Virus record (IMG/VR): IMGVR_UViG_3300028299_000003
Coordinates: 1 to 64,000 of that record
Strand: one strand, 5' to 3'
DNA from: a virus
DNA: 64,000 nucleotides
The notes beneath the pieces are model-generated. The model did not search any database and was not told the DNA's origin. It saw only the letters and a program-made list of their open reading frames with translations. The position numbers were made by a program, and so were the translations under genes. Below are positions 1 through 64,000 of the stretch, in pieces. Within the stretch, counting starts at the first letter, position 1. Each line of letters begins with the position of its first letter.

Positions 1-11
1 TTATTAATAAA

Positions 12-37
12 AAAACCCACAATTTATTGTGGGTTTT
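12..37. terminator. Intrinsic terminator-like hairpin
   Basis: aaaacccacaa-ttta-ttgtgggtttt inverted repeat next to an A-tract (U-tract on the - strand), downstream of the minus-strand gene run. Confidence 0.6.
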
Positions 38-52
38 CATTTTTAATTCAAG

Positions 53-298
53 TTATAATGTTTTAACAGTTTCCCCTTCTATTTTTATCTCACCTTCAGT
101 TTTTACTTTATTTACTAAATTTTCAGCTCTTTCTAATGAATCAAACATATACGCTTCTTCTGATAGTTTACCATTTTTTAATGATACTGTTTTAGTAAAT
201 TTTAAATATTCCCAAAAAAACCAATTTCTTTTCCTTTTTATACAGAAAAATTCTTTTTCTAGCCCATTTTTATATTTTACAATTTTATATTTTTTCAT
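53..298 (-). CDS. Hypothetical protein
   Basis: ORF in a tightly packed minus-strand run, with typical composition. Confidence 0.6.
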   Translation of the reverse strand: MKKYKIVKYKNGLEKEFFCIKRKRNWFFWEYLKFTKTVSLKNGKLSEEAYMFDSLERAENLVNKVKTEGEIKIEGETVKTL

Positions 299-317
299 TT
301 ATTTTTCATTATTTTTT

Positions 318-542
318 TTATCTTTCTTCATATCCATATTCTTTCAAATATATTCTTGTTGGATATTCATTTATTGATTCACCAGTCCACATTTCTTTAT
401 ATGACCCAACTATACATATTTTTGTACCATCTGTGAATATTATATCTAAATAACCACCATCATCTGATTTGGAATGATTTCTTTGTTTGATAAAATCAAT
501 TGTTTTATCTTTTAAATCATCAAATTTCATTTTCATCATCAA
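318..542 (-). CDS. Hypothetical protein
   Basis: ORF overlapping the rpsU 3' end. Confidence 0.6.
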   Translation of the reverse strand: MMMKMKFDDLKDKTIDFIKQRNHSKSDDGGYLDIIFTDGTKICIVGSYKEMWTGESINEYPTRIYLKEYGYEER

Positions 543-714
543 ATTTTTGTTTGTAGATAGCTTTTTGTATAACTTCTCTTCTTTTTTCTGATGGTTTTTT
601 ATATTCCATTCTTTCTTTTAATTCCCTCATAATTCCACTTTTAGTAACTTTGTTTTTTAAAACTTTAAGTGCCCTATCAATAGATTTTGAGTCTTTTACT
701 GGTACTATAAACAT
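520..714 (-). CDS. rpsU: Phage-encoded 30S ribosomal protein bS21
   Basis: 64 aa; SIDRALKVLK...GIMRELKERMEYKKPSEKRR matches the bS21 signature; C-terminal KAIYK resembles Bacteroidota bS21. Confidence 0.9.
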   Translation of the reverse strand: MFIVPVKDSKSIDRALKVLKNKVTKSGIMRELKERMEYKKPSEKRREVIQKAIYKQKFDDENEI

Positions 715-715
715 A

Positions 716-1456
716 TTATTCCTCCTTGTTTTTAATTTTTATTAATCCTTTTTCTATATCTCTAACTAATGAAGCGTTTTCAAATTTTTGTTTTTTAATA
801 AGATAACATTTTAATTCATATACTTTTTCAATCGCTGTGTCAAATAATTCATTCTCCTTATCCTTCTTTTCAGTATGAAATGGTATTTCCCATTGACCAT
901 CAACACAATATTGATTTAATTTTTCATCATATGTAATATTTTTTCCATCCAATCTTATACTACCAAATTCTTTTCCGTGTAGTGACCCTTTACCAGAACG
1001 AACATAATAGAAATCGGATTCATCTGTCTCACTTATTTTTGACAAAATTTCATTTGTTTTATCATCATAAAATTTTATATCAACCATATACGCTTCTCCA
1101 CCTATTAAAGATGTCATTTTATCAAAGATAGTTGTTTTCAATTGAAATCTCAAATTTTTTATGAATTTATCAAATTTTTCAAATTCAATATTATCTAAAG
1201 TTTTTTTGTCAAAATAATATTTAGGAATAACATTATAAATATTTTCCATAATAATTTGATTACCAGATATCCATTCATTTATTAATTCTTTAGCTTTTTT
1301 ATAGTCCATAATCTTATGTAATTCATCAACATTATGTCTGAACTTTTCATTAATAGGTAAAATAAAATCAAAATATTTATTATCACGTTCTTGAACAACA
1401 ATATTTTTTATTGTGTCAATAATTTTTTGTGGGTTTATTTTTTCCATTGTTTTCAT
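716..1456 (-). CDS. Hypothetical protein with C-terminal UVR-like motif
   Basis: C-terminal KKQKFENASLVRDIEK resembles the UvrB/UvrC coiled-coil motif. Confidence 0.55.
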   Translation of the reverse strand: MKTMEKINPQKIIDTIKNIVVQERDNKYFDFILPINEKFRHNVDELHKIMDYKKAKELINEWISGNQIIMENIYNVIPKYYFDKKTLDNIEFEKFDKFIKNLRFQLKTTIFDKMTSLIGGEAYMVDIKFYDDKTNEILSKISETDESDFYYVRSGKGSLHGKEFGSIRLDGKNITYDEKLNQYCVDGQWEIPFHTEKKDKENELFDTAIEKVYELKCYLIKKQKFENASLVRDIEKGLIKIKNKEE

Positions 1457-1462
1457 AATTAT

Positions 1463-2368
1463 TTATTTATTTTTTACATTTATTCCAATATACTCATATT
1501 CTTTACCATATATTTTAAAGTTATTATCATATAAAGATATATTATTTTTATTATTTGTAGAATCAAAAATTACACGACCACCCTTAGAAATAATAAAATC
1601 CTTATTACTATTAACAAATCTTCTCAATAATTCCTTATCAGAAATACTATAGTTCTTTGGTGGTATCACAGTACCTTTTATTTTATTTACCTTAATTAAC
1701 TCTATTTTATCTCTGAATTTTTCATTAACAATTTCATATTCAAATTGATCATTTGTTATACAAACATCAGATATGGTATTCGCTGTTTTTACAAAAAATG
1801 GGATAAAACAATAAGTGTTATAATTTCCAACTATATCCGCGATATAATCATCTACTGTCTTTTGTTCATTTTCCATAATCCTATATAATGTGTGTATCAT
1901 TTTCTTATTTAGTATAAACGCGAATGCCCCGAAATTTTTATAACTTTTATAAACATATGTTTTTACCATCTTTGGTTCAGGACATCCATGAAAATGACAA
2001 CCTAAGTACATTATATCCCAGTTTTTTGGCACAACATTTGAATAATAATCAAATCTTTCTTTAAAATCAGAACAAAATATTATATCATCTTCAAATACAC
2101 ATATTCTATCATAATCATTATCAATTGCGTCTTTTAAAACCGAACGATGACTTCTCAACGCTCCCTGTGCTCCTTGATTTTGTTTACCTAGATCTGGGTG
2201 GTTTATTTTTAATTCCTCTTCTGGGATTGTCATTCCATCAATCGCTGAAAATCTATAAGATTCAATATCAAATCTTTTAAATTCATCCACCATAAGATCC
2301 CATCTATCAGTTCTCCTATCTAAATTTATACAGTAAATTTTATCAACAAAATCGTTTATATTAGTCAT
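1463..2368 (-). CDS. Glycosyltransferase family 25 with extra C-terminal domain
   Basis: YCINLDRRTDRW, FSAIDG, GALRSH and VFEDD motifs. Confidence 0.85.
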   Translation of the reverse strand: MTNINDFVDKIYCINLDRRTDRWDLMVDEFKRFDIESYRFSAIDGMTIPEEELKINHPDLGKQNQGAQGALRSHRSVLKDAIDNDYDRICVFEDDIIFCSDFKERFDYYSNVVPKNWDIMYLGCHFHGCPEPKMVKTYVYKSYKNFGAFAFILNKKMIHTLYRIMENEQKTVDDYIADIVGNYNTYCFIPFFVKTANTISDVCITNDQFEYEIVNEKFRDKIELIKVNKIKGTVIPPKNYSISDKELLRRFVNSNKDFIISKGGRVIFDSTNNKNNISLYDNNFKIYGKEYEYIGINVKNK

Positions 2369-3098
2369 TCAAATTAATTAATTTTTTATATTTATCCTTT
2401 TTCCTAATTTCTAATTCTGTCTTATATTGAAGATCTCTTTGACTATTATCAGAAATTGGGTTGTCTAAGTTGTATATATATAAAACTTCAGGGACATACA
2501 AACTATGGTATCCCGACATTTCTAACATAGGAAATTGAAACGCTAAATCCCAGGTTATTTTTAAGTAATCCCCATTATCATCTTTAAGATCATCTTCATT
2601 TATTCTTAAAAATAGTTCCCTTCTAAATGTTCTCAAGTGTGTAGCTAACCATTCTATTTCTCTAAATTTATTTTCTTTTATTTCATTTTGTGTATAACTT
2701 CTAAGATGATTTGGTTTTTTACCATTTGATTCATATGATCCATAAGTTATCCAAACACTTGAATTGTAGATATTGTTAAGATAATTAAGAACATTGTTAT
2801 TTTTTAATTTATCATCACCATCTAATGTAATGCATATTGAATTTTCTTTTGATAATACAACACCATTTCTTATATTATATAGACCATACATTCTTTTTTC
2901 ATTTCTTATTATTTTAAGATTTTTTATATTTTTATAATTATTTAAAACAAATTCATAAGATCCATCTGTTGAAATATCATCTATAAATATAATTTCAAAA
3001 TTATCATAATTTTGATTAATAGCACTTTCAATTGAATCTTTTATCCATTGAATATTATTATATGATGGTATTATTATAGTAAAATGATTATTCATCAC
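2361..3098 (-). CDS. Glycosyltransferase family 2
   Basis: IIIPSYN, IDDISTDGS and LDGDD (DxD) motifs. Confidence 0.88.
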   Translation of the reverse strand: MMNNHFTIIIPSYNNIQWIKDSIESAINQNYDNFEIIFIDDISTDGSYEFVLNNYKNIKNLKIIRNEKRMYGLYNIRNGVVLSKENSICITLDGDDKLKNNNVLNYLNNIYNSSVWITYGSYESNGKKPNHLRSYTQNEIKENKFREIEWLATHLRTFRRELFLRINEDDLKDDNGDYLKITWDLAFQFPMLEMSGYHSLYVPEVLYIYNLDNPISDNSQRDLQYKTELEIRKKDKYKKLINLND

Positions 3099-4284
3099 TT
3101 AATATTTTTTTGTACATTTCTCTTCTTTTATTATTAACAACATCCATTTCATATCTATCAACAACTTTTTCATATAGTTTTTCACCCATATCTATTATCG
3201 CTGATGGATTTTCATGAAACCATTTCATTTTCTCATACCACATATTTGGTTTTGATTCATCAATCAAAAATCCATCTACACCATCCTCAATATCAATTGT
3301 ATATGGGCCATAATTACTCGCGATTATTGGGCATTTGTATATTCCCGCTTCTATTACTTTTAGTTGACTTTTATAATAGTTAAATAAACTATTATTTTTT
3401 AATGGTGACAACACAACATCCGCTTCGTGGTACATTGTACCATATGTTAATATTGGTTTTGTCCATCTTCTTTGATAAAATTCTTGTCTGAATTCTTCAA
3501 CTATACCATAGTTTTCATCACTAAATGTATTTAGATATTGTCTATGTTGCTCGTTTTTTAACCATTTACCACCATTTGTGAAAATATGTTCAAAGAATGA
3601 CCATTGATTTGATTTTGGATCACTTTTTATTATACCCTTTGGTGTCCTAACTCTTAGGTCAAAACCACATAAATATAATTGACAATCTTCTAAAAAGTCT
3701 TTATCAAACATTTCAAATGATTTTTTCATTAACCTAAGATCAGGCATATGACTTATACCACCACCCCAAAGAAATCTTATTTTATCTGAAGGTATTTTAT
3801 TTTCAACTCTCCACTGATATTCATCCTTGTTCAACGCGTTCTCCATAACAAAAACATTTTTATTTAATTCCTCAATTCTTTTCGCGAAAAGAGGTGTTGT
3901 TGTAGTTACATAATGAGCTGATTTTATCAGCCCTTCCATCATTTGTTGAGCGTTAGATTTTTTCCATCCTGAATAATTCAAATGTGAACTACTTAATATC
4001 CAATAGTCATCTATATCCCATACTATTCTTATATTATATTTATTTACAATTTCTTCAAACGCTTTACCATATTCTGGTTTACTGAAATTAATAACCTTAT
4101 TGTAAAATACAATGTTAAAATTACTCAAATATCTTTCATCTGCTAAGTTTAATGTATGATCGCTCAACATTCTTATTTCTACATCAATATCATCATACAT
4201 CATATGACTATGTGGATTTAGTATGCGATAGTAGCCAATACCATCTACATCGGCTGTTAGAGCTAGAATTTTCGGTTTTATCAT
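3088..4284 (-). CDS. GT-B fold (family 4-like) glycosyltransferase
   Basis: GYYR..P, WDIDD, and KSQLKVIEAG..PIIAS..PY...GVDGFL motifs. Confidence 0.8.
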   Translation of the reverse strand: MIKPKILALTADVDGIGYYRILNPHSHMMYDDIDVEIRMLSDHTLNLADERYLSNFNIVFYNKVINFSKPEYGKAFEEIVNKYNIRIVWDIDDYWILSSSHLNYSGWKKSNAQQMMEGLIKSAHYVTTTTPLFAKRIEELNKNVFVMENALNKDEYQWRVENKIPSDKIRFLWGGGISHMPDLRLMKKSFEMFDKDFLEDCQLYLCGFDLRVRTPKGIIKSDPKSNQWSFFEHIFTNGGKWLKNEQHRQYLNTFSDENYGIVEEFRQEFYQRRWTKPILTYGTMYHEADVVLSPLKNNSLFNYYKSQLKVIEAGIYKCPIIASNYGPYTIDIEDGVDGFLIDESKPNMWYEKMKWFHENPSAIIDMGEKLYEKVVDRYEMDVVNNKRREMYKKILSDE

Positions 4285-4372
4285 TTAACTTAATTATTTT
4301 TTATATTTTAATTGAAAAATTCATAAAAGTTTTTTTTAATATATAACAATAGATATAAAAATTAATATATAG

Positions 4373-4729
4373 ATGAAAGATTACTTAAATTTTATGAATG
4401 AAAATATGGAAACTAGTGGTTATAACTTATACATAGAAACAGATGAATCATTGTTTGATGAGAATTGGGATATATCAATAAATATATCAGACATTTGGAA
4501 ACCATATGAGGAACAAGAAATAGATTTGAAAAAATTTGTCCATAGATATAAATTAAGAATAAACGACCATAAGAATGAAATTATAGATATGAAAGGTGCT
4601 GATTCATGGAATGAGTTAGCTGGTATATTAAATGAATTCAATGTTTTTGATAATGAATCATCCCTTCACAAGTTTGATGAGATATATGACTGGGCGGATA
4701 AAAACTCAGTAGAAATGAACTGCCGCTAA
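4373..4729 (+). CDS. Hypothetical protein; last codons supplied by the IS right end
   Basis: ORF after a TATATA motif; the reading frame enters the IS right end at 4716. Confidence 0.6.
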   Translation: MKDYLNFMNENMETSGYNLYIETDESLFDENWDISINISDIWKPYEEQEIDLKKFVHRYKLRINDHKNEIIDMKGADSWNELAGILNEFNVFDNESSLHKFDEIYDWADKNSVEMNCR

Positions 4730-5944
4730 ATTAAAGATTTAGCCAACTTCTACGCCACAAGCACAATGTAACCATTCACTTTGAGTGACGCTGGGTTGGT
4801 TCCTCAACCCGAAATTTCTTATATTTATAGCAGCATTGATGTCCCTGTCGTGTATAGAACCACATTTTTTACAGGTCCATTCTCTATCATTTAAAGTTAA
4901 ATCCTTATTGATTGTTCCACAAACATTACAAGTTTTTGATGAAGGATCAAATCTACCAATCACACTTAAATTTTTACCATACCAATCACATTTGTATTCA
5001 ACCATAGATTTAAATTCAGACCACCCCATATCTAAAATGGCTTTATTCAATTCTGATTTTGCTGATTGACCATTAGGTATATATTTTCCATTTTCGTCTT
5101 GCTTTGGCTTACATCTTTTAACCATACCAGAGACATTTAAATCTTCCATACAGATTGTATCATAATTATCAACCAAGTATCGGGAAATTTTATGTAAATA
5201 ATCCTGTCTTTGATTTCTAATGTGTTCGTGTAAAAGGGCAATAACCATTTTTTGTTTTTTGTAGTGATTGGAATCCTTTGTTTTTCTTGCTAAGGATCGC
5301 TGCTCTATCCTTAGTTCATTCATAGCAGATTTAAAGAAATCGTGGTTCTTGAATTTCATTCCATCTGAAGTTATTACAAAATCTTTTATACCTAAATCTA
5401 AACCAACTGATGTTTTAAACATTATAGGTTTCTTTTCAGGTTTTAATTCGCTAGTATCAACTAGTATAGACACATAATATTTGTTAGTAATTGATCTTGA
5501 TACGGTTATAGTTTTTATTTCACCTTTAAACTCTCTATGTAAATCTATGTCTATATATCGTAATTTGGGTAAAAAAATTTGTTTTTTATTCTCACTAAAA
5601 AATACACCTTGAGGTAATTGAAATGACTGCTTCCCATATCTGTTTTTAAATTTAGGAAAGCCAGCACCATTAAAAAAATTATGATAGGCATTATCTAAAT
5701 TGCGAGTAGCCATCTGTAATGCCTGTGATGGACTTTCTTTTAACCAAGGAGCATCTGTATTTTTTAATTCGGTTATTTGTTTATTTAAATCAAAGCAATT
5801 TATGTTTTTCTTATTGCCAGTATAGTTCATTATTTTTGTTTCTAAACCAAGGTTATAGACAAATCTAACCTGACCAAAAATCTTTGATAGGTATTCTTTT
5901 TGGTCCTGATTGGGATATATTCTATATTTATATGCTTTTAACAT
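4716..5944 (-). mobile_element. IS200/IS605-family element carrying only tnpB; right end and omega-RNA region at ~4716-4810
   Basis: On the - strand, the subterminal hairpin GCTAAAT-CTTTA-ATTTAGC followed by GGCAGTTCA is a typical right end; no tnpA or clear left-end hairpin seen. Confidence 0.7.
4739..5944 (-). CDS. tnpB: RNA-guided endonuclease TnpB
   Basis: N-terminal KAYKYRIYPN HTH; RuvC motifs GLDLG, MEDL and DRDINAAINI; CxxC..CxxC zinc finger; catalytic D-E-D intact. Confidence 0.93.
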   Translation of the reverse strand: MLKAYKYRIYPNQDQKEYLSKIFGQVRFVYNLGLETKIMNYTGNKKNINCFDLNKQITELKNTDAPWLKESPSQALQMATRNLDNAYHNFFNGAGFPKFKNRYGKQSFQLPQGVFFSENKKQIFLPKLRYIDIDLHREFKGEIKTITVSRSITNKYYVSILVDTSELKPEKKPIMFKTSVGLDLGIKDFVITSDGMKFKNHDFFKSAMNELRIEQRSLARKTKDSNHYKKQKMVIALLHEHIRNQRQDYLHKISRYLVDNYDTICMEDLNVSGMVKRCKPKQDENGKYIPNGQSAKSELNKAILDMGWSEFKSMVEYKCDWYGKNLSVIGRFDPSSKTCNVCGTINKDLTLNDREWTCKKCGSIHDRDINAAINIRNFGLRNQPSVTQSEWLHCACGVEVG

Positions 5945-6097
5945 TACTTTACACTAATTATATTTGTTTCTGTAAAGATATATATAATTAAAAAAATATG
6001 GTTTTTTCCTATTTTTAAAAAGTTTATTTTAATATATAATATAAAAGATGATGAGATTGATGATTTAATGAATTTATTAGGGAAATAAATAAAAAAT

Positions 6098-6592
6098 ATG
6101 AAACATTTAAAATTATATGAAGAATTCAATAACCCTAAAATAAAAAAGGGAGAGAGAAAAATTTTAGATTTAATTTGTAAATTATTACAGAGACAATTAG
6201 ATACTGATGATATGAATTACACAATGACTAGAGATTTTATTATGATTGACGCTGAAACCACATTAGTTATAGATAATGAATATTTTTATTTACGGTTATA
6301 TAGACAGAATAAATTTGGTATCACATCCAATATAAAATATAATTTAAATCCCAAAAAACGATTTCTTTCTGAACCATTAGAAGATGAAGAAGAAGATGAA
6401 GATGACCATGACAAGGGAAAGTGGCCTGGTTGCAGTTTATGGGAATATGATGGTGAGATAAAAAGACACTCTCAGAAACTTAATGAATTAATAAATCGTT
6501 TATGGAAGAAGAAAGTGAAGTATGATAAAAATAAAGTGGATAGGGAGAAAGAAAAAGAAGTTGATGATCTGATGAATCTTTTAGAATTATAA
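6098..6592 (+). CDS. Hypothetical protein, MKHLKLYEEF N-terminal family
   Basis: Shared N-terminal motif. Confidence 0.65.
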   Translation: MKHLKLYEEFNNPKIKKGERKILDLICKLLQRQLDTDDMNYTMTRDFIMIDAETTLVIDNEYFYLRLYRQNKFGITSNIKYNLNPKKRFLSEPLEDEEEDEDDHDKGKWPGCSLWEYDGEIKRHSQKLNELINRLWKKKVKYDKNKVDREKEKEVDDLMNLLEL

Positions 6593-6608
6593 ATTACTAT
6601 ATAAGTAT

Positions 6609-6968
6609 ATGAAACATATAAAATTATTTGAAGATTTTAACCAAGACAAACTAGATACTGGATATTATTCACCATCTGTTGGTGACACTGTTTATATTAA
6701 TTATAAAATCCCAGGTGGTAGTAATAATTATGAACCAACACCAGTTAAAATAATCGCGATAAAAGGATCTGGAAGAGAAAAAGTTTATATCGCGTCTCAT
6801 AATGTAGAGTTAAGTAAATTCAAATTCGCCCCCGATCAAAGTGTTAAAAGAACAGACATAATAGGACCATATAAAGGTGTAGAAACACCAGCTGGATATG
6901 GGTGGGTCGCGAAAAATCCAAATATAAATACTGGAGTCAATCAAGTTTCAAATGATATGGCTATTTAA
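6609..6968 (+). CDS. Hypothetical protein, MKHIKLFEDF N-terminal family
   Basis: Shared N-terminal motif; SH3-like VGDTVYI segment. Confidence 0.65.
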   Translation: MKHIKLFEDFNQDKLDTGYYSPSVGDTVYINYKIPGGSNNYEPTPVKIIAIKGSGREKVYIASHNVELSKFKFAPDQSVKRTDIIGPYKGVETPAGYGWVAKNPNINTGVNQVSNDMAI

Positions 6969-7006
6969 TTTTCAATTTTAATATATACTTTAAAATAAAT
7001 ATAATT

Positions 7007-7327
7007 ATGTTTATTAATGACTTTTCATTATTTTTAAATGAAAAATATGAATCTGGTGTTTTTGATTTTAATGGATTGAGTTTTAAATTAGATACTTTTT
7101 ACGATAATGATGAAACTTATGTTAGAATACTTTATATGGATAAACATTATGAAGATCTATCGGTAATAGTTCCGAAATCAAAAATTTTAGATACAGATGA
7201 ATTTTTCTTAAATCCAAATATAGATAAAGAAATGGTGAATGTACTAATAGATCAGGGGTTTATAGAATGTACAAATAAAAAAACTATGGCGGGTGACAAG
7301 TTGACAAAATCATATATGTTAGTATGA
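7007..7327 (+). CDS. Hypothetical protein
   Basis: ORF after a TATATA motif; N-terminal F..FLNE. Confidence 0.6.
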   Translation: MFINDFSLFLNEKYESGVFDFNGLSFKLDTFYDNDETYVRILYMDKHYEDLSVIVPKSKILDTDEFFLNPNIDKEMVNVLIDQGFIECTNKKTMAGDKLTKSYMLV

Positions 7328-7782
7328 GATTTTTAGAGAATTATAATAAGTATAGAAAGGAAAAGGATATAAGTATGATACCAACTTCATGTCACGCTAG
7401 TTTTAATTATGAATTTTTAATATCAAAAGATGAGTTATTAAAAAGTAAAGATGAATTAACAAAATATCTTTCCAATAAAGAAGAGAATGATAAATTAAAT
7501 CCGTTCAAAAGAAAATTAACTATTAATAAGTTAAATATTATGTATCTTATTGAAGATTATTATAATTTTTTTGAAAGCATGTTTCGTGATATGAAAGTTT
7601 ATCGTTATGTTGGAAAAGCCATGACAAAGGATATGATTGAATACTCAAATCAAGTAAAAGCCACAAAGTTTAAATCACTCGCAGATACTTATGGATTTGA
7701 TGGTGGAATAGTCAGATATTGGGTGTTTACAGACGCTGTGGTTTTTCAAACATCAAAAAGAAAAGAATTAAAGATAAGATGA
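7324..7782 (+). CDS. Hypothetical protein
   Basis: ATGA-coupled to the upstream gene. Confidence 0.6.
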   Translation: MRFLENYNKYRKEKDISMIPTSCHASFNYEFLISKDELLKSKDELTKYLSNKEENDKLNPFKRKLTINKLNIMYLIEDYYNFFESMFRDMKVYRYVGKAMTKDMIEYSNQVKATKFKSLADTYGFDGGIVRYWVFTDAVVFQTSKRKELKIR

Positions 7783-8654
7783 AAAAGATTTTTACATATT
7801 CATTAGTTTTCATATTGTTATTTTTAGTATCTTGTTGTAGTACAAAGAATCGTCAATATGAAAAATCGGAATCAGTTATTATATCTGATACAGTTATTAT
7901 GATTCAGAAAAGACAAAGAACAGAGGATTCAATTAGATTTGAAGAAATGAAAAGAGAAGAATCATCTAGAGAAGAAAAAGAAAGACAAACACTTTCAAGA
8001 ACAGAGACCGCTGCACCTGTTTTATCAAGCCCACCAAGAGCAACACCAGTTGAGAGTGTACCAGAAAAATCTTTACCATCAACCCCACCAGCTGCTGGTG
8101 AATTAGAGATTATGATGGATAATGGTCTTATGTATGGTGATATAACATATAAAGAAGTTGACACAATGGTTGTTGGTAGAACAGATGTTTTAGAATTGAC
8201 AATATCTTATGATATACCAATTAGTAGAATTGTTGAAGAGGTTCATACATTTATAAGTGAAGGTGAATTGGTCTCAGAACCAATAAGAATCGCCCCAAAA
8301 ATGTTAGTAACATTGATTGATCCAACAAATGGTGTAAATTTTACTATAATACCAATATCACCAGAAGAACAATTAATTGAGGTTAATGATATAACAAAAT
8401 GGAATTGGAATGTTACTCCACTAACAAAAGGTAATAATAAATTAGTATTATCTGTTAATATAGTATTGGAAAATGGAATAAAAAATATCCAAGTATATGA
8501 GGATTATATTTATGTGTATTCAGATGAGTCTATTTTTGAGAGATTCTGGAATTGGTTTATAGATAACTGGGAACCATTTTTATCACTATTCATTATTCCA
8601 TTAGTTATTTGGGGTTATAATAGATTTATAAAAAAGAAGAAGGATGATGATTAA
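7779..8654 (+). CDS. Predicted lipoprotein with Pro-rich linker and C-terminal membrane helix
   Basis: Likely start at 7779: MKKIFTYSLVFILLFLVS-C lipobox; C-terminal hydrophobic FLSLFIIPLVIWGY followed by KKKK. Confidence 0.65.
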   Translation: MKKIFTYSLVFILLFLVSCCSTKNRQYEKSESVIISDTVIMIQKRQRTEDSIRFEEMKREESSREEKERQTLSRTETAAPVLSSPPRATPVESVPEKSLPSTPPAAGELEIMMDNGLMYGDITYKEVDTMVVGRTDVLELTISYDIPISRIVEEVHTFISEGELVSEPIRIAPKMLVTLIDPTNGVNFTIIPISPEEQLIEVNDITKWNWNVTPLTKGNNKLVLSVNIVLENGIKNIQVYEDYIYVYSDESIFERFWNWFIDNWEPFLSLFIIPLVIWGYNRFIKKKKDDD

Positions 8655-9021
8655 GGAGTTTAATGAATTTTTAATGGAGAGTGTTGGGGATGATATAAAA
8701 TCATTTGGTAGAAAGATATATAACACAACAAAGATTAATGCCGCTTATATTATGACTGGATATAAGAAAGAGTTTATGGATTTGGTGAATGATATAAATT
8801 CGTATAGTAAAGGTGAAATAACAAAAAAAGAATTAACTCATCAATTTGTTAGTTTTCTAAAACTTTTAGGAATAACTAGTACAGTTGTAATTCATTCGTT
8901 TTTAACTATCGCGATAATTATAGCGTTTAAACGATGGGGTCTGACAAAATTTCTACCTGATGCGTTCCAAGATGAGGATAAAAAGATAGATGAGAAGATA
9001 GAATCAATATTAAAAAATTAA
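8644..9021 (+). CDS. Hypothetical membrane-associated protein
   Basis: IKEFNEFLMES N-terminus; hydrophobic segment. Confidence 0.6.
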   Translation: MMIKEFNEFLMESVGDDIKSFGRKIYNTTKINAAYIMTGYKKEFMDLVNDINSYSKGEITKKELTHQFVSFLKLLGITSTVVIHSFLTIAIIIAFKRWGLTKFLPDAFQDEDKKIDEKIESILKN

Positions 9022-9032
9022 TATATAACTCT

Positions 9033-9626
9033 ATGGATCTTAGTAATAAAAAATATTTCTTTGACCAATACAATGATGTGTGGTATATGATTCCTTATGA
9101 TAAAAGAGGAGAGTGGATTAAATTAAGGGATGAAAATAGTGAAGAAATTTCTAGTTATGATGAATATATTTTAGATATTGATATTGATCAGTATAGTTTT
9201 GAAAATCCAGAACCAATAACTCTCCCAGAAAAAATTGAAGAAAAAATGATAGAAAAAATTAGAAATTTTGATGATTTTTTAAATGAATCAAAATCCATTT
9301 ATGGTGGTACAGAAATTACAGATAAAAATATTCCAAACCTTCAAGAAGAGTGGGAAGAAAACGAAGAAAACAATTCTGGAAAATATTTTATTATAACATT
9401 CGCTGATAATTCGGGTGATGAGATACATTTCTGGCTTATGGATATACATCATTATGAATATGTACATAACACTATTGAACAGGGTGGATGTGAAGAAGAA
9501 GAATTTATGGAATTTGTTGATAACAACGCATTGGATCAAAAAATGGTCCAAACATACACTGAAATTGATTGGTTCGGTAATTATGATATAGAAAAGGTTG
9601 TGTATATACCAGAATTTGGAATGTAA
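9033..9626 (+). CDS. Hypothetical acidic protein
   Basis: Internal IRNFDDFLNES motif. Confidence 0.6.
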   Translation: MDLSNKKYFFDQYNDVWYMIPYDKRGEWIKLRDENSEEISSYDEYILDIDIDQYSFENPEPITLPEKIEEKMIEKIRNFDDFLNESKSIYGGTEITDKNIPNLQEEWEENEENNSGKYFIITFADNSGDEIHFWLMDIHHYEYVHNTIEQGGCEEEEFMEFVDNNALDQKMVQTYTEIDWFGNYDIEKVVYIPEFGM

Positions 9627-9639
9627 AAAAATTTGATTT

Positions 9640-9987
9640 ATGAAAATAAAAAGATTTGAAAATATTGATTTTGATGAAAATAATTGGGATTATGAAGAAG
9701 AAGATGATTCATCAAAAAAAGTAAAATTGGATAAAGATAAGATGGTTGATGATATAATGAATATGATATATAATGACCCATCTGGATACGAGGACTTTGT
9801 GTATGGTATAGTTGAGAATACTTTGAGAGATTATGATACAGAAGATTTGAAAGATATATTACAATATGAGGATGATGAAATATGTGATGAATGTGATGGA
9901 GAAGGTTATATAGATGGTAAAAAATGTGAAATATGTAATGGAACTGGAAATGTTGATATATATGAATACAAATATGGAAAAAAATAA
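9640..9987 (+). CDS. Acidic protein with DnaJ-type CxxCxGxG zinc-finger repeats
   Basis: CDECDGEG and CEICNGTG. Confidence 0.6.
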   Translation: MKIKRFENIDFDENNWDYEEEDDSSKKVKLDKDKMVDDIMNMIYNDPSGYEDFVYGIVENTLRDYDTEDLKDILQYEDDEICDECDGEGYIDGKKCEICNGTGNVDIYEYKYGKK

Positions 9988-9997
9988 TTAAATAAAA

Positions 9998-10666
9998 ATG
10001 CCAACACCAAAAAAGGGTGAAAGAAAAAAACACTTCATTAAAAGATGTATTCCTTATCTTCTTGATGAAGAACCAAGTACCCTAACATCAAAAAAGAAAA
10101 AAGGAAAACAATCGTACGCGATTTGTAATTCAATATACGATAGAAGAAATAAAAAGAATGAGAATATTGATATTTATACTGATGATGTTTTAACAGATGT
10201 GATGGGATTTTTAAATCTTATGGAACCACCAGAGTTTTATGACGCGGTATCGTTGTTGAATAAACATATAAACAATAACCCAGATGATGAACACGCGAAA
10301 GATTTGTTTAAAGAATTAAAAGGATTAGAAACATATTATCAACCAGATTTGGATACTCAAGAAATATCTAGTTTTAGTGATTATTTAACAGAGGATAATT
10401 TTTTAGATGATGAGTTTGAGTGGGAAGATGAAAGAGATACATATGAACAATTTTCAACTTGGTTATATAAACACGATTTTGAATTTTATGAAGGTGAGGA
10501 AGACTTTAAGGAATATTTTTATAAAATATTAAGTGATGATTCCTTAGACTCAAAAGAAAAGTCATTAAAAATTGTAAATTATTTAGAAGAAAAATGGGGG
10601 CTTTATGATGGATGGGAGGAGACTTTTCAAAAATTATTTTCTATAATAGAAAAAAAAATAATCTAA
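9998..10666 (+). CDS. Hypothetical protein
   Basis: Basic N-terminal PKKGE...FIKRC...AIC domain followed by an acidic region. Confidence 0.6.
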   Translation: MPTPKKGERKKHFIKRCIPYLLDEEPSTLTSKKKKGKQSYAICNSIYDRRNKKNENIDIYTDDVLTDVMGFLNLMEPPEFYDAVSLLNKHINNNPDDEHAKDLFKELKGLETYYQPDLDTQEISSFSDYLTEDNFLDDEFEWEDERDTYEQFSTWLYKHDFEFYEGEEDFKEYFYKILSDDSLDSKEKSLKIVNYLEEKWGLYDGWEETFQKLFSIIEKKII

Positions 10667-10721
10667 TGATTCAGAAGAATCTAAAGAATTTTTAATATAT
10701 AAATTAAAATTAAGTTAATAG

Positions 10722-11882
10722 ATGGGTGGTCATGCTTTAGATAAATTAGGTATAAAAACAGAACGAAAATCAACAAAAGAACTTTATATAATATTTGATA
10801 AATTAAATAGATATTTTAGTAAATTTGACACTACTATACCAAGATTTTATAGAAATAAGAAAACACATGGTGATTTAGATATTTTGATTAAAGTTTCTAG
10901 TAATGAAATAATATATAATATTGTTAAAGATAGAATAAATCCCGATGGATTAATAGTTAATGATAATATTATAACATTTGATTATGATAATTGTCAAGTA
11001 GATTTAATTTGTATAAAAGAAGATATCTGGGAATCAGCGAAAATCTATTATTTATATGATCCTTTACCAAATCTTTTTGGCAAGACAGCTCATGGATTTG
11101 GTTTAAGATTTGGAATGGATGGATTATTTTATAAATTTATAGGAAAAGGTGGAACGAATACTCATGTGATTAAATTAACAACAAATCCTAGAAAAATATT
11201 TGAGTTTCTAGGTTTTGATTATGATAGATTTGAAGAAGGGTTTGATAATGTTACTGATATTTATGAATTCATAGTAAATGGAAAATTTTATGATAAAGAA
11301 ATGTTTAAACCAGAGAATTTAATCGCGGTTGATAGAAAAAGAAGTATGAATAGACCATCATATCGTGCTTTTTTAGAATATTCAAAATCAACAACGTCAA
11401 ATTTCACATTTGATAAAAATAAAAATGTTTATATAGATTATATTGATGAAAATTTTCCAGGGTTTAAAGAAAAATTAAATGTTTATATAGAACGGGATAA
11501 TATGATAGATCCTAGAAAAAAATTCAGGGAAGCGATATCAAATCACAAACCAGGAAAATTACTTGGAACAATTATCGGATATTATACAAAATCTAAAGAT
11601 GATTTTAATAAATTTATTATAGAAAGTGATATTGAGGCAATAAAAAAAGATTTTGATAACTTCTATATAGGATTCAATAAAAATGAAAATCTTTTTCTAA
11701 AGAAAATAACTGATTATGAAACATTTAAAATGACAGTTAAAAATTATGATATAACAAATCATAATTCCATATCTAATTATGACAGCAGGCAATCTAAAGA
11801 AATTCCATGGGAAGATGTATTTATTAAACCAAAAAATAGTGATAGATATATAAAACCATATGAGAAAGGAAAATTATTTTAA
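10722..11882 (+). CDS. Pol-beta/PolX-fold nucleotidyltransferase-like protein
   Basis: HGDLDIL (DxD), QVDLI third Asp, GLRFGMDGL and IFEFLG motifs. Confidence 0.65.
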   Translation: MGGHALDKLGIKTERKSTKELYIIFDKLNRYFSKFDTTIPRFYRNKKTHGDLDILIKVSSNEIIYNIVKDRINPDGLIVNDNIITFDYDNCQVDLICIKEDIWESAKIYYLYDPLPNLFGKTAHGFGLRFGMDGLFYKFIGKGGTNTHVIKLTTNPRKIFEFLGFDYDRFEEGFDNVTDIYEFIVNGKFYDKEMFKPENLIAVDRKRSMNRPSYRAFLEYSKSTTSNFTFDKNKNVYIDYIDENFPGFKEKLNVYIERDNMIDPRKKFREAISNHKPGKLLGTIIGYYTKSKDDFNKFIIESDIEAIKKDFDNFYIGFNKNENLFLKKITDYETFKMTVKNYDITNHNSISNYDSRQSKEIPWEDVFIKPKNSDRYIKPYEKGKLF

Positions 11883-12358
11883 ACTTTCATTATCTAATTA
11901 TTATATAATTAACATAAAAAATTTTAGAATATGAAAAACACTATGAAAATATATTATGATGACGATCCATATTCAATTATTAGTAAAGTAAACGATTTAA
12001 TAAGTTCTTGTGGGATAGAGATTATTGAAGGTGATAGTGATGATGGTTGGGTAGAGTATGAAGTCATAATACATGACCAAAAAGGTGAAGAGATTTGTGA
12101 ATGAAAAATTGTATTTTAATACCTACATTTTGAAACTGGGATTGATTATTCAATTCTTTTTATATTTACCATAGTTGTAATATCATACATTTGTTCACCA
12201 ATTTTCAATTTTTTCACCATGGAATTAAATGTACTAGAAAATTTTGGCAATCCTTCTTTTTCAACTGTTTCTTTTTCACCTTTTTTATTAGTTATTTCGT
12301 ATTTCATAAGATATTTTTATTTTATATATAATATCAAATCGGGTCAATTTTAAAATAA

Positions 12359-12402
12359 GAAAAGGAATGGATTTAATGGTCTAACCAAATCCATTCCTTT
12401 TC
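12359..12402. terminator. Intrinsic terminator closing the tRNA-Glu-like array
   Basis: gaaaaggaatggattt...aaatccattccttttc long inverted repeat just 3' of the last tRNA-like gene. Confidence 0.7.
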
Positions 12403-12406
12403 AATG

Positions 12407-12475
12407 TAGCCCTTGTGTGAATCGAACACCACTTATCGGGAACCCCCGAAGTCCTATCCAATAGACGAAAGGGCC
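12407..12475 (-). ncRNA. tRNA-Glu-derived RNA with 4-nt anticodon loop and bulged T-stem
   Basis: GGCCCTT TC GTCT..GGAC T TCGGG-GGTT-CCCGA TAA GT(G)GTG-TTCGATT-CACAC AAGGGCT A. Confidence 0.75.
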
Positions 12476-12493
12476 ATAATTCTGAGAATTGAT

Positions 12494-12592
12494 TCGTCAT
12501 TATGGGATTTAAACCCATATTCCCTTTCGGGAATCCCTCTAAAGAGGGATTACTCTGCTTCGCAGGAGTCCTGTCTTTTGGACGAAATGACA
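12494..12592 (-). ncRNA. tRNA-Glu-derived RNA with tiny anticodon hairpin and two extra arms
   Basis: TGTCATT/AATGACG acceptor; GTCC/GGAC D-stem; CTGC-GAA-GCAG; ATCCCTC-TTTA-GAGGGAT; TCCC-GAAA-GGGA; ATGGG-TTTAAAT-CCCAT T-arm. Confidence 0.65.
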
Positions 12593-12637
12593 GAACCTTT
12601 TCTCATTTTTTAAAATCTTAATAAAAGATAAAAATAG

Positions 12638-12726
12638 TAGTCCTAGAGGGATTCGAACCCCCGTTACCAAGAAAACCTTGGCGTCCTTATCCACTTTAAA
12701 GTGGAGTTCCGTTAGACGATAGGACC
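12638..12726 (-). ncRNA. tRNA-Glu-derived RNA with 5-nt anticodon loop and a hairpin in the D-loop
   Basis: GGTCCTA/TAGGACT acceptor; D-loop insert TCCAC-TTTAAA-GTGGA; CCAAG-GTTTT-CTTGG; normal TTCGAAT T-loop. Confidence 0.78.
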
Positions 12727-12732
12727 GTTTTG

Positions 12733-12819
12733 TAGCCCCTGTGGGACTCGAACCTCACATTCCTAGGACAATACCTAGGGTCCTGCACATCGGACGATGA
12801 TCCGTTAGACGAAAGGGCC
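12733..12819 (-). ncRNA. tRNA-Glu-derived RNA with 6-nt anticodon loop, D-loop hairpin and bulged T-stem
   Basis: GGCCCTT/AGGGGCT acceptor; D-loop insert CATCG-TC-CGATG; CTAGG-TATTGT-CCTAG; GTG(A)GG-TTCGAGT-CCCAC. Confidence 0.75.
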
Positions 12820-12864
12820 ATTTTATTTTCGACTTATTTTTTTCAGTATCTCAAAGAACAAAAA

Positions 12865-12895
12865 CAAAGGTACATTGTTTTTTTGACAAAACAAA
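12865..12895 (-). promoter_or_regulatory. Bacteroidota sigmaA-type promoter followed by a boxA-like site
   Basis: TTTG-N19-TACCTTTG; GTTCTTTGA at 12851-12859. Confidence 0.65.
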
Positions 12896-12919
12896 ATTTT
12901 TCTTTGTTTTTTTTTTATG

Positions 12920-12994
12920 TCACCCGTAGGGGATTCGAACCCCTGATTTCAAGGATGAAAACCTTGCGTCCTAGACCGACTAGACGAACGGGCG
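12920..12994 (-). tRNA. tRNA-Glu(UUC)
   Basis: Canonical cloverleaf, CAAGG-TT TTC AT-CCTTG. Confidence 0.95.
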
Positions 12995-13001
12995 TATTTT
13001 G

Positions 13002-13156
13002 TAGTCCTAGGGGGATTCGAGCCCCCATGACCAAGAAAACCTTGGCGTCCTTATCACACAATCTGGATTTGAACCATAATTCCTCTATTCTATTATATAA
13101 GAGGGTGTTTCCTTTTGTTACACTATTTGTGTGAGTTCCGTTTAGACGATAGGACC
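13002..13156 (-). ncRNA. tRNA-Glu-derived RNA with a second cloverleaf (13054-13134) nested in its D-loop
   Basis: Outer part nearly identical to 12638-12726; inner part TCACACAA/TTGTGTGA, GTGT/ACAC, CCTCT/AGAGG, TGG-TTCAAAT-CCA. Confidence 0.75.
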
Positions 13157-13222
13157 TGAAATCATATATAAGATGATTTCGTATTTTTAATATTTTCAAA
13201 TTTTCAATGAACGATTACAATA

Positions 13223-13254
13223 CAAAGATAAGAATTATTCTGATACTATACAAA
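13223..13254 (-). promoter_or_regulatory. Bacteroidota sigmaA-type promoter for the tRNA-Glu-like array
   Basis: TTTG-N20-TATCTTTG, followed by boxA variant GTTCATTGAAAA. Confidence 0.7.
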
Positions 13255-13279
13255 TTTTTCTTGGATAAAATAAAAAAAA

Positions 13280-14185
13280 TGGAATGAGACTACTTCCACT
13301 TCTGACTGATACCTTCATTGTATTATCCCTTTGACTCCCATCAGAGGGTTCTCAATTTGTCCACATCCACCAGGGATGTCTATCAGCGACGCTGCCGTTT
13401 TATAGTTGGTGACTCAACTTTTACCATCAATCATATTCAACTTTCCGAATACCCTCTGCTTTCGGGGCAGTTCGTGGCCGCTAGACCACTAGGTGCATCT
13501 TTCAATCAAATTCATCCGTCTTGGGAACTTCAGAACTCTCGGTTCACCCGTAGGTGCTAAGAATTAAGCGACTTTCAGATTGATGTTGAGTGGGCCTTTC
13601 CATTTGATAACAAAATGCAGGAATTGAACCTACGTTTTTTATTTAAGCGATAAATGCCTTACCACTAGGCAAATTTTGTTAGTCCACCAAGAAGTGCCCA
13701 CTCAGCTGTTCTATATCCTTTTGAGATATAAAATTCAACACTTCTCATGCGTTTCGGGCTACCGACCCTACTGTGCGGTTCTTCAAGAATCCTGACCCCT
13801 CGTTCTACCAAGGAATCATTCACCTCTGGAACTATTAGATAGCCATCACGTTGGTCTGCTTTGACAGTCTAATCACTCCTTATCCAATCAGATGTATCAA
13901 TCGGCTGACGAATGGCGTTGGGTGTCACCCCATATTAGAGAAGCTCCTTACCCATTGCCGTGACAATGGGGGCTTACCTCTCGTATTCTTCCCACAGAAC
14001 CATAACCGATTTTCCACCTTAGTTCCACCGAAGTGAAACCCGCCACTGGGATGCGTTAGGATGAAGTTTGCTTGGATGAACTACCCGAAAGTAGCAGGAG
14101 ATTGTGAACATTTACTCCTCTTTTACACCTTACGATGTATTATCCTTTATCCCCCGAAGGGGAAAACTTCCCAAACAAAGTTAAT
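13280..14185 (-). ncRNA. Large structured ncRNA, probably GOLLD-like (ends approximate)
   Basis: ~900 nt, markedly GC-richer than the flanks, no credible ORF; several UUCG/GNRA-capped hairpins on the - strand; own promoter; lies between tRNA genes; 3' end GTGGAT..ATAATAC..AAGG..GTAGTCTCA recalls GOLLD (from memory, not searched). Confidence 0.65.
13609..13680 (-). other. tRNA-like domain (CUU loop, G at position 33) embedded in the large ncRNA
   Basis: ACAAAAT TT GCCT-AGTGGTA-AGGC A TTTAT-CGCTTAA-ATAAA AAAC GTAGG-TTCAATT-CCTGC ATTTTGT; enclosed by the TGAGTGGGC/GCCCACTCA helix. Confidence 0.7.
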
Positions 14186-14233
14186 TTTTTTACAATAAAT
14201 ATAAGAACATTTTTTAATTTCAAATTCGTTTTA

Positions 14234-14264
14234 CAAAGATACGAAGATTTTTTATATCGGCAAA
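14234..14264 (-). promoter_or_regulatory. Bacteroidota sigmaA-type promoter for the large ncRNA
   Basis: TTTG-N19-TATCTTTG. Confidence 0.72.
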
Positions 14265-14567
14265 ATTTATTTTTGTTTATTTTTCCCCTAGATCAATTTT
14301 ATAGTTATTATCAGGTGGTCCCGTTACAATAGTAACCTTGAACATTCTACCATCAACATTTCTTTTAATCATAAGATAAACCTTTTCTATATCAATATCA
14401 TTTTTTCTACCACCAAAGAAAAACAACTACATCTTTAGTGTAGTTTGATGAATTTAATATGATTTAATAAATCTAATCCGTTCATTTTTTCAAAATTTTA
14501 GAATTTAATTTCTAACTGATCATTTTCCTCATCTTCATTTATCTCCGAATTATCAAAATCAATTTTG

Positions 14568-14655
14568 TGCTCCAGATAGGATTCGAACCTATAAGCCTCA
14601 TTATGGCGGTGATTCCTGAGACCACTGTGTTTACCTTGGTTTTCACCACTGGAGC
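14568..14655 (-). tRNA. tRNA-Leu(CAG)
   Basis: GTGGT-CT CAG GA-ATCAC, long variable arm, A73. Confidence 0.9.
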
Positions 14656-14662
14656 TAATTTT

Positions 14663-14875
14663 TTATTTCTTTCTTTCCCTTCTTTCTTTCTTTTCAATTT
14701 TTTCAACTTTCTCAACCTTCTCCTTATTTGATTCGGATTGTTTTCTCCATTCCTTCCAATCTTTTTTATTTGAGTAAATCCAATCAAAACCCAAAAGTCT
14801 TTTGATTTCTTTATAATCATCAATAGATTTATCACTTACTCTTTTAAATTCATCGTTTCTTTTTAGTGTTTTCAT
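14663..14875 (-). CDS. Small charged hypothetical protein
   Basis: ORF between the CHAD gene and tRNA-Leu. Confidence 0.5.
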   Translation of the reverse strand: MKTLKRNDEFKRVSDKSIDDYKEIKRLLGFDWIYSNKKDWKEWRKQSESNKEKVEKVEKIEKKERRERKK

Positions 14876-14881
14876 ATTTTT

Positions 14882-15307
14882 TTAATGTTTAATTATTTTT
14901 GAAAAATTATAATATATATTATCCTCTAGAAATTTTTTTAATTTCTTATCAATATCTTTTTCTAGTTTATTTCTTTTCTTATCTAGTTTTTTAGATTCAG
15001 ACTTGTTCATAGTCTTTTTTATAATATCCATATCTCTAATTTCACCCGTTTCATCTTGTATTTCTTTTAATTTATTATAAAATTCATAGTATTTATTCTT
15101 TTGAAAAAATACAAAAAATACTTCCATTGAGTATCTTAATCTTCTTACCGATATTCGAATTTCATGTAGTGTATCTTCATTAGGATTTTTTAAATAATCT
15201 TCTATATTATTTTTTATAGTCTTTAATCTAAATTTTAAAGATTTTTTAGAAAATTCATTAGAGTTTTTTTCATTGTCAATTATCCATTTTTTTAATTTAT
15301 TCATCAA
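14882..15307 (-). CDS. CHAD-domain (polyphosphate-binding) protein
   Basis: LHEIRISVRRLRYSME and LKEIQDETGEIRD motifs. Confidence 0.8.
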   Translation of the reverse strand: MMNKLKKWIIDNEKNSNEFSKKSLKFRLKTIKNNIEDYLKNPNEDTLHEIRISVRRLRYSMEVFFVFFQKNKYYEFYNKLKEIQDETGEIRDMDIIKKTMNKSESKKLDKKRNKLEKDIDKKLKKFLEDNIYYNFSKIIKH

Positions 15308-15442
15308 TCCATTAGTTTAATTATATCGTTACTTTTCTTAAAAATCATATGTATCCCAAATATTCTTATTACAAATCCCTTCATATGTTTGAATTTTCTA
15401 AAATAGAAAAACCAAAATCTACTTTTGTAAAATTTTATGTAT

Positions 15443-15751
15443 TTAGTGTGTACTATCATATTTTTCTAAACATTCCATTTTGAACCAAGGCCATTTACCC
15501 CTTAACATTACCATATACCCATCATATAGAATTTTTGTTTTGCGGTGACCATCCATTGTTATTTTATAGGAATGTTCTATTTTTTCAATTTTTCCTGGAT
15601 TATTATTTGTAGCTGTATATTTTGACCATTTTCCACAAGAACTATCCCACCAAGAATATTCTTCATTTATCACAACTCTATCACCAATATCAAAAGGAAG
15701 TTCATCATATTCCTCCCATTCAAAATCATCAAAATTAATATTTTCAATCAT
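15443..15751 (-). CDS. Hypothetical protein (SH3-like)
   Basis: FDDFEWEE motif followed by FDIGDRVVI. Confidence 0.6.
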   Translation of the reverse strand: MIENINFDDFEWEEYDELPFDIGDRVVINEEYSWWDSSCGKWSKYTATNNNPGKIEKIEHSYKITMDGHRKTKILYDGYMVMLRGKWPWFKMECLEKYDSTH

Positions 15752-15791
15752 TTTTAAATATAATTGATAATTTAATAAATAAGAAATTTTA

Positions 15792-16007
15792 TTACCACCT
15801 TACTACTTTATAATTGTGACCCTTACTATTAACCATCTTACCTTCTGATTCTAGAATTTTAGTTATACTTTTTATAATAGAATTACTTAGTTCAGCGGTT
15901 TCCCAGTAATAATGAAATTCACCTTTTTTCGCGGATTTCAAAATTTCTCTTTTTAATACTTTCAGTATCTCAGCTTCCTGTCTTACTCTTTCTTCTACTA
16001 CAGTCAT
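15792..16007 (-). CDS. Hypothetical protein
   Basis: ORF in the minus-strand run. Confidence 0.55.
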   Translation of the reverse strand: MTVVEERVRQEAEILKVLKREILKSAKKGEFHYYWETAELSNSIIKSITKILESEGKMVNSKGHNYKVVRW

Positions 16008-16084
16008 GGCTTTTTAATTTTTTATAAATTAATATAATTGGTTCAAAATACAATTTAATAGATTTAACTATTTCCTTTTTCATT

Positions 16085-16393
16085 CTAATTTTCATTTTCT
16101 TTTTTTCCTTTCTTACATATAGGACATACTACAACTTGTTGTAAGGTTATGGAATCTATATCTACAATAATATAACCTTTATTATTACAATTTGCACATC
16201 TAAATTTGTTATATTTACACATAACAATATTCATTTCTTCTTTATAACTAGGAATGTGTCTATTATCACATGCTCTGTCACCAATCATACCAAATCCAAA
16301 ACATTTTTTAACATCATTTTTAGATAGAGTACACACTCTACAAATTCCATTAATTCGTTCTTCTTGGGTATGAGGTTTCATTTCATTCATCAA
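16085..16393 (-). CDS. Cys-rich hypothetical protein
   Basis: CANCNNKG...CPIC. Confidence 0.55.
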   Translation of the reverse strand: MMNEMKPHTQEERINGICRVCTLSKNDVKKCFGFGMIGDRACDNRHIPSYKEEMNIVMCKYNKFRCANCNNKGYIIVDIDSITLQQVVVCPICKKGKKENEN

Positions 16394-17156
16394 TATATTT
16401 TTTTAACTTTTCAAATTCATTTTCAACAAATTCATTATTCTCTCTACCCATATCCTTTATTACATATGGAATATATCCACAGTTTTTAATTTCTTTTATT
16501 TTAATTCTATCTCTATTTTTCACTTGTTTAATTGAATGTTTTTCTTTTATTTTTTCATAATGCCATTTTCCATTCCACAATATCGCTATTTTATAATCTT
16601 CTATTATTATATCAGCGTCCCATCCATTAAAAATTGATTCATTAGTTTTAATATTATTAAAATATTCTTTACATAATTCAGAAAAATATATTTCATTTTT
16701 ACTTCTTCTATTCTGATTTAGAACTGAGGCTCTACCACCCTTTATTGCTTTATCTATATTATTTTTATTTGAATATGTTATAGAACACTTGTTAGAACAA
16801 AAAATTCTATTTTCAGTTATTCTATGCTCAAATATTTTATTACAATATTTACAAATTGTACTTATTCTTTTAATATGATTTCTACCAATCAATGACTCAC
16901 TTTTCTTTTTCTTATCATCATCATCCCAATCTCTACTATTGGCACAACTTCTAGAACAATAATATTTTTCTTTTTTAGGAAAAAGTTTTTCTCTTTCCTC
17001 TATTTCAAATTCCTTTTTACAATTATTACAAGTAACTATAAATTTTTTGAATTCACCATACTTTTTATTAACATATCCACCTTGGTGTATATTTTGACAA
17101 GAAGTATTACAATATTTATTTTTTACAGGTTTTCCACAATTTAAACATTTATTCAT
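16383..17156 (-). CDS. Putative homing endonuclease (Zn-ribbon repeats plus Vsr/PD-(D/E)xK-like domain)
   Basis: CxxC...YCSxxC repeats; SKNE, ADIII..KIAILWNGKWHY...RDRIK. Confidence 0.7.
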   Translation of the reverse strand: MNKCLNCGKPVKNKYCNTSCQNIHQGGYVNKKYGEFKKFIVTCNNCKKEFEIEEREKLFPKKEKYYCSRSCANSRDWDDDDKKKKSESLIGRNHIKRISTICKYCNKIFEHRITENRIFCSNKCSITYSNKNNIDKAIKGGRASVLNQNRRSKNEIYFSELCKEYFNNIKTNESIFNGWDADIIIEDYKIAILWNGKWHYEKIKEKHSIKQVKNRDRIKIKEIKNCGYIPYVIKDMGRENNEFVENEFEKLKKYIDE

Positions 17157-17226
17157 TTTATAATAGTTTTTATTTCTATATATAAAATTATAAAAACGGA
17201 AAGTTGTATTGAACCTTTTTATATTG

Positions 17227-17296
17227 TGCGGATGTCAGATTCGAACTGATTCTCAAGATTATGAGTCTCGTATGTTAACCATTACACCACACCGCG
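17227..17296 (-). tRNA. tRNA-Met(CAU) with imperfect acceptor/T stems
   Basis: CGAGA-CT CAT AA-TCTTG; TTCGAAT T-loop; Met versus Ile2 identity uncertain. Confidence 0.75.
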
Positions 17297-17391
17297 TGTT
17301 TTTTACATTAGAATTTTATTAATTTCTAATGGTATAAATTTAATTGAAAATTAATTAGTTTCCAAAATTTAATTGTTCTTTTTTACATGTG

Positions 17392-17690
17392 CGGCCCGTG
17401 TAGGATTCGAACCTACGACCAACAGATTACACATTATCCATAATTTTCATTACGGGGTGGACTATATCATCATCTCTACTGAGATGTCGGACGCTATTAA
17501 AGGTTTATTGATTGATTTTCTCACCTTTTAGTCTCTGCACCTTCCCAAATACTCTTATAATCTTCTCTGGGCTTGGATCAGGATTGCCATATTAAAGGTT
17601 TCCCTGAGTTCATCCGATTTTCCATATGTGGTCACCCACATACGCTGCAATCTTTACAGTCTGCTGCTCTACCAGCTGAGCTAACGAGCC
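17392..17690 (-). tRNA. tRNA-Asn(GUU), intron-containing
   Basis: Exons 17690-17656 and 17429-17392 join to GCAGA-CT GTT AA-TCTGT; G73. Confidence 0.9.
17430..17655 (-). ncRNA. Group I intron (226 nt, no ORF) between anticodon positions 35 and 36
   Basis: P1 CUGU^AA/UUGCAG with U.G at the splice site; core AATCCTGA, GCAGAGACTA and GATATAGTCC; terminal G. Confidence 0.9.
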
Positions 17691-17710
17691 ATTATTTCAA
17701 AGAACAATTG

Positions 17711-17783
17711 TGACCTTGGCGAGAATCGAACTCACATCTAAAATTCCGCAAATTTTTATTCTAATCCGTTGAACTACAAGGCC
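17711..17783 (-). tRNA. tRNA-Arg(GCG)
   Basis: AAAAT-TT GCG GA-ATTTT. Confidence 0.88.
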
Positions 17784-17793
17784 CTGTTTATTG

Positions 17794-17866
17794 TATCCAC
17801 TCTAGGACTCGAACCCAGACCTAATTATTCGAAGTAACTAATGCTAATCCGTTACACCAAGTGGAC
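17794..17866 (-). tRNA. tRNA-Arg(UCG)
   Basis: AGTTA-CT TCG AA-TAATT. Confidence 0.9.
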
Positions 17867-17870
17867 ATTG

Positions 17871-17945
17871 CGGTGACGACCAGATTTGAACTGGCGATCT
17901 CCTGAGTGACAGTCAGGAATGTTAGGCCATCTACACCACGTCACC
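17871..17945 (-). tRNA. tRNA-Asp(GUC)
   Basis: CCTGA-CT GTC AC-TCAGG; G73. Confidence 0.93.
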
Positions 17946-18400
17946 TTATTTTAACCATTTTCTTATTGCGTTATCACTTACACCATATTTTCTTCCTGTT
18001 CCTTTATATCCAAGTTCTTCAATATCTTTTAATAGTGTTTCTTTATCAGGTCTTTCTACTTTTCTTTGTTTTAAATCTGCACATTTTTTACATCTTTTTG
18101 ATTGTCTATCTTTTTTGTTGCCACATTTACAATAATAATTTCCATTATAGAATCCATAATTATTTTTTATATTTTTTGCACCATGTGTGTCTAAAGTTAC
18201 ATTACAATTTGGACAAACAATTCTTAAATTTTCTAATCTATTATCATCATTTATACCATTAATATGATCCAATACAAATATTAATTTTTTCCCCATCCAT
18301 TCTTCATCTTGACCACAAATTTCACATTTTTTTTCTTTCAATCCTTCATAGAATTCTTAACAATATTAGTAAAATGATTTTCTTCATATCTATTTTGCAT
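17946..18400 (-). pseudogene. HNH homing endonuclease, internally deleted or frameshifted
   Basis: LDHINGINDDNRLENLRIVCPNC; the ATG at 18400 (MQNRYEEN...) is out of frame with the HNH part; much shorter than its paralogue at 19043. Confidence 0.65.
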
Positions 18401-18471
18401 ATTCTTTTTTATTTGTATATTAAAATCTGAATACCAAAAACTGTCAATTAAATCAAAGAACGTCTTTTTTG

Positions 18472-18548
18472 TTGGGAAGGTGGGATTTGAACCCACATGT
18501 GACCAGTTACCGTTTCAACACTTTATAAGAGTGAGCGGATACATCCCA
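18472..18548 (-). tRNA. Non-canonical tRNA-Ile(UAU)-like, D-loop 3' of the anticodon arm
   Basis: TGGGATG TAT CCG CT CACT-CT TAT AA-AGTG TTGAAA CGG TAACTGG TCACAT GTGGG-TTCAAAT-CCCAC CTTCCCA A. Confidence 0.72.
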
Positions 18549-18560
18549 GTTTTTATATTG

Positions 18561-18710
18561 TTAGTGTGAGTGGATACGATGAATTGAATTTGTCGGATTG
18601 GGTGGGGTCGAACCACCATGTAACCAATTAACCTTTCAACTGCTTATCAGGCAGAGGGTTTACAATCCGTTTTGTTAGAGAATCACTCTAACCAATTGAG
18701 CTACACACCC
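18561..18710 (-). pseudogene. Disrupted canonical tRNA gene (probably Ile) split by the non-canonical tRNA-Ile(GAU)
   Basis: 5' half GGGTGTG TA GCTC AATTGGTTA GAGT G ATTCT CT (18710-18677) and 3' remnant ATCCACT CACACTA A (~18575-18561). Confidence 0.65.
18593..18669 (-). tRNA. Non-canonical tRNA-Ile(GAU)-like, D-loop 3' of the anticodon arm
   Basis: CGGATTG TA AACC CT CTGC-CT GAT AA-GCAG TTGAAA GGTT AATTGG TTACAT GGTGG-TTCGACC-CCACC CAATCCG A. Confidence 0.75.
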
Positions 18711-18715
18711 GTTTG

Positions 18716-18798
18716 TGACCGAAGTGGGAATCGAACCCACATGAGCTTAGCTCAAAGGTTTTTAAGACCTTCGCGTCTGCCAGTTCCGCCATTCAGCC
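18716..18798 (-). tRNA. tRNA-Leu(UAA)
   Basis: AAGGT-CT TAA AA-ACCTT, long variable arm. Confidence 0.93.
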
Positions 18799-18815
18799 AA
18801 TTTTATTTCAATACG

Positions 18816-18863
18816 TCAAAGAACCATTTTACAAATTTACAAAATTATTTCCACATTTCCAAC
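18816..18863 (-). promoter_or_regulatory. Possible internal promoter plus boxA in the tRNA operon
   Basis: TAAATTTG (18839-18832) with imperfect -33 GTTG, followed by GTTCTTTGA. Confidence 0.45.
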
Positions 18864-18880
18864 TTTTCAACAAATTTTTG

Positions 18881-18957
18881 CGGTCCCAAAGGGATTCGAA
18901 CCCTTCTGTTATTCCTCCGTGACAGGGAGGTAGCCACACCCAGCAACTCCTGAGACC
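18881..18957 (-). tRNA. tRNA-Asp(GUC), atypical D-arm and variable loop
   Basis: CCTCC-CT GTC AC-GGAGG; G8G9, no A14, 8-nt variable region; G73. Confidence 0.82.
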
Positions 18958-18969
18958 AATCAATTTTTG

Positions 18970-19052
18970 TGACCAAGGTGGGACTCGAACCCACAAGTTC
19001 TGTGAACGATAGGTTCTAAACCTATTATGTTTTCCAATTTCATCACTTGGCC
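18970..19052 (-). tRNA. tRNA-Leu(UAG)
   Basis: ATAGG-TT TAG AA-CCTAT, long variable arm. Confidence 0.92.
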
Positions 19053-19717
19053 TTCTCGTAATTTTTTTTCCATTTTCTTATACTATTATCACTCACTCCG
19101 TATTTTCTTCCTGTTCCTCTATATCCAAATTCTTTTATTTCTTTTAATAATTTATCATAAGATGGTCTTTTTACTTTTCTTTGTTTTAATTTTGAACAAT
19201 CCATACAATATTTACTATTTTCTTGTTTTTTATTTCCACACTCACATTTCTGTTGTGGATTTTTATTTATTTTTGATTTTTGATTTAAACTCTTACAATA
19301 TGTATTTGTTTGAGCGTGACAATTTGGACAAAGTATTTGAATATTATTAAATTCATTATTAAATCTATTGCCATCTATATGATGAATTTCTAATGGTGCA
19401 TCTTTATTATTCCATTCGGTAAGATTACAAATTTCACATTTTTTTTCTTTATATCCATCCATTATTAATTTTTTTCTCAGTGTGTTGCTACTTATTAATG
19501 ACCCGTTAAATAAATATTTAGAAACATGTTTTCTATTATTTGATATTTTTTTACCCTTTAATCCCATATTGCCATTATATTCAATATTCATTTTTTTCAA
19601 ATATCCATTTAATGTTGATTGTCTACATATAAGTTCTTTACAAATGAAAGATTTTGGTTGATTATCATTTATCCATTCTAATATCTCTTCTTTTTTTTCT
19701 AATATATCTTTTCTCAT
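19043..19717 (-). CDS. HNH homing endonuclease
   Basis: CEIC...LEIHHIDGNRFNNEFNNIQILCPNCH; C-terminal HTH; likely start MRKDILEK at 19717; stop lies inside tRNA-Leu(UAG). Confidence 0.85.
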   Translation of the reverse strand: MRKDILEKKEEILEWINDNQPKSFICKELICRQSTLNGYLKKMNIEYNGNMGLKGKKISNNRKHVSKYLFNGSLISSNTLRKKLIMDGYKEKKCEICNLTEWNNKDAPLEIHHIDGNRFNNEFNNIQILCPNCHAQTNTYCKSLNQKSKINKNPQQKCECGNKKQENSKYCMDCSKLKQRKVKRPSYDKLLKEIKEFGYRGTGRKYGVSDNSIRKWKKNYEKAK

Positions 19718-19821
19718 CTTTTTTTTTATTTTATATATTAAAAATAAAAAGTCAAAAATGGTAAACACCATAATTATTTTTATAATATGTATATTATTTT
19801 AATTATTTCAAAGAACTTATG

Positions 19822-19898
19822 TACCGATGGCTGGATTCGAACCAGCGACGTGTAGTGATTATGATTCACTTGCGATAGCCAACTCCGCCCACATCGGT
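19822..19898 (-). tRNA. tRNA-Met(CAU) (or Ile2), atypical D-arm
   Basis: AGTGA-AT CAT AA-TCACT; ACCGATG/CATCGGT acceptor. Confidence 0.82.
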
Positions 19899-19905
19899 GT
19901 GTTTG

Positions 19906-19987
19906 TGGTCAAGGTGGGAATCGAACCCACAAGTTTTGAAACAATAGGTTTTGAGTCTATCGCGTTTACCAATTTCGCCACTTGACC
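19906..19987 (-). tRNA. tRNA-Leu(CAA)
   Basis: ATAGA-CT CAA AA-CCTAT, long variable arm. Confidence 0.92.
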
Positions 19988-19990
19988 GTG

Positions 19991-20072
19991 TGACTGAGGA
20001 GGGAATCGAACCCACAAGGATTTCTCCAATAGTTCCTTAAACTATCGCGTCTGCCTGTTTCGCCACTCAGCC
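19991..20072 (-). tRNA. tRNA-Leu(AAG)
   Basis: ATAGT-TT AAG GA-ACTAT, long variable arm. Confidence 0.88.
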
Positions 20073-20081
20073 GAATTTTTG

Positions 20082-20163
20082 TGAGAGGGGTAGGATTCGA
20101 ACCTACAAGTCCCGAAGGAAACGGGGTTACAGCCCGCCGAGCCACCAGCTGCTCAACCCTCCC
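20082..20163 (-). tRNA. tRNA-Tyr(GUA)
   Basis: GCGGG-CT GTA AC-CCCGT, variable arm with UUCG loop. Confidence 0.92.
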
Positions 20164-20179
20164 AATTTATTCCAAGATG

Positions 20180-20188
20180 TCAAAGAAC
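20180..20188 (-). promoter_or_regulatory. boxA-like antitermination site (also at 19808, 18816, 18453, 17697, 12851)
   Basis: GTTCTTTGA repeated in tRNA spacers. Confidence 0.65.
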
Positions 20189-20193
20189 TTTAC

Positions 20194-20226
20194 AAAAACA
20201 AAAAACCCAATCTTTTGGATTGGGTT
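20194..20226 (-). terminator. Attenuator terminator upstream of the tRNA operon
   Basis: AACCCAATC-CAAAA-GATTGGGTT followed by TTTTGTTTTT, between the promoter and the first tRNA. Confidence 0.8.
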
Positions 20227-20250
20227 CGGATTACTTCAAGTTATAAAAAC

Positions 20251-20340
20251 TCATCGTAGCAATACAAACCCATCATCCATATCTAGATATAAATCTATAT
20301 TATAGAGATTAATAATGTTCATATTTGAATTTCGTGTCAT
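20251..20340 (-). CDS. Putative attenuator leader peptide MTRNSNMNIINLYNIDLYLDMDDGFVLLR
   Basis: 29 codons plus TGA; A-rich upstream; the 3' part (20274-20258) is complementary to the terminator 5' arm (20235-20218); codons match the downstream tRNAs. Confidence 0.75.
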   Translation of the reverse strand: MTRNSNMNIINLYNIDLYLDMDDGFVLLR

Positions 20341-20416
20341 TGAATTTTTTTTATTTTGTTTTTGTAATGTATATATAGTATTTAAAAAAGTTTATTTTTT
20401 TCCATTTTTAATAATA

Positions 20417-20448
20417 CAAAGATACGGAGATTTTTTTAATATACCAAA
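20417..20448 (-). promoter_or_regulatory. Bacteroidota sigmaA-type promoter of the tRNA operon
   Basis: TTTG-N20-TATCTTTG. Confidence 0.75.
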
Positions 20449-20759
20449 TCTTTTTTGATGATTTTATCAATTTCTTCTTTATTTTCATCATAATTTTCTT
20501 GTTTCAAGGTATGAACTACATCCCCTTCTTTTAGATTATCCAATTCATCACCAGTTGGATTTATGATAGCTATTTGTAATCCATCATTATGAATAATAAC
20601 TCTTTTGAATGGGTGTAATTGAGCTAACTCTCCCTTTAAATCCACAACTATTCCATGGTCCTTTGGTATCATTATTCCCAACGCGGTCGCGAATAATAGA
20701 GCACCCACCAACCAATCTCTACTATTATCTGGATTAGTTTCATTATTTGTATATTCCAT
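20436..20759 (-). CDS. Hypothetical protein
   Basis: ORF with an N-terminal hydrophobic stretch. Confidence 0.55.
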   Translation of the reverse strand: MEYTNNETNPDNSRDWLVGALLFATALGIMIPKDHGIVVDLKGELAQLHPFKRVIIHNDGLQIAIINPTGDELDNLKEGDVVHTLKQENYDENKEEIDKIIKKDLVY

Positions 20760-20828
20760 AATATCTATTATTTTTCAAATATATAAAAAAATTTTGATAA
20801 AGTTTAATTAAGAATGTTTTTCATATTT

Positions 20829-21224
20829 TTATTGAAGATTATCAGATAAATAATCTTTTAATTTATTAAACTCTAGTCTTCCAGAATTTAAAGATAAAAC
20901 ATCCCAACTATCTTGTTTTATCGGAATTAATCTAGAAAAACCTTCTTCATCAACTATACCAAGATCAAATCCTTTTATTAATTGTTCTAATTTATCGGTA
21001 CTTTTACCATCCACATATATCCAGGGATACGGTAATCCATATTCTTTATGACCCCAACATGATTGAGTAGTTATAATTCCATTATAATTTAAAAGGACCA
21101 CCAATTCCCTTATTCCACTATCTATTTTTTTCCCCAACCCATCAGTAATATTTCTAGAATTATATTCCATTCTTTTATATTTTTCATCATCAAAATCTAT
21201 ATCGGAAAATTTTTTTATTTTCAT
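20829..21224 (-). CDS. Hypothetical protein with TYW3-like N-terminal motif
   Basis: IDSGIRELVVLLN..GIITTQSCWGH. Confidence 0.5.
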   Translation of the reverse strand: MKIKKFSDIDFDDEKYKRMEYNSRNITDGLGKKIDSGIRELVVLLNYNGIITTQSCWGHKEYGLPYPWIYVDGKSTDKLEQLIKGFDLGIVDEEGFSRLIPIKQDSWDVLSLNSGRLEFNKLKDYLSDNLQ

Positions 21225-21233
21225 TATTTCATA

Positions 21234-21556
21234 TTATTTTGTTACACCTTCGTTAGTTTTCATTTCCCATATACTTTCACCATCATCATCATACATTGGA
21301 ATGAACATTAAATGATCCCACCAGGGTCTTTTTTTTCTTTTTTTGGGTTTTGATTTTGGTTCATCCTCTTCTTCCAAAGTATTATCAAAATCAAAAGAAA
21401 CCTCATCATCAGAATCATCCTCTTCTTCTATAACATCCTGATCCATCTCCGAAAAATATCATCAAAGTCATCTTTATCAAAAGTCTTAAATCTCCTAGGT
21501 TCAGGTGGTGGTTGTGGATATGGTACTGTATAACCTTCAAATTTTTTTATTTTCAT
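21234..21556 (-). pseudogene. Acidic protein gene with a one-base frameshift near 21451
   Basis: MKIKKFEG... frame and MDQDVIEE... frame join if one T is added to ATTTTTC. Confidence 0.5.
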
Positions 21557-21557
21557 A

Positions 21558-21980
21558 TTAATAAGTTATAAATTTATTTAAGAATGTTATAACACCATTT
21601 TTTACAGTAACAATATCAACCCAATTATATTTTCTTTTATCTTTTATTTCTAAGTCCAAATTCAGTGGTGTTGATGATTTTATAACAATATATTCACTAC
21701 TATCTAATGTTCTATGTATTGAAAATGTTTTATCACTCTCTTTTATTTCAACTGATATAAATTTCCATAAAGATGAAGATATTTGAGGATATAATTCACC
21801 CATCACTTCTTTATTTATTTGAGTGACTTCCATTATTTTAACCTCTGTTTCTTTCTGTTTTACTTTAACTAATTCCTCATTTTCCTTATTTTCAATCCAG
21901 GTTTTAATCTTGGAAAAATTCTCAGTTAAATAAAGTTGAAAATATTTACTTTTTATAATATCTGGTATAGAATTTATCAT
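21558..21980 (-). CDS. Hypothetical protein
   Basis: ORF after a TATATA motif. Confidence 0.6.
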   Translation of the reverse strand: MINSIPDIIKSKYFQLYLTENFSKIKTWIENKENEELVKVKQKETEVKIMEVTQINKEVMGELYPQISSSLWKFISVEIKESDKTFSIHRTLDSSEYIVIKSSTPLNLDLEIKDKRKYNWVDIVTVKNGVITFLNKFITY

Positions 21981-22033
21981 TAAGGATTTTTTATTTTATT
22001 GTATATATTAAAATAAAAAATCCTTCTTTTTAG

Positions 22034-22285
22034 TTACATGTAAATACTATTAATTATTTTATATAATTTTTCATCCCTAAATTCTAATATTTTTAAATGT
22101 ATCGCACGCCTTATTAAGTAAACAAACATAAATGGTTTAGCACCTAAAAAAATTGTTAATTTTATTTTCTTTTTTTTATCTATATTATAAAAAGAATACA
22201 TAACATTATCCATAGATAAATAAGTCCATTTCAACTTACCATCTAGTGTATAATCAACAATTCTGTCTAATATCAAATCATCCAT
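22034..22285 (-). CDS. Hypothetical protein (I..T..GKL.W family)
   Basis: Motif shared with 31133 and 31474. Confidence 0.55.
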   Translation of the reverse strand: MDDLILDRIVDYTLDGKLKWTYLSMDNVMYSFYNIDKKKKIKLTIFLGAKPFMFVYLIRRAIHLKILEFRDEKLYKIINSIYM

Positions 22286-22545
22286 TAATAAATCAAATCA
22301 GTGAGCCTATAATCTTCTATTTCACCACGTTCGTTTTCACATTTAGCTCTTCGTTTACCATTTTTATCGGTATAAATTTCACGAATTGTTACTCTGTAGA
22401 AAGTCGTCTCATTATCTGTAAATATTCTACATCTACTTCCAATTTTTAATTCATTAACCAATCTTCTAATAGTGATTTTATCACTTATTACTAAAATTGA
22501 AATTATAATTAAAAGACAAATTAAAATTACTAAAAATATTATCAT
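22285..22545 (-). CDS. Membrane-anchored hypothetical protein
   Basis: N-terminal hydrophobic helix. Confidence 0.55.
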   Translation of the reverse strand: MIIFLVILICLLIIISILVISDKITIRRLVNELKIGSRCRIFTDNETTFYRVTIREIYTDKNGKRRAKCENERGEIEDYRLTDLIY

Positions 22546-23465
22546 AATTTACGGTTTTTAATTTCTTTATCCATTTCTTTTTTTACTTTATATACTAAAG
22601 AGTGGCTAAACCCAGTAGTTTTTATTATATCCTTAACATTTTTATCATTTATAAATAATTTATGAATTATTGAATATTTATCTGATTTCATAATTCTATT
22701 ATCTATTATTCTATCCCATTTTCTATTCATTATTGGAAGATTGAGAGATTTTGCTTTATTTTTTATTTTTTCTAATGTTTTAAATTTAAATATTCTAATC
22801 GTAGAACAACCACCTGTTGATAATTTAAAACATTTTTCTTCATCTGTCAAAATTTTATAGAATTCTTCTAATATTTTTTTCCAATTTTTATCACACTTAA
22901 TTTCTATAGATTTACCATTTTTACATATAGACCCATCTCCATCAATGAAACCTATAATTAAACTAAATATTTGATCTTTTCCTAGATTTGGAATTGTTGG
23001 AATATTTTTTGTTTTATTGGTTTTCCAATTAAATATTTCTTTTAATTCTATTACTGTTTGTTTATCACATAATGTATATCTAACAGAATTTAATTTATCA
23101 ACATAAGATGGTTTTAAATTTATACCCAAGTGCTTTTCTATTTTATTAAAATGTTCTTCATCTTTTTTACTTATATTTACTTGAAAATAACAATTCTTAG
23201 ATAGATGACCATCAGCAAGTAAAAAACCAATCCAATAACAAGTAATATTATCATTTAAATTTAATAGTTTTATTAAATTTCTTTTACTCTCATAAAATTC
23301 TCTTTTTATTCCAAAAAGATGTGCCATTTTTTGTATATAATTCCAAGATAAATTTAAATCGTTTTTTATATCTTTATTGCTTTTTTTAGAATAATTTTCT
23401 AACAAATACTCTTTTAAATATTCATTTCTTTCTGTGTTTAAATTTCTTATTTTATAATTAGTCAT
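22542..23465 (-). CDS. Free-standing LAGLIDADG homing endonuclease
   Basis: YWIGFLLADG and IIGFIDGDGS motifs. Confidence 0.85.
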   Translation of the reverse strand: MTNYKIRNLNTERNEYLKEYLLENYSKKSNKDIKNDLNLSWNYIQKMAHLFGIKREFYESKRNLIKLLNLNDNITCYWIGFLLADGHLSKNCYFQVNISKKDEEHFNKIEKHLGINLKPSYVDKLNSVRYTLCDKQTVIELKEIFNWKTNKTKNIPTIPNLGKDQIFSLIIGFIDGDGSICKNGKSIEIKCDKNWKKILEEFYKILTDEEKCFKLSTGGCSTIRIFKFKTLEKIKNKAKSLNLPIMNRKWDRIIDNRIMKSDKYSIIHKLFINDKNVKDIIKTTGFSHSLVYKVKKEMDKEIKNRKL

Positions 23466-23485
23466 AATACATAATTTCTTTTACC

Positions 23486-23923
23486 TTATATATTAAAATT
23501 ATAATCATCTTTTATTCTTCTTTTTTCCTCTTCATAAATAATTGAATTTTTTTTATCATATTCTCTTTTTCCACGAGACAACGCGATTTCTAGTTTACAC
23601 TTTCCTTTTTCGTTTATAAATATCATAGTTGGAACAATAGTTAATCCCTTTTCATTTATCTGAGATTCAAAATGTTCTAATTGTTTTTTAGTTAATAATA
23701 ATTTTTTATCTCTCTTTGGATCATGTTCAGAACCTTTACCATATTCACTAATATGAAGGTTTTTTACAAACATCTCACCATCTTTAAAAAAACAGTAAGT
23801 GTCAGTAAATCCAACATTATTCAAACTGATTGATTTTATTTCAGAACCTTTCAGTACAATTCCACAAATTTCCTTTTCTAGAAATTCAAAATTGAAGTGT
23901 GCTTTTTTGTTTTTTATTTTCAT
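23486..23923 (-). CDS. smpB: SsrA-binding protein SmpB
   Basis: NKKAHFNF, GIVLKGSEIKS, HDPKRDKKLLL, GLTIVP and RGKREYDK motifs. Confidence 0.95.
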   Translation of the reverse strand: MKIKNKKAHFNFEFLEKEICGIVLKGSEIKSISLNNVGFTDTYCFFKDGEMFVKNLHISEYGKGSEHDPKRDKKLLLTKKQLEHFESQINEKGLTIVPTMIFINEKGKCKLEIALSRGKREYDKKNSIIYEEEKRRIKDDYNFNI

Positions 23924-24216
23924 CTGTATCTAAGTTTCATTGTTGGTAATAGTGGTCCTACGAAAGAATCATAATCATATTTTCTAAATCTATCTGGTGC
24001 TAATCTGTCCTTGTTGACACATACCACTTTAACATATTTTTTTATATAAGTATCTATCACATTCATTTCATCCGCGTTCATATTGAATTTCTCATCAACT
24101 TCATTTCTAATTCTTTCAACTATATCACTTGGTCTTGTTGATGGTATAATTCTTCTAAGACCCTTTATCGGATATTCAAATATTATATACTCTTTTATTT
24201 TTTCTATTTTTCTCAT
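23920..24216 (-). CDS. Hypothetical protein
   Basis: Coupled to smpB; IKEYII motif shared with the next ORF. Confidence 0.55.
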   Translation of the reverse strand: MRKIEKIKEYIIFEYPIKGLRRIIPSTRPSDIVERIRNEVDEKFNMNADEMNVIDTYIKKYVKVVCVNKDRLAPDRFRKYDYDSFVGPLLPTMKLRYR

Positions 24217-24217
24217 A

Positions 24218-24598
24218 TTAGTTTTTATTATACCATTTCATATCAAAAATTTTATTATTTGTTTTAATAGATAATTTGGAATCAAATGATGGAATACATT
24301 TTGATAAATATTTCATTATAAATACTTTAATTTTTTCATACTCATTACTATTTTTTTTAACATCAAAACGATCAACTTCTTTTAACATCGTCATCAATAT
24401 TTTCTTTTCAATATCCAAATCAAAATATTTTTCATAATCCTCAATTTTTTGTTCAATATTATCATAACCAATATCATCTATCAATTGATTTACACCATGT
24501 TTAAATAACGTTCTTATCTTCCATTGTGGATATGAAGAAATTATATATTCTTTTATTTCATTAACATTCATTTGGAACATTTTTATAAAAATAATCAT
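24218..24598 (-). CDS. Hypothetical protein
   Basis: IKEYII..YP motif shared with 23920. Confidence 0.55.
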   Translation of the reverse strand: MIIFIKMFQMNVNEIKEYIISSYPQWKIRTLFKHGVNQLIDDIGYDNIEQKIEDYEKYFDLDIEKKILMTMLKEVDRFDVKKNSNEYEKIKVFIMKYLSKCIPSFDSKLSIKTNNKIFDMKWYNKN

Positions 24599-24669
24599 TT
24601 TTTTTTAAAATAAAAAATATTTCAAGGGTGTATCAATTTTTATATATAGGATAAAATAAACCCACGGAA

Positions 24670-26253
24670 ATGAGCATTTTAAAACTAAATACATATAATT
24701 TCAATGAATTAGATTGGCCAAGAGATGGTAGGTTTCTACTTGGTTTTAGTGGAACAACAATAGCTGATACAGAATTAGCTTATATGGACCCAAATGGTAA
24801 GGTAACTATAGTAAGAGGTGCTGGTGGTGGATCAAGTACTTCAGGTACATCAGGAACTTCAGGAACTTCAGGTACAGATGGAACCTCAGGAACCTCAGGC
24901 ACAGATGGAACATCAGGCACTTCAGGCACAGATGGAACATCAGGAACAGATGGTGCTGATGGGAGTGGTAGTTCAGGAACTTCAGGCACAGATGGTACTG
25001 ATGGTAGTGGTAGTTCAGGAACTTCAGGCACAGATGGAGTTGATGGAAATGGTAGTTCAGGAACAGATGGAACATCAGGCACTTCAGGCACAGATGGCAC
25101 TTCAGGTAGATGGGGAACTTTAATTTTAAATGGTGACGGTTATGGAACAACAGATTGGATAAATCCAACTAATGGACTTGCTGATCAATGGTCAATTGGT
25201 GGTGGATGGATTAGATCTATATGGAATAATGTTAGTGGATTTACAGATAATGCTCAGTTTTTTACACCAGATGGTGATTGGAGTGGAAATGGTATTGAAG
25301 AGGCGTCTTATATATTAGAGACTGGTCAACAATATACATTTTCTATGAAATATAGTAGTAACAGAGAAATACACGTTTTTGATAGTAATATAGTTAATAG
25401 CTATTTTAAATTCCCATCAAATGATGGACCAGCGGTATTTGTCTCTGGATTAACAACCGCGTTAGCGGATGATTATTTGTCTTTTGGATGGTCTGGTGAT
25501 ACAAGTATTCAGTTTGGTGATTGGTGGGTGATAGATGAGGTTAATTTGTATATTGGTGATATAGGATTACCTAGTGATGGTAGTTCAGGAACATCTGGTA
25601 CTGATGGTGTTGGTGGAGCTGATGGGTGGGTATATTATGGTATAGGATACACTGGATCAACATCTGGATTTACATTAACACACACAACCGATACAACAAC
25701 AATGAAAATCGGTAGACCAATAAGATACTTTATACCAAATGAAATGACATATTATGGTATTATTGTTTCAAGAGTTGATGGTGGAACCTATGATAATTTT
25801 GGGATTGAGGGAGCCCCCCTACCAACTGGTACATCTATGAATGTTTATTATGGTCCGATGAGTTATGTTGACAATAAATATTTTCTAATAAATGGTGATT
25901 ACGCGGATTCTGATGATACTACGTTATTAACCAATGATTTATTGATGCCTAATGGATATTACTGGAATCAAGGAACCGCGTATTTGGTTAGACAACGATG
26001 TGTCGCGTCTAGTATAGGTAGTGGTTCAGCTCCGAGTATATCACCAACTATACGTGGAAATGAGGTATTACAGACAAAGGATGACATATCGGTTAGTTTA
26101 GTAACATCTGGTGTTGATATAAATCCATCAAATTATAAATTAACAGATCAAGATAATATTGATTTTTCAATTAGAACAGCTGGTGTATCTGGAACCCCAA
26201 GAGACTTGGCATTATATATAACAACAATCTTGGGTGATAATCATACTTTATAA
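24670..26253 (+). CDS. Virion fibre protein with collagen-like G-T-S/D repeats
   Basis: About 30 GTS/GTD/GSS triplets followed by beta-rich domains. Confidence 0.75.
   Translation: MSILKLNTYNFNELDWPRDGRFLLGFSGTTIADTELAYMDPNGKVTIVRGAGGGSSTSGTSGTSGTSGTDGTSGTSGTDGTSGTSGTDGTSGTDGADGSGSSGTSGTDGTDGSGSSGTSGTDGVDGNGSSGTDGTSGTSGTDGTSGRWGTLILNGDGYGTTDWINPTNGLADQWSIGGGWIRSIWNNVSGFTDNAQFFTPDGDWSGNGIEEASYILETGQQYTFSMKYSSNREIHVFDSNIVNSYFKFPSNDGPAVFVSGLTTALADDYLSFGWSGDTSIQFGDWWVIDEVNLYIGDIGLPSDGSSGTSGTDGVGGADGWVYYGIGYTGSTSGFTLTHTTDTTTMKIGRPIRYFIPNEMTYYGIIVSRVDGGTYDNFGIEGAPLPTGTSMNVYYGPMSYVDNKYFLINGDYADSDDTTLLTNDLLMPNGYYWNQGTAYLVRQRCVASSIGSGSAPSISPTIRGNEVLQTKDDISVSLVTSGVDINPSNYKLTDQDNIDFSIRTAGVSGTPRDLALYITTILGDNHTL
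24838..25107 (+). repeat. 9-nt-unit tandem repeat encoding Gly-X-Y triplets
   Basis: ggaacatca / ggcacagat type units. Confidence 0.85.
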
Positions 26254-26268
26254 AAAATAAATTAAATA

Positions 26269-27039
26269 ATGTCATTAAGAAACGGTTTTGGTAATGATTC
26301 TCATACAGTTCTTTTAACAAGTGCGAGTGAACAAAAATTAAGTGAATCACCTTATATTATTGATTCCTCATATAGTTATCCAGGTGGTGGTCATCACTGT
26401 TATGTTAGTGGTATAACAACAGGTGATGGTAGTATACATGGAGTTTTTGAAAGACGTGATGGAGTAAATAGAACATGGATTACAACTGGAACAACAGCGG
26501 AAGAAAACTGGGTATATCTTGATTGTAGAGATAATCTAGATGATTTTAGTTTCGGTGATGGTGATTTCTGTATAGATTTTTGGATAAAATTAACAGCGGT
26601 TCCAGTTGCTTCACCAACTATTATATATGGTTCAAATGGAGTATTTATAAATGATAATAATTTTTATGCTTTTGGGTACACTAATGAACAAGGTGGGTTT
26701 CAATCTGGTTTCACATTTATGGTAAGAGAATCTGGGAGTTATAATTTGATATTGACACACTCAACAGGTATGACAAATAATAATTGGTATCATATCGCGT
26801 TGTCTCGTCACAATGGATATATTAGAATGTTTTGGAATGGTGATTATGTAACTGGGACTACATATAATAATACGATGCCTAATTTTAATCATTCATATTT
26901 TATAGGTGTTATGAATGCTTTATGGGATGATCCAGGACTTGTTAAATCCAAATTAAGTGCGTATTATGATGAATTTAGAATATCAAAAGGGCACCCTAGA
27001 TGGACTAGTAGTTTTACTCTACCAAATAGAGAATATTAA
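26269..27039 (+). CDS. LamG/concanavalin-A-like virion protein
   Basis: GDFCIDFWIK, NNWYHIALSR and YDEFRISKG..RWTSSFT.P motifs. Confidence 0.8.
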   Translation: MSLRNGFGNDSHTVLLTSASEQKLSESPYIIDSSYSYPGGGHHCYVSGITTGDGSIHGVFERRDGVNRTWITTGTTAEENWVYLDCRDNLDDFSFGDGDFCIDFWIKLTAVPVASPTIIYGSNGVFINDNNFYAFGYTNEQGGFQSGFTFMVRESGSYNLILTHSTGMTNNNWYHIALSRHNGYIRMFWNGDYVTGTTYNNTMPNFNHSYFIGVMNALWDDPGLVKSKLSAYYDEFRISKGHPRWTSSFTLPNREY

Positions 27040-27053
27040 AAATAAAATAGATA

Positions 27054-30000
27054 ATGGATAAATCAGAAAAATTGTTGTTTTTTAATAAAGAGGGATATTT
27101 ATATAATTTTCAATATGATAATATAGATCAAAAATGGGAAGGAAAGATTTTATTTGATGAAAATAGTGATGAATTATTTAAAACTCAAGGATTATACATT
27201 TTTGAATCAGTTGATCCAATAAATTTCACTGGAATTTTTGATATGGAACCGTCTCAATTATTCAATTGGAGTGGAATGACATTTGTTTCAGATAGAGCTA
27301 AAAATGAGATAATAACAAACATAGAAAAGGTAAATAATTCATCTAGTTTTTATTCAAAATGGATATATGGTCACGACTTTGAAATAAAATTCAGACCTGG
27401 TACTGTTGTATCATTTAGTGGTGAAACATTCACAGGAACAGGATGGTCAGATTTTACAAATAGTGCACAAACATATTTTTCTATATTATCAACAAAGAAA
27501 GACGCTGTTTTGATTTCAACAATAACTAATAATCAGAGTTTTACAGGATTTCAATTCCAAACTGGTGCTACATTAACTAGTCATAATATAATAAAAGTTC
27601 CAGATTATGGAAATGAATATTTGGTAGATTTAAATAACTTGAATTATTATGAAGGTAAAAAACTAAATATTGTTGATTCATATTATAATGATGGTATTTA
27701 TACATATAGAGATTATAATATATTAAAAGATAAGGTATATGATTTTGATTTATCAACACAAACGGGTGGGACATTAAGGTTAGAATTGACATTATATACA
27801 GAAAGACCTAGATTGTATACTGGGCCTGTTGAAATTATAATAACGGACAATTCATTAAATGGAACTAGTATTATTTTTGAAAATGATATAAATAATGATA
27901 TTCAATTTTTTAATACTGGTCAAACAATGATATTTGAAACATATGATGGTGGTGGAATTTTACCAACCAATCCAATATTTACAATATCTGGATATAGAGA
28001 TAAAGACTTATTGGTCGACCATGATATTTACTTTAGAACTGTCGCTGGTAGAAATTATATATTAATAGATGGTATAGATTTAACTGGAGTTACGAATATT
28101 GATCAATTATATTTAGAAGCTAATCCAGTGATATCTGGTGTTACTTTTCATAGTGGGAGGACATTTGATGTCATATGTGTTGAAAATGACGCGAAATTGA
28201 TTGTAAATTCAAGTGGACCTAGTGGATCAAAAATTGAGGTTGAACAATATGTTATCACAGAAGGACCAACTAGATACAATATTTATAAAAAATATAAGAG
28301 ATCACAGATTCAAACTCTTTACGCTCAACAAACCACGTATTTATCATTAACTGGTTATACTGGAATGACTAATTGTTTTACAACAACAAATGTTGTAAGT
28401 TTATCACAGACTATAATAAATTCTGGTGGTACAGATAATTATTATGAAAATACAATAGACTCGTTTAACATAAAATATGGTAGTTATTTGGAATCACTTG
28501 GTGTTGAAATGTATCTTTATACATATTCTGGTACTAATTATCTTATGGTTGATGGATTATATGAATATAACTATAAACCTTATTTTGCGGTTAATGTATA
28601 TTTAAATGGTACACCCTTATCAATTGGTAATAATTTTACTTTTACAACTGGATTTACACATTCTGATGTTTATTATTTTGAAGTTGATGAAAATTTAACA
28701 AGAGAAAAAATAAGTTTGTATGATACAAATAGGTTATCAAAAAACTTTACTTGCGTTATCGCGTTTGATTTAAGTAATGATTTATTGGATTATGGATTCA
28801 CTATTAATCTGAACACGACTGATTATTTTATAAATTATTCATCATCTAGCGGGACAACATCATGTACACATGAGACGATAAATGATTTTATTGAAAAATA
28901 TGATGATATTTTCTCAAAGATTGGTTTTGATTTAAGTAGTGGATACACATCAAGTGGATATACATTGGATATACTTGGTAGATATCCTAATATGGATATT
29001 ATAAATTTGGATGTTGATGTAAATTTATTTTCAACATATACAAAACACACTACACACAATAAAGGAATTGTAATATCTAGTAATGTATTAAGATCTGTTT
29101 ACCTAGATTTATACGATCTTGAACTCGCGACTGGGATGATTATGTCTGTCAGTAATAGTCAATATGCGATGAATAATCGTGATTATAATATAATAGCTGT
29201 TTTAAATGATATGATTCAACTATCATATCAAGGACCATTCTTCTATGATTATGCTGCAAAATTAGATATATCAACAAGAGATTTTATAAGAAAACCAAGA
29301 AGTTATTACGATAGAATTGTGGATTATAAATTTTCTTGGGCTGAACAACCATTTGGTGAGATTACAAAAGATATATTCTTTTATGATTTTAGTGGTAATC
29401 AGTTAGTATCATATAATAATATCACTAGTTTAACATATACTGGTGTAGAACCATTATATAGTGAGACTAATGATAAGAAAGTATTTTTAAATAGATACGC
29501 GAATAAATTTGAATCTGAAGTTACCAACCCAACAAATCAACAAACAGTTTTTGATTCTATAATACACAGGTTAGAAATGTTAAATGATAGTTCATCTTAT
29601 GATTATACCCCATCACCACTAGAAGTATTTTTTGGATTTAATTCATCAGATGAAGGGGTTTCTGTAAATGAAATGAAATTGGAGAAAGTAGAATATGTTA
29701 CAATAACAGGAACAACTCATAATAGTGGTGTTACAACATATGATAGTCATTTCATAGTATCTGGTGATACAATACAATATATAACTACTGATTATTTGTT
29801 TGATTTCAATAGTTATGGATTAGAAACAGATCAATTGATATCATTAGATTTTATTGAAAATAATACAACAACAGGTCAAACTATTTTTAATAATTATAAA
29901 AATTATAGAATAAAAGATTTAACCCAAACGAAGATATTTATTGATACAGATTATTCGGATAGATTAAATTATTTTAATACTAGATATAACCTCACATATA

Positions 30001-31127
30001 GTGGAAAAACATATGATTATGTAATAAATGTTGAACCTAAAGAATTATTAAGATGTACATTATATGGACAAACAGAAATAGAAGATGAAAGATTTGATAT
30101 AATGTTGAGAAATCTTGGTATAGATATTTATAAAGAAGCTGAATTCATATTTAAAGATTCTGATATACAAGAACAATCTGTGGATTACATTAGATTAAAT
30201 AGAAAAAGAAAAGAGATGTTATCAATATATCCACAAATATTTGATTATGTTGGATCATATAAAGCGTTGATACACGCGATAGATTATTTTGGATATAATG
30301 ATTTAGAATTATATGAATATTATAGAAATTTAAAAGAAGATTCTCCTCTATATGGAAAATTACACAAAATAATAATACCAGATATTTTTGATAATACTGT
30401 TGATGGGTGGAATTCTGTAGATTTCATAAGTAAGAAGTATGATAAGAGATATTATAAAAAGACAAATTTATTCAATTTAACTTACAGAATAACAGACATA
30501 TATGGTAATTATACTTTACAATATTCATTGGAAGAAGTACAAACAAAATTGATGGCGTTAGTTAGTTGGTTAAGGAGAAATGTTATTCCATTATCATCAA
30601 ACATAAGGGATATAACTGGTGTCGCGGACGCGTTTCATGAACTAACATACCGTTATGATTCTTCTAATTATGTCAAAAAATATGTTTTAGATCAAGAGGT
30701 GGTTGGTGTTAATTTCAATTATACCACAACTATGATAGATAATTATAATTATTTATTTTCTATAAATTTCTATGTTTTATCTGGTCAGACTGCTCCTGAA
30801 TTTTTCTCTGGTAGAATAAAAACATATAGTATAGATTTAGAAACAAATGAGTTATTACCTCAACAAAATTTTGAAATATTTAAAACTAATTATGAACCAT
30901 ATTCATTTAATATAAATTTTGATGTTGATCCATTTATATCAATAGAAATAACAACATTTAATGGGTATGGTGTTGGGTATATGAATTCAAAAATGTTCAA
31001 ATTTAATGAAGGAAAAAACTTCCATTTAGTTAATAGTAATTTTAATACCACTAACTTTTCGTATTTAAATACAAGTGATGGTTACTATATAATAGATGAT
31101 GGTCGTTATTATGTAATAAAATATTAA
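27054..31127 (+). CDS. Large virion structural protein (baseplate/tail-associated)
   Basis: 1357 aa beta-rich; VGSYKALIHAIDYFGY motif; follows fibre genes. Confidence 0.6.
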   Translation: MDKSEKLLFFNKEGYLYNFQYDNIDQKWEGKILFDENSDELFKTQGLYIFESVDPINFTGIFDMEPSQLFNWSGMTFVSDRAKNEIITNIEKVNNSSSFYSKWIYGHDFEIKFRPGTVVSFSGETFTGTGWSDFTNSAQTYFSILSTKKDAVLISTITNNQSFTGFQFQTGATLTSHNIIKVPDYGNEYLVDLNNLNYYEGKKLNIVDSYYNDGIYTYRDYNILKDKVYDFDLSTQTGGTLRLELTLYTERPRLYTGPVEIIITDNSLNGTSIIFENDINNDIQFFNTGQTMIFETYDGGGILPTNPIFTISGYRDKDLLVDHDIYFRTVAGRNYILIDGIDLTGVTNIDQLYLEANPVISGVTFHSGRTFDVICVENDAKLIVNSSGPSGSKIEVEQYVITEGPTRYNIYKKYKRSQIQTLYAQQTTYLSLTGYTGMTNCFTTTNVVSLSQTIINSGGTDNYYENTIDSFNIKYGSYLESLGVEMYLYTYSGTNYLMVDGLYEYNYKPYFAVNVYLNGTPLSIGNNFTFTTGFTHSDVYYFEVDENLTREKISLYDTNRLSKNFTCVIAFDLSNDLLDYGFTINLNTTDYFINYSSSSGTTSCTHETINDFIEKYDDIFSKIGFDLSSGYTSSGYTLDILGRYPNMDIINLDVDVNLFSTYTKHTTHNKGIVISSNVLRSVYLDLYDLELATGMIMSVSNSQYAMNNRDYNIIAVLNDMIQLSYQGPFFYDYAAKLDISTRDFIRKPRSYYDRIVDYKFSWAEQPFGEITKDIFFYDFSGNQLVSYNNITSLTYTGVEPLYSETNDKKVFLNRYANKFESEVTNPTNQQTVFDSIIHRLEMLNDSSSYDYTPSPLEVFFGFNSSDEGVSVNEMKLEKVEYVTITGTTHNSGVTTYDSHFIVSGDTIQYITTDYLFDFNSYGLETDQLISLDFIENNTTTGQTIFNNYKNYRIKDLTQTKIFIDTDYSDRLNYFNTRYNLTYSGKTYDYVINVEPKELLRCTLYGQTEIEDERFDIMLRNLGIDIYKEAEFIFKDSDIQEQSVDYIRLNRKRKEMLSIYPQIFDYVGSYKALIHAIDYFGYNDLELYEYYRNLKEDSPLYGKLHKIIIPDIFDNTVDGWNSVDFISKKYDKRYYKKTNLFNLTYRITDIYGNYTLQYSLEEVQTKLMALVSWLRRNVIPLSSNIRDITGVADAFHELTYRYDSSNYVKKYVLDQEVVGVNFNYTTTMIDNYNYLFSINFYVLSGQTAPEFFSGRIKTYSIDLETNELLPQQNFEIFKTNYEPYSFNINFDVDPFISIEITTFNGYGVGYMNSKMFKFNEGKNFHLVNSNFNTTNFSYLNTSDGYYIIDDGRYYVIKY

Positions 31128-31132
31128 GAAAA

Positions 31133-31477
31133 ATGGAAAAAACAGAACAAGATATTCTATTAGAAGGGATAATAAAATATACCGAAAGCGGTAAATTAGT
31201 TTGGAAGGTCCTTCATCAAGGAGAATTTACAACAGATTATTCTTCTCATATAAAAATAACAAATTTAAAGTTTGTAAATTTAACTTTTTTTAATAACTTT
31301 AAAGATAAAACTATGTCAGTTATTAATGTGACAATATCAAAAGAATCTAATACTGTGATAGTTAAAGATAAGTCATCATTTAATAAAAAATATGCAACAA
31401 TATCAGTTGATAGTAACGCTAGATTATTTTTATTTGATGAATTATATAGAGAAATCAAGAAGAAATTAGAAAAATGA
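31133..31477 (+). CDS. Hypothetical protein (I..T..GKL.W family)
   Basis: IIKYTESGKLVW. Confidence 0.55.
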   Translation: MEKTEQDILLEGIIKYTESGKLVWKVLHQGEFTTDYSSHIKITNLKFVNLTFFNNFKDKTMSVINVTISKESNTVIVKDKSSFNKKYATISVDSNARLFLFDELYREIKKKLEK

Positions 31478-32364
31478 ACCTATCATCAGTATCCAGTATA
31501 ATAGTTCTGACCAAGAATAAAAATATGGTATGGACTTATCATAAACAAGAGAATGATAAATCGGTCTATAGATCAACATATATTCTTGGTACAACAACAT
31601 GTAAGTATGAGTATAGAATGGATAAATCAACTCTTATAGTAAGAGAGTTGAAATGGGGTAGATTAATAGCGGAAATAACAGTTACTGGAAACCAAAAAAA
31701 TGGTGATAGATTTGATGAATTATCATCAGCTATTATAGAATCCGTTATATATAATCAAGCGAAGAAAAGTAATGCAGAGAAACCCCGTGAATCATTTTTT
31801 CAAAGATTAGTAGATCCAAATAAGATATATTCCTCAGATGATAGAAAGAGAATTGAGGATATGATAGATAAACTAATAGAAGATACAGATGATGGTTCTA
31901 TGAAATGGGAAAAGACATCAACAAAATATAAAAACGCTGAGTTTTTTTATTCAGAAATTAGATTAAGTAAAATAAAAAAATTGGAATTTGAATTAGTTTC
32001 TACGAAAGAACCATCAGAAGATTCAAGTGAAAATTGTCTTTTAGTATATCTTAGACGATATAAACACATTCGTGATAGAATTTTCAGTATACCTCTTAAA
32101 GATTTTATTTATATTATAAAATTAATAAAATTAGTTAGATATAAATTAGGTGAAACGGATATAGATCCATATAAAGAAAGAAGAAGAAGTTTAATGGAAT
32201 ATTTAGAACATTTTGAGGGAACACTAATGGGTGGCATGAAAGACTATACCAAAGATAGAATAATAGATAGACTGTTTGTTATGAGAAAGAAAATAAAAGA
32301 CGCTAACACCAAAAAAGAATTTGATGAATTAGAAACCGAAATCGCGTATTTTTCACATATGTAA
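31474..32364 (+). CDS. Hypothetical protein with two copies of the same domain
   Basis: IIVLTKNKNMVW and LIEDTDDGSMKW. Confidence 0.55.
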   Translation: MNLSSVSSIIVLTKNKNMVWTYHKQENDKSVYRSTYILGTTTCKYEYRMDKSTLIVRELKWGRLIAEITVTGNQKNGDRFDELSSAIIESVIYNQAKKSNAEKPRESFFQRLVDPNKIYSSDDRKRIEDMIDKLIEDTDDGSMKWEKTSTKYKNAEFFYSEIRLSKIKKLEFELVSTKEPSEDSSENCLLVYLRRYKHIRDRIFSIPLKDFIYIIKLIKLVRYKLGETDIDPYKERRRSLMEYLEHFEGTLMGGMKDYTKDRIIDRLFVMRKKIKDANTKKEFDELETEIAYFSHM

Positions 32365-32412
32365 ATTATTTTAAAACAATCAAATTTTTAACTTATATAA
32401 CCTAAAAAAACA

Positions 32413-33033
32413 TTGTTTGAAGGTAGTACTATATTAATGGTTGTTTCACACCCAGATGATGAAATAATATTTGGATGGCCCATCCTACAAAATAAAAATA
32501 TTAATAAGAAGATACTTTTAATATCATCAGATATTTATAATGAAAAAGAATTTTTAAATAAAAATAGACTAATCCCAATAATTAAAATATGTGAAGAAAC
32601 AAATACTGAATTATTTTCTTTAAATTATGATAATAGTTTTTATAGGTTAGAAGGATGGCCTAAAACCCTATATAAACAACTAAATTATTTGATATCAAAA
32701 AAAATTAAAACAATAAAACATGACTATATTTTTACACACAATCCATATGGAGAATATGGTCATCCAGATCATAGATTTTGTTTTGAATCGGTTTTGTTAT
32801 ATTCCGAAAAACCAATAATATACACAGATATTTGGTCAGAAAATCCAGATAATTGGATTGGTGAAAGTATGTCTGATAAATATAAAAAATTATATTTTAA
32901 TGATTCATTAAGAATTGGTGAATATAATATTGATAGAGAATTTTACAAATATTGTATGCAACAATATGTTATTAACGGAACATGGACTTGGGGTTATGGT
33001 CCAATTGAAAAATGTAATTTATATATGATATGA
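32413..33033 (+). CDS. PIG-L/LmbE family deacetylase
   Basis: SHPDDE and THNPYGEYGHPDH motifs. Confidence 0.85.
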   Translation: MFEGSTILMVVSHPDDEIIFGWPILQNKNINKKILLISSDIYNEKEFLNKNRLIPIIKICEETNTELFSLNYDNSFYRLEGWPKTLYKQLNYLISKKIKTIKHDYIFTHNPYGEYGHPDHRFCFESVLLYSEKPIIYTDIWSENPDNWIGESMSDKYKKLYFNDSLRIGEYNIDREFYKYCMQQYVINGTWTWGYGPIEKCNLYMI

Positions 33034-34265
33034 AGATAATTCATTTAAGCCCAGGATTGATAGAAATACCACCAAAGGGTTGGGGGGCGATAGAAGAAGT
33101 TATATGGAATTATAAGTTAGAATTAGAGAAATTCGGACATACAGTAGAAATACATAATTATTTTGAATTTCTAAAACTGGTTGATAATGGGTATGAGTAT
33201 GATATTTTACACATTCATGTCTCTGATCAATGTCATGAACTTATTGAAAGAGGATTAAAATATTTTTTCAATATTCACGATATACATTTATATACAAATT
33301 GGAAGATTAGTAAACAATATTTAGATTGTTTGAGAGCGGTCAAACATTCTATATTATCATTTTCACCATCTATGTTTTTAATTGAAAGAATGGACCAGGT
33401 TAAAAATAAGATAATTTATGTACCACATGGAGTGAATAAAGATACATATAAATCAAATTTAAATAAAGATAATTCAGAAATTAAATTGTTATGTATCGCT
33501 AAGAATGGAACAGCGGTATGGAAAGGATATGATAATAAAGGATTTATACACTCGGTGGAAATAGCTAAAAAATTAAATCTACCATTAACTATAGTTGGTG
33601 ACAACACAGAATTTTTTAGTAAAAATGATTATGATTTTTCTTACGTTAATATTATTCAAAGAAATGTTTTTAAAGATGAACTTATAAATGAATTTTATGG
33701 AAAACACCATATACTATTACATATGTCAAAATTAGAAAGTGGTCAACCATGTTTAGTAATATTGGAGGCGTTATCATGTGAATTACCAGTTGTTTCAATG
33801 AGTATAGATAATTATGAAATTCCTGGTGTTGAATTTGTAAAAAATATTGATGATGGGGTAAAATCTGTTATTAAAATTATTGAAAATTATGATAAATATA
33901 AGGAAATGACAATTTTATCATCAGATAAGTACAGATGGAGAAATTCTGTTGGAATAATAAATATGCATTACAGTGAATCAATGAAAAAACATAATATAAT
34001 AAAATTCGTACCAGCTGATGATAGAGGAATACCAGAAAGTGTTTTTAATATTTATGTTCAGAATGATTTGTTAAAAGTAAAACTTCTTGAGTCTGATAAA
34101 TTTGAATATGATGTTTTATTTAAAGATTCTAATCAAAATGAACTTTATAGAAAATCACTAGTAAATAATACTTGGTGTGGCGTTTTTTTAAATAAAAATC
34201 ATTATTTTATATCAATAAAAAGAAAAGATTGGGTAGTTGATTATGTTGTAGAATATAAAATATGA
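33030..34265 (+). CDS. Glycosyltransferase family 4
   Basis: IPPKGWGAIE, PHGV and E....LVILEALSCELPVV motifs. Confidence 0.85.
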   Translation: MKIIHLSPGLIEIPPKGWGAIEEVIWNYKLELEKFGHTVEIHNYFEFLKLVDNGYEYDILHIHVSDQCHELIERGLKYFFNIHDIHLYTNWKISKQYLDCLRAVKHSILSFSPSMFLIERMDQVKNKIIYVPHGVNKDTYKSNLNKDNSEIKLLCIAKNGTAVWKGYDNKGFIHSVEIAKKLNLPLTIVGDNTEFFSKNDYDFSYVNIIQRNVFKDELINEFYGKHHILLHMSKLESGQPCLVILEALSCELPVVSMSIDNYEIPGVEFVKNIDDGVKSVIKIIENYDKYKEMTILSSDKYRWRNSVGIINMHYSESMKKHNIIKFVPADDRGIPESVFNIYVQNDLLKVKLLESDKFEYDVLFKDSNQNELYRKSLVNNTWCGVFLNKNHYFISIKRKDWVVDYVVEYKI

Positions 34266-34312
34266 TTTTTTTTTATTAGAAAGTTTTTTTATATTTATAA
34301 AAATAGATAGTT

Positions 34313-35005
34313 ATGGAAAGATATTATATAATAAGTAGTTTACACAGAATGAATTTTCTGAAAAAATATGGATTTAGACCATTTAAATTGGATTTAAACG
34401 AAAAGAATAATATATTCTTTATTGTAGATAAATTAGATGGTCAAAAAGATTCGTTGTTTATATTATCAGAAGGTGTTAGATCATATTTCACATTTTTTTC
34501 ATTAAATTATCTGAAAAATTCAGTATCAATTTTAATTGATCCCGTATTTTTCACTAAGAATGGTGGGTTAATAACACCACCATATGATATTTTATCCGCT
34601 GAGAAAAATACAAATAGAATGATTTTACTTAGTTCTAAAAAACCAATGACAGAAAAAACTGTTCCGTTACTCGAATTATGGGGTGAGAATTATAAAATAA
34701 TTGATACAGATAAAATAACAGATGAACAATTGGAGGCTGAGTTGGATAAATATTTATATGATTATAAAATAAAACCAAAAGAAGAAGTCAATGTTGAAAT
34801 AGATGAGAAAAAAAGGGATGAAGAGATTAAAGAATTTTTATCTGGATACAAAAAAACTAAAGATGATATTAGTTCGATATTAGGTGATAATCTACCAGAA
34901 TTTATTTTAGATAAAACTAAAGGAGATAATTATAAAAAGATTAGTTTTAAATATGCTGATTACAAAGTAAAGAAAAAAAATGATGATGGATTATTTTCTA
35001 TTTAA
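34313..35005 (+). CDS. Hypothetical protein
   Basis: 230-aa ORF. Confidence 0.55.
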   Translation: MERYYIISSLHRMNFLKKYGFRPFKLDLNEKNNIFFIVDKLDGQKDSLFILSEGVRSYFTFFSLNYLKNSVSILIDPVFFTKNGGLITPPYDILSAEKNTNRMILLSSKKPMTEKTVPLLELWGENYKIIDTDKITDEQLEAELDKYLYDYKIKPKEEVNVEIDEKKRDEEIKEFLSGYKKTKDDISSILGDNLPEFILDKTKGDNYKKISFKYADYKVKKKNDDGLFSI

Positions 35006-35248
35006 AAATCTTTCTATATTCTGACTAAGAACTGATTTTCCGTATATATCTTGTCTTTCATTATAACACCTAAATCCAATAGATTCGTTATAATATTTTA
35101 GAATTATATCATCTTTTAGTTTTAATCCAGATGATGATAATATATGATATAGGTATATTTCATCCATTTCTGTTATTCTTTTAATTGTATTATTAACAGT
35201 AGGATCTAAATTTTTTTCAACTAATTTATTTAATTTATCTTTTATCAT
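34991..35248 (-). CDS. Hypothetical protein
   Basis: Likely ATGA-coupled start (MIKDKL...). Confidence 0.5.
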   Translation of the reverse strand: MIKDKLNKLVEKNLDPTVNNTIKRITEMDEIYLYHILSSSGLKLKDDIILKYYNESIGFRCYNERQDIYGKSVLSQNIERFLNRK

Positions 35249-35538
35249 TCCATTGATTTGAATATTATAGCACTTTGTTCTAACCACCCAAATTCTCTTT
35301 TAATTTCTTCTGGTGATCGTGATGTACTTATGTTGAATTTATAGTGATCATTATCAATTTTATCAAAACTATTTAGTTTTATACCATTTTGTTCTAACCA
35401 TCCAAACTCATTATTGAAAGCGTCTGATATAGTTTTCTGACCAGATATCTCTAGTACTTGATTATCATCCACATAACATATAACAGTATATGTGTTATCT
35501 GTGTTTTCTTTTATATAATTTGAATATTGTTTCAACAT
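35245..35538 (-). CDS. Hypothetical protein with internal EFGWLEQ repeat
   Basis: LKQYSNYIKE N-terminus; EFGWLEQ occurs twice. Confidence 0.6.
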   Translation of the reverse strand: MLKQYSNYIKENTDNTYTVICYVDDNQVLEISGQKTISDAFNNEFGWLEQNGIKLNSFDKIDNDHYKFNISTSRSPEEIKREFGWLEQSAIIFKSME

Positions 35539-35626
35539 GAGAATTATTTTTTTTATTATATATAAAATATTTATATTTAGATTATATATTAAATATATAC
35601 ATTAGAAAAATAATTAAGTTTATTTA

Positions 35627-36217
35627 ATGAAGAGACTAGATATTGTCGGATTACCAAGTGGCCAAATTATAACCATTACGGATGACCAATTAAAAGAGTT
35701 GATAAAAAATATGGTGGTTTGGAAAATAACGCGATATCTAACAACCTCGTTAGATGATGGTGTATATTGTTTTAATGATGATGATGTGGAATTTATCACA
35801 AGAAAATTATCTATGATGTTATATGATCAAGCATTTAAAAAAGATTCATATGAGTCAGGAACATTTATGCGATATTTACAAAAAATATATCCAGACTCAT
35901 CTAGTTGGAATAATATAATAACATTAACTTGTTCATCTCAGGATTTGAATAATTTAGAAGGAATAGAAAATCTTAAAAATTTAGAAGTGTTACATTGTGA
36001 TCATAATAATATAGAAGAGTTAAATATAGGTGGTCTAAGTAAATTAAGAATTCTTTATTGTAATGGTAATAAATTAACTATGATTAAAGATATTTCTAGA
36101 TTAAAAAATCTAACTATTTTATGGTACGAAGATAATGATTTCAATGAACATTATTTGAAATTTTTAGATAGATATTGTAAGATTAGAAAAATAAGAACTA
36201 TACACAGAAAAAAGTAG
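35627..36217 (+). CDS. Leucine-rich repeat protein
   Basis: LKNLEVLHCDHNNI and LSKLRILYCNGNKL repeats. Confidence 0.8.
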   Translation: MKRLDIVGLPSGQIITITDDQLKELIKNMVVWKITRYLTTSLDDGVYCFNDDDVEFITRKLSMMLYDQAFKKDSYESGTFMRYLQKIYPDSSSWNNIITLTCSSQDLNNLEGIENLKNLEVLHCDHNNIEELNIGGLSKLRILYCNGNKLTMIKDISRLKNLTILWYEDNDFNEHYLKFLDRYCKIRKIRTIHRKK

Positions 36218-36268
36218 ACCCCTAATTATCTTATAGAACCTATTTTTTTATATATAGAATAAAAATAG

Positions 36269-36982
36269 ATGATGAATCTTATCGGGCTTGATATTTCTGT
36301 TAATAGTACTGGATTATCAATATTTAAAGATGATAAATTAGAATTATATAATTTCACTACTATAAAAGATAGTTATATATGGGTTAAAAAGACCATAGAA
36401 TATATCAATTTTGAATTTATCAATTATACTTATTCTGATAATGATGATTACAGTGAAAAAGAAATAATAAAACTTGTAGAATTCAATAAAATTTCTGATA
36501 TTATTTTTGATAAAATTTGTGAGAATATTAATAAAGATGAAAAAACATACATATGTATTGAGGGATATAATTTTGGGTTTAAACAGAACACTAATAGTAT
36601 AACAGATATCGTATGTATCTCTACTATTTTAAAATCTAAGTTATTAAATATTCCAAATTTAGAACAGATGTTAATTCTTTCACCAAAATCAATTAAATCA
36701 TATGTTGCTGAAATGGTATATGGTACAACACAGACTATAAACAAAAGAGGGACAAAAAAAATCATTAATAAGAGTCCAGATGGTGTTAGTGGCGGAAATT
36801 TCTCTAAACACGACATGTTAAAAGCTATAATTGATTCGGATTATGATGATATTTTGACGAATATTGTAAAAAAAAATAAAGATGAAATATTAAAAATGAA
36901 GAACATTCCAAAACCGTTTGATGATATTTGTGATAGTTATTGGATAGTTAAAGTTCTTAGTAATATATTAAAATCTTCATAA
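36269..36982 (+). CDS. RuvC-like Holliday junction resolvase
   Basis: IGLDISVNSTG, CIEGY, PKSIK and DDICDSY motifs. Confidence 0.75.
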   Translation: MMNLIGLDISVNSTGLSIFKDDKLELYNFTTIKDSYIWVKKTIEYINFEFINYTYSDNDDYSEKEIIKLVEFNKISDIIFDKICENINKDEKTYICIEGYNFGFKQNTNSITDIVCISTILKSKLLNIPNLEQMLILSPKSIKSYVAEMVYGTTQTINKRGTKKIINKSPDGVSGGNFSKHDMLKAIIDSDYDDILTNIVKKNKDEILKMKNIPKPFDDICDSYWIVKVLSNILKSS

Positions 36983-37989
36983 TTTTTATTTATAATAAAA
37001 ATAAAATTATATCCTTGTTCTATACATGACTTTTGTTTTATCAAGTTCTTTTCAATATCTTTTTTGTAGATATAATCCGATTTTATTTCTATAATTAGAT
37101 TAAATGGTTTATAAAAAAAATCAGAAAAGTAAATTTTTTCTTTGTTTTCAAATTTATATCGAATTGTTTTTCCCTTTTCAATGTTCAAATTCTGATATTT
37201 TTCTAAAAAATCTAATTCATAAGTTCCTTGATAAGTTAAGTTTTTAAATTTTTTTCGTAAAAATAATGATTTTTGTTTTTTTAAATTTATAATTTCATCC
37301 TGAGAAACATTATTAACCCCATATTTTATTAAACAAGTTTCTACACTTTTACATCTATTATTATAATTCTCATTTCCATATTTTTTGAATTTTGTATTTT
37401 TACCCTTTTTTCTAATATTTTTATTTTGTAATGGGTTTTCAACCCCATAATTTTTTAATGTTGTTTTGATTTTTTTATTTTTTATTTGTTCTGATTGAGA
37501 TGGGTTCTTAACATTCCAATTTTTTAATGTTGTCTGTGTTTTTTTGTATTTGATTTTATCATTTTTCGAAACATTATCAACCCCATAATTTTTTCTAATC
37601 GTTTCTTTTGATTTTTCTTTAATTATTTTACTACATAATGGTGATTTCCCACCATATTTTTCCATCATTGTTTTAGATTGTTTTGATTTTATATCTGGAT
37701 GTTGACTACTAACACACCCAAACCTCTCATTGAAAGTATTCATAAGTTTTCCAACTGAACATTTATGGCTACATGCATATAAAACAGTTCCCATTTTTGT
37801 GTTTTTAGTATATTTACAATATTTTAATTCTTTTTCATTACCACAAATATCACATTTAACTCTTATTATATAATTACTATTCGGCCTTAAATCTTCTATT
37901 TTAACATCAATTAAATTTTTATATTTATCATATCCCTTATTGATATAATAAGGTTTATTTTTAATCTTTATAGTTTTATTTATTATCAT
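36937..37989 (-). CDS. Putative homing endonuclease (KYGVxN repeats plus PD-(D/E)xK domain)
   Basis: YGVDNVS/YGVENPL repeats; YFSDF...IIEIKS. Confidence 0.72.
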   Translation of the reverse strand: MIINKTIKIKNKPYYINKGYDKYKNLIDVKIEDLRPNSNYIIRVKCDICGNEKELKYCKYTKNTKMGTVLYACSHKCSVGKLMNTFNERFGCVSSQHPDIKSKQSKTMMEKYGGKSPLCSKIIKEKSKETIRKNYGVDNVSKNDKIKYKKTQTTLKNWNVKNPSQSEQIKNKKIKTTLKNYGVENPLQNKNIRKKGKNTKFKKYGNENYNNRCKSVETCLIKYGVNNVSQDEIINLKKQKSLFLRKKFKNLTYQGTYELDFLEKYQNLNIEKGKTIRYKFENKEKIYFSDFFYKPFNLIIEIKSDYIYKKDIEKNLIKQKSCIEQGYNFIFIINKNYEDFNILLRTLTIQ

Positions 37990-38146
37990 ATAATAATATC
38001 ATTTTTATTATTCCATTCTTTTTAAAATTTTTATGTATCAAGTGTTCAACATATCTTGATTTATTTTCAAAATTATTTTCTAGAAAATCAATTATATAAG
38101 GACTTAAACTAAATACTATTTTCTTTTTTGTTATTTCTTTTTTCAT
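37976..38146 (-). CDS. Small ribbon-helix-helix-like protein (not in ORF track)
   Basis: MKKEITKKKIVFSLSPYIIDFLENNFENKSRYVEHLI... Confidence 0.55.
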   Translation of the reverse strand: MKKEITKKKIVFSLSPYIIDFLENNFENKSRYVEHLIHKNFKKNGIIKMILLYDNK

Positions 38147-38245
38147 TTTGTTTGTATTTTACTTGTATATATAAAATTAAAAATATCATATTTTTCCAAT
38201 TATTAAACAAAATACCTCATTATTAATATATAAAGATAAAACATA

Positions 38246-38416
38246 ATGGCTAGACCAAAGATAAAAAACAAAAAAAGAAACATATCACTTTCAATAAATA
38301 TTGAATTGGATGAAATTTTTGAAGATTTTGTTAAAGATAAAAAAATAACAAAATCTCAATATGTTGAATATTTAATTGAAAAGGAAATGGATAAAGAAAC
38401 GAAAAAAGAATTTTAA
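38246..38416 (+). CDS. Small ribbon-helix-helix-like protein (not in ORF track)
   Basis: MARPKIKNKKRNISLSINIELDEIF...TKSQYVEYLI. Confidence 0.6.
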   Translation: MARPKIKNKKRNISLSINIELDEIFEDFVKDKKITKSQYVEYLIEKEMDKETKKEF

Positions 38417-38440
38417 TATATAAAGAAAAAAAGTTTTACT

Positions 38441-38890
38441 ATGAAACATTTAAGAGAATATCGCCATTTTAAAATTGACCCATCAAGGAATAATATTAAA
38501 GACCCAAATGAACCATTTTTCATTGAACCAAAGTATGATTATAAGCAAAAAAGGTTATTAGGAATAGAAAACAAAAAAGAATTAATAGAAATAGATATTC
38601 CAACAATAAATAATCTAATACAGAATATAGCAGTTGAATCTGCTGCAGGAACATACCAACTTAGTGAAAATCTTCTTACTGTTCTCAATAAAATAAGAAA
38701 ATATGTTGAAAGTTATTATGAGGATGATCGTTCTGATATAAGTGAAAGTTATTTAGTATTTGAAGAATTATCAGACGATGATTTGAGAAAATTAACAAAA
38801 CTTGGATTTGGTGTTTATATATATGATGATTCAAATGAATATAGTGAATATTTTGGTGATAAACACAGAATATCCTGGGAATGGAAATAA
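38441..38890 (+). CDS. Hypothetical protein, MKHLREY N-terminal family
   Basis: Shared N-terminal motif. Confidence 0.6.
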   Translation: MKHLREYRHFKIDPSRNNIKDPNEPFFIEPKYDYKQKRLLGIENKKELIEIDIPTINNLIQNIAVESAAGTYQLSENLLTVLNKIRKYVESYYEDDRSDISESYLVFEELSDDDLRKLTKLGFGVYIYDDSNEYSEYFGDKHRISWEWK

Positions 38891-38904
38891 AAAATAAATA
38901 GAAA

Positions 38905-39123
38905 ATGATTAAACTGTTTGAAAATTTTGAAAATGATTCAAGAAAAATATGGAATTCTATGAGTAAAGGAGAAAGAATAGATTTTATAATAACATATTTT
39001 CCGAGGATAAAAGAAGAAGATTATGAAGTAATATCAAATCAAGGATTTGGAACATTAGATTATTATTTAATGTTTGATAAAAGTGTAATATCAAAAAGAT
39101 TAAAAGAATATAAAAAGGATTAA
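38905..39123 (+). CDS. Hypothetical protein, MIKLFENF N-terminal family
   Basis: Shared N-terminal motif. Confidence 0.6.
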   Translation: MIKLFENFENDSRKIWNSMSKGERIDFIITYFPRIKEEDYEVISNQGFGTLDYYLMFDKSVISKRLKEYKKD

Positions 39124-39140
39124 AAAGTTAGGTTAAAGAA

Positions 39141-40583
39141 ATGATAATACAAGATTTAATTGAAATAACTGTTAATAGTACATCATTGAAATATTACAAG
39201 GATATTGGATATGATGCCGAGTTAAATAAAAAAACTATAGTTAGAACAGATGATTTATCAAAATCTTCTTGTTATGAGGTTATGGTAAAGTGTGATTATT
39301 GTGGAAATGAAAAAATGTTAAAATATTGTAAATATATTAAAAATATAAAACATCATAATATATATTGTTGTAGTAATAAATGTGCTTATCAATTGAAAAA
39401 TAAAAAAACTAATGTAGAGAAGTATGGAGTTGATAGTTTTTCTAAAACAGATGACTATAAGTTGAAATTTAAAAAAATGAGTTTAAAAAATTATGGATTT
39501 GATAACCCATCAAAGAATTTTAATATAAGAAAGAAGATATCTGAGAATAAATTTGATTTTTGGAAAAATAAATTAAAAGAAGAATACAATGTTATATCTA
39601 TAAATAATCATAATTATGAAATGAAATGTGATTGTGGTAAAGATCATAATTTTTTTATTGATAGAGATGTTTTACATAATAGAAAACAATTGAAAACTAT
39701 TTTGTGTACAATTTGCCATCCTATTAAATCATATTTTAATTCTGGAATGGAGATTAATGTTAGGAATTATATTTGTGATAATTATTATAATGAAATATTA
39801 TTTAATAGCCGATTATTAGGAAAAGAGTTAGATATTTATGTTCCTAAATTAAAACTTGCGTTTGAATTTAATGGAGTTTACTGGCACAATGAAATGAATA
39901 AACCAAATAATTACCATCAGGAAAAAACTGAACTGTGTGAAAAAAATAATATTCAATTAATACATATTTATGAAGATGACTGGTTGTATAAAAATGATAT
40001 TGTTAAATCAATGATATTAAGCAAATTAGGGAAGACAGAAAATAAAATAGAATCAAATAAATGTGAAATTCGTGAAATAACCGATAATAAATTAGTTAGA
40101 GAATTTTTAGAAAAAAATCATATTCAAGGATTTATTGGTTCAAGTGTGAAAATTGGTCATTTTCATAAAAATGAGTTATTAAGTCTAATGACTTTTGGAA
40201 AAAGACGAAAAAAGAATACGGAAGATGAGTATGAGTTATTGAGATTTTGTAATCGGTTGAATACTAATGTGATAGATTCTAGGGATAAATTGTTTAAATA
40301 TTTTGTGAAAAATTATTCACCAAAAATGATAATAACATATTCGGATAGATCATGGGATACAGGGGATCTATACAGAAAATTAGGATTTGAATTTATAGGA
40401 AAGACACAACCAAATTATTACTATGTTATAGATAGAATAAAACATCATAGATTTAATTATAGAAAAGATAAATTAATAAAAGAAGGTTTTGATAAAAATA
40501 AATCAGAACACGAGATTATGTTGGGTAGAGGAATTTATAGAATATATGATAGTGGGAATTTAAAATTTGAATATATAGATTAA
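39141..40583 (+). CDS. Putative homing endonuclease (Vsr/PD-(D/E)xK-like plus C-terminal domain)
   Basis: KCDYCG, YGVD repeats, ELDIYVPKLKLAFEFNGVYWH, FLEKNHIQG and YSDRSW motifs. Confidence 0.72.
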   Translation: MIIQDLIEITVNSTSLKYYKDIGYDAELNKKTIVRTDDLSKSSCYEVMVKCDYCGNEKMLKYCKYIKNIKHHNIYCCSNKCAYQLKNKKTNVEKYGVDSFSKTDDYKLKFKKMSLKNYGFDNPSKNFNIRKKISENKFDFWKNKLKEEYNVISINNHNYEMKCDCGKDHNFFIDRDVLHNRKQLKTILCTICHPIKSYFNSGMEINVRNYICDNYYNEILFNSRLLGKELDIYVPKLKLAFEFNGVYWHNEMNKPNNYHQEKTELCEKNNIQLIHIYEDDWLYKNDIVKSMILSKLGKTENKIESNKCEIREITDNKLVREFLEKNHIQGFIGSSVKIGHFHKNELLSLMTFGKRRKKNTEDEYELLRFCNRLNTNVIDSRDKLFKYFVKNYSPKMIITYSDRSWDTGDLYRKLGFEFIGKTQPNYYYVIDRIKHHRFNYRKDKLIKEGFDKNKSEHEIMLGRGIYRIYDSGNLKFEYID

Positions 40584-41557
40584 TGAATAGTGATGAAAGA
40601 AAATATTATAAGTGGTTATTAAAAAATCATCCACTAGATTTGGATGGAACTTTATATGAACATAAAAAATTCAAGGAAGATAAACATATCCCAAAAAATA
40701 AAAGGAGATATAATAGTAAGGGCAACACACTTAATGAAGCTGTAGAACAAACTAGTGATTTAGTTAATGGTTTTCCTGTGAATAAAAAAATAAAGTTTGA
40801 CCAAGGATTAATGGTAAAAGCGATCCAGAATGGGTTAGTAATTCTAATTAGTTACGCTGGTGATAAAGATAATTGGAAAGGTGGGAGAGAAAGAGTTATA
40901 TATCCAATGGTTTTAGGTATAAATAAAAACACTGGTAATATGTTGGTTCGTGGGTGGCATTTATCTGGTTGGTCTGTTTCCAAAAAGAGAGATGTTAAAA
41001 AAGAATGGAGATTATTTAAGATAGAAAATATAAAATCCATGATGTTTACTGGAGACTTTTATCGTCTTCCACCAAAGGGATATAAAATGAACGACCGTGT
41101 GATGACAGAAAGAATTATTAAAGCGGCAGATTTTAATGAAATTCGTATGAATCAAGAAAAATTAGTAAAAGCGGGACAAATTCAAACTGTTGAAAAAGAG
41201 ACAGTTGGTGGAGATAAACCAGGTGTTGTCGCTAAAGTAGATGTTCATAGAACAGATACAGTACTTAATCTTTCCAATCCATACGAAAATGAGAATGTTA
41301 CACCATACAAAATGGCTAATAAAATAGGAGATTTGAAATTAACATTCTTAAAAAGTATAAATAAACAAGAATATGTAGCGATTATCGGAGCGTTAGGAAC
41401 ATTGAATAGAACTGTGAAACTTTTTGAAGATAAAGAATTCATAGGTAACTATAAAGTTATGAAAAATTCAAAAGGTAGAGAAATAAACAATATTAGAAAT
41501 ATTCAGGGAGCTACCGAATTCCAACTATATACATTTAATAAGGTAATAGAGAAATAA
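40583..41557 (+). CDS. WYL-domain protein
   Basis: ISY.G......RVIYPMVLG....LVRGW...WRLFKIENI. Confidence 0.6.
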   Translation: MNSDERKYYKWLLKNHPLDLDGTLYEHKKFKEDKHIPKNKRRYNSKGNTLNEAVEQTSDLVNGFPVNKKIKFDQGLMVKAIQNGLVILISYAGDKDNWKGGRERVIYPMVLGINKNTGNMLVRGWHLSGWSVSKKRDVKKEWRLFKIENIKSMMFTGDFYRLPPKGYKMNDRVMTERIIKAADFNEIRMNQEKLVKAGQIQTVEKETVGGDKPGVVAKVDVHRTDTVLNLSNPYENENVTPYKMANKIGDLKLTFLKSINKQEYVAIIGALGTLNRTVKLFEDKEFIGNYKVMKNSKGREINNIRNIQGATEFQLYTFNKVIEK

Positions 41558-41575
41558 AAAATAATTTCATTAAAA

Positions 41576-42025
41576 GTGTTTTTCAAAATTAATCAAAAAC
41601 CAAAAAATATAAAATTAAGTAAACTATGTCTTTCTGGTAGATTTTCAGAATGTATTAATAATTTAAATACGGTAATTTCTAATGAATTATTAGACTTATC
41701 AGAAGATAAAGAAATATGTTATGTTGATATATCTGATAAAACTGGATTTGTTAAAATTCTTCCGACATCAAAATATTTTCTAGTATTAGAAAAATATATG
41801 AAATGGAAAAAATTAGATGAATCATGGTTAGAAAGTATGAAATATGATTTTAAGAGTTTTGATTATGATGAGGATTTTAATAAAATAGAACCAAATTTTC
41901 AACATATGAGAGTTGGTAGATTCATAAATAAAGTTTTTGGTGATAGTGTTTTAGAATATGATGTTGAAACATTTGTTTTGAGGTATAAGATGTATCAAAC
42001 TAAAACTTCATCCGTTTTTTCATAA
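41576..42025 (+). CDS. Hypothetical protein
   Basis: MRVGRFINK motif shared with 47052. Confidence 0.55.
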   Translation: MFFKINQKPKNIKLSKLCLSGRFSECINNLNTVISNELLDLSEDKEICYVDISDKTGFVKILPTSKYFLVLEKYMKWKKLDESWLESMKYDFKSFDYDEDFNKIEPNFQHMRVGRFINKVFGDSVLEYDVETFVLRYKMYQTKTSSVFS

Positions 42026-42034
42026 TGACTATAA

Positions 42035-42217
42035 TTATTTGTGTCTAATTATGTTGTCATTGTCATCAAAATCTGGAAAATCATTAGAAGTTAAGTCCAT
42101 CCATGTTTTCTTTTTCTTTTTTGGTTTGTATTTTGGTTTAATTTCATTATCAATTTCTTCCCATCCTTCATCATCGAATGTATCAATAAATTCTTCAAAT
42201 AATTTTATGTGTTTCAT
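42035..42217 (-). CDS. Small protein, MKHIKLFEEF family
   Basis: Shared N-terminal motif; C-terminus similar to 21234. Confidence 0.6.
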   Translation of the reverse strand: MKHIKLFEEFIDTFDDEGWEEIDNEIKPKYKPKKKKKTWMDLTSNDFPDFDDNDNIIRHK

Positions 42218-42235
42218 AGTTAAATTTTATTTTTA

Positions 42236-42979
42236 TCAGACTTTTTCAAACCAATAGTTAAAGAAATAATAATCATTTCCAGTTATTGAATAATATTTTT
42301 CTTTATATTTTAATTTAATATATGGATTACCATCTTTATTTACTTCAGATTTTATTAATTCAACGATAGCGTTCATTTTTATTTTTTCAACTTCACCCAT
42401 CTCATTTTTAACTTCAACTTCTTTTAATGTTTTATATAACCCTTCATCAACATCAAACCAATCACAAAGAATTTTATAGAAGTAATTACTTAATTTTAAT
42501 TTATATTCCTCATCCATATATGTGAATCTTTGATCTCCCCATAATTCTGTTTGTAATTTAGGTTTGTCAATCCAATTAAAGTTTTTAAATACACCAAAGA
42601 ATTCCTCATCTTCTAGATTAAATGAGATAAAAATATCTAATTTTAGAAAATTATTTCTGAACATTCTAAGTATTTTGAAATCAGAGAAATTATCAAGATC
42701 TTCTAAGAATTTATCATTCTTATATTGTTTCATCATATCACGATCCGATCCCGCCATCGCGTGTTTAGAAATCTGGCCCATTCTCGCGATTGCACCACCA
42801 AGACGAGCGTAATAATCAACATATGGACCATCAGAATTACCATAGACCGATAAACCCGCATCGCTTGCAAATCCATAGCCAGGGCCTAGTGGGTTTTGTG
42901 AATCAATACCCATTTGATATTGATTGAATTCAGAATATTCAAGAATTAATTTTATTCCACTATATTTTAAATTTTTCAC
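42236..42979 (-). CDS. Hypothetical (probable virion) protein
   Basis: ILEYSEFN motif; 247 aa. Confidence 0.6.
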   Translation of the reverse strand: MKNLKYSGIKLILEYSEFNQYQMGIDSQNPLGPGYGFASDAGLSVYGNSDGPYVDYYARLGGAIARMGQISKHAMAGSDRDMMKQYKNDKFLEDLDNFSDFKILRMFRNNFLKLDIFISFNLEDEEFFGVFKNFNWIDKPKLQTELWGDQRFTYMDEEYKLKLSNYFYKILCDWFDVDEGLYKTLKEVEVKNEMGEVEKIKMNAIVELIKSEVNKDGNPYIKLKYKEKYYSITGNDYYFFNYWFEKV

Positions 42980-44039
42980 TTAGATAATTTGTTAATTTTT
43001 CTTTAATATCTTCGTTATATTTTATTCTTAATAAATTAATATTATTTTTCTTACAATATATATTCTTTATTTTATCTCGTTTTTTTCTTAACTTTAATTT
43101 ATCTTCGTTCTTCTCGTGTATGAATTTCATAAAATGTTGTTCACCATCATATTCTATACATAGATTGTATTTAGGTAAATAAAAATCAAATTTTAATAAT
43201 GATTGGTATTTACAATCTTTAAATGTCTTTTGATTAGAATATTTTATATTCATATCATTTAATATAAATGATAATTGCCTTTCTCCTTTAGATTCACAAC
43301 ATTTTGGACACCCAGCACCCTTTGCATGAATTTTTGGCATTTGATTAAATATACCATGAGTTGGACACATAATCTTTATTTTTTTTCTATTATTTTTATA
43401 ATTAATCATAGAATAATCATATTTATCACCATGTATTTCTTTTGCATTTTTAAGAAAATTATTTTTGTAACTATCTTTAAGACATTCTGGGCATCCTAAT
43501 TCTTTGTTTAAATGATTAAGTGGTAATTGTTCAAATACACTATGAATCGGACATACAATTTTAACTTTTGTTCTATTATTCTTGTATTCAACTAATGAAT
43601 AATCATATTTATCATTATGAATATTTTTAGATTTTGATATGAAAGATTTATTAGATTTTTCATAGAAACTACATTCTGGACATCCTTGTTTTTTTATTAT
43701 ATGATTATATGGTGCCTGTTCAAAAATACCATGTTTTAGACAAATTATTTTTACTTTTGTTTTGTTGTTTTTATAATCAACTAATGAATAATCATATTTA
43801 TCATTATGAATATTTTTAGATTTTTTCGCAAATGTGTTATTGGTGTATTTTTTGTTATTAGTACATGAAGAACAACCAAATCCTTTTAAATGATTAAGTG
43901 GTAATTGTTCAAATACACTATGAATCGGACATACAATTTTAACTTTTGTTCTATTATTCTTGTATTCAACTAATGAATAATCATATTTGTTATTATGTAT
44001 TTTGTAAGCTTTATTAATGAATTCCAATTTGAATGACAT
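42960..44039 (-). CDS. Putative homing endonuclease with KYDYS/CPxHG repeats
   Basis: Four HxxKYDYSLVxYKN..KVKIxCPxH..F.Q....H...GC repeats; FDFYLP..CIEYDGEQH; likely start 44039. Confidence 0.78.
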   Translation of the reverse strand: MSFKLEFINKAYKIHNNKYDYSLVEYKNNRTKVKIVCPIHSVFEQLPLNHLKGFGCSSCTNNKKYTNNTFAKKSKNIHNDKYDYSLVDYKNNKTKVKIICLKHGIFEQAPYNHIIKKQGCPECSFYEKSNKSFISKSKNIHNDKYDYSLVEYKNNRTKVKIVCPIHSVFEQLPLNHLNKELGCPECLKDSYKNNFLKNAKEIHGDKYDYSMINYKNNRKKIKIMCPTHGIFNQMPKIHAKGAGCPKCCESKGERQLSFILNDMNIKYSNQKTFKDCKYQSLLKFDFYLPKYNLCIEYDGEQHFMKFIHEKNEDKLKLRKKRDKIKNIYCKKNNINLLRIKYNEDIKEKLTNYLSEKFKI

Positions 44040-44073
44040 ATTTTTTATATATATAAAAAAATAAAAATCAATT

Positions 44074-44538
44074 ATGGCTAGATTAAAAAAAACAGAGTTA
44101 ATAGATGAACTTAATAAACTAGGTATTTCGTTCACCGATGGTATGACTTATAATGACCTACAGAAGTTGTATTCAAAATCTATGGAAGCTAAAGAAGTGT
44201 ATGATACAATGATAAGTGATGTTGATGAAGTTATAGAACAACATATTAAAAAGGAAGAACCTATCATTGAACTAGTTATAAAGGAAGTATATACATATAT
44301 ACCAAAGGAGAATGAAAAATTAGTTATGGATAAACCATCACAACCATTAATAAAAACAGATAAAGGTATTTATGAATCTTTTATAAATAATAGATTACCA
44401 TTTGTTATAAAATATAAAAATAATACCGTATTTGATAGTTCAAGTTATCCAATAACTCAATTGAAAGCGTACGATACATTCTATGAAGTATATGGTTTGA
44501 GATATTCTTATCAAGGATCAAGTATTATAAAAAAATAA
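44074..44538 (+). CDS. HeH/LEM-like N-terminus plus a domain shared with the GT25 C-terminus
   Basis: LKKTELIDELNKLGI...DLQKLY; F.N....F.I......FDS...YD....YG..Y.Y.G. Confidence 0.55.
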   Translation: MARLKKTELIDELNKLGISFTDGMTYNDLQKLYSKSMEAKEVYDTMISDVDEVIEQHIKKEEPIIELVIKEVYTYIPKENEKLVMDKPSQPLIKTDKGIYESFINNRLPFVIKYKNNTVFDSSSYPITQLKAYDTFYEVYGLRYSYQGSSIIKK

Positions 44539-44540
44539 TA

Positions 44541-44566
44541 AAAAAGTCCTGAATTTCAGGACTTTT
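44541..44566. terminator. Bidirectional intrinsic terminator
   Basis: aaaagtcctgaa-t-ttcaggactttt between convergent genes. Confidence 0.75.
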
Positions 44567-44571
44567 CTTTT

Positions 44572-44799
44572 TTAGTTCATAGACACATTTTTAAATAAAT
44601 CCTTTTTAGCTTCAACTTCAACAATTTCATTCAATAGAGTTTTAACAGTTTTGAAAATGAAATCATTTTTGGATAATTTGTTTTCCAAAATCAAATGAGC
44701 GTCTTCGGGTTTCATAAGACCAATTAGTTGGTCGTCAAATCCTTTAGATTTCAAATCAACTTTCATTTTCTTTGTGATGAATAATGGAATACCTTTCAT
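44572..44799 (-). CDS. Hypothetical protein
   Basis: MKGIPLFITKKMK..L...GF....I..MKPEDAH; TATCTTTG promoter element at 44815-44822. Confidence 0.55.
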   Translation of the reverse strand: MKGIPLFITKKMKVDLKSKGFDDQLIGLMKPEDAHLILENKLSKNDFIFKTVKTLLNEIVEVEAKKDLFKNVSMN

Positions 44800-44893
44800 T
44801 TTTTTATTGTAGTACAAAGATACGAAAATTTTTCGTATTATAAAAATATTTCACTTTCTTTTTTTTATATATATAAAAAAATAATATTCTCAC

Positions 44894-47044
44894 ATGAGCA
44901 AAGTTGTTAGGTTTAGTGAATTCAAAAAATTAAACGAACTATCAAACTATAATCAATACGGAAATACTACTGGTTTTGCGAATTCGTTGACTGGGAGAGG
45001 AATTATGAGTTTGGTAAAATGGTTTAGAAAAGGTGTTAATCTTTTTAGACTAGAATATTTTAGAAGAAGATTAGAAAACGAGATAGTCGCTGGTATCTTG
45101 AGGGATTATTCTAACGCGTTAGAAGATTTTGAAGGACAAGAAGAAAAAGGACAAGAAGAACCAAAATCACAAGAAGAAAAGAAAATTATTGTTGATTATC
45201 AGTGTCCTAAACTATTCCAAGAGATGGACAGACCATTGTGGGATGAATATTATGAACATATGAAAATTATTGGTATGGGTAAAAATTATGGAGTTGAAGT
45301 TCCAAGTGATGATATATTGATGAAATTACCAGTTGAATGTGAGAATTTAATAAAATTACAAAATAAATATACATCTGAATTAGATGACGGCCGAGTACAA
45401 CTTAGAACTATGAGACAAACATACGATAGTAAATCCTCTGGTGGAGTTAGTGGTGAAGAAGAATTAAAAAAAGCTAAAAATAGTTTAGATTTATGGGAAT
45501 GTATAGTTGGTATAGCAAATAATATGTTAAAAACAATTGAACGACTTATTGTTATAAAAAAATGCACTGATGAAGGTAATATGAAAGAATTACCACCACA
45601 TAATATTAAGCAAATAACAGCTGGTAGTAATATAGTTAAATATGATTATAAAGGAAAAGAAATTATGGTCATAAAAACTAAGGATGGACAGTTAGTGACT
45701 GTTGATGAAAAAGGACAAATAGTAAAGTTTAATAAAGATAATGTTCCCGAGGTTATAAATCCAGATATCGTTACCTCACAAGAGAGTATAATCGGGTTAT
45801 TTTCTATTTATATGAATGATCCTAGTAAGATTGAAAATAATACAAAAATTGTTGTTAATTTAGTAAATAAATTGGATTTAACCGATTCTGGAATTGGTGA
45901 AATTATAACAAATTTATATAAAATATCAAAAAGTTCTGGTGTATTAGAAAAATATCCAGAATTTGGTAAGTTCTTAAAAGACAAATTACTAAAAATCAGA
46001 GGTGCACAAACAGTAAATGTAAATGATTCATTCAGAGTATCATACGATGATTTTCTAAATGAAATGGGTATGACATCAACAAAACCAACCACTGGTGTTC
46101 TAGATAAATTATCTGGATATAGAAAAATATTTGGTGAAAAAGATTTGAATTGGGATTTACTAGGTTCAAAGGATATGGATGATGTTGTCAATTATTATAT
46201 GGATAAAACAAAAGGTAAAGAAAGAAGAGAAAGTGCGACAAATATGGTAAATCTAAACGCGATTGCCGCGATAGCGAACTCAGTAGAAGGTATAATATAT
46301 AACATAGAACCAAATCCATCAACTAAATTAACACCAGGTACTGGTGGTGGAATAACTGGAAATGAAACCGCGTTAGCGAGAAAATGGAGAAAAATGGTAA
46401 ACAACACACTCGCGAGATTTAAATATTTTGTAAATACAGATAAGGTTGATCCACTTAGAATGGATGTTAAAGCTGGTGGTAAAGAAGTTAAAAAATATGC
46501 AGATAAAATGTCAGGTGAGGTTGATGATACTATAAATATTGTTAAATGTATTGAAAATAATAAGGGAAGACTGATTAAAAATGTCAAAGTTTCAGATAAT
46601 AATAATGATTTAAAAAATTATTTGATGTATGTTTTTTGTCATGAAGGTAAGACCTTAATTATGAGATTGGTCTCACATAATGATGGTAAACCAATATTTA
46701 AAATAATGAATGAAATAATGGATACTGAAGATCCTAAAAAAGTAGTTAAAGGAGAATTAGACGATAAAGGAAATTATAAAGCTTTTTATTGTTATTTTCC
46801 TCGTTTAATAACAGCTAGTAACACAGATAAGAAAAAATTAACAAAGATAAAGTTATATGTTGGTGGTGATAATCCTAGATTTTTGAAGGATATGGATATG
46901 CACTATTACACATATATTTTTCTTAAGGTTGACATTGATGAAACTGAAATGTTTAAAAAATCATTAGATTTCAAAACAGTTAATGTAAATGGAAAAGATG
47001 TATTATCAGATGAAATAATTAAATTAATAACTCCAAAAAAATAA
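44894..47044 (+). CDS. Large hypothetical (probable internal virion) protein
   Basis: N-terminal VVRFSEFKKLNE and internal YDDFLNE motifs. Confidence 0.6.
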   Translation: MSKVVRFSEFKKLNELSNYNQYGNTTGFANSLTGRGIMSLVKWFRKGVNLFRLEYFRRRLENEIVAGILRDYSNALEDFEGQEEKGQEEPKSQEEKKIIVDYQCPKLFQEMDRPLWDEYYEHMKIIGMGKNYGVEVPSDDILMKLPVECENLIKLQNKYTSELDDGRVQLRTMRQTYDSKSSGGVSGEEELKKAKNSLDLWECIVGIANNMLKTIERLIVIKKCTDEGNMKELPPHNIKQITAGSNIVKYDYKGKEIMVIKTKDGQLVTVDEKGQIVKFNKDNVPEVINPDIVTSQESIIGLFSIYMNDPSKIENNTKIVVNLVNKLDLTDSGIGEIITNLYKISKSSGVLEKYPEFGKFLKDKLLKIRGAQTVNVNDSFRVSYDDFLNEMGMTSTKPTTGVLDKLSGYRKIFGEKDLNWDLLGSKDMDDVVNYYMDKTKGKERRESATNMVNLNAIAAIANSVEGIIYNIEPNPSTKLTPGTGGGITGNETALARKWRKMVNNTLARFKYFVNTDKVDPLRMDVKAGGKEVKKYADKMSGEVDDTINIVKCIENNKGRLIKNVKVSDNNNDLKNYLMYVFCHEGKTLIMRLVSHNDGKPIFKIMNEIMDTEDPKKVVKGELDDKGNYKAFYCYFPRLITASNTDKKKLTKIKLYVGGDNPRFLKDMDMHYYTYIFLKVDIDETEMFKKSLDFKTVNVNGKDVLSDEIIKLITPKK

Positions 47045-47051
47045 GAAAATT

Positions 47052-47396
47052 ATGAAACATTTAAAATTATTTGAAGAACTTATAGATCCATTTGCTGATG
47101 AACAATGGGAAGAAGAAGAATATGGACAAGAAATGATAGATATATTTAAGAATTTTCTTGAGAATGATGATTCTGAAATATCAAAAGAATTATTAAATAA
47201 TGGTGCTTATGAAGATTTAGATCCTAATAGGCCAATAAAAATTGGTCGATTTATTGATAGATATTTAGGTAGGCGCAGAGACATAGAACATATGGAATCC
47301 GTGTTAACATTTTTTAATAGATTTAAACAATATATAATTAAGAACAAGGTTAAATCTTCTAATTTTCCACATATTGATTATCATAGAATTCCATAA
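47052..47396 (+). CDS. Hypothetical protein, MKHLKLFEE family
   Basis: Shared N-terminal motif and DPFADEQWEEE. Confidence 0.6.
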   Translation: MKHLKLFEELIDPFADEQWEEEEYGQEMIDIFKNFLENDDSEISKELLNNGAYEDLDPNRPIKIGRFIDRYLGRRRDIEHMESVLTFFNRFKQYIIKNKVKSSNFPHIDYHRIP

Positions 47397-47433
47397 ATAG
47401 ATTTTCGGATTTTTAATAAAAAATAAAATAATT

Positions 47434-47637
47434 ATGAAAAAAATATTAAAATTTAACGACTTTATCATAGAACAAAATGACCCATCTTCTAAAGAAGAAG
47501 AGGAAATAAAACAATTAGATGATGATATTAACAAAACCAAACTGGAATTGAAGAAGAAGGAATTGGAAATATTAAGAAATAGACAGAAGAATCAGTCTGA
47601 AGTAGAGAAACAAGATAAAGCACAACAAAACAAATAA
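47434..47637 (+). CDS. Small coiled-coil protein, ILKFNDFIIE family
   Basis: Shared N-terminal motif. Confidence 0.55.
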   Translation: MKKILKFNDFIIEQNDPSSKEEEEIKQLDDDINKTKLELKKKELEILRNRQKNQSEVEKQDKAQQNK

Positions 47638-47644
47638 TTAATTT

Positions 47645-48445
47645 GTGAAATACATACAGAGATTTAATGAAAGTATAAAAATAGGTGCAAAAGAATACAA
47701 AAAGCAATTAACAGAGGAAGATTTTCTTTATTTATTCAATAAAAATTGTAATAACTTTAATATAAACGATAGAGCACTTATAAGAGGTGATAAGAAATTA
47801 TTCGGTGATTTTTATTATTTAAATGGTAAAAATAGAAGTGTTGATTATAAGTGGATGATGAATTGTCCAATTCATTTAGAATTTATGAGAAGTAAACTCT
47901 GGGAAAATTTGCCACAAAAGGATAAATCAACAGATTTTGGATTAGATGGAAACACACAAATTTCTAGTGGGTTTTATGGTACTGTTTATAGAGTGATACC
48001 ATATGATAACGCTACATTTGTTATGAGTGATAAATTAGTTGGTAACTATAACACCATATTAAACAAAGACTTATCAGTACAATTTTTATCTAATGTTAAT
48101 AATGTTCTAAAAGAATTCAATGACTATTTCAATGAAGTTACTTATGATATGAAAAAATTAGTTAGTAACTTAAATAAATTATTCAAAGATAAAAACAATG
48201 TTACTGAGTTTGTTAAAAATAAAACAAACAATTCTGATATAATATTAAAAATTTATGATATAATACATAAAAAGAATATTGATTTTAAAGAATATATGGA
48301 AAACGCGTATAGTCCAAAATCATACACAGTATTAAATTATAAAGAGGTTTTGAATAGTACACTCCCATTTGGATGGACAGATAAACCAGTTTTACTTATA
48401 AAGAGTTACCTATCAAATGATTTTTTTAGAGAGAACCTTTCTTAA
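47645..48445 (+). CDS. Hypothetical protein, MKYIQRFNES family
   Basis: Shared N-terminal motif. Confidence 0.6.
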   Translation: MKYIQRFNESIKIGAKEYKKQLTEEDFLYLFNKNCNNFNINDRALIRGDKKLFGDFYYLNGKNRSVDYKWMMNCPIHLEFMRSKLWENLPQKDKSTDFGLDGNTQISSGFYGTVYRVIPYDNATFVMSDKLVGNYNTILNKDLSVQFLSNVNNVLKEFNDYFNEVTYDMKKLVSNLNKLFKDKNNVTEFVKNKTNNSDIILKIYDIIHKKNIDFKEYMENAYSPKSYTVLNYKEVLNSTLPFGWTDKPVLLIKSYLSNDFFRENLS

Positions 48446-48473
48446 TATATAAAATAAAATATATTGATTCTTA

Positions 48474-51400
48474 ATGGCTACGATAGACCAAAAATTTGTA
48501 GAAAAACTAGAACTATTCACCAATTCATTAGAACAAATAACAGAACTTCTTAAAGAACAAACTAAGAAGGATAATACTGATGTTGTTAATAAACTTCTAA
48601 AGAATATGGACGAAGATAGAATGTCTGTTGTTATAGAAGAATTAAAAGCGGTTAGAACCGATCTTAAAGAAATAAAAACAGATACAAAATCAATCAAATC
48701 ATCAATAGATGAATTAAAGAAAGAAAAAGAAAGAAATAATTTATTCAATAGAATACAAGATCCAGAGAATAAAGATAAAATTGTTGATGGTATAAAAGTT
48801 ATTGGTTTAATCGCTGGTGGTGTTCTCGCGATTGGATTAGCGTTTAAAATAGTTGGTGAAGTAGATTATTTATCAGTACTATCATTAAGTGCTGGTATGG
48901 TTGCGACTGGATATGCGTTTACAATGATTTCAAAAAATCTGAAAGAACAGAAATTATCTTTAAAAGATATTTTTTTGACCGCGTCTGTTCTTCCTATAAT
49001 GGCTGCTGGGTTGGTGATATCTAGTGCTATATTTAGTAGAGGATTATTCACTTTAACCAAAGAACAAGGATTTACATTAGTTGTTATATCAGCGACGATG
49101 GGGATGGCGATGTATCTAATGACTAAAGCTATTACAGATACAAAGAAAGTATCAGAAGGAAAAATAGAAACTAATTTATCTAGTTATATGATGTTACCAG
49201 TTATTTTACCATTGATAGCGAGTGGAATTTTAATATCTGGATGGATTCTAAGTGCTGTACCAACAATAGCACCATCAAAATTATTATCTATTGGTGTAAT
49301 AACATTAATCGCTGGTGTGTCATTGTGGTTAATGACAAAAGCGTTATCAAAAACAAAAAAAGAAGGTGATGGAAAAGATTTAAAATCTAATTTTCAAAAT
49401 TATTTGGCGTTACCTGTTATTTTACCATTAATAGCTAGTGGATTGGTAGCAGCTAGTATAATATATCTTATGATGAAAACTATGAGTAAAGATGAAGCTA
49501 TAGATCTATTATTGACTAGTGCTGCTATAGGTGCTTCAATGTTAGTAATGATACCGACGATATACTTGTTGAGTAAAACTGGATTAAAACCAGGGGATAC
49601 AGCTAAAATGACACTAATCTTACCACTTATAGCTGGTGGAATAGCTGTGTCATCATGGATATTATCAGAAGGAATATATGATGAAAGTAAAGTACCTTCA
49701 TATAAATGGTCATTAATGACTGGATTATCATTCATCGTATTTGGTGGATCAATGTTCTTATTAGGAAAATTTTTAAAGCAACAAGAGATTATAATAGGTG
49801 GATTAGCGGTACTAGGTGTAGCGTTTGTGATGATGGTAGCGTCAAAAATAATAAATGATGGATCATATAAATCTTTTCCATCATATGATTGGTCGTTAGG
49901 AGTTGGATTATCGTTCCTTGTATTTGGTGGTAGTATGGCGGCGTTGGGTTGGTTATCTATGATTGGTGGTGGTTTAGGGATGGTCGCGTTACTCGCTGGT
50001 GGATTAGCGACAATCGGTATGAGTTATGTTATGGTTGAAGTGGATAGAGTAATAAGTGGTGGTTCTTATAAGAAGTTCCCATCATATGATTGGTCAAAAG
50101 GTGTTGGATTATCATTTCTTGTATTTGGTGGTAGTATGGCGGCGTTAGGTGGGTTAATAATAACTGGAATTGGTGCGGTCGCACTTCTAGCTGGCGCCGC
50201 TGCGGTTTGGGGGTTAGGTGAATTAATGGTTGAAGTTGATGATATATTGAGTGGTGGTAAGTGGAAAAAAGATTCTTACCCATCAGAAGAGTGGGCTAAA
50301 GGAGTTGGAACATCATTGGTTCTTTTCGCGGAAGCGGCGGGATCGTCTAGTATATGGGATAAAGTAACAGATTGGATATTTGGATCAAACAAAGATACGA
50401 TGGTTGGGTTAGCTACTGAAATGATAAAGGTCGCGGAAACATTAGGAAGTAGTACAATATGGGATAAGAATCTTAAACATCCATCTGAAAAATGGGCTAA
50501 GGGAGTTGGAATATCAATGATGTATTTCGCTCAGATTTTTGAAATACTTGATAAAGTTGATATAGACTCTGATGAATTTGGAGAAGAATCTGTTAATTTA
50601 ATAAAAGGTATAGAACAAGTCGCTGTTTATTTAAACGATAGTAAGATAAAATGGGATAACATCAGTACAATGCAAAAATTACCAGTCTGGGGAGATAATG
50701 TATCAAAAGGTATTTCATCATTTGTTAAGGTTCTTGACGAAATTGATGAAGCGAGTTATGGAAAGAATGATATAAATATATTTGAATTAACGTTAGATTC
50801 AATTGTTAGTGCTTCCACTAAATTGAAAGGTGTATCAATTGGATCTATAAATGTTAGTGATGTATCAAAAGGTATATCAGAGTTCATCAAGTTACTAGAT
50901 GAACTTGATGAAGCGAGTTATGGTAGAAATGATATAAATATATTTGAATTAACGTTAGATTCAATCGCTAGTGCTTCTAAAAAATTGAAAGGAGTAAAAT
51001 TTGATTCAATAGAAGGATTTACAAAGAGTATTAAAGATTTATTTGAATTCACTAGTAATCAGAGTTTAACAAAAGGAATTAGTATAGATGAAATAATATC
51101 AAATTTTTCAAAACTCGGAGATATTAATACTTCTGGAATAGATAATTTATCATATTCATTGAAGAGTGTTAAAGATGTTTTAGATAATATTGACACTGTT
51201 GGATTACAGAAATTAACAAGTTTTACAAATGATATGTTAGTATTATCATTAATTGATGAATCTAAGTTAGAAAACTTTATAGAAACTATTGATGATAAGA
51301 AATCAGAATTAATAGAAATATTATCTTTAGGTAGAATGGGTGAAAATGTAGGTGGAAATTTTGAAACAACAGTTGTATCTAGACAAATAATTCAAAAAGA

Positions 51401-51563
51401 TACAGAAGAAAAGAAACAAGAAGAAGAAAGATTTAGATCCTTAATGAGTAGATTAGAAATTATGACAAGCATATTCCAAAGTATGTTAGAAGTTAAACGG
51501 ATGGATAATCCAGAAGGCCTTAATTTTACAGAATCAACAAGAAGTAATTTCAACTTCGTCTAA
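48474..51563 (+). CDS. Tape-measure-like / membrane-inserting virion protein
   Basis: 1029 aa, helical, with Gly/Ala-rich hydrophobic repeats (PSYDWS.GVGLSFLVFGGSMAALG; LPVILPLIASG). Confidence 0.55.
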   Translation: MATIDQKFVEKLELFTNSLEQITELLKEQTKKDNTDVVNKLLKNMDEDRMSVVIEELKAVRTDLKEIKTDTKSIKSSIDELKKEKERNNLFNRIQDPENKDKIVDGIKVIGLIAGGVLAIGLAFKIVGEVDYLSVLSLSAGMVATGYAFTMISKNLKEQKLSLKDIFLTASVLPIMAAGLVISSAIFSRGLFTLTKEQGFTLVVISATMGMAMYLMTKAITDTKKVSEGKIETNLSSYMMLPVILPLIASGILISGWILSAVPTIAPSKLLSIGVITLIAGVSLWLMTKALSKTKKEGDGKDLKSNFQNYLALPVILPLIASGLVAASIIYLMMKTMSKDEAIDLLLTSAAIGASMLVMIPTIYLLSKTGLKPGDTAKMTLILPLIAGGIAVSSWILSEGIYDESKVPSYKWSLMTGLSFIVFGGSMFLLGKFLKQQEIIIGGLAVLGVAFVMMVASKIINDGSYKSFPSYDWSLGVGLSFLVFGGSMAALGWLSMIGGGLGMVALLAGGLATIGMSYVMVEVDRVISGGSYKKFPSYDWSKGVGLSFLVFGGSMAALGGLIITGIGAVALLAGAAAVWGLGELMVEVDDILSGGKWKKDSYPSEEWAKGVGTSLVLFAEAAGSSSIWDKVTDWIFGSNKDTMVGLATEMIKVAETLGSSTIWDKNLKHPSEKWAKGVGISMMYFAQIFEILDKVDIDSDEFGEESVNLIKGIEQVAVYLNDSKIKWDNISTMQKLPVWGDNVSKGISSFVKVLDEIDEASYGKNDINIFELTLDSIVSASTKLKGVSIGSINVSDVSKGISEFIKLLDELDEASYGRNDINIFELTLDSIASASKKLKGVKFDSIEGFTKSIKDLFEFTSNQSLTKGISIDEIISNFSKLGDINTSGIDNLSYSLKSVKDVLDNIDTVGLQKLTSFTNDMLVLSLIDESKLENFIETIDDKKSELIEILSLGRMGENVGGNFETTVVSRQIIQKDTEEKKQEEERFRSLMSRLEIMTSIFQSMLEVKRMDNPEGLNFTESTRSNFNFV

Positions 51564-51613
51564 AAAAAATTAAACATTTACATTTTTCTTTATATAATTT
51601 AAAAAAGCTAATT

Positions 51614-52105
51614 ATGATTAGTGGTATTATAAATTTCGTTAAGTATAGAAGACTAATAGAAAAAAATAAAGAAGAATTATCAAGAGAGTTTGGTGTAAAA
51701 ATTGATAATTTATATCGTCTAGGAACAATAGTAAGTATTTCTTCTCAAAAATTAGAGTTAATGAGAAACTATAAAAATTCTGAATTAGATATTCATAAAG
51801 AATTAGATGTAGAAGTTAGACGAATAATATCTAAGATGGATCGTTATTTTATGCAGAAAAATTTAATAGAATACATTGGATTATATGATGTTCAACGAGT
51901 TGGAGAAAATTTAGTAACACTTGTTATGTCGTATAGATTATTGGGTATTGTTAAATTCGCTAAACGAATAAGAATAGTACAAGTAATATCAATACTTAGT
52001 TTATTTTGTGGGTTTTTTGGATTGATGTATATGATACCAGGTGCTTCAATATTCTTACTGATGGTAATACTTAATTCTATACTATTTAAAAAACTTTTTA
52101 TATAA
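51614..52105 (+). CDS. Membrane protein
   Basis: Two C-terminal hydrophobic helices. Confidence 0.6.
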   Translation: MISGIINFVKYRRLIEKNKEELSREFGVKIDNLYRLGTIVSISSQKLELMRNYKNSELDIHKELDVEVRRIISKMDRYFMQKNLIEYIGLYDVQRVGENLVTLVMSYRLLGIVKFAKRIRIVQVISILSLFCGFFGLMYMIPGASIFLLMVILNSILFKKLFI

Positions 52106-52135
52106 ATAAGATATAAACAAAAAATAATAAAAATT

Positions 52136-52564
52136 ATGGCGAAAGAAGACTTTAAAAAATTATCGGATGATATTAAAGATCATTTTCTAAGTATAGAAAA
52201 GGAATTTAATCTTCCAATGGATATAACATTTCATTATCTATCAAATACAAAACAAAAACAATTAATAAAATTTGTTAAGATTCCAGATCAATACTCATGT
52301 GAAATATCACTGAATTCAGATATATTGGTGATTTTTAATGAAGAATACTTTGATAATTTTGATGAAAAATCAAAAAAGATATTGATTGAAAAAGAATTAG
52401 ATAGAATTGAATTTAACTTTGAAAAAGGTACAATAAGATTAATAAATCCAAAGATAAATGTAAATAGTGGGTTTGTAGCGAAACATACCTGGGAATCTGT
52501 TGATAATGCGATTAAATTAGAAGAAGAATTTGAAAAACAAAGAAAAGAAAAAAATAAAGAATAA
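52136..52564 (+). CDS. Hypothetical protein (degenerate phage metallopeptidase-like)
   Basis: ILIEKELDRI where HELxH would be expected. Confidence 0.45.
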   Translation: MAKEDFKKLSDDIKDHFLSIEKEFNLPMDITFHYLSNTKQKQLIKFVKIPDQYSCEISLNSDILVIFNEEYFDNFDEKSKKILIEKELDRIEFNFEKGTIRLINPKINVNSGFVAKHTWESVDNAIKLEEEFEKQRKEKNKE

Positions 52565-52806
52565 TTATGACATTTTCAGAATATATTATACAACAAAGAA
52601 GTTTGAATTTTTATTTTATATCTATTTATGATATGAATAGACTTGGTTGTAATATGACTATTGAAGAATGGTTTTCGGATCTTTATTATGATTATAATAT
52701 TCTTTTTCCACGAAATTAAAAAATTAATAAGATAATTATGACAGATTTAGAAATCTTTAACAATTTCAAATATCTTTTAGAATGTTAATAAAAAAAAATA
52801 AAAATT

Positions 52807-53670
52807 ATGGAAATAAATAAAGAAGATTTACAAGATTTTGTCATTAGTGACGAACAAACAAATCTAGAAGATAATTTTGGTGACCTACAAGTAACAACTA
52901 TCGGTGTAGTTGATCAATTTGATTTTACTAGTGAAGATGAGTTTAATGTGGAAGAATCATTTGAATATGTTAAACACACAAAAAAACCATCAGAGACTAA
53001 GGAACTAGCTAAAAACCGAGAAGCAGATAATATAATCAAAGAAACAGCGTCTAAATATATTGATCAATCATATGTTGAAGCTATGAATAAAGAGTACGAT
53101 AATTTAAGAGCGTTGTTAAAAAGATATGATGTCAATAGTGAATTAGTTAAGAATATGGTAGAAGAAGATAAGGATAAGATTTATGGTATCGCGGAATATT
53201 TGTTTAATAATTTTCAATCAAGATTAAACGATATGAGTTTTTCTTTTGATTTGACTCGTGGTGAGTGGAAATTTTTATTCAATTCATTATTTCACAAAAT
53301 TGAGTATGATCAAAATGAGGTATTTCAGGTAAACGAATTGAGAGAAAAATATCTTGATAATGTTATAGAGACAGTAAAATCATTAGATAAATCAATGGAA
53401 GATATTCCAACAGTTGTTGGTGTTGATTATCTAATTATTTTATATCACATAATTTCTAAGTATAAAGTTAAAGGAATCAGTTCCGAGTATTACGCGTATA
53501 TTGGATTGTTAAAAAAAATCGCGGAAAGAATAAAACTTTATAACGCGTACAATGTTTGGATTCAAAGACTCAGTTCAGACTTTCAACTATGGGGTGGTGG
53601 TTTGAGTGTGGATGAAGAAATTCTTAATGGCAGTGGTATGTCAGAAGTTCAGGAAACTCAAGAAGATTAA
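52807..53670 (+). CDS. Hypothetical protein
   Basis: 287-aa acidic ORF. Confidence 0.6.
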   Translation: MEINKEDLQDFVISDEQTNLEDNFGDLQVTTIGVVDQFDFTSEDEFNVEESFEYVKHTKKPSETKELAKNREADNIIKETASKYIDQSYVEAMNKEYDNLRALLKRYDVNSELVKNMVEEDKDKIYGIAEYLFNNFQSRLNDMSFSFDLTRGEWKFLFNSLFHKIEYDQNEVFQVNELREKYLDNVIETVKSLDKSMEDIPTVVGVDYLIILYHIISKYKVKGISSEYYAYIGLLKKIAERIKLYNAYNVWIQRLSSDFQLWGGGLSVDEEILNGSGMSEVQETQED

Positions 53671-53722
53671 AATAATCTTGGATTTTATCCACAAAAGCAA
53701 TTTATGAAAATAAAATTAGATT

Positions 53723-54157
53723 ATGAAGATTAAAGTAGTAAATAAATCAAATAATGAAATACCAAAATACGCTGAACCTTTTTCAGCTGGTGTGGATTTA
53801 AGAGCAAATATAGATAGACCGATGATATTAGAACAATCGGAATTTTTTACAATTCCAACTGGAATTTATATTGAATTACCTAAAGGTACTTTTGGTATGG
53901 TGACACCTAGAAGTGGATTGGCTTCTAAATTTGGTATTTCAATTGTTAATTCACCTGGTATTATAGATAGTTCATATCGCGGAGAATTAAAGATTATATT
54001 AATTAATCATGGAAAAGAACCATTTATGATAAATAATGGTGATAGAATCGCACAATTAATATTGATGAATTATCAAAAGATTAATTTTGAAATAGTCGAT
54101 AAACTTTCTGAAACTGAACGTGGTATCGGTGGTTTTAATTCAACAGGTGTTAAATAA
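53723..54157 (+). CDS. dut: dUTP diphosphatase (trimeric)
   Basis: AGVDL, PRSGLA, GIIDSSYRGE, RIAQL and RGIGGFNSTG motifs. Confidence 0.95.
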   Translation: MKIKVVNKSNNEIPKYAEPFSAGVDLRANIDRPMILEQSEFFTIPTGIYIELPKGTFGMVTPRSGLASKFGISIVNSPGIIDSSYRGELKIILINHGKEPFMINNGDRIAQLILMNYQKINFEIVDKLSETERGIGGFNSTGVK

Positions 54158-54182
54158 TTGTAAAAAATAAATTTTTAAAAAT

Positions 54183-54413
54183 ATGACTAGATTGGAATTT
54201 TTATATAAAGAATTGGGTTCATTAGTAGATGATATATCAGAATTAGCTGGAACCGAATTTGAAGAGGTAGAAGAAGCGTTGGATTGGTTGAAAGAAGATG
54301 GAACAGATGATTCACTAGACTTTCTAGATAAACTAGAATCTGTAATAGATGAAATAGATGAAATAGAAAGTGAATCAGATGTTGATGAATTTTTTGATGA
54401 TGAAGATTATTAA
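54183..54413 (+). CDS. Very acidic small protein
   Basis: D/E-rich; possible nucleic-acid mimic. Confidence 0.55.
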   Translation: MTRLEFLYKELGSLVDDISELAGTEFEEVEEALDWLKEDGTDDSLDFLDKLESVIDEIDEIESESDVDEFFDDEDY

Positions 54414-54429
54414 AAAATAATTAGAAACA

Positions 54430-54457
54430 AAAAAATCGGAGTAATTTCCGATTTTTT
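54430..54457. terminator. Bidirectional intrinsic terminator
   Basis: aaaaaatcgga-gtaatt-tccgatttttt between convergent genes. Confidence 0.75.
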
Positions 54458-54784
54458 TTATAAAAAATATCTGTAAACTTTTTCAGTATGTTTACAAGTA
54501 TTATCCTTTCTGAATTTTAGACATTCACAACTTAGTATATAATCTTCGTGTAATGTTAATTTTGTCGTATTTTCTTTATCTTTTATTAAAAATGTTTTTT
54601 TATCTCTGTTTATAGACATCTGATTTGTTCTAATCCAAACACTCATTAATTTACCTAACGTTATACTTTCATCTAATAATTGATACATTATGTAATCAAT
54701 AACAACAAATCTATTACCACCATTGGTTCTTGTTATTACTGGTTTTGAGTGAATTATATTTGGTATTTTTGTTAATATATCCAT
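54458..54784 (-). CDS. SWIM zinc-finger protein
   Basis: SCECLKFRKDNTCKH. Confidence 0.65.
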   Translation of the reverse strand: MDILTKIPNIIHSKPVITRTNGGNRFVVIDYIMYQLLDESITLGKLMSVWIRTNQMSINRDKKTFLIKDKENTTKLTLHEDYILSCECLKFRKDNTCKHTEKVYRYFL

Positions 54785-55392
54785 TATTCAAAAGTATTTG
54801 TATATACTTTAGTTATAAAATTTATTCCATTACTGTTTAATTCCCTAGTTCCTATACCAGCGAAATTTGGTGTTAGTTTTGGAATATATGATATTTCTTT
54901 AAACCCATCATCTTCATATTTGAATAACATATCTTTATCTTGGTCAAAAACAAAAATAGGATTTTCTGTGAATGTTTTAGCCAGTTCTACAGAATACCCC
55001 GTACCACCATCAACGACTTCTATTTTGGATTTATTCTCATACCTATTGCCCTTTTCACCTGGTTTTATAATATTACCAATCGCGAAAATAGATTCAGAAT
55101 TTTTAACCTGAAACCAATTTCTAGAAAGAAGTTTACGAACATACCTAGAAGACCCAAATAATTGCCTACTCATATTATTAGAAACTACTAATACTTTCTC
55201 CCATCCTTCCATTAGTTCATCATCAGATAGAATCTTTCTACTTGGAGATAAACATCTATGATCATCAAATGAATAAGCGATAGTGTCAACACCATATTGT
55301 TTTCCTGTGGTTTCCCACGCGATATCCGATCCGCGAGCTCCACCACTATGATTTATATATTTCATAATTATTTTTTTTTTCAAAATTATCAA
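54784..55392 (-). CDS. SLOG/DprA-like nucleotide-binding protein
   Basis: HSGGARGSD, GGTGY and FAGIGTR motifs. Confidence 0.6.
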   Translation of the reverse strand: MIILKKKIIMKYINHSGGARGSDIAWETTGKQYGVDTIAYSFDDHRCLSPSRKILSDDELMEGWEKVLVVSNNMSRQLFGSSRYVRKLLSRNWFQVKNSESIFAIGNIIKPGEKGNRYENKSKIEVVDGGTGYSVELAKTFTENPIFVFDQDKDMLFKYEDDGFKEISYIPKLTPNFAGIGTRELNSNGINFITKVYTNTFE

Positions 55393-55546
55393 TTTGTTCT
55401 TGAAGTATTTTTTTCTGTAGTTTTTCCATTTCTTTTAATGTATTATACAGATTTTCAAAATCAAAAGTATAACAATCATCTAAAAATTTTATCTGGTATT
55501 TAATGTCCTCAGATAAAAGTTCGTATCTTTCAAATATTTCTTCCAT
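55346..55546 (-). CDS. Hypothetical protein
   Basis: Small ORF in the minus-strand run. Confidence 0.45.
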   Translation of the reverse strand: MEEIFERYELLSEDIKYQIKFLDDCYTFDFENLYNTLKEMEKLQKKILQEQIDNFEKKNNYEIYKS

Positions 55547-55578
55547 TTTTTTTGTAAATATAAGTTATAAAATTTCAA

Positions 55579-56121
55579 TTAACAACTTTTCTTAAGAAGT
55601 TTTTTCAATTTTTTAGAAAAATCCCTTGATTTCTTTTTCAAATCCTTTTCATCACTATTATTATCTATAATGATATCATATTCATAATTTTCAACATTCA
55701 TATCAGAATCGTTATTTGGAATAAACTCAACTTCTTTTTTTACGAGTAATGTTAGACATAAATTTCCATAAAATTTCTTTAGTTTATCTATTTCTTGTGG
55801 TTCTCGTATATGAACAAAGTAAACATTAATTCTAGTGTCTTTATTATTTTTTACACAATAATCAGTATCTACTTTTATTTTATCTATAATATCATTAAAT
55901 GGCCCATCATTATATTCACTCCAAATCCTTTTCAAGTCGGATAGAAACTTTCTAGACCTCTCTTCTTTTTTTCCATCCCATCCAAAACACAATTCCGCGA
56001 CACTTTTTACCTTATCAACTGATGATAAGTTTTTTACTCTAAAATCAGAAACTTCTTTTACATAACTTACAAATTTGTCTTTTCCAACTTGGGAAGTTCC
56101 ATTAACTATTACAATTATCAT
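55579..56121 (-). CDS. P-loop nucleotide-monophosphate-kinase-like protein
   Basis: NGTSQVGKD P-loop; RKFLSDLK, HIREPQE and YDIIIDN motifs. Confidence 0.65.
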   Translation of the reverse strand: MIIVIVNGTSQVGKDKFVSYVKEVSDFRVKNLSSVDKVKSVAELCFGWDGKKEERSRKFLSDLKRIWSEYNDGPFNDIIDKIKVDTDYCVKNNKDTRINVYFVHIREPQEIDKLKKFYGNLCLTLLVKKEVEFIPNNDSDMNVENYEYDIIIDNNSDEKDLKKKSRDFSKKLKKLLKKSC

Positions 56122-56303
56122 TTATCATAAATTATTTTTTCAACAGGTACAGAATATTCGTACCATAGTTTATCGTTAGTTACACCTATTTTAGCGTTAC
56201 AATCCTCACATTTTATAAATGTTTTATTTCTCTTAAGATTCTGTTTGTTACAAACAGGGCATTTTTTAATATCATCTAATTCCATTATATTATATTATTT
56301 TTT

Positions 56304-56561
56304 TCACCAATCTTCATCTTCATCTTCATCAAATTCTCCTTCAATAATGAATTTACCATTTTTTAATTTTTCAGTTACTTTAACATCAAGTTCTCTTTCA
56401 ACACATTCAATGAAATCTTCTTCTTCATAATTGACGATACCATTATATCCGTTGATATACATATCAACAATGAAATCTATATCAAACATATCCTCAATAG
56501 AATCAGAATTCAAATATTTTTCTTCAATCATTTCAATGATTTCTTCTTTTGTTTTTTTCAT
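56304..56561 (-). CDS. Acidic hypothetical protein
   Basis: D/E-rich ORF after infC. Confidence 0.55.
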   Translation of the reverse strand: MKKTKEEIIEMIEEKYLNSDSIEDMFDIDFIVDMYINGYNGIVNYEEEDFIECVERELDVKVTEKLKNGKFIIEGEFDEDEDEDW

Positions 56562-56566
56562 CTTTT

Positions 56567-57091
56567 TTATTTTTTATGTGGATTTATAATTACCCATAAT
56601 CTTTTATTTTCTAATTTTGGTAATTGTTCAATTTTACCAAGTTCAGTTAATTCTTTGACAAATTTAAGTAATAACACTTGTCCTTGATCAACAAATTTAA
56701 TTTCCCTACCACTAAACATAACATATGCTTTCACCTTATCTCCATCCCCTAAGAATTTCTTAGCGTGATTGAGTTTGAAATTAAAGTCATGGTCACCAGT
56801 GTTATAAGTAAATCTAACCTCTTTGGTTTTCATAACAGATTTTCTTTGATTTTTTTCCATTTCTTTTTCTTTCTGTTTCTTTTCATAAAGAAATTTTCCA
56901 AAGTCAGTAACTTTACATACTGGTGGATTTGATGTTGAAACTATTTCAACTAAATCTAAATTTTTATCAGCAGCGATTTGTAACGCTTCCGAAATGTTAA
57001 CTACTCTACTTTCAATGCCATCACCAACAATTCTAACTTTTGGTGATCTGATTTTTTCATTTACTTTGATGTAGCTGTCTTTTTTATTCAT
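56567..57091 (-). CDS. infC: Translation initiation factor IF-3
   Basis: NEKIR..KVRIV, LDLVEI...PPVCK..DFGKFLYE, KEVRF...HDF.FK and F.GRE motifs. Confidence 0.95.
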   Translation of the reverse strand: MNKKDSYIKVNEKIRSPKVRIVGDGIESRVVNISEALQIAADKNLDLVEIVSTSNPPVCKVTDFGKFLYEKKQKEKEMEKNQRKSVMKTKEVRFTYNTGDHDFNFKLNHAKKFLGDGDKVKAYVMFSGREIKFVDQGQVLLLKFVKELTELGKIEQLPKLENKRLWVIINPHKK

Positions 57092-57123
57092 ACTGTTTTT
57101 ATATTTTATTTTTTGTTAAATGT

Positions 57124-57807
57124 TTATATTAATGTTAATAATTTTGGATTTGTTAGTATTACACTACCAATTCCAATATTTTTACATCCTATATCTTCTA
57201 ATCTTTTTATGTCATCCAATTCAACCCATGATGAACCAGATACATTGAATTCATTGTGTTTTTTAATAAATTCCCAATTATATCTTTGAGCTAATTTTCC
57301 AGATACCCCACCACCAAACATATTTACAGAATTAAGATGAATTTCTTTTATTCTATTCATATCATAAATGTTTGGATTCTGATTGTAACTCAATTTCAAA
57401 TATAAATAATGTTTTGTTTTTGGTATAATTTTATTTCGTGGATTTTTTACATTTGGACACGAAAAATTTAATTCTATACCTTTTATATCAAAACCATCAA
57501 TCAAATTACACATTTCTTGGATTTCTTCGTCAGTACCATGTATTGATACTATCATATCCTTAGTATTTTCTACCTTTGGATAATAATTATCAATCCAATA
57601 TACAATACCTGGATTTCTTAACATAATCTTATTCCATACTGATTTTCCTAATGGTATGACAGCGAATGAAATACCACGCTTAGGATTTAATGTTATAGTT
57701 TTAGTAACAAACGGATATTTGGGGAATTTATATTTTAAGAAATTATGCCAAAACCAACCATTTCCATCATATCCCATCGCTCCACTTTGATAAAAGAAAT
57801 CACTCAT
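57124..57807 (-). CDS. Dihydroorotate-dehydrogenase-like FMN protein
   Basis: VTKTIT..P..G, N....NPG, ELNFSCPNV and GGVSG motifs. Confidence 0.7.
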   Translation of the reverse strand: MSDFFYQSGAMGYDGNGWFWHNFLKYKFPKYPFVTKTITLNPKRGISFAVIPLGKSVWNKIMLRNPGIVYWIDNYYPKVENTKDMIVSIHGTDEEIQEMCNLIDGFDIKGIELNFSCPNVKNPRNKIIPKTKHYLYLKLSYNQNPNIYDMNRIKEIHLNSVNMFGGGVSGKLAQRYNWEFIKKHNEFNVSGSSWVELDDIKRLEDIGCKNIGIGSVILTNPKLLTLI

Positions 57808-58180
57808 CTTCTATTTCAGGATTATGTTTTATAAAATTCTCTAGATATGTTATCATATTCTTCAATCCAACATAGTTCGCGGTATGAAATTTCATTTTTG
57901 GTAATTTTAATCCATTCTCTAATGTATAATTACAGACCCATTTCAACGCGTCATACCCTGTTTTTTCTTTGAATTCAACTTTAACATCATCGTCATACAC
58001 AGTGTAATGTTCAAACGATAGGTCATGATCAAAACTTATAAGTCTAGGCATACCATTATCAGTAATATATTTTACAAATTCATCATAAGATTTGACAATT
58101 ACCCATTTCAAATCTTTATGATTTTTCAAGTAATATGAAACATCGTGTGGTACTCTAATATCGTCAAGAAATAAGTTCAT
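57800..58180 (-). CDS. Cyclic-phosphate-processing receiver-like domain protein
   Basis: LFLDDIR, ISFDHDL, KTGYD and HTANYVG motifs. Confidence 0.7.
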   Translation of the reverse strand: MNLFLDDIRVPHDVSYYLKNHKDLKWVIVKSYDEFVKYITDNGMPRLISFDHDLSFEHYTVYDDDVKVEFKEKTGYDALKWVCNYTLENGLKLPKMKFHTANYVGLKNMITYLENFIKHNPEIEDE

Positions 58181-58219
58181 ATTGCAAATATACGAAGAAA
58201 AATTGTATTAAAAAAAATT

Positions 58220-58441
58220 TTAGTCAAATTCTTCAAAAACATCTTCTCTTATTTTCTCTTTTAAAACTTTTTTTTGTTCGTCAGATATATCATATTCTTC
58301 TCGTAATGATTCTAGATATATTTCAAACATAGAAATGATTTCTTTCTTTACATCTTCCATCAACTTTGATTTAAAAAAAACAATTCTTTTTTTGTTTTTT
58401 TTTAAGCTTTTAAGAATATTAGGATAATAATTTATGACCAT
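58220..58441 (-). CDS. Hypothetical protein
   Basis: Small ORF. Confidence 0.45.
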   Translation of the reverse strand: MVINYYPNILKSLKKNKKRIVFFKSKLMEDVKKEIISMFEIYLESLREEYDISDEQKKVLKEKIREDVFEEFD

Positions 58442-58469
58442 ATATATAATAATTTAAAAATGATTTTTT

Positions 58470-59579
58470 TTAAAATTCTTTTTTATCATAACTAATATAA
58501 TAATTATCAATATTAAAATATTTATCATAAATATCATAAATTTGTTCTATTTTTATATCACCTATGATTGGTTCTATCAACCATTTTTTTGGTGTAACAT
58601 ACTTGTTTATATTACTATATCTATTTATATCTGATTTCCTATACATAATATCAAAAGATTGTTTAACAATATCAAATCTATCTTGTGTTATAAATTTCTC
58701 TTTGTTATCTAAAACATATTTAACTTTTTCATAAAATTCATCAATTTTATTATCTTTTGTTTCTGATGAAATATTTACAATAGATGAATTATCCGTTATA
58801 TGATCTAAGTAACAATTTATATAGTAGACTAATCCATTTTTTTCCCTAACCTCCTGATACAGTGGAGATTTTAAACCATTACTAAGTAACGCGGTTGTAA
58901 AATTAACTAGTGGATAATTATCTAATATAACAGGACTTAAATATATTATTGAAGTTTTGGATTTAAAAATATTCGTTTTCTGATATTCAAATTTATTATT
59001 TTTTAAATAATTGGTATTGTAATTATTATCAAAGTTATTAAATTTTATAGAATTATTTCTATATTTATTATATCTAGACACATTTATTATCATTGTTGGA
59101 TTTGTGTAGTATTTATTCCTATATTCTATACAATCTTCTAATGTTATATTTTCAATATCATTTACATCTCCTATTGGATTATAATTATCAAATAGTTTTC
59201 TATATAGATTTAAAAAATGTGCACTACTCTGTTTATTGAATGTATCGGAGTATTCCTCTAATATAATTTTTTTCTCATTTTCAAAATCTTCTTGTGTGAT
59301 TTTAAAATCCAAGATTCTTTCTAGGTATCTATCTTTAAATTTATGTAAATATTCAAATAATCCAGTTATATAAAAAACTATTTTAGTATCAGATGTATAC
59401 GCGTTCCAACTTATACCATTTTTTTCAAATTCATCTAGTAAATCATCAAAATTTTTACATATTAAATGTTCTATAATATGTGATATACCTCTGTTTCCTT
59501 TTTTTTCGTTTTTTATAGTGCCATTGAATACAACATGAAATCCTGACAAATCGGTTAAGCTTTCAATATTTAAAATCAT
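58470..59579 (-). CDS. M16 family zinc peptidase
   Basis: GISHIIEH, NAYTS, EKKIILEE and LYQEVREKNGLVY motifs. Confidence 0.88.
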   Translation of the reverse strand: MILNIESLTDLSGFHVVFNGTIKNEKKGNRGISHIIEHLICKNFDDLLDEFEKNGISWNAYTSDTKIVFYITGLFEYLHKFKDRYLERILDFKITQEDFENEKKIILEEYSDTFNKQSSAHFLNLYRKLFDNYNPIGDVNDIENITLEDCIEYRNKYYTNPTMIINVSRYNKYRNNSIKFNNFDNNYNTNYLKNNKFEYQKTNIFKSKTSIIYLSPVILDNYPLVNFTTALLSNGLKSPLYQEVREKNGLVYYINCYLDHITDNSSIVNISSETKDNKIDEFYEKVKYVLDNKEKFITQDRFDIVKQSFDIMYRKSDINRYSNINKYVTPKKWLIEPIIGDIKIEQIYDIYDKYFNIDNYYISYDKKEF

Positions 59580-59805
59580 CTAGTAGTAATTGTGTTTGTT
59601 TTTCTATTTATATATAAAAAAATGATATAGAATTTTTAATTATTATCTATATATTTGATATTCCTTGGGTGTATAAATCTTACTCGATTATTATTTTCTG
59701 ATTCAATACATAAATAGTAGTCTTCGGATACCTTATTGTCTTTATTGAAGATGTTGACCTTATCTATTATGGTTAGTTTTTGCCCAGTTTCTGTTGTTAT
59801 TTTTT

Positions 59806-60948
59806 TCATTTTAATATATCTATTATTTTTTCGTCTATATTTTCATTGTACTTTACAACATTATATGATATATTATTGTTTTTACAAAACTCTTTTTTTA
59901 TTTTATCATTTTTTGTTAATTTTTTGAATGAGTGTGTTCCACCAAAATGTTCAATTATTTTATAATGATATTCCAAAGAAAACCACTAAATCTTTAGTTT
60001 AGTGGATGAATTTGGAAAAAATAGGCCTTTTTAATTTAATATATACATTTAACTAGAAATAGTTTGTTCTTTGATGTCTTGGTTCAATTGGTTCTACAAT
60101 AAAATCTTGAATTGTAGGTAAAATCAATAAAGTATATAAAGATCAATCAACGAGTTGATCCATAGGAGCCTAAGTGTTAAATGTCACCTGTGCCAACCGA
60201 ATTAAATTTAAAATAATATCGTACGGGACATACGATTCGAACGTGGAGCAAAAATAAGACCTGAATTCATTTAGGCATAAGCTATGAAGCGTTTAAAGAG
60301 ACGGATCAATTTGATCCAGAAACCACTACATCTTTTAGTGTAGTGGTAGTTCATAAATTCATAAATGTTAATTCTTCTGTTATTAGAATCACATTGTTTA
60401 CATCCACTACCAACTAGATGATTACTAGGCAATTGATAAAATATACCATGTGTGGGGCATATTATTTCTACTTTTGTTCTATTGTTTTTATAATCAACTA
60501 ATGAATAATCGTATTTATTATTGTGTATAATTAATGATCTCTCTATAAATTTATTATTATTTAATTTTTTATTTTCACACTTTGGACAATTTTGTCCTCC
60601 GATATGATTACTATGTAGTTGTTCAAATACACCATGTATAGGACAAATAATTTTTATTTTTGTTTTTGAGTTTTTATATTCAACTAATGAGTAATCATAC
60701 TTATTTTTGTGTATTATTTTACATTCATTAATGAAGCTTTTAGTATCAAATTTGAATCTTTTTTCTATTGAACATTTTGGACAATTTTGTCCACCTATAT
60801 GAGCGTGATATAATTGTTCAAAAATACCATGTGTTGGACAAATAATTTTTATTTTTTTATCAAATTTTTTATATTCAACTAGTGAATAAACATACCTATC
60901 ACCATAAACTTCTTTACATTTTTTAATTATTGTTTCATTACTGTTCAT
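59806..60948 (-). pseudogene. KYDYS/CPxHG-repeat homing endonuclease disrupted by the mini-IS
   Basis: N-terminal repeats at 60948-60354; C-terminal fragment EYHYKIIEHFGG...NDKIKKEFCKNNNI...KYNENI at ~59973-59806. Confidence 0.78.
59971..60353 (+). mobile_element. Non-autonomous IS200/IS605-type mini-element retaining an omega-RNA-like right end
   Basis: Left hairpin CCACTAAA-TCTTTAG-TTTAGTGG; right hairpin ACCACTACA-TCTTTTAG-TGTAGTGGT then AGTTCA; no tnpA/tnpB; left boundary approximate. Confidence 0.75.
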
Positions 60949-60949
60949 A

Positions 60950-63900
60950 TTAGTATATATTTAATGTACTTATACCATTTTTATCTTTACTTACATTGAT
61001 TAAATAATCATATTTTATTTGGTGAATATGTTCTATTAATAATATTTTATCAATATGGTTTTTTAATTCATATAAAAATTCAGTAAATTCTTCCACAGAA
61101 TTATCAACCAATTTGGTCATAATCTCGTCAAATAATATGAAATTTGGTTTTGATGTATTATTTATTTTTCTCAACGCGATTTTCAACGCACATGAATTAA
61201 ATGTTCTTTCTTTACCAGACCCTTCAACCGCGTTATATTCCTGTTCATCATTTTTTGATTTCATTTTTAGATTAAGTTCGTTATCAAAAAGTAAATTAAA
61301 ATCAACATTTGATAAAAGATTATTTAACTCATTGTTTATTATATGAATTGATTTTTTCAATAAATATGTTGGTAATCCATCTCTATGCATTGATTTCATA
61401 TAAGTATTATTGATAAATTCACTTTTTTCTTGGTTTTTGAATTTCTCTATTTTTTCCTCATAATCATCTATAACTTTCTTTCTAAGAACTATATTGTTGT
61501 TTAACTCTATTTTAAGATTATTAAATTCCTTTATATTATTTGATATATTCAAAATATTTTTATTAAGATTATTAATTTCTTCATTTATTTTCTTATTGTC
61601 ATCAATAAATTGTTTATTCTCTAGATATTTATTCAATTTTTCTTTTTTCTTATCGTTTTCTGTCTTATTTTCTTTTATCTTTATTCTTATATCCTTTATT
61701 CTAGATTCAATTGATAATTTTTTATCATAATTATTTTTATCACTTTCTAATTTATTTACAGTATCTTTTATAGAATCTATCTTTGGTTTTACTTCCGATA
61801 TTTTGTTTTTAATTGATGTAATCTTATCATCTTTCTCTTTTATTTTTAATTCTATAAGATTCTTTTCTTTTTCAATGTTATTAATAAATGAAATAAATTC
61901 TTCATTTTCATCAATATTTTCCACATTTAGAATATCTATTTTCTCTCTTATACCCTTTATTTTATTTATTTTATCTTTTCCAATACTTGAAATTTTTTCT
62001 AATTCTTCTTTATTTTTCAAAATTTCTTTTTCAAAATGTTCACTACTATGATCATCTAATTGTCTAAGACAGGTTGGACATATTTTTGTTTCAGTATTAG
62101 AATTTTTTAATTTATCTATATTATCCTTTATTTTAGTTCCATCCTTTTTTAAATTAGTTATATCATTTTCCAAAAATCTAATATCTGTTTCATAAGATTT
62201 TATTTTATCTAAAATATTTTTCTCAAAATCAGTTCTTTTATATTTTACTTTGTTATCAATATCTTTTATATCATATTCCAAATCTGATTTACCCCTATCT
62301 AATCTACTTAATTCTAGATCAGCGTTAGAAAGTCCATCTTTATATTTCTCATATAATTCTCTTTGTTTCTGTAATTCAGTATTGTCAAAATCTTTTGGTA
62401 GCTGATCTACCTTATTCTCTAAATCTTTTATTGATTGGTAATCATACTGAATGTTATTATCACATAATTCAATATCTGTTTTTAAATCATCATAATCCAA
62501 TCTAATGATTTCATCATCTATCTTGTTTAATTTACTAATAAATATCTCCTTTTCTTTCTGTAATGAATCTGATTCTTTTTCTTTATCATCAACATTTTTT
62601 GATATTTCTTTTATTTTTTCTTTATCAATTTTTATCTTATCCAATAATTCATCAATTTCTTTTGATACTTTATCTACATTTATATTTATCTTTTCTAGAT
62701 TTAACGATTTTTTATATTCCTTAAACTCATTTAGTTTTTTATCAAATACATCATAACCCGCGTCACGAATTATATTATCAATAAAAACACTTCTATCAAT
62801 TGATAGTAATTCATTAATATTATCTGCGTTAGTTAAAGTTAACCGAATAAAATCCTGAAAATTTCCAATGATTGAATCCAATTCTTGTTGAGTTTTGATA
62901 TTAGTTTCACCAACTAATTTATTTTTTTCAATCATTTCTGTTCCTTTATAATAATCTAATTTTGTTGAACAAGAAGTTATTTCACCTTGTTTATTTAGTT
63001 TTCTTTCTGTTTTTCTATAAATAAGATATTTTTCACCATCAATATTTATTGTAATTCCTCCATCACAATGATTTAATTTTCTTTTATTATTTATATAACG
63101 ATTATCACCAAACTTTTCTCTCTTTTCGGTTGTCATAGTTGTGCCATATAATATGTATGTTATCACGTCTAGGATTGTTGTTTTTCCTTGCTGATTAATT
63201 CCGTGTATTTGTATTATGCCATGAATATCAGTAAAATCAATAACTATATTATTATCATATGATTTGAAATTATTAAACCATATTTTCTCAATACTCCACT
63301 TCGTATTATTAGATTTTTTTATCTCTAATCTATTATTTATGATATTATCTATTGAAATAATTTCATTTATCGTTTCATCGGTTATCTCATTCCTAAGTAA
63401 GAACTCCCTTAGAATATTTTGTTGAACAATTGGGTCATTTATATCAATTGTTTCTGAAATTAACTTTGTATCAGATACATCGGTATATAGTGGTCTACTT
63501 TCAATTTGTATTAATTCACTTCCTAAATTTTCCTTTATTAAAAATCTTATTTTCTTTTCATTCTCAGTATTCATATTAACACTGAAATCTTCCCACTTTA
63601 TCTTTACTTTTATTTTATCACTTTTTTCAAAATTAAAATTGAGTTTTATATTATCATAATCAACATTTTGATTTATTGGTATATTAATAAACTTATAATC
63701 GTTATCTATATCAATGGGTTCTAAAAACCCTTTATTAAAATCTAATATATTAAATCCATGGCCATTAACTTTTTCCCCAAATGACTGCTGGATGAGTGAA
63801 CTACTAAATCCTTTTGTTTTATTTTTATAATATTGTCTTATATGAATATCTGAAAATAATGAATAATCACCTTTGAATTCCGATATATCTCTATACTTTC

Positions 63901-64000
63901 CTTTCATTATTATACCATTTGGTAAATAACAACCAAATATTGGGTCATGAAATAAATCAATATATATTTTACTTTTGTCTCTTTTTGTCTTGATATCTTT
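60950..64000 (-). CDS. SbcD(Mre11)-SbcC(Rad50)-like fused nuclease/ATPase, 5'-partial
   Basis: Frame open to the window edge (IDLFHDP..SDIHIRQ..SSLIQQSFGE..HG); Walker A GINQQGKTT, CPTC hook, SGKE signature, FILFDE, IEH. Confidence 0.85.
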   Translation of the reverse strand, partial: KDIKTKRDKSKIYIDLFHDPIFGCYLPNGIIMKGKYRDISEFKGDYSLFSDIHIRQYYKNKTKGFSSSLIQQSFGEKVNGHGFNILDFNKGFLEPIDIDNDYKFINIPINQNVDYDNIKLNFNFEKSDKIKVKIKWEDFSVNMNTENEKKIRFLIKENLGSELIQIESRPLYTDVSDTKLISETIDINDPIVQQNILREFLLRNEITDETINEIISIDNIINNRLEIKKSNNTKWSIEKIWFNNFKSYDNNIVIDFTDIHGIIQIHGINQQGKTTILDVITYILYGTTMTTEKREKFGDNRYINNKRKLNHCDGGITINIDGEKYLIYRKTERKLNKQGEITSCSTKLDYYKGTEMIEKNKLVGETNIKTQQELDSIIGNFQDFIRLTLTNADNINELLSIDRSVFIDNIIRDAGYDVFDKKLNEFKEYKKSLNLEKININVDKVSKEIDELLDKIKIDKEKIKEISKNVDDKEKESDSLQKEKEIFISKLNKIDDEIIRLDYDDLKTDIELCDNNIQYDYQSIKDLENKVDQLPKDFDNTELQKQRELYEKYKDGLSNADLELSRLDRGKSDLEYDIKDIDNKVKYKRTDFEKNILDKIKSYETDIRFLENDITNLKKDGTKIKDNIDKLKNSNTETKICPTCLRQLDDHSSEHFEKEILKNKEELEKISSIGKDKINKIKGIREKIDILNVENIDENEEFISFINNIEKEKNLIELKIKEKDDKITSIKNKISEVKPKIDSIKDTVNKLESDKNNYDKKLSIESRIKDIRIKIKENKTENDKKKEKLNKYLENKQFIDDNKKINEEINNLNKNILNISNNIKEFNNLKIELNNNIVLRKKVIDDYEEKIEKFKNQEKSEFINNTYMKSMHRDGLPTYLLKKSIHIINNELNNLLSNVDFNLLFDNELNLKMKSKNDEQEYNAVEGSGKERTFNSCALKIALRKINNTSKPNFILFDEIMTKLVDNSVEEFTEFLYELKNHIDKILLIEHIHQIKYDYLINVSKDKNGISTLNIY

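Follow-up and report, generated by a model that had tools for sequence, protein, structure and literature searches.

Non-decoding RNAs that resemble tRNAs are known, and their roles in phages are almost a blank; RNAs C and D of phage T4 have gone unexplained for decades. In eukaryotes, mascRNA and MEN-beta RNA are tRNA-shaped, have a non-functional anticodon loop, are cut by RNase P and RNase Z, receive CCA, and do not decode. They are 3'-end products of long RNAs, whereas the genes described here are free-standing, multi-copy phage genes in which the identity elements of a single host tRNA are preserved. The T4 RNAs are likewise small, non-coding, and located in a phage tRNA cluster, but to our knowledge they do not form arrays of tRNA-Glu copies whose anticodon arms are closed. 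Their genes, rnaC and rnaD, specify small stable RNAs of unknown function (PMC9697503). YrlA and related Y RNAs (RF02553) are non-decoding RNAs with a tRNA-like domain (PMC4201824), and in one of the types described below (type C) a closed helix similarly carries the tRNA-like core. In Bacillus cereus, the pseudo-tRNA tRNA-Other has a regulatory role outside translation (PMC3399842); it is a single bacterial chromosomal gene with a different parent tRNA, whereas the present mimics are phage-borne and arrayed.

The tRNAs linked to GOLLD (RF02032), a cage-forming RNA of open function, share their setting with the present genes: a phage tRNA island, HNH endonucleases, and a GOLLD RNA with a tRNA in its linker. 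However, the literature consulted on them reports ordinary or pseudo tRNAs and not a conserved, consistently ordered set of three types derived from tRNA-Glu that lack an anticodon. One phage that bears the present family, LR756501, is without detectable GOLLD. It was also reported that phage tRNAs counter tRNA-targeting defences (PMC10264068), which again sets phage tRNA-type RNA in conflict with host tRNA nucleases; these RNAs are decoding tRNAs with normal 7-nt loops, which take the place of the host tRNA or outlast it, whereas the mimics could serve only as bait.

The DNA analysed (hereafter the window) comprises 64,000 nucleotides of a 76-kb IMG/VR record, which is a piece of a huge lake phage genome (about 11% of it). 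For huge phages of this size class Bacteroidetes hosts have been predicted (PMC7162821), and the host is probably a Bacteroidota bacterium. The array lies on the minus strand, from 13156 to 12407, and contains a single decoding tRNA-Glu(UUC) among five cloverleaf-like genes, G1 and G3 to G6, all of which have intact stems (Table 1).

Table 1. Features of the array and of the adjacent GOLLD RNA, in window coordinates.
Feature	Position	Strand	Basis or remark
GOLLD RNA, immediate upstream neighbour of the array	13281..14167	-	Rfam RF02032
tRNA-Lys(CUU)-like module inside the GOLLD match	13608..13680	-	ARAGORN; Rfam tRNA 55.8 bits
P1 promoter-like site (TTGTAT 13253-13248, 17-nt spacer, TATCTT 13230-13225)	13201..13253	-	read from sequence
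P1 boxA-like leader, CGTTCATTGAAAA	13213-13201	-	read from sequence
G1, type B tRNA-like RNA, 155 nt	13002..13156	-	fold, parse, model R2, Rfam
Decoding tRNA-Glu(UUC), 7-nt loop, C1-G72 acceptor	12919..12994	-	ARAGORN; Rfam 59.8 bits
P2 promoter-like site (TTGTCA 12889-12884, weak -10)	12849..12889	-	homologous to P2 of L135 and L140
P2 boxA-like element, TGTTCTTTGAGA	12860-12849	-	read from sequence
G3, type A tRNA-like RNA, 6-nt loop	12733..12819	-	orthologues in five other loci
G4, type B tRNA-like RNA, 5-nt loop (GTTTT)	12638..12726	-	Rfam tRNA 38.3 bits
G5, type C, including outer helix	12483..12605	-	tRNA-like core 12592-12494; 3-nt loop
G6, type A without D-loop insert, 4-nt loop (GGTT)	12407..12475	-	L149 counterpart 1871-1941, same array position
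Intrinsic terminator ending the array	12359..12402	-	19-bp stem, then T-run; 3' of G6

All five genes share a 7-bp acceptor stem, a TC dinucleotide at positions 8-9, and a D-stem of the form GTCY/GGAC. An earlier note on this DNA had described anticodon-arm loops of 4, 3, 5, 6, and 5 nt on intact stems, D-loop inserts at a common site in three genes, two extra variable-region arms in one, and a single bulge in the 5' strand of the T-stem in two; parsing and ViennaRNA folds gave the same figures. The loops measure 5 nt in G1, 6 in G3, 5 in G4, 3 in G5, and 4 in G6. The inserts, a hairpin or something larger located 3' of the GG, belong to G1, whose D-loop exceeds the usual length by about 85 nt and folds as a small tRNA-like module, to G3 (a small hairpin), and to G4 (a 16-nt hairpin). 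The one-base bulge sits between pairs 3 and 4 of the T-stem in G3 (A) and G6 (G), and the two additional hairpins of the variable region are found in G5. The T-arm is standard in G1, G3, G4, and G6, except that the G1 T-loop begins with C instead of T, and these four genes possess a 5-bp T-stem with its T-loop, the D-stem, and the D-loop GG (elbow). In G5, the T-loop (TTTAAAT) is off-consensus and the D-loop lacks GG; its outer helix pairs 12605-12600 with 12488-12483 (fold -49.5 kcal/mol, z -7.1), so this RNA is mounted on an extended, closed helix and is not a free-ended tRNA shape. Neighbouring units are separated by 5-10 nt, as in tRNA operons, and the genes end at A73 followed by CA or CT, CCA not being encoded, as in host tRNA-Glu genes. 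Only G4 passes the Rfam tRNA cut-off of 29 bits; G1 reaches 20.4 bits, and G3, G5, and G6 gave no Rfam tRNA match at E up to 10. G1 scores 88.3 bits against model R2, of which it is itself a training sequence. An opening of the short loops to 7 nt was considered and rejected: it is possible only for type B, to GGUUUUC, which has neither U33 nor a purine at 37.

By pattern scanning, this module was recovered from at least five further phage contigs, in the order GOLLD, type B, (type C), tRNA-Glu, type A, type B, (type C), type A, tRNA-Met. Arrays with this order of types were seen in L135/L147, L140/L145, L144, L149, and L142, and the published phage LR756501 (735 kb) has three related genes. 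The type C relatives of G5 adopt the same fold. Among homologues, the D-loop hairpins keep their position and not their sequence, and D-loop inserts reach about 180 nt, some of them holding entire tRNA-like modules. In L140, a deletion has left only a remnant of the last type A copy, which shows that individual copies can disappear. Exact window motifs against IMG/VR gave no match or a single sister contig (L005), and a 14-mer search gave chance matches apart from L005. The decoding tRNA-Glu motif led to another huge-phage tRNA island (L125/L126), whose available stretch contained no family member, blastn against 50,697 phage records returned the tRNA-Glu of LR756501/LR756503 alone, and the bacterial genome contigs scanned contained no family members, merely bulged tRNA-Gln genes and chance matches. 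The GOLLD linkage, the three conserved types, and the closed outer helix of G5 were not part of the earlier note.

The structure is under selection and is not decaying. Across 24 type A and B copies from about seven phages, every copy has an anticodon-arm loop of 4-6 nt, whereas the co-resident decoding tRNA-Glu has a 7-nt loop in six of six genes; the short loop is therefore not a product of chance. Helix cells are paired in 98.9% of cases for type A, with 8 of 21 pairs changed on both sides, and in 99.5% for type B (6 of 21), values that none of 500 shuffles reached and that compare with 29-67% in slid controls. The compensatory changes lie in the acceptor, anticodon, and T stems, and three of the five anticodon-stem pairs of type A covary. 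In addition, U13·G22 is present in all 24 copies, U11-A24 in all 19 aligned copies, and the variable loop has 4 nt in nearly every copy. Since related phages retain the helices intact, these appear to be working tRNA look-alikes and not dead genes, and the view of the earlier note that they are non-decoding mimics is borne out by the same figures: they are very probably functional, non-decoding tRNA-Glu mimics. Ordinary decay after duplication of tRNA-Glu, the obvious rival given that broken copies do occur in phage tRNA islands and that the L140 remnant is one, is close to refuted, as about 99% of helix cells are paired across divergent copies with compensatory changes, while the order, types, and short loops are kept in about seven phages and the wobble pairs do not vary. 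A further proposal, that the T-stem bulge excludes EF-Tu, fails because chromosomal tRNA-Gln(UUG) of Bacteroidota carries the identical bulge; it also recurs in tRNAs with 7-nt loops, such as the tRNA-Met of a sister array.

With regard to ancestry, the type A model, when run on three Bacteroidota genomes, had chromosomal tRNA-Glu(UUC) as its top match (58.6-62.1 bits). The acceptors of these tRNAs read GGCCCGT/ACGGGCT or GGTCTGT/ACGGACT, followed by A73, and the acceptor end, D-arm, and variable loop of the mimics agree with them. The host-type set of G1·U72, A73, and a GGYC.../...GRCT acceptor is found in 24 of 24 type A and B copies. The phage decoding tRNA-Glu reaches only 47-51 bits against the same model and has C1-G72. 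The acceptor, which had been called tRNA-Glu-type, is that of host-type Bacteroidota tRNA-Glu and not of the neighbouring decoder. One decoding tRNA-Glu of LR756501 has G1·U72, which restricts the 1:72 contrast between decoder and mimic to the GOLLD-linked group. The strict U72/A73 tRNA-Glu pattern occurred in 24 of 201 genomes, all sampled from Bacteroidota. The host-like marks could simply come from a captured host gene. An origin from tRNA-Arg, suggested by 5' halves common with phage tRNA-Arg genes, was rejected because the 3' strand of the D-stem, the anticodon-arm remnant, the variable loop, and the acceptor fit tRNA-Glu better.

The array ends at the 19-bp terminator recognized previously. 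The two promoter/boxA-like sites proposed with it, P1 ahead of G1 and P2 ahead of G3, are only moderate matches to the consensus; near P2, a consensus promoter scan picked TTGAGA-N18-GAAAAT at 12854-12825. However, a block of the form TTGNNA-N16/17-TATMTT-tgtattgtaat-GTTCAT..AAAA recurs ahead of both the arrays and GOLLD in L135, L140, and L147. Contigs from three RNA libraries extend over 12440-12876 and link G3, G4, and G5, at a depth of 3-6 in assembled contigs from libraries that may contain DNA. Their ends at 12872/12876 do not agree with the predicted start sites. Over 13052-13264 (G1 and its promoter) and over the true tRNA-Glu, the RNA contigs were foreign look-alikes only and are uninformative either way.

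The explanation preferred as a whole, to which we assign a probability of roughly 35%, is that these host-tRNA-Glu-derived mimics act as baits. The five genes belong to a conserved phage RNA family descended from the host tRNA-Glu; they would be transcribed together with the decoding tRNA-Glu from promoters of their own, and the transcript would most likely be cut to tRNA-sized pieces. G1, G3, G4, and G6 keep the features on which RNase P, RNase Z, and the CCA-adding enzyme depend, namely the 12-bp stack of acceptor and T stems and the D/T elbow; G5 differs in this respect. The marks of tRNA-Glu outside the anticodon (U11-A24, U13·G22, the 4-nt variable loop, G1·U72, and A73) are retained, and a closed loop of 3-6 nt stands in place of the 7-nt anticodon loop, which makes decoding impossible. 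As uncleavable baits, the RNAs might then occupy a host factor that recognizes the body and acceptor end of tRNA-Glu, the likeliest candidate being a defence nuclease or toxin directed at this tRNA, while glutamate decoding could be sustained by the altered C1-G72 of the phage decoder and, in LR756501, also by the phage's own GluRS. The baiting itself is proposed tentatively. The anticodon nucleases known so far recognize the anticodon loop, so a mimic without that loop would have to bind by its body alone, and we know of no defence system baited by an anticodon-less tRNA and of no earlier description of such a role for a loop-less phage tRNA. When overexpressed, the anticodon nuclease RloC shows a preference for tRNA-Glu (PMC2610378). 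A broader version, possible but doubtful, is an RNA-only counter-defence in huge Bacteroidota phages, in which several kinds of mimic, some with extra tRNA modules in the D-loop, would be made beside GOLLD and would soak up or misdirect a factor attacking the acceptor end or body of tRNA-Glu, or its synthetase, the C1-G72 decoder and, in some phages, GluRS would sustain translation, and GOLLD may hold or present the mimics. A single bait role accounts neither for three conserved types in constant order nor for the large D-loop inserts, which reach about 180 nt and contain whole tRNA-like modules.

It is also conceivable, though unlikely, that the array RNAs are partners or cargo of GOLLD, bound or enclosed by its 14-subunit cage, or scaffolds that display D-loop modules. 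The cryo-EM study of GOLLD raised the idea that phage tRNAs may be held in the cage (10.1101/2024.12.08.627333). Wherever the flank of a homologous locus is long enough, GOLLD lies directly upstream above the Rfam cut-off (163-173 bits against RF02032), additional type B copies are found upstream of GOLLD, GOLLD and the arrays have a promoter and leader motif in common, and the tRNA embedded in GOLLD is echoed by type C and by the tRNAs nested in type B, which repeat the design of a tRNA on a helix. On the other hand, GOLLD is common in tRNA islands, so the linkage may be simple co-location; in LR756501, which carries three family members, GOLLD was not matched, in a first-pass search that gave no candidates at all; and GOLLD contigs are hundreds-fold deeper than those of the array, small structured RNAs being under-sampled. 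The retained marks allow another reading, namely that the RNAs are ligands of GluRS that titrate the enzyme, or carriers that donate glutamate to a tRNA-dependent enzyme in a non-ribosomal reaction; GluRS would bind them, and perhaps charge them, by way of the D-helix and acceptor marks. U11-A24, U13·G22, and the 4-nt variable loop, all kept, are major determinants for E. coli GluRS, but the strongest ones are U34, U35, C36, and A37 (PMC9976931, which also names mascRNA), and these are absent from the mimics, whose anticodon loop is replaced and whose type B remnant, UUUUC, has its C paired into the stem. The LanB-like dehydratase MibB reads U72 and A73 on Glu-tRNA-Glu (PMC7672478), and the mimics have both; however, a LanB-type gene was not found in LR756501, where control genomes were equally silent, and no tRNA-dependent transferase gene was found near any array. 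LR756501 encodes a bacterial-type GluRS (TIGR00464, 475 bits), which is weak support since other synthetases accompany it, and no GluRS was found within the 76-kb record. Type C has no free acceptor end, and titration of GluRS would harm phage translation too; this reading appears improbable.

Somewhat more improbable still is that the RNAs are only processing marks, i.e., sites at which RNase P and RNase Z free neighbouring true tRNAs or GOLLD from long transcripts. There are precedents for tRNA-shaped processing marks in mascRNA and the plant t-elements, the spacing is that of a tRNA operon, and the RNA contigs cross several units as a precursor would. However, there is little to free, the neighbours being mostly other tRNA-likes, GOLLD has a T-run end of its own, and the arrays have their own promoters. 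An acceptor/T minihelix would suffice for cutting, yet the D-stem wobble, the anticodon stem, G1·U72, A73, and type-specific sequences are conserved as well. A role as partners of Ro60 (Rsr), in the manner of YrlA, is very improbable despite the closed helix of type C and some weak YrlA matches elsewhere in the tRNA island. No RF02553 match was obtained at 12407-13156, the ends of types A and B are free and of tRNA type, with no Ro-binding helix, and the TROVE domain was found neither in the 76-kb record nor in the complete 735-kb LR756501, under a search to which control genomes responded.

The family is defined by a set of rules (origin from host tRNA-Glu, closure of the anticodon arm, a D-loop that can expand, three ordered types, and linkage to GOLLD) that yield defined RNAs for expression, pull-down, and deletion and supply the first defined candidate partners for GOLLD. 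They also point to a contest between huge phages and Bacteroidota over glutamate decoding (tRNA-Glu and GluRS). Should the bait mechanism prove correct, such mimics would represent a new class of anti-defence molecule, and tRNA finders would be missing a whole layer of phage tRNA-derived genes.

The proteins encoded around the array (HNH endonucleases, a CHAD-domain protein, TnpB, glycosyltransferases, a Memo-AMMECR1-radical-SAM fusion, DnaK, and ClpB) offered no functional lead. The GOLLD RNA of the window, with its conserved 3' half at 13746-13281, scores 147.4 bits (E 4.5e-40) over the full 416-position RF02032 model, for which the cut-off is 150. Its RNA-library contigs span approximately 13312-14167 at a depth of 1400-13000, an adaptor join at 14167 suggests that the 5' end of the RNA lies there, and GOLLD is very abundant in lake metatranscriptomes.

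The minus-strand array (13156-12407) consists of five tRNA-Glu-like genes without an anticodon (G1, G3, G4, G5, and G6) and one decoding tRNA-Glu(UUC), and is closed by a 19-pair terminator. Each of the five has a 7-bp acceptor stem, TC at positions 8-9, a GTCY/GGAC D-stem, and a T-arm, and by folding and parsing their anticodon arms are intact helices with loops of 3 to 6 nt. The inserts in G1, G3, and G4 all occupy one D-loop site. Reading of the minus strand agreed in these respects with the earlier note, which had described the same stems, short loops, inserts, and T-stem bulges; it had overlooked an extra outer helix closing G5 (12605-12483) and a cage-forming GOLLD RNA (Rfam RF02032) directly upstream. 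Only G4 among the five is accepted by the Rfam tRNA model. Rfam holds no family for the tRNA-likes, and a literature search found no published description of them. They belong among the non-decoding tRNA mimics, an already known kind of RNA, and the nearest known examples (GOLLD-linked tRNAs, T4 RNAs C and D, YrlA, mascRNA, and B. cereus tRNA-Other) each share only one aspect with them.

Table. Features of the array, its surroundings, and related type B genes (window positions unless a contig is named)
Feature	Position	Strand	Remarks
G1 tRNA-like, type B	13156-13002	-	anticodon-arm loop 5 nt; D-loop insert holding small tRNA-like gene
Decoding tRNA-Glu(UUC)	12994-12919	-	7-nt loop
G3 tRNA-like, type A	12819-12733	-	6-nt loop; D-loop insert; one-base T-stem bulge
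G4 tRNA-like, type B	12726-12638	-	5-nt loop; D-loop insert
G5 tRNA-like, type C	12592-12494	-	3-nt loop; two extra hairpins in variable region
G6 tRNA-like, type A	12475-12407	-	4-nt loop; one-base T-stem bulge
GOLLD RNA, conserved half	13746-13281	-	Rfam 147.4 bits, E 4.5e-40
tRNA-Lys(CUU)-like module inside GOLLD	13608-13680	-	AT-rich acceptor stem, unusual anticodon loop
Long-arm tRNA, apparently Leu CAG	14568-14655	-	Rfam 47.2 bits; not called by ARAGORN
Group I intron	17438-17666	-	96 bits; between called tRNA genes of the island
TnpB / IS605 OrfB-type gene	4739-5944	-	OrfB_IS605 and Cas12f1-like TNB domains
Type B with complete tRNA-like gene in D-loop and further T-arm-like hairpin	L140 5484-5697, L145 8057-8270, L147 8451-8699	-	upstream of GOLLD

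The parent IMG/VR record is 76.6 kb, the window being its first 64 kb, and its CheckV completeness of 11% marks it as a fragment, the whole phage genome being several hundred kb long. The G+C content of the window is ~26%, rising in an RNA island at 12-14 kb. A tRNA island on the minus strand (12.4-20.2 kb) contains 13 tRNAs called by ARAGORN, HNH endonuclease genes, and the group I intron, which may interrupt a tRNA.

Window-specific motifs recovered one sister contig in IMG/VR (L005), and a metagenome-collection scan with a structural pattern (TCGTCTA, a gap, and then a bulged T-arm) returned 23 stretches, including five further arrays (L135/L147, L140/L145, L144, L149, and L142). The order of elements is kept: GOLLD, promoter with boxA-like leader, type B, (type C), decoding tRNA-Glu(UUC), (promoter), type A, type B, (type C), insert-less type A, initiator-like tRNA-Met, and terminator. 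The window array is without the terminal tRNA-Met seen in sister arrays. This tRNA-Met looks initiator-like in L135 (1747-1820), L140 (3212-3288, minus strand), and L149 (1790-1864, minus strand), with a 1:72 mismatch in L135 and L140, a GGG/CCC anticodon stem also in L135, and a T-stem bulge also in L140.

Type A is characterized by the acceptor GGCCYTT, a small D-loop hairpin, a loop of 4-6 nt, and the T-stem bulge, and type B by the acceptor GGTCCYA and the anticodon-arm consensus CCAAG-GTTTT-CTTGG, from which a few copies deviate in stem and loop. The type B D-loop ranges from a normal 9 nt up to 188 nt, and in three sister contigs it holds a whole tRNA-like gene, which ARAGORN calls tRNA-Ile GAU in L140 and L145. 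If RNase P and RNase Z cut out the inner tRNAs in these three contigs, two paired halves of the outer RNA would remain. In type C, an extended closed helix carries the tRNA-like core, and the anticodon arm is variable or missing. All type A/B copies begin with GG, and their end pair, G1·U72, is weak; elsewhere, a GG start with a weak end pair can lead the CCA-adding enzyme to add CCACCA, a degradation tag.

In small alignments that mix paralogues with orthologues, standard pairs fill 98.9% of helix cells in type A (9 sequences) and 99.5% of helix cells are paired in type B (10 sequences). Both members have changed in 8 of the 21 type A pairs, which are distributed over the acceptor, anticodon, and T stems, and in 6 of the 21 type B pairs. 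None of 500 shuffles reached these pairing and covariation values, and pairing falls to 29-67% when the partner is slid by 1-3 columns. The D-loop hairpins keep their position, and their sequences are unrelated between copies. Anticodon-arm loops are 4-6 nt in all 24 type A/B copies and 7 nt in all six neighbouring decoding tRNA-Glu genes. The pattern is the opposite of random decay, and these RNAs are conserved and selected for structure. The last type A copy of L140 is a deletion remnant, so loss of single copies is possible.

All copies share G1·U72, A73, U11-A24, and the U13·G22 wobble without exception. No family member came up when bacterial genomes were scanned with the pattern; in three Bacteroidota genomes, the type A covariance model scored highest on chromosomal tRNA-Glu(UUC), at 58.6-62.1 bits. 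These host tRNAs have the acceptors GGCCCGT/ACGGGCT or GGTCTGT/ACGGACT followed by A73, and a 4-nt variable loop; their features are those of types A and B, with an exact match in copies from LR756501, a published 735-kb phage. A strict pattern for the U72/A73 form matched 24 of the 201 genomes sampled, all Bacteroidota. The decoding tRNA-Glu of the phages scored lower against the type A model (47-51 bits); in all six arrays its first pair is C1-G72. Outside the anticodon, the tRNA-likes mimic host tRNA-Glu, and they lack any readable anticodon. In a survey of huge phages, Bacteroidetes hosts were predicted for phages above 634 kb, and phage glutamyl-tRNA synthetase (GluRS) genes were nested among those of Bacteroidetes (PMC7162821). 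In LR756501, type A and type B models found three clustered members at ~229 kb, with 4-nt loops (TTAT, TTAC, and TGTA), G1·U72, A73, and, in one, a UUCG-capped D-loop hairpin. GOLLD was not detected in this phage, which has three decoding tRNA-Glu genes at ~170 kb, a full-length bacterial-type GluRS with an anticodon-binding domain (133.3-134.9 kb, or 1423-3051 of stretch L180; TIGR00464, 475 bits), and at least one other synthetase.

The earlier suggestion that the T-stem bulge excludes EF-Tu does not hold, since in the bacterial-genome scan the same bulge was normal in Bacteroidota chromosomal tRNA-Gln(UUG), and it also occurs in tRNA-Met of one sister array; it is therefore no mark of exclusion from translation. 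The bulged tRNA-Gln(UUG), with one extra base in the T-stem 5′ strand (GCG-T-GG/CCCGC), was seen in Cyclobacteriaceae, Ohtaekwangia, and Chryseosolibacter MAGs (L157-L160, L168, L173, and L174), and it is not known to have been described.

Parts of the window are present in 15 lake metatranscriptome runs, and contigs of three RNA libraries and one DNA run were placed on it. GOLLD is extremely abundant in the three RNA libraries (~13312-14167, minus strand, contig depth 1400-13000), and an adaptor junction at 14167 probably marks its 5′ end; the Rfam model does not extend over the 5′ half (13747-14167). Each of the three libraries also has contigs over the array, at depth 3-6 (12440-12703 and 12681-12872; 12470-12876; 12456-12686). 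These bridge G3, G4, and G5 and, coming from libraries that may contain DNA, show presence and not mature ends. The units that hold the tRNA-likes run from promoter to terminator and are represented in RNA libraries. Structured, tRNA-sized RNAs are captured poorly by such libraries. GOLLD, at 163-173 bits and above the Rfam cut-off, is directly upstream in every further array with enough flank, and sister GOLLDs embed different tRNAs, such as Arg(UCU) in L144 and one with an odd 'tttt' loop in L149. In L149, a tRNA between GOLLD and the array (2469-2540, minus strand) is a UUA (ochre) suppressor by ARAGORN, and a C-G pair can close its loop to 5 nt.

That the tRNA-likes are real and functional can be stated with high confidence; that they function as bait, the preferred reading, is held with low-to-moderate confidence. 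Their maturation would involve excision by RNase P and RNase Z followed by CCA addition, as suggested by the presence of the acceptor/T stack and elbow used by these enzymes; as in host tRNA-Glu genes, A73 is followed by CA or CT, and no CCA is encoded. Abundant mimics offering no anticodon loop to cut would tie up a host factor that recognizes the tRNA-Glu body or acceptor end, and decoding would continue via the phage tRNA-Glu, whose first base pair differs, together in some phages with a GluRS of their own. As a target, tRNA-Glu is plausible, since RloC preferred it when overexpressed (PMC2610378) and phage tRNAs are already thought to answer tRNA-directed defences (PMC10264068). Counting against bait, the host partner is hypothetical, known anticodon nucleases read the loop, and a simple sponge would hardly account for three conserved types and the large D-loop inserts.

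The main rival to bait is that the tRNA-likes act with GOLLD, given the strict linkage of the two, their common promoter motif, the repeated 'tRNA on a helix' design, and the proposal by cryo-EM authors that the cage possibly holds tRNAs (10.1101/2024.12.08.627333). Lesser rivals include GluRS ligands or glutamate carriers, for which the D-helix marks and U72/A73 have been kept but the anticodon determinants are gone, and Ro/Y-RNA-like particles, although no gene with TROVE, the domain of Ro60 proteins, was found in the 76-kb record or LR756501. Pure processing marks and pseudogenes are likewise lesser rivals.

Some other features were observed in related contigs. In two lineages, a 733-aa Memo, AMMECR1, and radical-SAM fusion is convergent to the array end (L147 4048-6249 and L145 2773-4971, both plus strand). 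Three short Ga0316628 contigs (L131, L146, and L148) carry a G+C-rich tRNA-like gene whose anticodon arm has a 5-nt loop and whose T-stem is bulged in the same way; it may be a distant type A relative.

Follow-up and report, generated by a model that had tools for sequence, protein, structure and literature searches.

A family of predicted non-decoding tRNA-Glu mimics beside a phage GOLLD RNA, one of them with a tRNA-like branch in its D loop

The window analysed here is a stretch of 64,000 nucleotides that corresponds to the first 64 kb of a 76.6-kb virus record of IMG/VR, about 11% complete according to CheckV. The window has a G+C content of about 26% and agrees with an origin from a low-GC huge phage, of which it would be a fragment; the sequencing runs that contain it are lake-water metagenomes and metatranscriptomes. 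On the minus strand, from high to low coordinates, the locus is composed of a GOLLD RNA, gene A, a true tRNA-Glu(UUC), genes C, B, E and D, and a terminator-like hairpin (Table 1). Gene A is located outside the match of the GOLLD covariance model, with 125 nt between the end of this match (13281) and the start of the gene (13156). None of the five genes A to E is called by ARAGORN at default settings. Gene A displays only a hybrid partial match with the Rfam tRNA model (20.4 bits, for a gathering score of 29 bits), and the Rfam tRNA alignment of gene B contains 22 inserted nucleotides in the D loop and a shortened anticodon loop. The D arm of gene E is GUCC..GGAC; the gene further has a T arm, a short arm that is capped, and two additional hairpins. 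The two open reading frames overlapping gene A (12883-13134 on the plus strand and 12915-13199 on the minus strand) were considered spurious because both cross tRNA genes. Pfam scans of 20 ORFs of the window revealed no obvious tRNA partner, be it a synthetase, an RNA ligase, a nuclease or another protein, and no relatives were found for the neighbouring protein encoded at 10722-11882. A group I intron is present elsewhere in the window (17438-17666).

Table 1. Features of the array in the window and of the homologous array in contig G001, with their positions, strand and the basis of the assignment.
Feature	Position	Strand	Basis or remark
GOLLD RNA	13281..13746	-	Rfam RF02032, 147.4 bits, E 1e-40, gathering score 150
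tRNA-Lys(CUU) embedded in GOLLD	13680..13608	-	ARAGORN
Gene A, 155-nt tRNA-Glu-derived tRNA-like RNA with nested 81-nt branch	13002..13156	-	sequence, MFE fold, structural parse
Gene A, outer 5' part: acceptor strand GGUCCUA, U8 C9, D-stem strand GUCU	13156..13150 (acceptor strand), 13147..13144 (D-stem strand)	-	
Gene A, outer D-loop 5' part AAACGGAAC with A14 and G18G19	13135..13143	-	also in B and G001 homologues
Gene A, inner cloverleaf-shaped branch	13054..13134	-	folds; Rfam tRNA 15.7 bits; ARAGORN relaxed only
Closing helix of inner branch, 8 bp, UCACACAA/UUGUGUGA	13134..13127 with 13061..13054	-	
Inner D-like arm, GUGU/ACAC, 11-nt loop containing GG	13123..13105	-	
Inner CCUCU/AGAGG arm, 13-nt AU loop	13104..13082	-	
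Inner T-like arm UGG-UUCAAAU-CCA	13076..13064	-	
Gene A, linker UAA (including A21) and outer D-stem 3' strand GGAC	13047..13053	-	structural parse
Gene A, collapsed anticodon arm GCCAAG-GUUUU-CUUGGU, 6 bp and 5-nt loop	13030..13046	-	structural parse
Gene A, T arm GGGGG-CUCGAAU-CCCCC, acceptor 3' strand UAGGACU, discriminator A	13002..13026	-	
True tRNA-Glu(UUC), likely ancestor type of the mimics	12920..12994	-	ARAGORN; Rfam 59.8 bits
Gene C, tRNA-Glu-like, with D-loop hairpin, 6-nt 'anticodon' loop and bulged T stem	12733..12819	-	
Gene B, 89-nt paralogue of A with 16-nt D-loop hairpin	12638..12726	-	Rfam tRNA 38.3 bits
Gene E, more divergent tRNA-like RNA	~12497..12596	-	sequence; homologues in G001
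Gene D, tRNA-Glu-like, with normal D loop, GGUU tetraloop as anticodon loop and bulged T stem	12407..12475	-	
Intrinsic-terminator-like hairpin, 19 bp and U tract, at the array end	12359..12402	-	
GOLLD in G001	348-806		172.7 bits
Insert-free A/B-type gene in G001	962-1034		normal 11-nt D loop
A/B-type gene in G001 with 39-nt insert	1433-1545		

Genes A and B are 96% identical over the first 24 nt of A and 93% identical over its last 54 nt, and the 81 nt from 13134 to 13054 of A stand where B has the hairpin TCCAC-TTTAAA-GTGGA (16 nt). The first-pass annotation, which had described A as a near copy of gene B with an 81-nt replacement, was correct on this point. In the outer RNA, whose D loop amounts to 93 nt, the 7-bp acceptor stem, the D arm with G18G19 and the T arm with a UUCRANY loop are all present. 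There is no 7-nt anticodon loop in which residue 33 is U and residue 37 a purine, the outer loop being GUUUU (5 nt) and the inner loop having 13 nt. The CCA end is not encoded in gene A. The relationship to tRNA-Glu is visible along the whole body: the motif TCGTCT of gene A is shared with the phage's own tRNA-Glu, and genes A, B and the true tRNA-Glu have in common the UC-GUCU...GGAC D arm, a variable loop of 3-4 nt and the T arm. The sequence CAAGGUUUUC, which comprises the 5' strand of the anticodon stem and residues U32-C36, is also common to A, B and the neighbouring tRNA-Glu(UUC). The anticodon arms of A and B have CAAGGTTTTC in common with this tRNA; in the A/B type the loop has lost its 3' half, and the stem is re-registered to CCAAG/CUUGG around 5 nt. 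In the minimum free energy (MFE) fold, the outer D stem of A loses to a 3-bp alternative; constraining it costs only 0.8 kcal/mol.

A second phage contig, G001 (33.7 kb), was reached via L014, one of the tRNA-Glu-like genes recovered with a pattern that selects long D loops. The GOLLD regions of the window and of G001 are 82% identical, and in G001 the array that follows GOLLD contains successively genes of type A/B and E, a tRNA-Glu, genes of type C, A/B, E and C/D, and a tRNA-Met. In both phages the array is thus found beside GOLLD and a true tRNA-Glu. The block TTTGTATTGTAAT precedes gene A of the window and also the insert-free A/B copy of G001, which indicates that these two genes are positional counterparts. 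The C type of G001 has a D-loop hairpin capped by UUCG and an 'anticodon' arm ending in AUUU, and the C/D type has a UUAU tetraloop.

The mimics retain the 7-bp acceptor stem (with G1-U72 and A73), U8, the D stem GUCU/GGAC, A14, G18G19 and A21; their variable loop has 3-4 nt, and the T arm is canonical in the A/B type. From these retained features of the acceptor stem, D arm, variable loop and T arm, the mimics should fold into the L shape of tRNA. In the true tRNA-Glu gene of each phage, the anticodon loop is UUUUCAU. In all eight tRNA-like genes of these phages, a short closed loop of 4-6 nt on a perfect stem of 4-6 bp replaces the anticodon loop; since the loop has collapsed to 4-6 nt and none has 7 nt, the mimics are predicted to be unable to decode. 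Genes C and D define a second subtype, with a loop of 6 nt in C, a GGUU tetraloop in D and, in both, one bulged base in the T stem. In the four A/B copies the loop sequence varies (GUUUU, GUUUU, GCUAU and GUUAU) with a constant length of 5 nt and a constant stem. The stems of the paralogues vary by paired changes (for example CCUAGG/CCUAGG, UCGGG/CCCGA and CCAGG/CCUGG), pair 51:63 of the T stem, G:C in the window, is A:U in G001, and the T stem of the C/D type is GUG/CAC or GCG/CGC around a conserved bulge. Such paired changes, together with a fixed loop length and a drifting loop sequence, argue for selection on structure and not for decay. The counts of covariation rest on four to eight related sequences, because only two phage contigs carry this subfamily. 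The stems were compared by direct parsing of the individual sequences, because MAFFT alignments of the family and of the tRNAs of the window were inconsistent with the structure. Gene A genuinely belongs to a conserved family of predicted non-decoding mimics that is carried by phages and descends from tRNA-Glu(UUC).

The four A/B-type copies contain inserts of 0, 16, 39 and 81 nt at one site of the D loop. The insert is constantly found 3' of G18G19, flanked by the linkers AA(C/G) and UAA, and the C-type paralogues have other hairpins at the same site. From this variation in size at one place, insertions are tolerated immediately 3' of G18G19, in a stretch of the D loop that faces the solvent at the elbow in tRNA structures. 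The closing helix of the insert is UCCAC/GUGGA in gene B, UCACACAA/UUGUGUGA in gene A and UCAAC/GUUGA in the 39-nt copy; three of its first five pairs (positions 3, 4 and 5) are changed on both sides among these three genes, according to a reading by eye of the parsed sequences. These two-sided changes indicate that the closing helix is a conserved feature. Inside this helix, gene A and the 39-nt copy have in common one hairpin with an AU-rich loop (CCUCU..AGAGG and CCCU..AGGG, respectively) and the motif UAUGG. The D-like and T-like arms are found in gene A only. From this distribution and from the counterpart without insert, the inner cloverleaf is, as far as these sequences allow it to be read, a lineage-specific elaboration of a tolerant site, represented by a single instance, and is not conserved. 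A MITE-like mobile element was considered for the origin of the inner branch and rejected: neither a second copy nor a target duplication was detected, and gene B and the G001 copy, which carry a related helix at this site, also speak against such an origin.

The proposal that the D loop serves as a modular display position was therefore retained in part: the site is indeed variable, but the counterpart gene in G001 has no insert, so that cargo display is not required for the function of the scaffold. Among the homologues, other hairpins and inserts were found in the D loop, but the inner tRNA shape was not conserved; the 39-nt insert of the homologue shares with A only the closing helix and the one AU-loop hairpin.

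The first-pass annotation had also described the inner segment as a four-way junction with a closing stem, a D arm, a CCUCU/AGAGG arm and a T arm. Fold prediction recovered this arrangement in both molecules considered. The 155-mer folds into a nested cloverleaf with an MFE of -42.6 kcal/mol (z -2.1; 5 of 200 shuffles as good), and the 81-mer alone gives the same cloverleaf with an MFE of -16.3 (z -2.2; 7 of 200 shuffles as good). In the full-length ensemble, the pair probabilities of the four helices of the inner branch are 0.90-0.95; when the outer acceptor stem, the short-looped arm and the T arm are also taken into account, the mean pair probabilities given by the partition function range from 0.90 to 0.96. 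The 65-nt core located inside the closing helix is no more stable than expected by chance, as 38% of 2000 dinucleotide shuffles fold equally well; three hairpins are formed in 6% of these shuffles, and the hairpins together with an equal energy in 2%. In these predictions, the thermodynamic signal of gene A comes from the closing helix and the outer scaffold, and not from the core.

The likeness of the inner branch to tRNA that goes beyond chance is in the placement of its motifs. In the closing helix, the 3' strand is directly adjoined by GGUUCAAAUCC, and the 5' strand is followed by the arm UA-GUGU-AAC..GG..A-ACAC. The Rfam tRNA model spans the inner part from end to end with 15.7 bits, below the gathering score of 29 bits. 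In a comparison with 4227 Rfam families the E-value is 0.41 on 93 nt, which corresponds by our own division to about 1e-4 for the tRNA family alone. ARAGORN detects the inner part only with lowered thresholds and then types it as 'tRNA-Ser' containing an intron of 6 nt. Watson-Crick pairs number only three in the T-like stem (four of five if it is extended over an A-G mismatch), and the spacer between the closing helix and the D-like stem has three nucleotides and not two. We conclude that the inner part, though degenerate, derives from a tRNA or closely resembles one; the degeneracy is seen in its T stem of 3-4 pairs, its 13-nt loop and the additional linker nucleotide. No donor tRNA was found in the contig, the best alignment being with tRNA-Arg(UCG) (z 4.1), and no second copy of the inner part was detected in the contig or in the collections searched. 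The inner segment also holds a sigma-70-like match, GTAACA-18-TATAAT, as AT-rich sequence often does.

To place the family in a wider context, viral contigs were scanned with the pattern TCGTCTAA-N14-44-AGGAC-N16-30-GGTTCGA. About 24 of the 34 viral matches have full acceptor and T stems and represent tRNA-Glu-like genes with a D-loop hairpin; roughly half of these genes have non-canonical anticodon loops. A normal UUC or CUC loop is kept in L035, L027, L036, L063 and L115, and capped or odd loops are found in L005 (GAGA), L024 (GAUG), L021, L018, L022 and L023. Long branched inserts are present in the D loops of L063 and L115. In L033 a whole tRNA-like gene with a 10-bp closing stem occupies the anticodon position of a tRNA-Glu-like gene, and L106 contains two tRNA bodies within one acceptor stem. 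The same pattern applied to one genome per prokaryotic species gave at least 120 matches, with 14 having valid stems among the matches listed; the latter are for the most part either tandem artefacts or tRNAs of Bathyarchaeia whose D loop contains an intron. The bacterial-phage form thus seems to be enriched in phages, in a rough comparison between collections that differ in size.

Other searches were more restricted in their results. Exact and degenerate patterns of the anticodon arm recovered from the viral contigs either nothing or only G001 and one chance match in a coding sequence, and the 12 matches from the one metagenome scan were rejected as chance matches in coding regions (for example MreB-like). 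The acceptor/D pattern GGTCCTATCGTCTAA recovered only ordinary tRNAs (mostly tRNA-Glu), chance matches and G001. The matches of a pattern combining the inner D arm and T loop belong to unrelated tRNA families, and the search with the GOLLD block gave one match, L202, which is probably due to chance. By blastn against 50,697 phage records, the region matched only two uncultured huge phages, both in a tRNA-Glu segment; for the 735-kb phage LR756501 the match is confined to the true tRNA-Glu, and ordinary tRNAs are found in its 40-kb neighbourhood.

Concerning expression, contigs from three lake RNA libraries cover GOLLD at a depth of 2000-5000, which makes it very abundant. In the same libraries the D-E-B-C part has a depth of 3-6 only, a level not separable from DNA carry-over. 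Gene A lies outside the coverage of these contigs, which are thus neither for nor against its expression.

Several explanations of the inner part have to be weighed. Gene A could be a superfluous duplicate of B; AT-rich sequence would have built up in the loop of a tolerant hairpin, and its folding into a cloverleaf would be due to chance, with no role. The stability of the core, no better than that of shuffles, and the tRNA score under the threshold agree with such an origin, as do the lack of conservation of the insert, the counterpart without it, the absence of a second copy in the contig or the collections searched and the sigma-70-like match, typical of AT-rich sequence. We nevertheless consider it unlikely in view of the perfect GGUUCAAAUCC T-loop motif at the exact tRNA position accompanied by a GG-containing D-like arm, the end-to-end tRNA alignment (E about 1e-4 for that single family), the high pair probability of all four helices, and the outer scaffold of A, which is intact with perfect stems. 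The same placement of motifs could be that of a precursor, from which RNase P and RNase Z would excise the inner cloverleaf as an RNA of about 80 nt, the outer pieces being held together like a split tRNA by the acceptor and D stems. A helix stacked on a T arm is the minihelix geometry that RNase P reads, and the 8-bp closing helix would stack on the T-like arm with its canonical UUCAAAU loop; the nested tRNA-like gene of L033 hints that nesting recurs. However, the T-like stem has only 3 to 4 pairs, 3 nt precede the D-like stem and the inner part is absent from the counterpart gene. Moreover, the RNA-library contigs show, at high depth, the tRNA embedded in GOLLD still connected to it, so a nested position need not entail excision. 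Processing of this kind appears improbable.

The removal of the 81 nt as an intron, restoring a B-like or normal D loop, is hardly credible. Archaeal tRNAs do carry D-loop introns, such genes were recovered in Bathyarchaeia, and the window has its group I intron, but gene A has no bulge-helix-bulge, in which two 3-nt bulges are offset by a 4-bp helix where exon and intron meet: the closing helix has 8 uninterrupted pairs, and the unpaired AAC and UAA face each other. In addition, no intron family matches A at E-values up to 10, 81 nt is too short for a group I or II intron, the locus has bacterial-type promoters, terminators and a GOLLD RNA, and the outer RNA has no anticodon to rescue. A further explanation is a scaffold made of the tRNA-Glu body that carries exchangeable D-loop modules, the inner tRNA shape being the functional cargo of A. 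The size and shape of the insert vary at one fixed site with conserved linkers, many phage tRNA-Glu-like genes have different D-loop hairpins or long branched inserts (L063 and L115), and engineered tRNA scaffolds, reportedly those of Ponchon and Dardel in 2007, work likewise. We regard this explanation as rather improbable, as the second phage has an insert-free A/B copy at the same position, the scaffold thus being conserved without cargo, and the cargo common to both phages is one hairpin at most. It is very unlikely that A is a functional double-tRNA-shaped RNA, in which an uncleavable tRNA-Glu body and a second elbow would bridge two tRNA-binding sites, the D loop of tRNA-Glu being a phage scaffold site for RNA modules; the bridged sites would be on a multimeric host tRNA nuclease, a synthetase, the ribosome or the GOLLD cage.

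We hold instead, with moderate confidence, that gene A is a non-decoding tRNA-Glu mimic with a lineage-specific expansion derived from a tRNA, and that it would act as a decoy for a factor that binds tRNA-Glu. The branch of A is most likely a passenger expansion of tRNA origin. A small hairpin would have grown to the 81-nt branch, most simply by the uptake of a degenerate tRNA-derived module inside the hairpin. RNase P and 3'-end enzymes probably cut the RNAs from an array transcript, and CCA would then be added. The phage probably produces the mimics along with its own tRNA-Glu, and they may be uncleavable or unchargeable decoys for a host factor binding the tRNA-Glu body, such as an anticodon nuclease; the branch of A would ride along as an expansion segment, or add a second tRNA-like elbow. 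Glutamyl-tRNA synthetase (GluRS) normally requires the anticodon of tRNA-Glu, and this property was counted against the decoy reading, as was the lack of a recognisable partner protein, nuclease or synthetase among the scanned ORFs. A decoy role is favoured here by analogy with known nucleases and phage tRNAs: the anticodon nuclease RloC favoured tRNA-Glu when overexpressed (PMC2610378), and phage tRNAs are described as countering anticodon nucleases, on a battleground between phage and host (PMC10264068).

The locus makes the passage from tRNA-Glu(UUC) to a non-decoding mimic, by collapse of the anticodon loop, readable in evolutionary terms, and a single solvent-exposed site of the D loop accepts from nothing up to a whole tRNA-shaped branch. 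The neighbour of the mimic family, GOLLD, is a cage-forming RNA. If the mimics are decoys for defences that target tRNAs, or partners of GOLLD, two open questions would be connected. The nested copy would be a natural test of the tolerance of the elbow and a natural precedent for the engineering of tRNA scaffolds.

A literature search, of incomplete coverage and therefore of little weight for novelty, revealed no description of tRNA-Glu mimics lacking an anticodon or of phage tRNA-Glu with a hairpin in the D loop. That phage tRNA clusters include tRNA-like stable RNAs, for example species 1 and 2 of T4, is knowledge of long standing. These stable RNAs (rnaC and rnaD) are the closest known kind to the mimics, and the likeness is architectural only. 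In both cases a non-decoding RNA is located within a phage tRNA array, has a T arm of tRNA type beside an acceptor-like stem and contains extra folded domains in place of tRNA parts; the fold of T4 rnaC displays CCGGG-UUCGAAU-CCCGG at its 3' end, an acceptor-like stem and long inserted hairpins. Unlike the T4 RNAs, with which no sequence similarity was found by blastn, the RNAs of the window have retained the tRNA-Glu D arm in full, G18G19 included, as well as a short anticodon stem that is capped, and their extra domain is in the D loop. With tRNA-Glu itself (RF00005) gene A shares the acceptor stem, the D arm, the 3-4-nt variable loop, the T arm and the CAAGGUUUUC of the anticodon arm, and it differs by a 5-nt loop without U33 or anticodon geometry and by its 93-nt D loop. 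GOLLD RNAs are found near phage tRNA islands, and tRNAs in some cases occur within the linker of GOLLD (10.1101/2024.12.08.627333). Like these embedded tRNAs, the inner branch presents a complete tRNA shape inside a larger phage RNA, at the same locus, but the RNA that encloses it in A is itself tRNA-like and the site is the D loop. Archaeal D-loop introns also interrupt the D loop of a tRNA gene with extra sequence; in contrast to them, gene A has no bulge-helix-bulge at its boundaries, belongs to a bacterial-phage locus and has a non-decoding outer RNA. Finally, in the engineered tRNA scaffolds reportedly introduced for RNA expression, a tRNA body carries a foreign folded RNA, as in gene A, and would lend it tRNA processing and stability; those scaffolds replace the anticodon arm, whereas gene A has its insert in the D loop and a capped anticodon arm.

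The mimics of the C/D type, non-decoding tRNA-Glu-like RNAs represented by genes C and D of the array downstream of GOLLD and by two copies in L014 (a stretch of a second phage contig that carries the same array), have in common a T stem whose 5' strand carries one bulged base. In this type the strand GUG-N-GG pairs with CCCAC; in the D mimic GUG-G-UG pairs with CACAC, and in one copy of the type a paired change to GCG/CGC is observed. The bulge is a conserved feature foreign to tRNAs, and it could be a contact for a protein. The E-type RNAs are likewise kept in both phages. They are composed of a D arm GUCC..GGAC with a short capped arm, of one or two extra hairpins capped by GNRA or UUUA, of a T arm with a loop of 7 or 8 nt, and of an acceptor that is unusual or extended.

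Nested or enlarged tRNA-like genes were also found in other viral contigs. In L033, a tRNA-Glu-like gene contains at its anticodon position a further tRNA-like gene, closed by a stem of 10 bp, and in L106 one acceptor stem encloses two tRNA bodies. The contigs L063 and L115 contain genes of the tRNA-Glu(CUC) type with D-loop inserts of about 78-230 nt, the anticodon loops of which have seven bases and contain CUC. A tRNA common to seven viral contigs (L190, L191, L192, L195, L197, L198 and L199) is reported by ARAGORN with a four-base anticodon (gggc) and therefore with an enlarged anticodon loop; it is possibly a quadruplet-type or otherwise odd tRNA.

Gene A, the 155-nt tRNA-Glu-like RNA of the window, displays inside its inner cloverleaf a sigma-70-like match (GTAACA, 18 nt, TATAAT; 10/12), the -10 element of which lies within the 13-nt loop. 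This match may be an effect of AT-richness only. Elsewhere in the window, a group I intron is flanked by tRNA-Met and tRNA-Arg in a large tRNA array, with HNH and LAGLIDADG-like ORFs nearby. Rfam, but not ARAGORN, recognises a tRNA of 88 nt in which the variable arm is long and the D loop enlarged.

Positions of the RNA and protein features (window or viral contig)
Feature	Sequence	Positions	Strand	Remarks
C/D-type mimics	window	12733-12819; 12407-12475	minus	genes C and D
C/D-type mimics	L014	200-283; 517-601
E-type RNA	window	~12497-12596	minus	gene E
E-type RNA	L169	~1049-1130
E-type RNA	L014	~421-500
Nested/enlarged tRNA-like gene	L033	1555-1700	plus
Nested/enlarged tRNA-like gene	L106	12806-12944	minus
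Nested/enlarged tRNA-like gene	L063	1115-1256	minus
Nested/enlarged tRNA-like genes	L115	285-426; 500-796	plus
Sigma-70-like match	window	13092-13121	minus	in gene A
GOLLD RNA	window	13281-13746	minus	tRNA-Lys(CUU) embedded at 13608-13680
tRNA, 88 nt	window	14568-14655	minus	Rfam 47.2 bits
Group I intron	window	17438-17666	minus	Rfam 96 bits
HNH and LAGLIDADG-like ORFs	window	16383-17156; 19043-19771; 22542-23465
TnpB/IS605 OrfB-type ORF	window	4739-5944	minus	OrfB_IS605, Cas12f1-like TNB and HTH domains

The GOLLD contigs of three lake RNA libraries have a depth of 2000-5000, versus 3-6 for the neighbouring array. The same runs contain a second GOLLD variant, diverged by about 10%. Since this variant has, in place of the embedded segment 13613-13682, a diverged stretch of equal length, the tRNA module within GOLLD looks exchangeable.

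Follow-up and report, generated by a model that had tools for sequence, protein, structure and literature searches.

The window analysed here, the whole 64,000-nt stretch formed by positions 1 to 64,000 of IMG/VR virus record IMGVR_UViG_3300028299_000003, comes from an uncultured phage of lake origin with a genome of 26.6% GC, for which no cultured relative was found. The minus strand carries a block of tRNA genes that begins with tRNA-Tyr(GUA) (20163-20081), tRNA-Leu(AAG) (20072-19990), tRNA-Leu(CAA) (19987-19905) and tRNA-Met(CAU) (19898-19821) and continues, beyond an inserted HNH endonuclease-like ORF (19043-19771), with tRNA-Leu(UAG) (19052-18969), tRNA-Asp(GUC) (18957-18880), tRNA-Leu(UAA) (18798-18715) and two non-canonical Ile-like genes with anticodons GAU (18669-18593) and UAU (18548-18472). 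A second HNH endonuclease-like ORF (17946-18341) is followed by tRNA-Asp (17945-17870), tRNA-Arg(UCG) (17866-17793), tRNA-Arg(GCG) (17783-17710), tRNA-Asn(GUU) (17690-17391, with a group I intron at 17666-17438 that scores 96 bits in Rfam) and tRNA-Met(CAU) (17296-17226). The label of the first of these ORFs rests on its Cys/His motifs and its resemblance to the second one, without a family search; it carries its own promoter-like motif at 19753-19730. An earlier sequence-only reading had counted 14 tRNAs. Of these, 11 are canonical tRNAs recognised by ARAGORN, and Asn(GUU) is detected only when introns are allowed; the two Ile-like genes, with scores of 31 and 28.9 bits where the threshold is 29, are non-canonical and unproven as tRNAs. 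A motif common to these two odd genes also occurs in six other viral contigs.

The 3' end of the operon is undefined by sequence. No minus-strand intrinsic terminator is predicted in the window between 20203 and 12402, so the controlled transcript could extend into protein genes and a downstream Lys/Glu tRNA region, whose amino acids are missing from the leader described below. These two had been called the commonest residues of the encoded proteins, which is correct for Lys (first, at 12.2%) but not for Glu, only fifth at 7.0%. The single RNA-library contig that fits spans just 18447-18781 and offers no evidence on transcript ends.

Upstream of the block, where the sequence-only reading had put it, lies an ORF of 29 codons plus stop with an ATG start (20340-20251, minus strand, as are all features that follow). 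Twenty-four of its codons specify Tyr, Leu, Met, Asp, Ile, Arg or Asn, and the run from codon 6 to codon 23 (20325-20272) is unbroken, every codon in it being cognate to tRNAs of the block. Direct comparison of codons with anticodons bears out the claimed match at the level of isoacceptors: CTC, TTA, CTA and TTG correspond to the Leu anticodons AAG, UAA, UAG and CAA, ATT and ATA to the Ile anticodons GAU and UAU, and CGA to Arg UCG, with Arg(GCG) alone lacking a cognate codon among the 29. The chance estimate that the same reading had proposed marks the leader as a genome-wide outlier: in the 76.6-kb record it ranks first among 136 short ATG ORFs for in-set codons, and at least 24 such codons occur in just 4 of 36,483 stop-free 29-codon windows. 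The start has no Shine-Dalgarno sequence and is preceded by an A-rich tract at -10 to -20, like the phage's protein genes (an SD-like 4-mer lies upstream of 1 of 63 long ORFs, and the other 62 share the leader's context). Two marks of ribosome-mediated attenuators are met here, a short ORF with a usable start between promoter and terminator, and operon-cognate codons clustered in frame.

A promoter-like motif, AACT-N11-TATATATA, is found at 20392-20370. It is conserved upstream of the homologous leaders, with no mapped transcription start; in two records (G005 and G007) the form (A/G)ACT-N11-12-TATATA(A/T)A stands at equal distance from them, and the whole record holds only three copies. The promoter had previously been assigned to 20448-20417, a position without comparative support, and judging by sequence those coordinates are probably wrong. 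Beyond the leader, at 20188-20180, is the 9-mer GTTCTTTGA, with more copies at 19816-19808, 18824-18816, 18461-18453 and 17705-17697. Of the record's nine copies, six fall in tRNA regions on the strand that is transcribed (shuffled mean 3.2, whole record), and most homologous units have the same motif after their terminator. The element reported as boxA is thus real and repeated at tRNA regions; its identity as a Nus site is presumed from the boxA consensus alone, with no binding data for NusB or NusE. A supposed internal promoter near 18835 is actually a further copy of this motif. The arrangement, with a 9-mer just past the leader that recurs along a long untranslated transcript, resembles boxA/Nus antitermination of rRNA operons; unlike the rRNA boxA, the phage 9-mer sits downstream of an apparent attenuator in a tRNA operon.

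Between the leader and the first tRNA gene lies an intrinsic terminator (about 20227-20193; a 9-bp stem at 20227-20203, a 5-nt loop and a T tract, -11.4 kcal/mol). The MFE fold of 20345-20185 contains an antiterminator, GGGUUUG/CGAACCC plus AUUGCU/AGUAAU, whose 5' arm (segment 2, 20271-20258) lies within codons 24-28 and bears the conserved motif TGGGTTNNTATTGC, and whose 3' arm (segment 3, 20235-20222) includes the 5 nt with which the terminator's 5' arm begins. Both structures, identified by terminator call and MFE fold, fall where the sequence-only reading had located them. Two further marks of the class are accordingly met: an intrinsic terminator ahead of the first structural gene, which also shows covariation, and a mutually exclusive antiterminator that uses the terminator's 5' arm, seen in the MFE fold, duplex z-scores, permutation and compensatory changes. 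A fifth is not, as neither the MFE nor the centroid fold shows a 1:2 helix (anti-antiterminator or pause) between the regulatory run and segment 2. Since, in addition, the 5' arm of the terminator has already paired with upstream sequence in a truncated transcript free of ribosomes (0.80), we class the system as a three-segment variant, for which an untranslated leader should default to readthrough.

Folding with and without a ribosome footprint, as had been proposed, gives a switch at the predicted codon. With the footprint masked, the terminator in the window has a probability of about 0 while the A site is at codons 2-19, and of at least 0.9 once it has reached codon 20, up to the stop; when the transcript is cut short of the terminator's 3' arm, pairing of the 5' arm stands at 0.7-0.99 with the ribosome at codons 1-18 and at about 0 with it at codons 21-29. 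The predicted switch is seen in the window and in most units, by an equilibrium and truncation proxy rather than kinetics. At equilibrium the terminator is favoured in five of nine units whatever the ribosome position, so that the switch must be kinetic, and kinetics were not computable here. In some units, a ribosome placed exactly on the stop codon still leaves much of segment 2 outside the mask.

ORFs homologous to the leader, 27-29 codons long, were found in the phage sequences G005, L019 and L022 and in nine metagenome contigs, with the same RNA motif and with differing regulatory runs that track their own tRNAs. One of these runs, NLYYLYLYLY, precedes tRNAs for Tyr and Leu (AAG, UAA, CAA and UAG) and uses four different Leu codons; another, IIKSIKHISVK, precedes tRNAs for Lys, Val, Ile, Ser and His. 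The discovery set comprised 11 distinct leader/tRNA-block units, drawn from four records of uncultured phages. Leader codons in it match their own block better than the blocks of other units, both by amino acid (0.57 vs. 0.33) and by codon with wobble (0.50 vs. 0.25), neither observed value being reached in 200,000 permutations. The match is specific to the reading frame (0.57; the two remaining frames give 0.31 and 0.28, and the ORF frame is best in 11 of 11 units) and to position: it reaches 0.91 over the eight codons at -12 to -5 ahead of segment 2 and drops to 0.2-0.27 inside and after that segment, with the cross control near 0.3 throughout. An independent set was fished solely by terminator tail plus boxA-like motif. 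In it an ORF ends at the terminator in all 57 sites with a downstream tRNA, and the 42 non-redundant units again show an excess of own over cross match (0.50 vs. 0.37; z = 9.2; 0 of 100,000). The suggested check of homologous leaders against downstream anticodons has therefore yielded strong co-variation, in the 11 units and again in the 42. Across units, nearly every amino acid is covered. One unit (U10, in L103) has no stop codon ahead of its terminator.

The pairing is conserved as well. The motif TGGGTTNNTATTGC is kept in the homologues in two different reading frames, and the upstream region that pairs best with a given terminator's 5' arm is its own (-11.9 vs. -7.6 kcal/mol; 0 of 200,000 permutations). 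In alignment A2 the antiterminator is 83.7% paired, with double changes at 7 of 11 pairs and a covariation score of 0.373 (shuffled 0.183, 0 of 500; at most 0.184 when slid), and the terminator's own score is similar. The peptides themselves vary from unit to unit, and only the codon-to-tRNA match is conserved. Close relatives, where all numbers are small, show some signs of translation: several pairs lean towards synonymous change, with 5 synonymous and 2 nonsynonymous changes between L063 and L091, and 3 synonymous to 1 not between two Lys/Val/Ile-type leaders, with no synonymous lean in comparisons involving L015 (2 synonymous to 7 or 5 not). Both indels are of whole codons, the stop is retained (TAA to TGA), and so are the specific Leu codons.

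Cross-phage comparison, compensatory changes and masked folding all support the attenuator reading, and although no experiment has been done, the structure is probably a transcription attenuator of the ribosome-mediated, leader-peptide kind, placed ahead of a phage tRNA operon. Transcription would begin about 20 nt upstream of the 29-codon ORF, the codons at 6-23 being those decoded by the tRNAs encoded downstream. Were any cognate aminoacyl-tRNA scarce, a ribosome would stall in the run and leave segment 2 bare, to pair with 20235-20222 on its emergence from the polymerase; with the terminator's 5' arm sequestered and the terminator blocked, polymerase would continue past the boxA-like site into the tRNA genes. 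With fast decoding, the ribosome would enter the last nine codons and cover segment 2, the terminator (20226-20204 plus T tract) would form and transcription would end. The extra tRNAs, of exactly the kinds sensed, would relieve the stall, making the circuit a negative-feedback control on decoding capacity in which every isoacceptor has its own input. Translation of the leader, stalling, the response of readthrough to tRNA supply and the natural trigger are all inferred.

The attenuator could be real and yet serve specifically in counter-defence, the emphasis of the sequence-only reading: destruction of host tRNAs by an anticodon nuclease or other tRNA-targeting immunity would trigger nuclease-resistant phage replacements. 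The usual targets of such nucleases are Lys/Glu/Gln/Asn/Tyr-type tRNAs; the units are not confined to these types, spanning nearly every amino acid, and no defence or anti-defence gene is linked to the system. Sensing per isoacceptor would fit this purpose, as would a three-segment design that goes ON by default when translation collapses, and phage tRNAs are known to let infection proceed despite tRNA-cleaving defences (PMC10264068, PMC11555353, PMC11464382). However, sequence cannot separate tRNA cleavage from plain host tRNA shortage for a genome of such low GC, and we regard this narrower role as possible but unlikely.

The conserved length and position of the ORF, and the mostly synonymous changes between some close relatives, might point to a functional micropeptide with its own terminator, its likeness to an attenuator being incidental and the tRNAs not regulated by it. 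This is very improbable, as the peptide itself varies between units, the 3' part keeps its nucleotide sequence in two different frames and pairs, with compensatory changes, with the terminator arm, and the matched codons end exactly at segment 2. That same independence of frame could suggest an RNA-only, T-box-like switch in which a protein or uncharged tRNA binds TGGGTTNNTATTGC and translation is not needed; against this, an Rfam search at E up to 1 gives the leader no match to a T-box or to another cis-regulatory family, no Stem I-like structure exists in some 90 nt of AT-rich leader, and the signal of tRNA identity lies in in-frame codons at ribosome-footprint distance from the motif, so that such a switch is hard to credit. 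A chance ORF in an AT-rich spacer, beside the terminator of an upstream 107-aa gene (20759-20436), is already disfavoured and scarcely tenable: AT-richness does favour Asn, Ile, Tyr and Leu codons, and short ORFs of the record average an in-set fraction of 0.51, but the leader is an outlier in its own genome, its homologues follow other tRNA sets in a frame-specific manner, and that gene has no relatives beside the homologous leaders.

Attenuation by leader peptides is well known in enterobacteria, from trpL, hisL, leuL and pheL and from the multivalent thrL (Thr and Ile) and ilvL (Ile, Leu and Val). The phage leader shares with them a short ORF rich in regulatory codons, an intrinsic terminator, an exclusive antiterminator and, as we infer, ribosome position as the switch, and like thrL and ilvL it would sense several amino acids at once. 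It differs in being phage-borne, in having three segments rather than four, so that it should read through if untranslated, and in sensing up to seven amino acids, with single synonymous codons corresponding to single isoacceptors. There is also no sequence relation, the Rfam leader families (Trp, His, Leu, Thr and others) giving no match in 12000-21000 at E up to 1. The operon encodes tRNAs instead of biosynthetic enzymes, and the output would therefore directly alter the quantity sensed. Closer in this respect is the pheM leader of E. coli, which controls pheST (phenylalanyl-tRNA synthetase), so that there too leader-peptide attenuation acts on translation machinery for the amino acid that is sensed; unlike the phage leader, it belongs to a host gene, has a protein-coding synthetase as its target and senses one amino acid. 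T-box riboswitches also sense tRNA status, choose between terminator and antiterminator and lie upstream of translation-related genes, but they bind uncharged tRNA directly by a specifier codon, with no ribosome and a long structured Stem I. Known phage tRNA clusters carry the same cargo, and the selective pressure behind them is likewise probably that host tRNAs run short or are destroyed (PMC10264068, PMC11555353, PMC11464382). The words attenuat-, leader, terminator and promoter are all absent from the text of PMC10264068, and our literature search, which did not cover PMC11555353 and PMC11464382, found no published description of attenuator control of phage tRNA genes, nor any account of such control for tRNA genes of any kind.

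It is somewhat more likely than not that large uncultured phages run a modular, programmable control of tRNA supply, in which tRNA blocks each stand behind a leader that names their isoacceptors singly through its in-frame codons, and only the missing blocks are transcribed. If so, the phage would gauge, codon by codon, the remaining decoding ability of the infected cell, and the same controller would serve alike for codon-usage mismatch, host shut-off or tRNA-cleaving immunity. The leaders would also provide a natural key to the codons read by each phage tRNA, the odd-shaped ones included.

The leader opens with ATG, runs for 29 codons and occupies 20340-20251 on the minus strand, as the sequence-only reading had it, and the intrinsic terminator behind it is also recovered, a consensus scan placing its stem at 20227-20203 ahead of a T tract. 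The same scan calls no other terminator on the minus strand from 20203 to 12402. The tRNA block follows, with tRNA-Tyr starting at 20163 (minus strand). Fourteen tRNAs had been counted in it; ARAGORN gives 11 canonical ones in 17226-20163, while tRNA-Asn(GUU) is called only when introns are allowed and two Ile-like genes, scored by Rfam at 31 and 28.9 bits, are odd. The record as a whole has 76.6 kb and 26.6% G+C, the window being its first 64 kb. DNA near-identical to it occurs in lake-water metagenomes, and its PHROG matches, to tail proteins, a DNA polymerase, an SbcC-like nuclease and homing endonucleases, fit a large tailed phage. An ORF at 4739-5944 (minus strand) matches an IS605/IS200-type transposase (phrog_506, E = 8e-124).

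Several genes of the block are unusual in themselves. In tRNA-Asn(GUU), at 17391-17690 (minus strand), a group I intron at 17666-17438 (RF00028 in Rfam, 96 bits) splits the anticodon loop. The Ile-like genes, with UAU and GAU anticodons at 18472-18548 and 18593-18669 (minus strand), have nothing at the usual position of the D arm, and a 22-nt insert resembling a D loop separates their anticodon and T arms. Immediately upstream of the second there is a clean 5' half of a canonical tRNA (18711-18672). The presence of both ATT and ATA in the leader suggests that these two non-canonical genes are working decoders. Two related HNH-type endonuclease-like ORFs sit between tRNA genes, at 17946-18341 and 19043-19771 (minus strand), the larger with its own copy (19753-19730) of a promoter-like motif discussed below. 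A single identical contig was found in a metatranscriptome run; it spans only 18447-18781 and leaves the leader uncovered, so it is silent on transcription and termination.

The codon content of the leader is exceptional for this genome. A tRNA in the block corresponds to 24 of its 29 residues, as had been claimed, and computing the chance of such a codon set ranks the leader first of the record's 136 ATG ORFs of 24-36 codons. Only 4 of 36,483 stop-free 29-codon windows in the record equal its 24, and residues of the set make up 0.44 of long ORFs and 0.51 of short ORFs. The description of Lys and Glu as the phage's commonest residues holds for Lys, the top residue of its ORFs, but not for Glu, which is fifth rather than second.

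Relatives of the leader were not easily reached by ordinary searches: viral contigs contain no relative of the upstream 107-aa protein, no match was found for a pattern linking the boxA-like motif with tRNA-Tyr's 5' end, and blastn of the leader against five related records gave only weak AT-rich matches. The motif shared by the two odd Ile-like tRNAs, used as a pattern, found six viral contigs. In one of these, locus L015 of the uncultured phage record G005, a Tyr/Leu block opens with a homologous layout: a 28-codon leader ORF (L015:3560-3646), a terminator, the motif GTTCTTTAA and then tRNAs. The segment TGGGTTNNTATTGC is common to the 3' ends of both leader ORFs and is read in different frames in the two, and we therefore regard it as conserved as RNA. 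Scanning viral and metagenome contigs with TGGGTTNNTATTGC plus a terminator tail yielded 12 true homologues, every one with tRNAs behind it; the viral and metagenome matches without downstream tRNAs all looked like chance. The window contains the motif once more, at 14793-14780; this copy was set aside, lying inside a 70-aa ORF without a terminator. A scan of genome contigs turned up no homologue in bacteria or prophages, its 17 matches being due to chance, and neither the window's leader nor three other leader types have relatives among INPHARED phages.

Among the homologues the central codon run varies with type and tracks the tRNAs behind it. NLYYLYLYLY stands before Tyr and Leu(AAG, UAA, CAA, UAG, CAG), its four Leu codons (CTA, TTG, TTA, CTC) each being different; IIKSIKHISVK stands before Lys(UUU), Val(UAC), Ile(GAU), Ser(UGA) and His(GUG), and its Ser codons, TCA and TCG, are those a UGA anticodon would read. 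The identical layout recurs repeatedly in further tRNA blocks of the same phages. In G007 the runs are RIGMDCGRDDR (Asp, Arg(UCU), Gly, Cys, Met), PRPERPTEVTT..VVEETA (Glu, Arg(ACG, CCU), Pro, Thr, Val, Ala), KHSKHFSSSSKWF (His, Phe, Ser, Lys, Trp) and QNIQNMIINQI (Ile(GAU, UAU), Asn, Met, Gln(UUG, CUG)); in G006 they are WPYSCP..PAYP (Tyr, Pro, Trp, Cys) and LQRQLQLQLL (Arg, Leu, Gln), with an additional unit before Phe, Thr, Asn, Asp, Arg(UCU), Glu, Ser, Gly and Ile(UAU). One unit lies in G001. The Gln/Asn/Ile/Met leader (L103:2804-2968; G007:155803-155967) has a matched run, antiterminator and terminator and no in-frame stop before the terminator; the missing stop may reflect an indel introduced in assembly, or the variant may be genuine. 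Two other features of these relatives may be recorded. A stretch of the tRNA-rich G005, L015:12619-12851, resembles bacterial RNase P RNA class A weakly and in part (37.7 bits with E = 9.5e-9; the gathering score, 100, is far higher). ARAGORN also reports the stop-codon-reading anticodons CUA, UUA or UCA in L016, L018, L103, L194 and L229 (loci of G004, G001, G007 and other viral contigs), which hints at stop-codon recoding in relatives; no such tRNA is seen by ARAGORN in the window.

The match was quantified over 11 distinct units, each a leader with its tRNA block, using whole leaders minus the start codon and automatically delimited blocks. The expected co-variation of leaders with downstream anticodons is present: the share of codons with a tRNA in the leader's own block comes to 0.57 when scored by amino acid and to 0.50 under simple wobble decoding, against 0.33 and 0.25 for wrong pairings, and none of 200,000 permutations reaches the observed mean. 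For 10 of the 11 blocks the own leader is the best of all leaders, and removing two units picked by eye leaves the match unaffected. It is specific to the reading frame (0.57 in frame vs. 0.31 and 0.28 in the others, the in-frame value being highest in 11/11 units) and to position. Counting codons back from the antiterminator arm, the own match is 0.73 at -16 to -13, 0.91 at -12 to -5 and 0.66 at -4 to -1, and 0.20-0.27 from the start of the arm onward, with a cross control, leaders set against other units' blocks, of about 0.3 throughout. The matched codons thus sit where a stalled ribosome would leave the antiterminator arm free.

An independent set was assembled from viral contigs by terminator tail and boxA-like 9-mer alone, codons being no part of the selection; the scan matched at least 119 loci. 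Among the matches listed, 83 sites have a hairpin and 57 of these a tRNA within 500 nt; all 57 of the listed tRNA-followed sites have an ORF of 12-60 codons ending at the terminator. The 42 non-redundant leaders among the matches listed score 0.50 against their own blocks and 0.37 against others (z = 9.2, 0/100,000); examples are QQQPQQHPQ before Pro, Pro, His and Gln, and YYfKKsYKKY before Lys, Lys, Val, Tyr and Tyr. Since this set shows the same match, the arrangement is widespread in uncultured phages.

The proposed antiterminator is borne out by folding. The MFE structure of 20345-20185 pairs GGGUUUG/CGAACCC and AUUGCU/AGUAAU (z-score -2.7) and does not form the terminator. A duplex between the 3' part of the ORF and the 5' arm of the terminator far exceeds shuffles in 9/11 units (z -2.4 to -5.2), and again in three further Tyr/Leu-type homologues (G005, L091 and L063); in every case the best such duplex falls 38 to 6 nt upstream of the stop codon's last nucleotide, and in most units 23-28 nt separate stop codon and hairpin. 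The terminator arm pairs with its own upstream region at -11.9 kcal/mol, as opposed to -7.6 with those of other units (0/200,000). When 14 units are aligned with MAFFT, pairing in the antiterminator reaches 83.7%, with double changes at 7 of 11 pairs and a covariation of 0.373 vs. 0.183 when shuffled (0/500; slid controls at most 0.184), and the terminator is 87.9% paired, with 0.424 vs. 0.218.

Folding the window's leader under a ribosome mask of -15 to +14 around the A site behaves as anticipated, the terminator's probability staying at about 0 while the A site is at codons 2-19 and being 0.9 or higher once it is anywhere between codon 20 and the stop. In transcripts ending before the terminator's 3' arm, the 5' arm is paired with the ribosome in the run, and free with the ribosome in the last nine codons, a pattern seen in 9/10 units. 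Thermodynamics alone does not account for the switch, for equilibrium folding of full leaders keeps the terminator state at every ribosome position in 5/9 units, and the decision must therefore be kinetic. In classical attenuators, too, the decision is kinetic. A helix joining the regulatory codon run to the antiterminator arm was looked for and none was found, so an untranslated leader is predicted to read through.

Translation of the leader has some comparative support. Only 1 of 63 genes of this phage has a Shine-Dalgarno sequence, and an A-rich tract at -10 to -20 is found in its genes and in the leader alike. Among close homologues the central run is invariant, down to its particular Leu codons, both indels are of whole codons, and the stop is preserved through a TAA-to-TGA change. 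In several pairs synonymous changes outnumber nonsynonymous ones, as at 5:2 (L063 vs. L091) and 3:1 (two Lys/Val/Ile-type leaders); comparisons with L015 give 2:7 and 2:5, with no synonymous lean. All of these numbers are small.

The promoter assigned to 20448-20417 finds no such comparative support; a motif conserved upstream of the G005 and G007 leaders, (A/G)ACT-N11-12-TATATA(A/T)A, occurs instead at 20392-20370. After the terminator comes GTTCTTTGA, with four further copies inside the block and one at 12859-12851; these make up six of the record's nine copies, all on the transcribed strand of tRNA regions. It resembles the boxA of rRNA operons, and by inference only, a Nus-type antitermination complex loaded after the attenuator would shield the long untranslated transcript from Rho. 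Downstream of the operon and on the same strand, a GOLLD RNA match over the full model length (13281-13746, 147.4 bits vs. a gathering score of 150, E = 4.5e-40) has tRNA-Lys(CUU) embedded in it at 13680-13608. An 88-nt tRNA with a long variable arm lies at 14568-14655 (minus strand; Rfam 47 bits, no ARAGORN call), and 12638-12994 (minus strand) holds tRNA-Glu(UUC) and a weaker tRNA-like match (12638-12726, 38 bits) that ARAGORN can read only with a 66-nt insert. A strong terminator with a 19-bp stem stands at 12402-12359.

Codon supply and, more lately, evasion of tRNA-targeting immunity have been offered as explanations for phage tRNA genes; what controls their expression is, to our knowledge, essentially unknown. 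Among 8.4 million papers and preprints searched, none was found that describes tRNA genes under leader-peptide control, and in a key paper on phage tRNAs (PMC10264068) the words attenuator, leader, terminator and promoter are absent. The leader has no sequence membership in Rfam leader families or the T-box. Nearest in mechanism are the multivalent leader-peptide attenuators thrL and ilvL; the phage system stands apart from them in that its targets are tRNA genes, it senses isoacceptors individually, its logic has three segments and it is viral.

The ORF, terminator, antiterminator and codon match are confirmed as observations. That they constitute an attenuator indexed by its codons we consider probable, on evidence that is strong yet purely comparative, the biochemical steps not having been shown. 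What would trigger it remains undecided among supply mismatch, host shut-off and tRNA-targeting defence. If the reading is true, this would be the first described feedback control of tRNA genes by decoding speed (we found no other), and it would carry a textbook mechanism over to viruses and to a class of genes new to it. Each module would be a compact sensor of tRNA availability with several inputs, open to reuse as a reporter, and the leaders would annotate tRNA function. The long-standing question of when phages need their tRNAs would become directly testable, as the induced blocks can be read.
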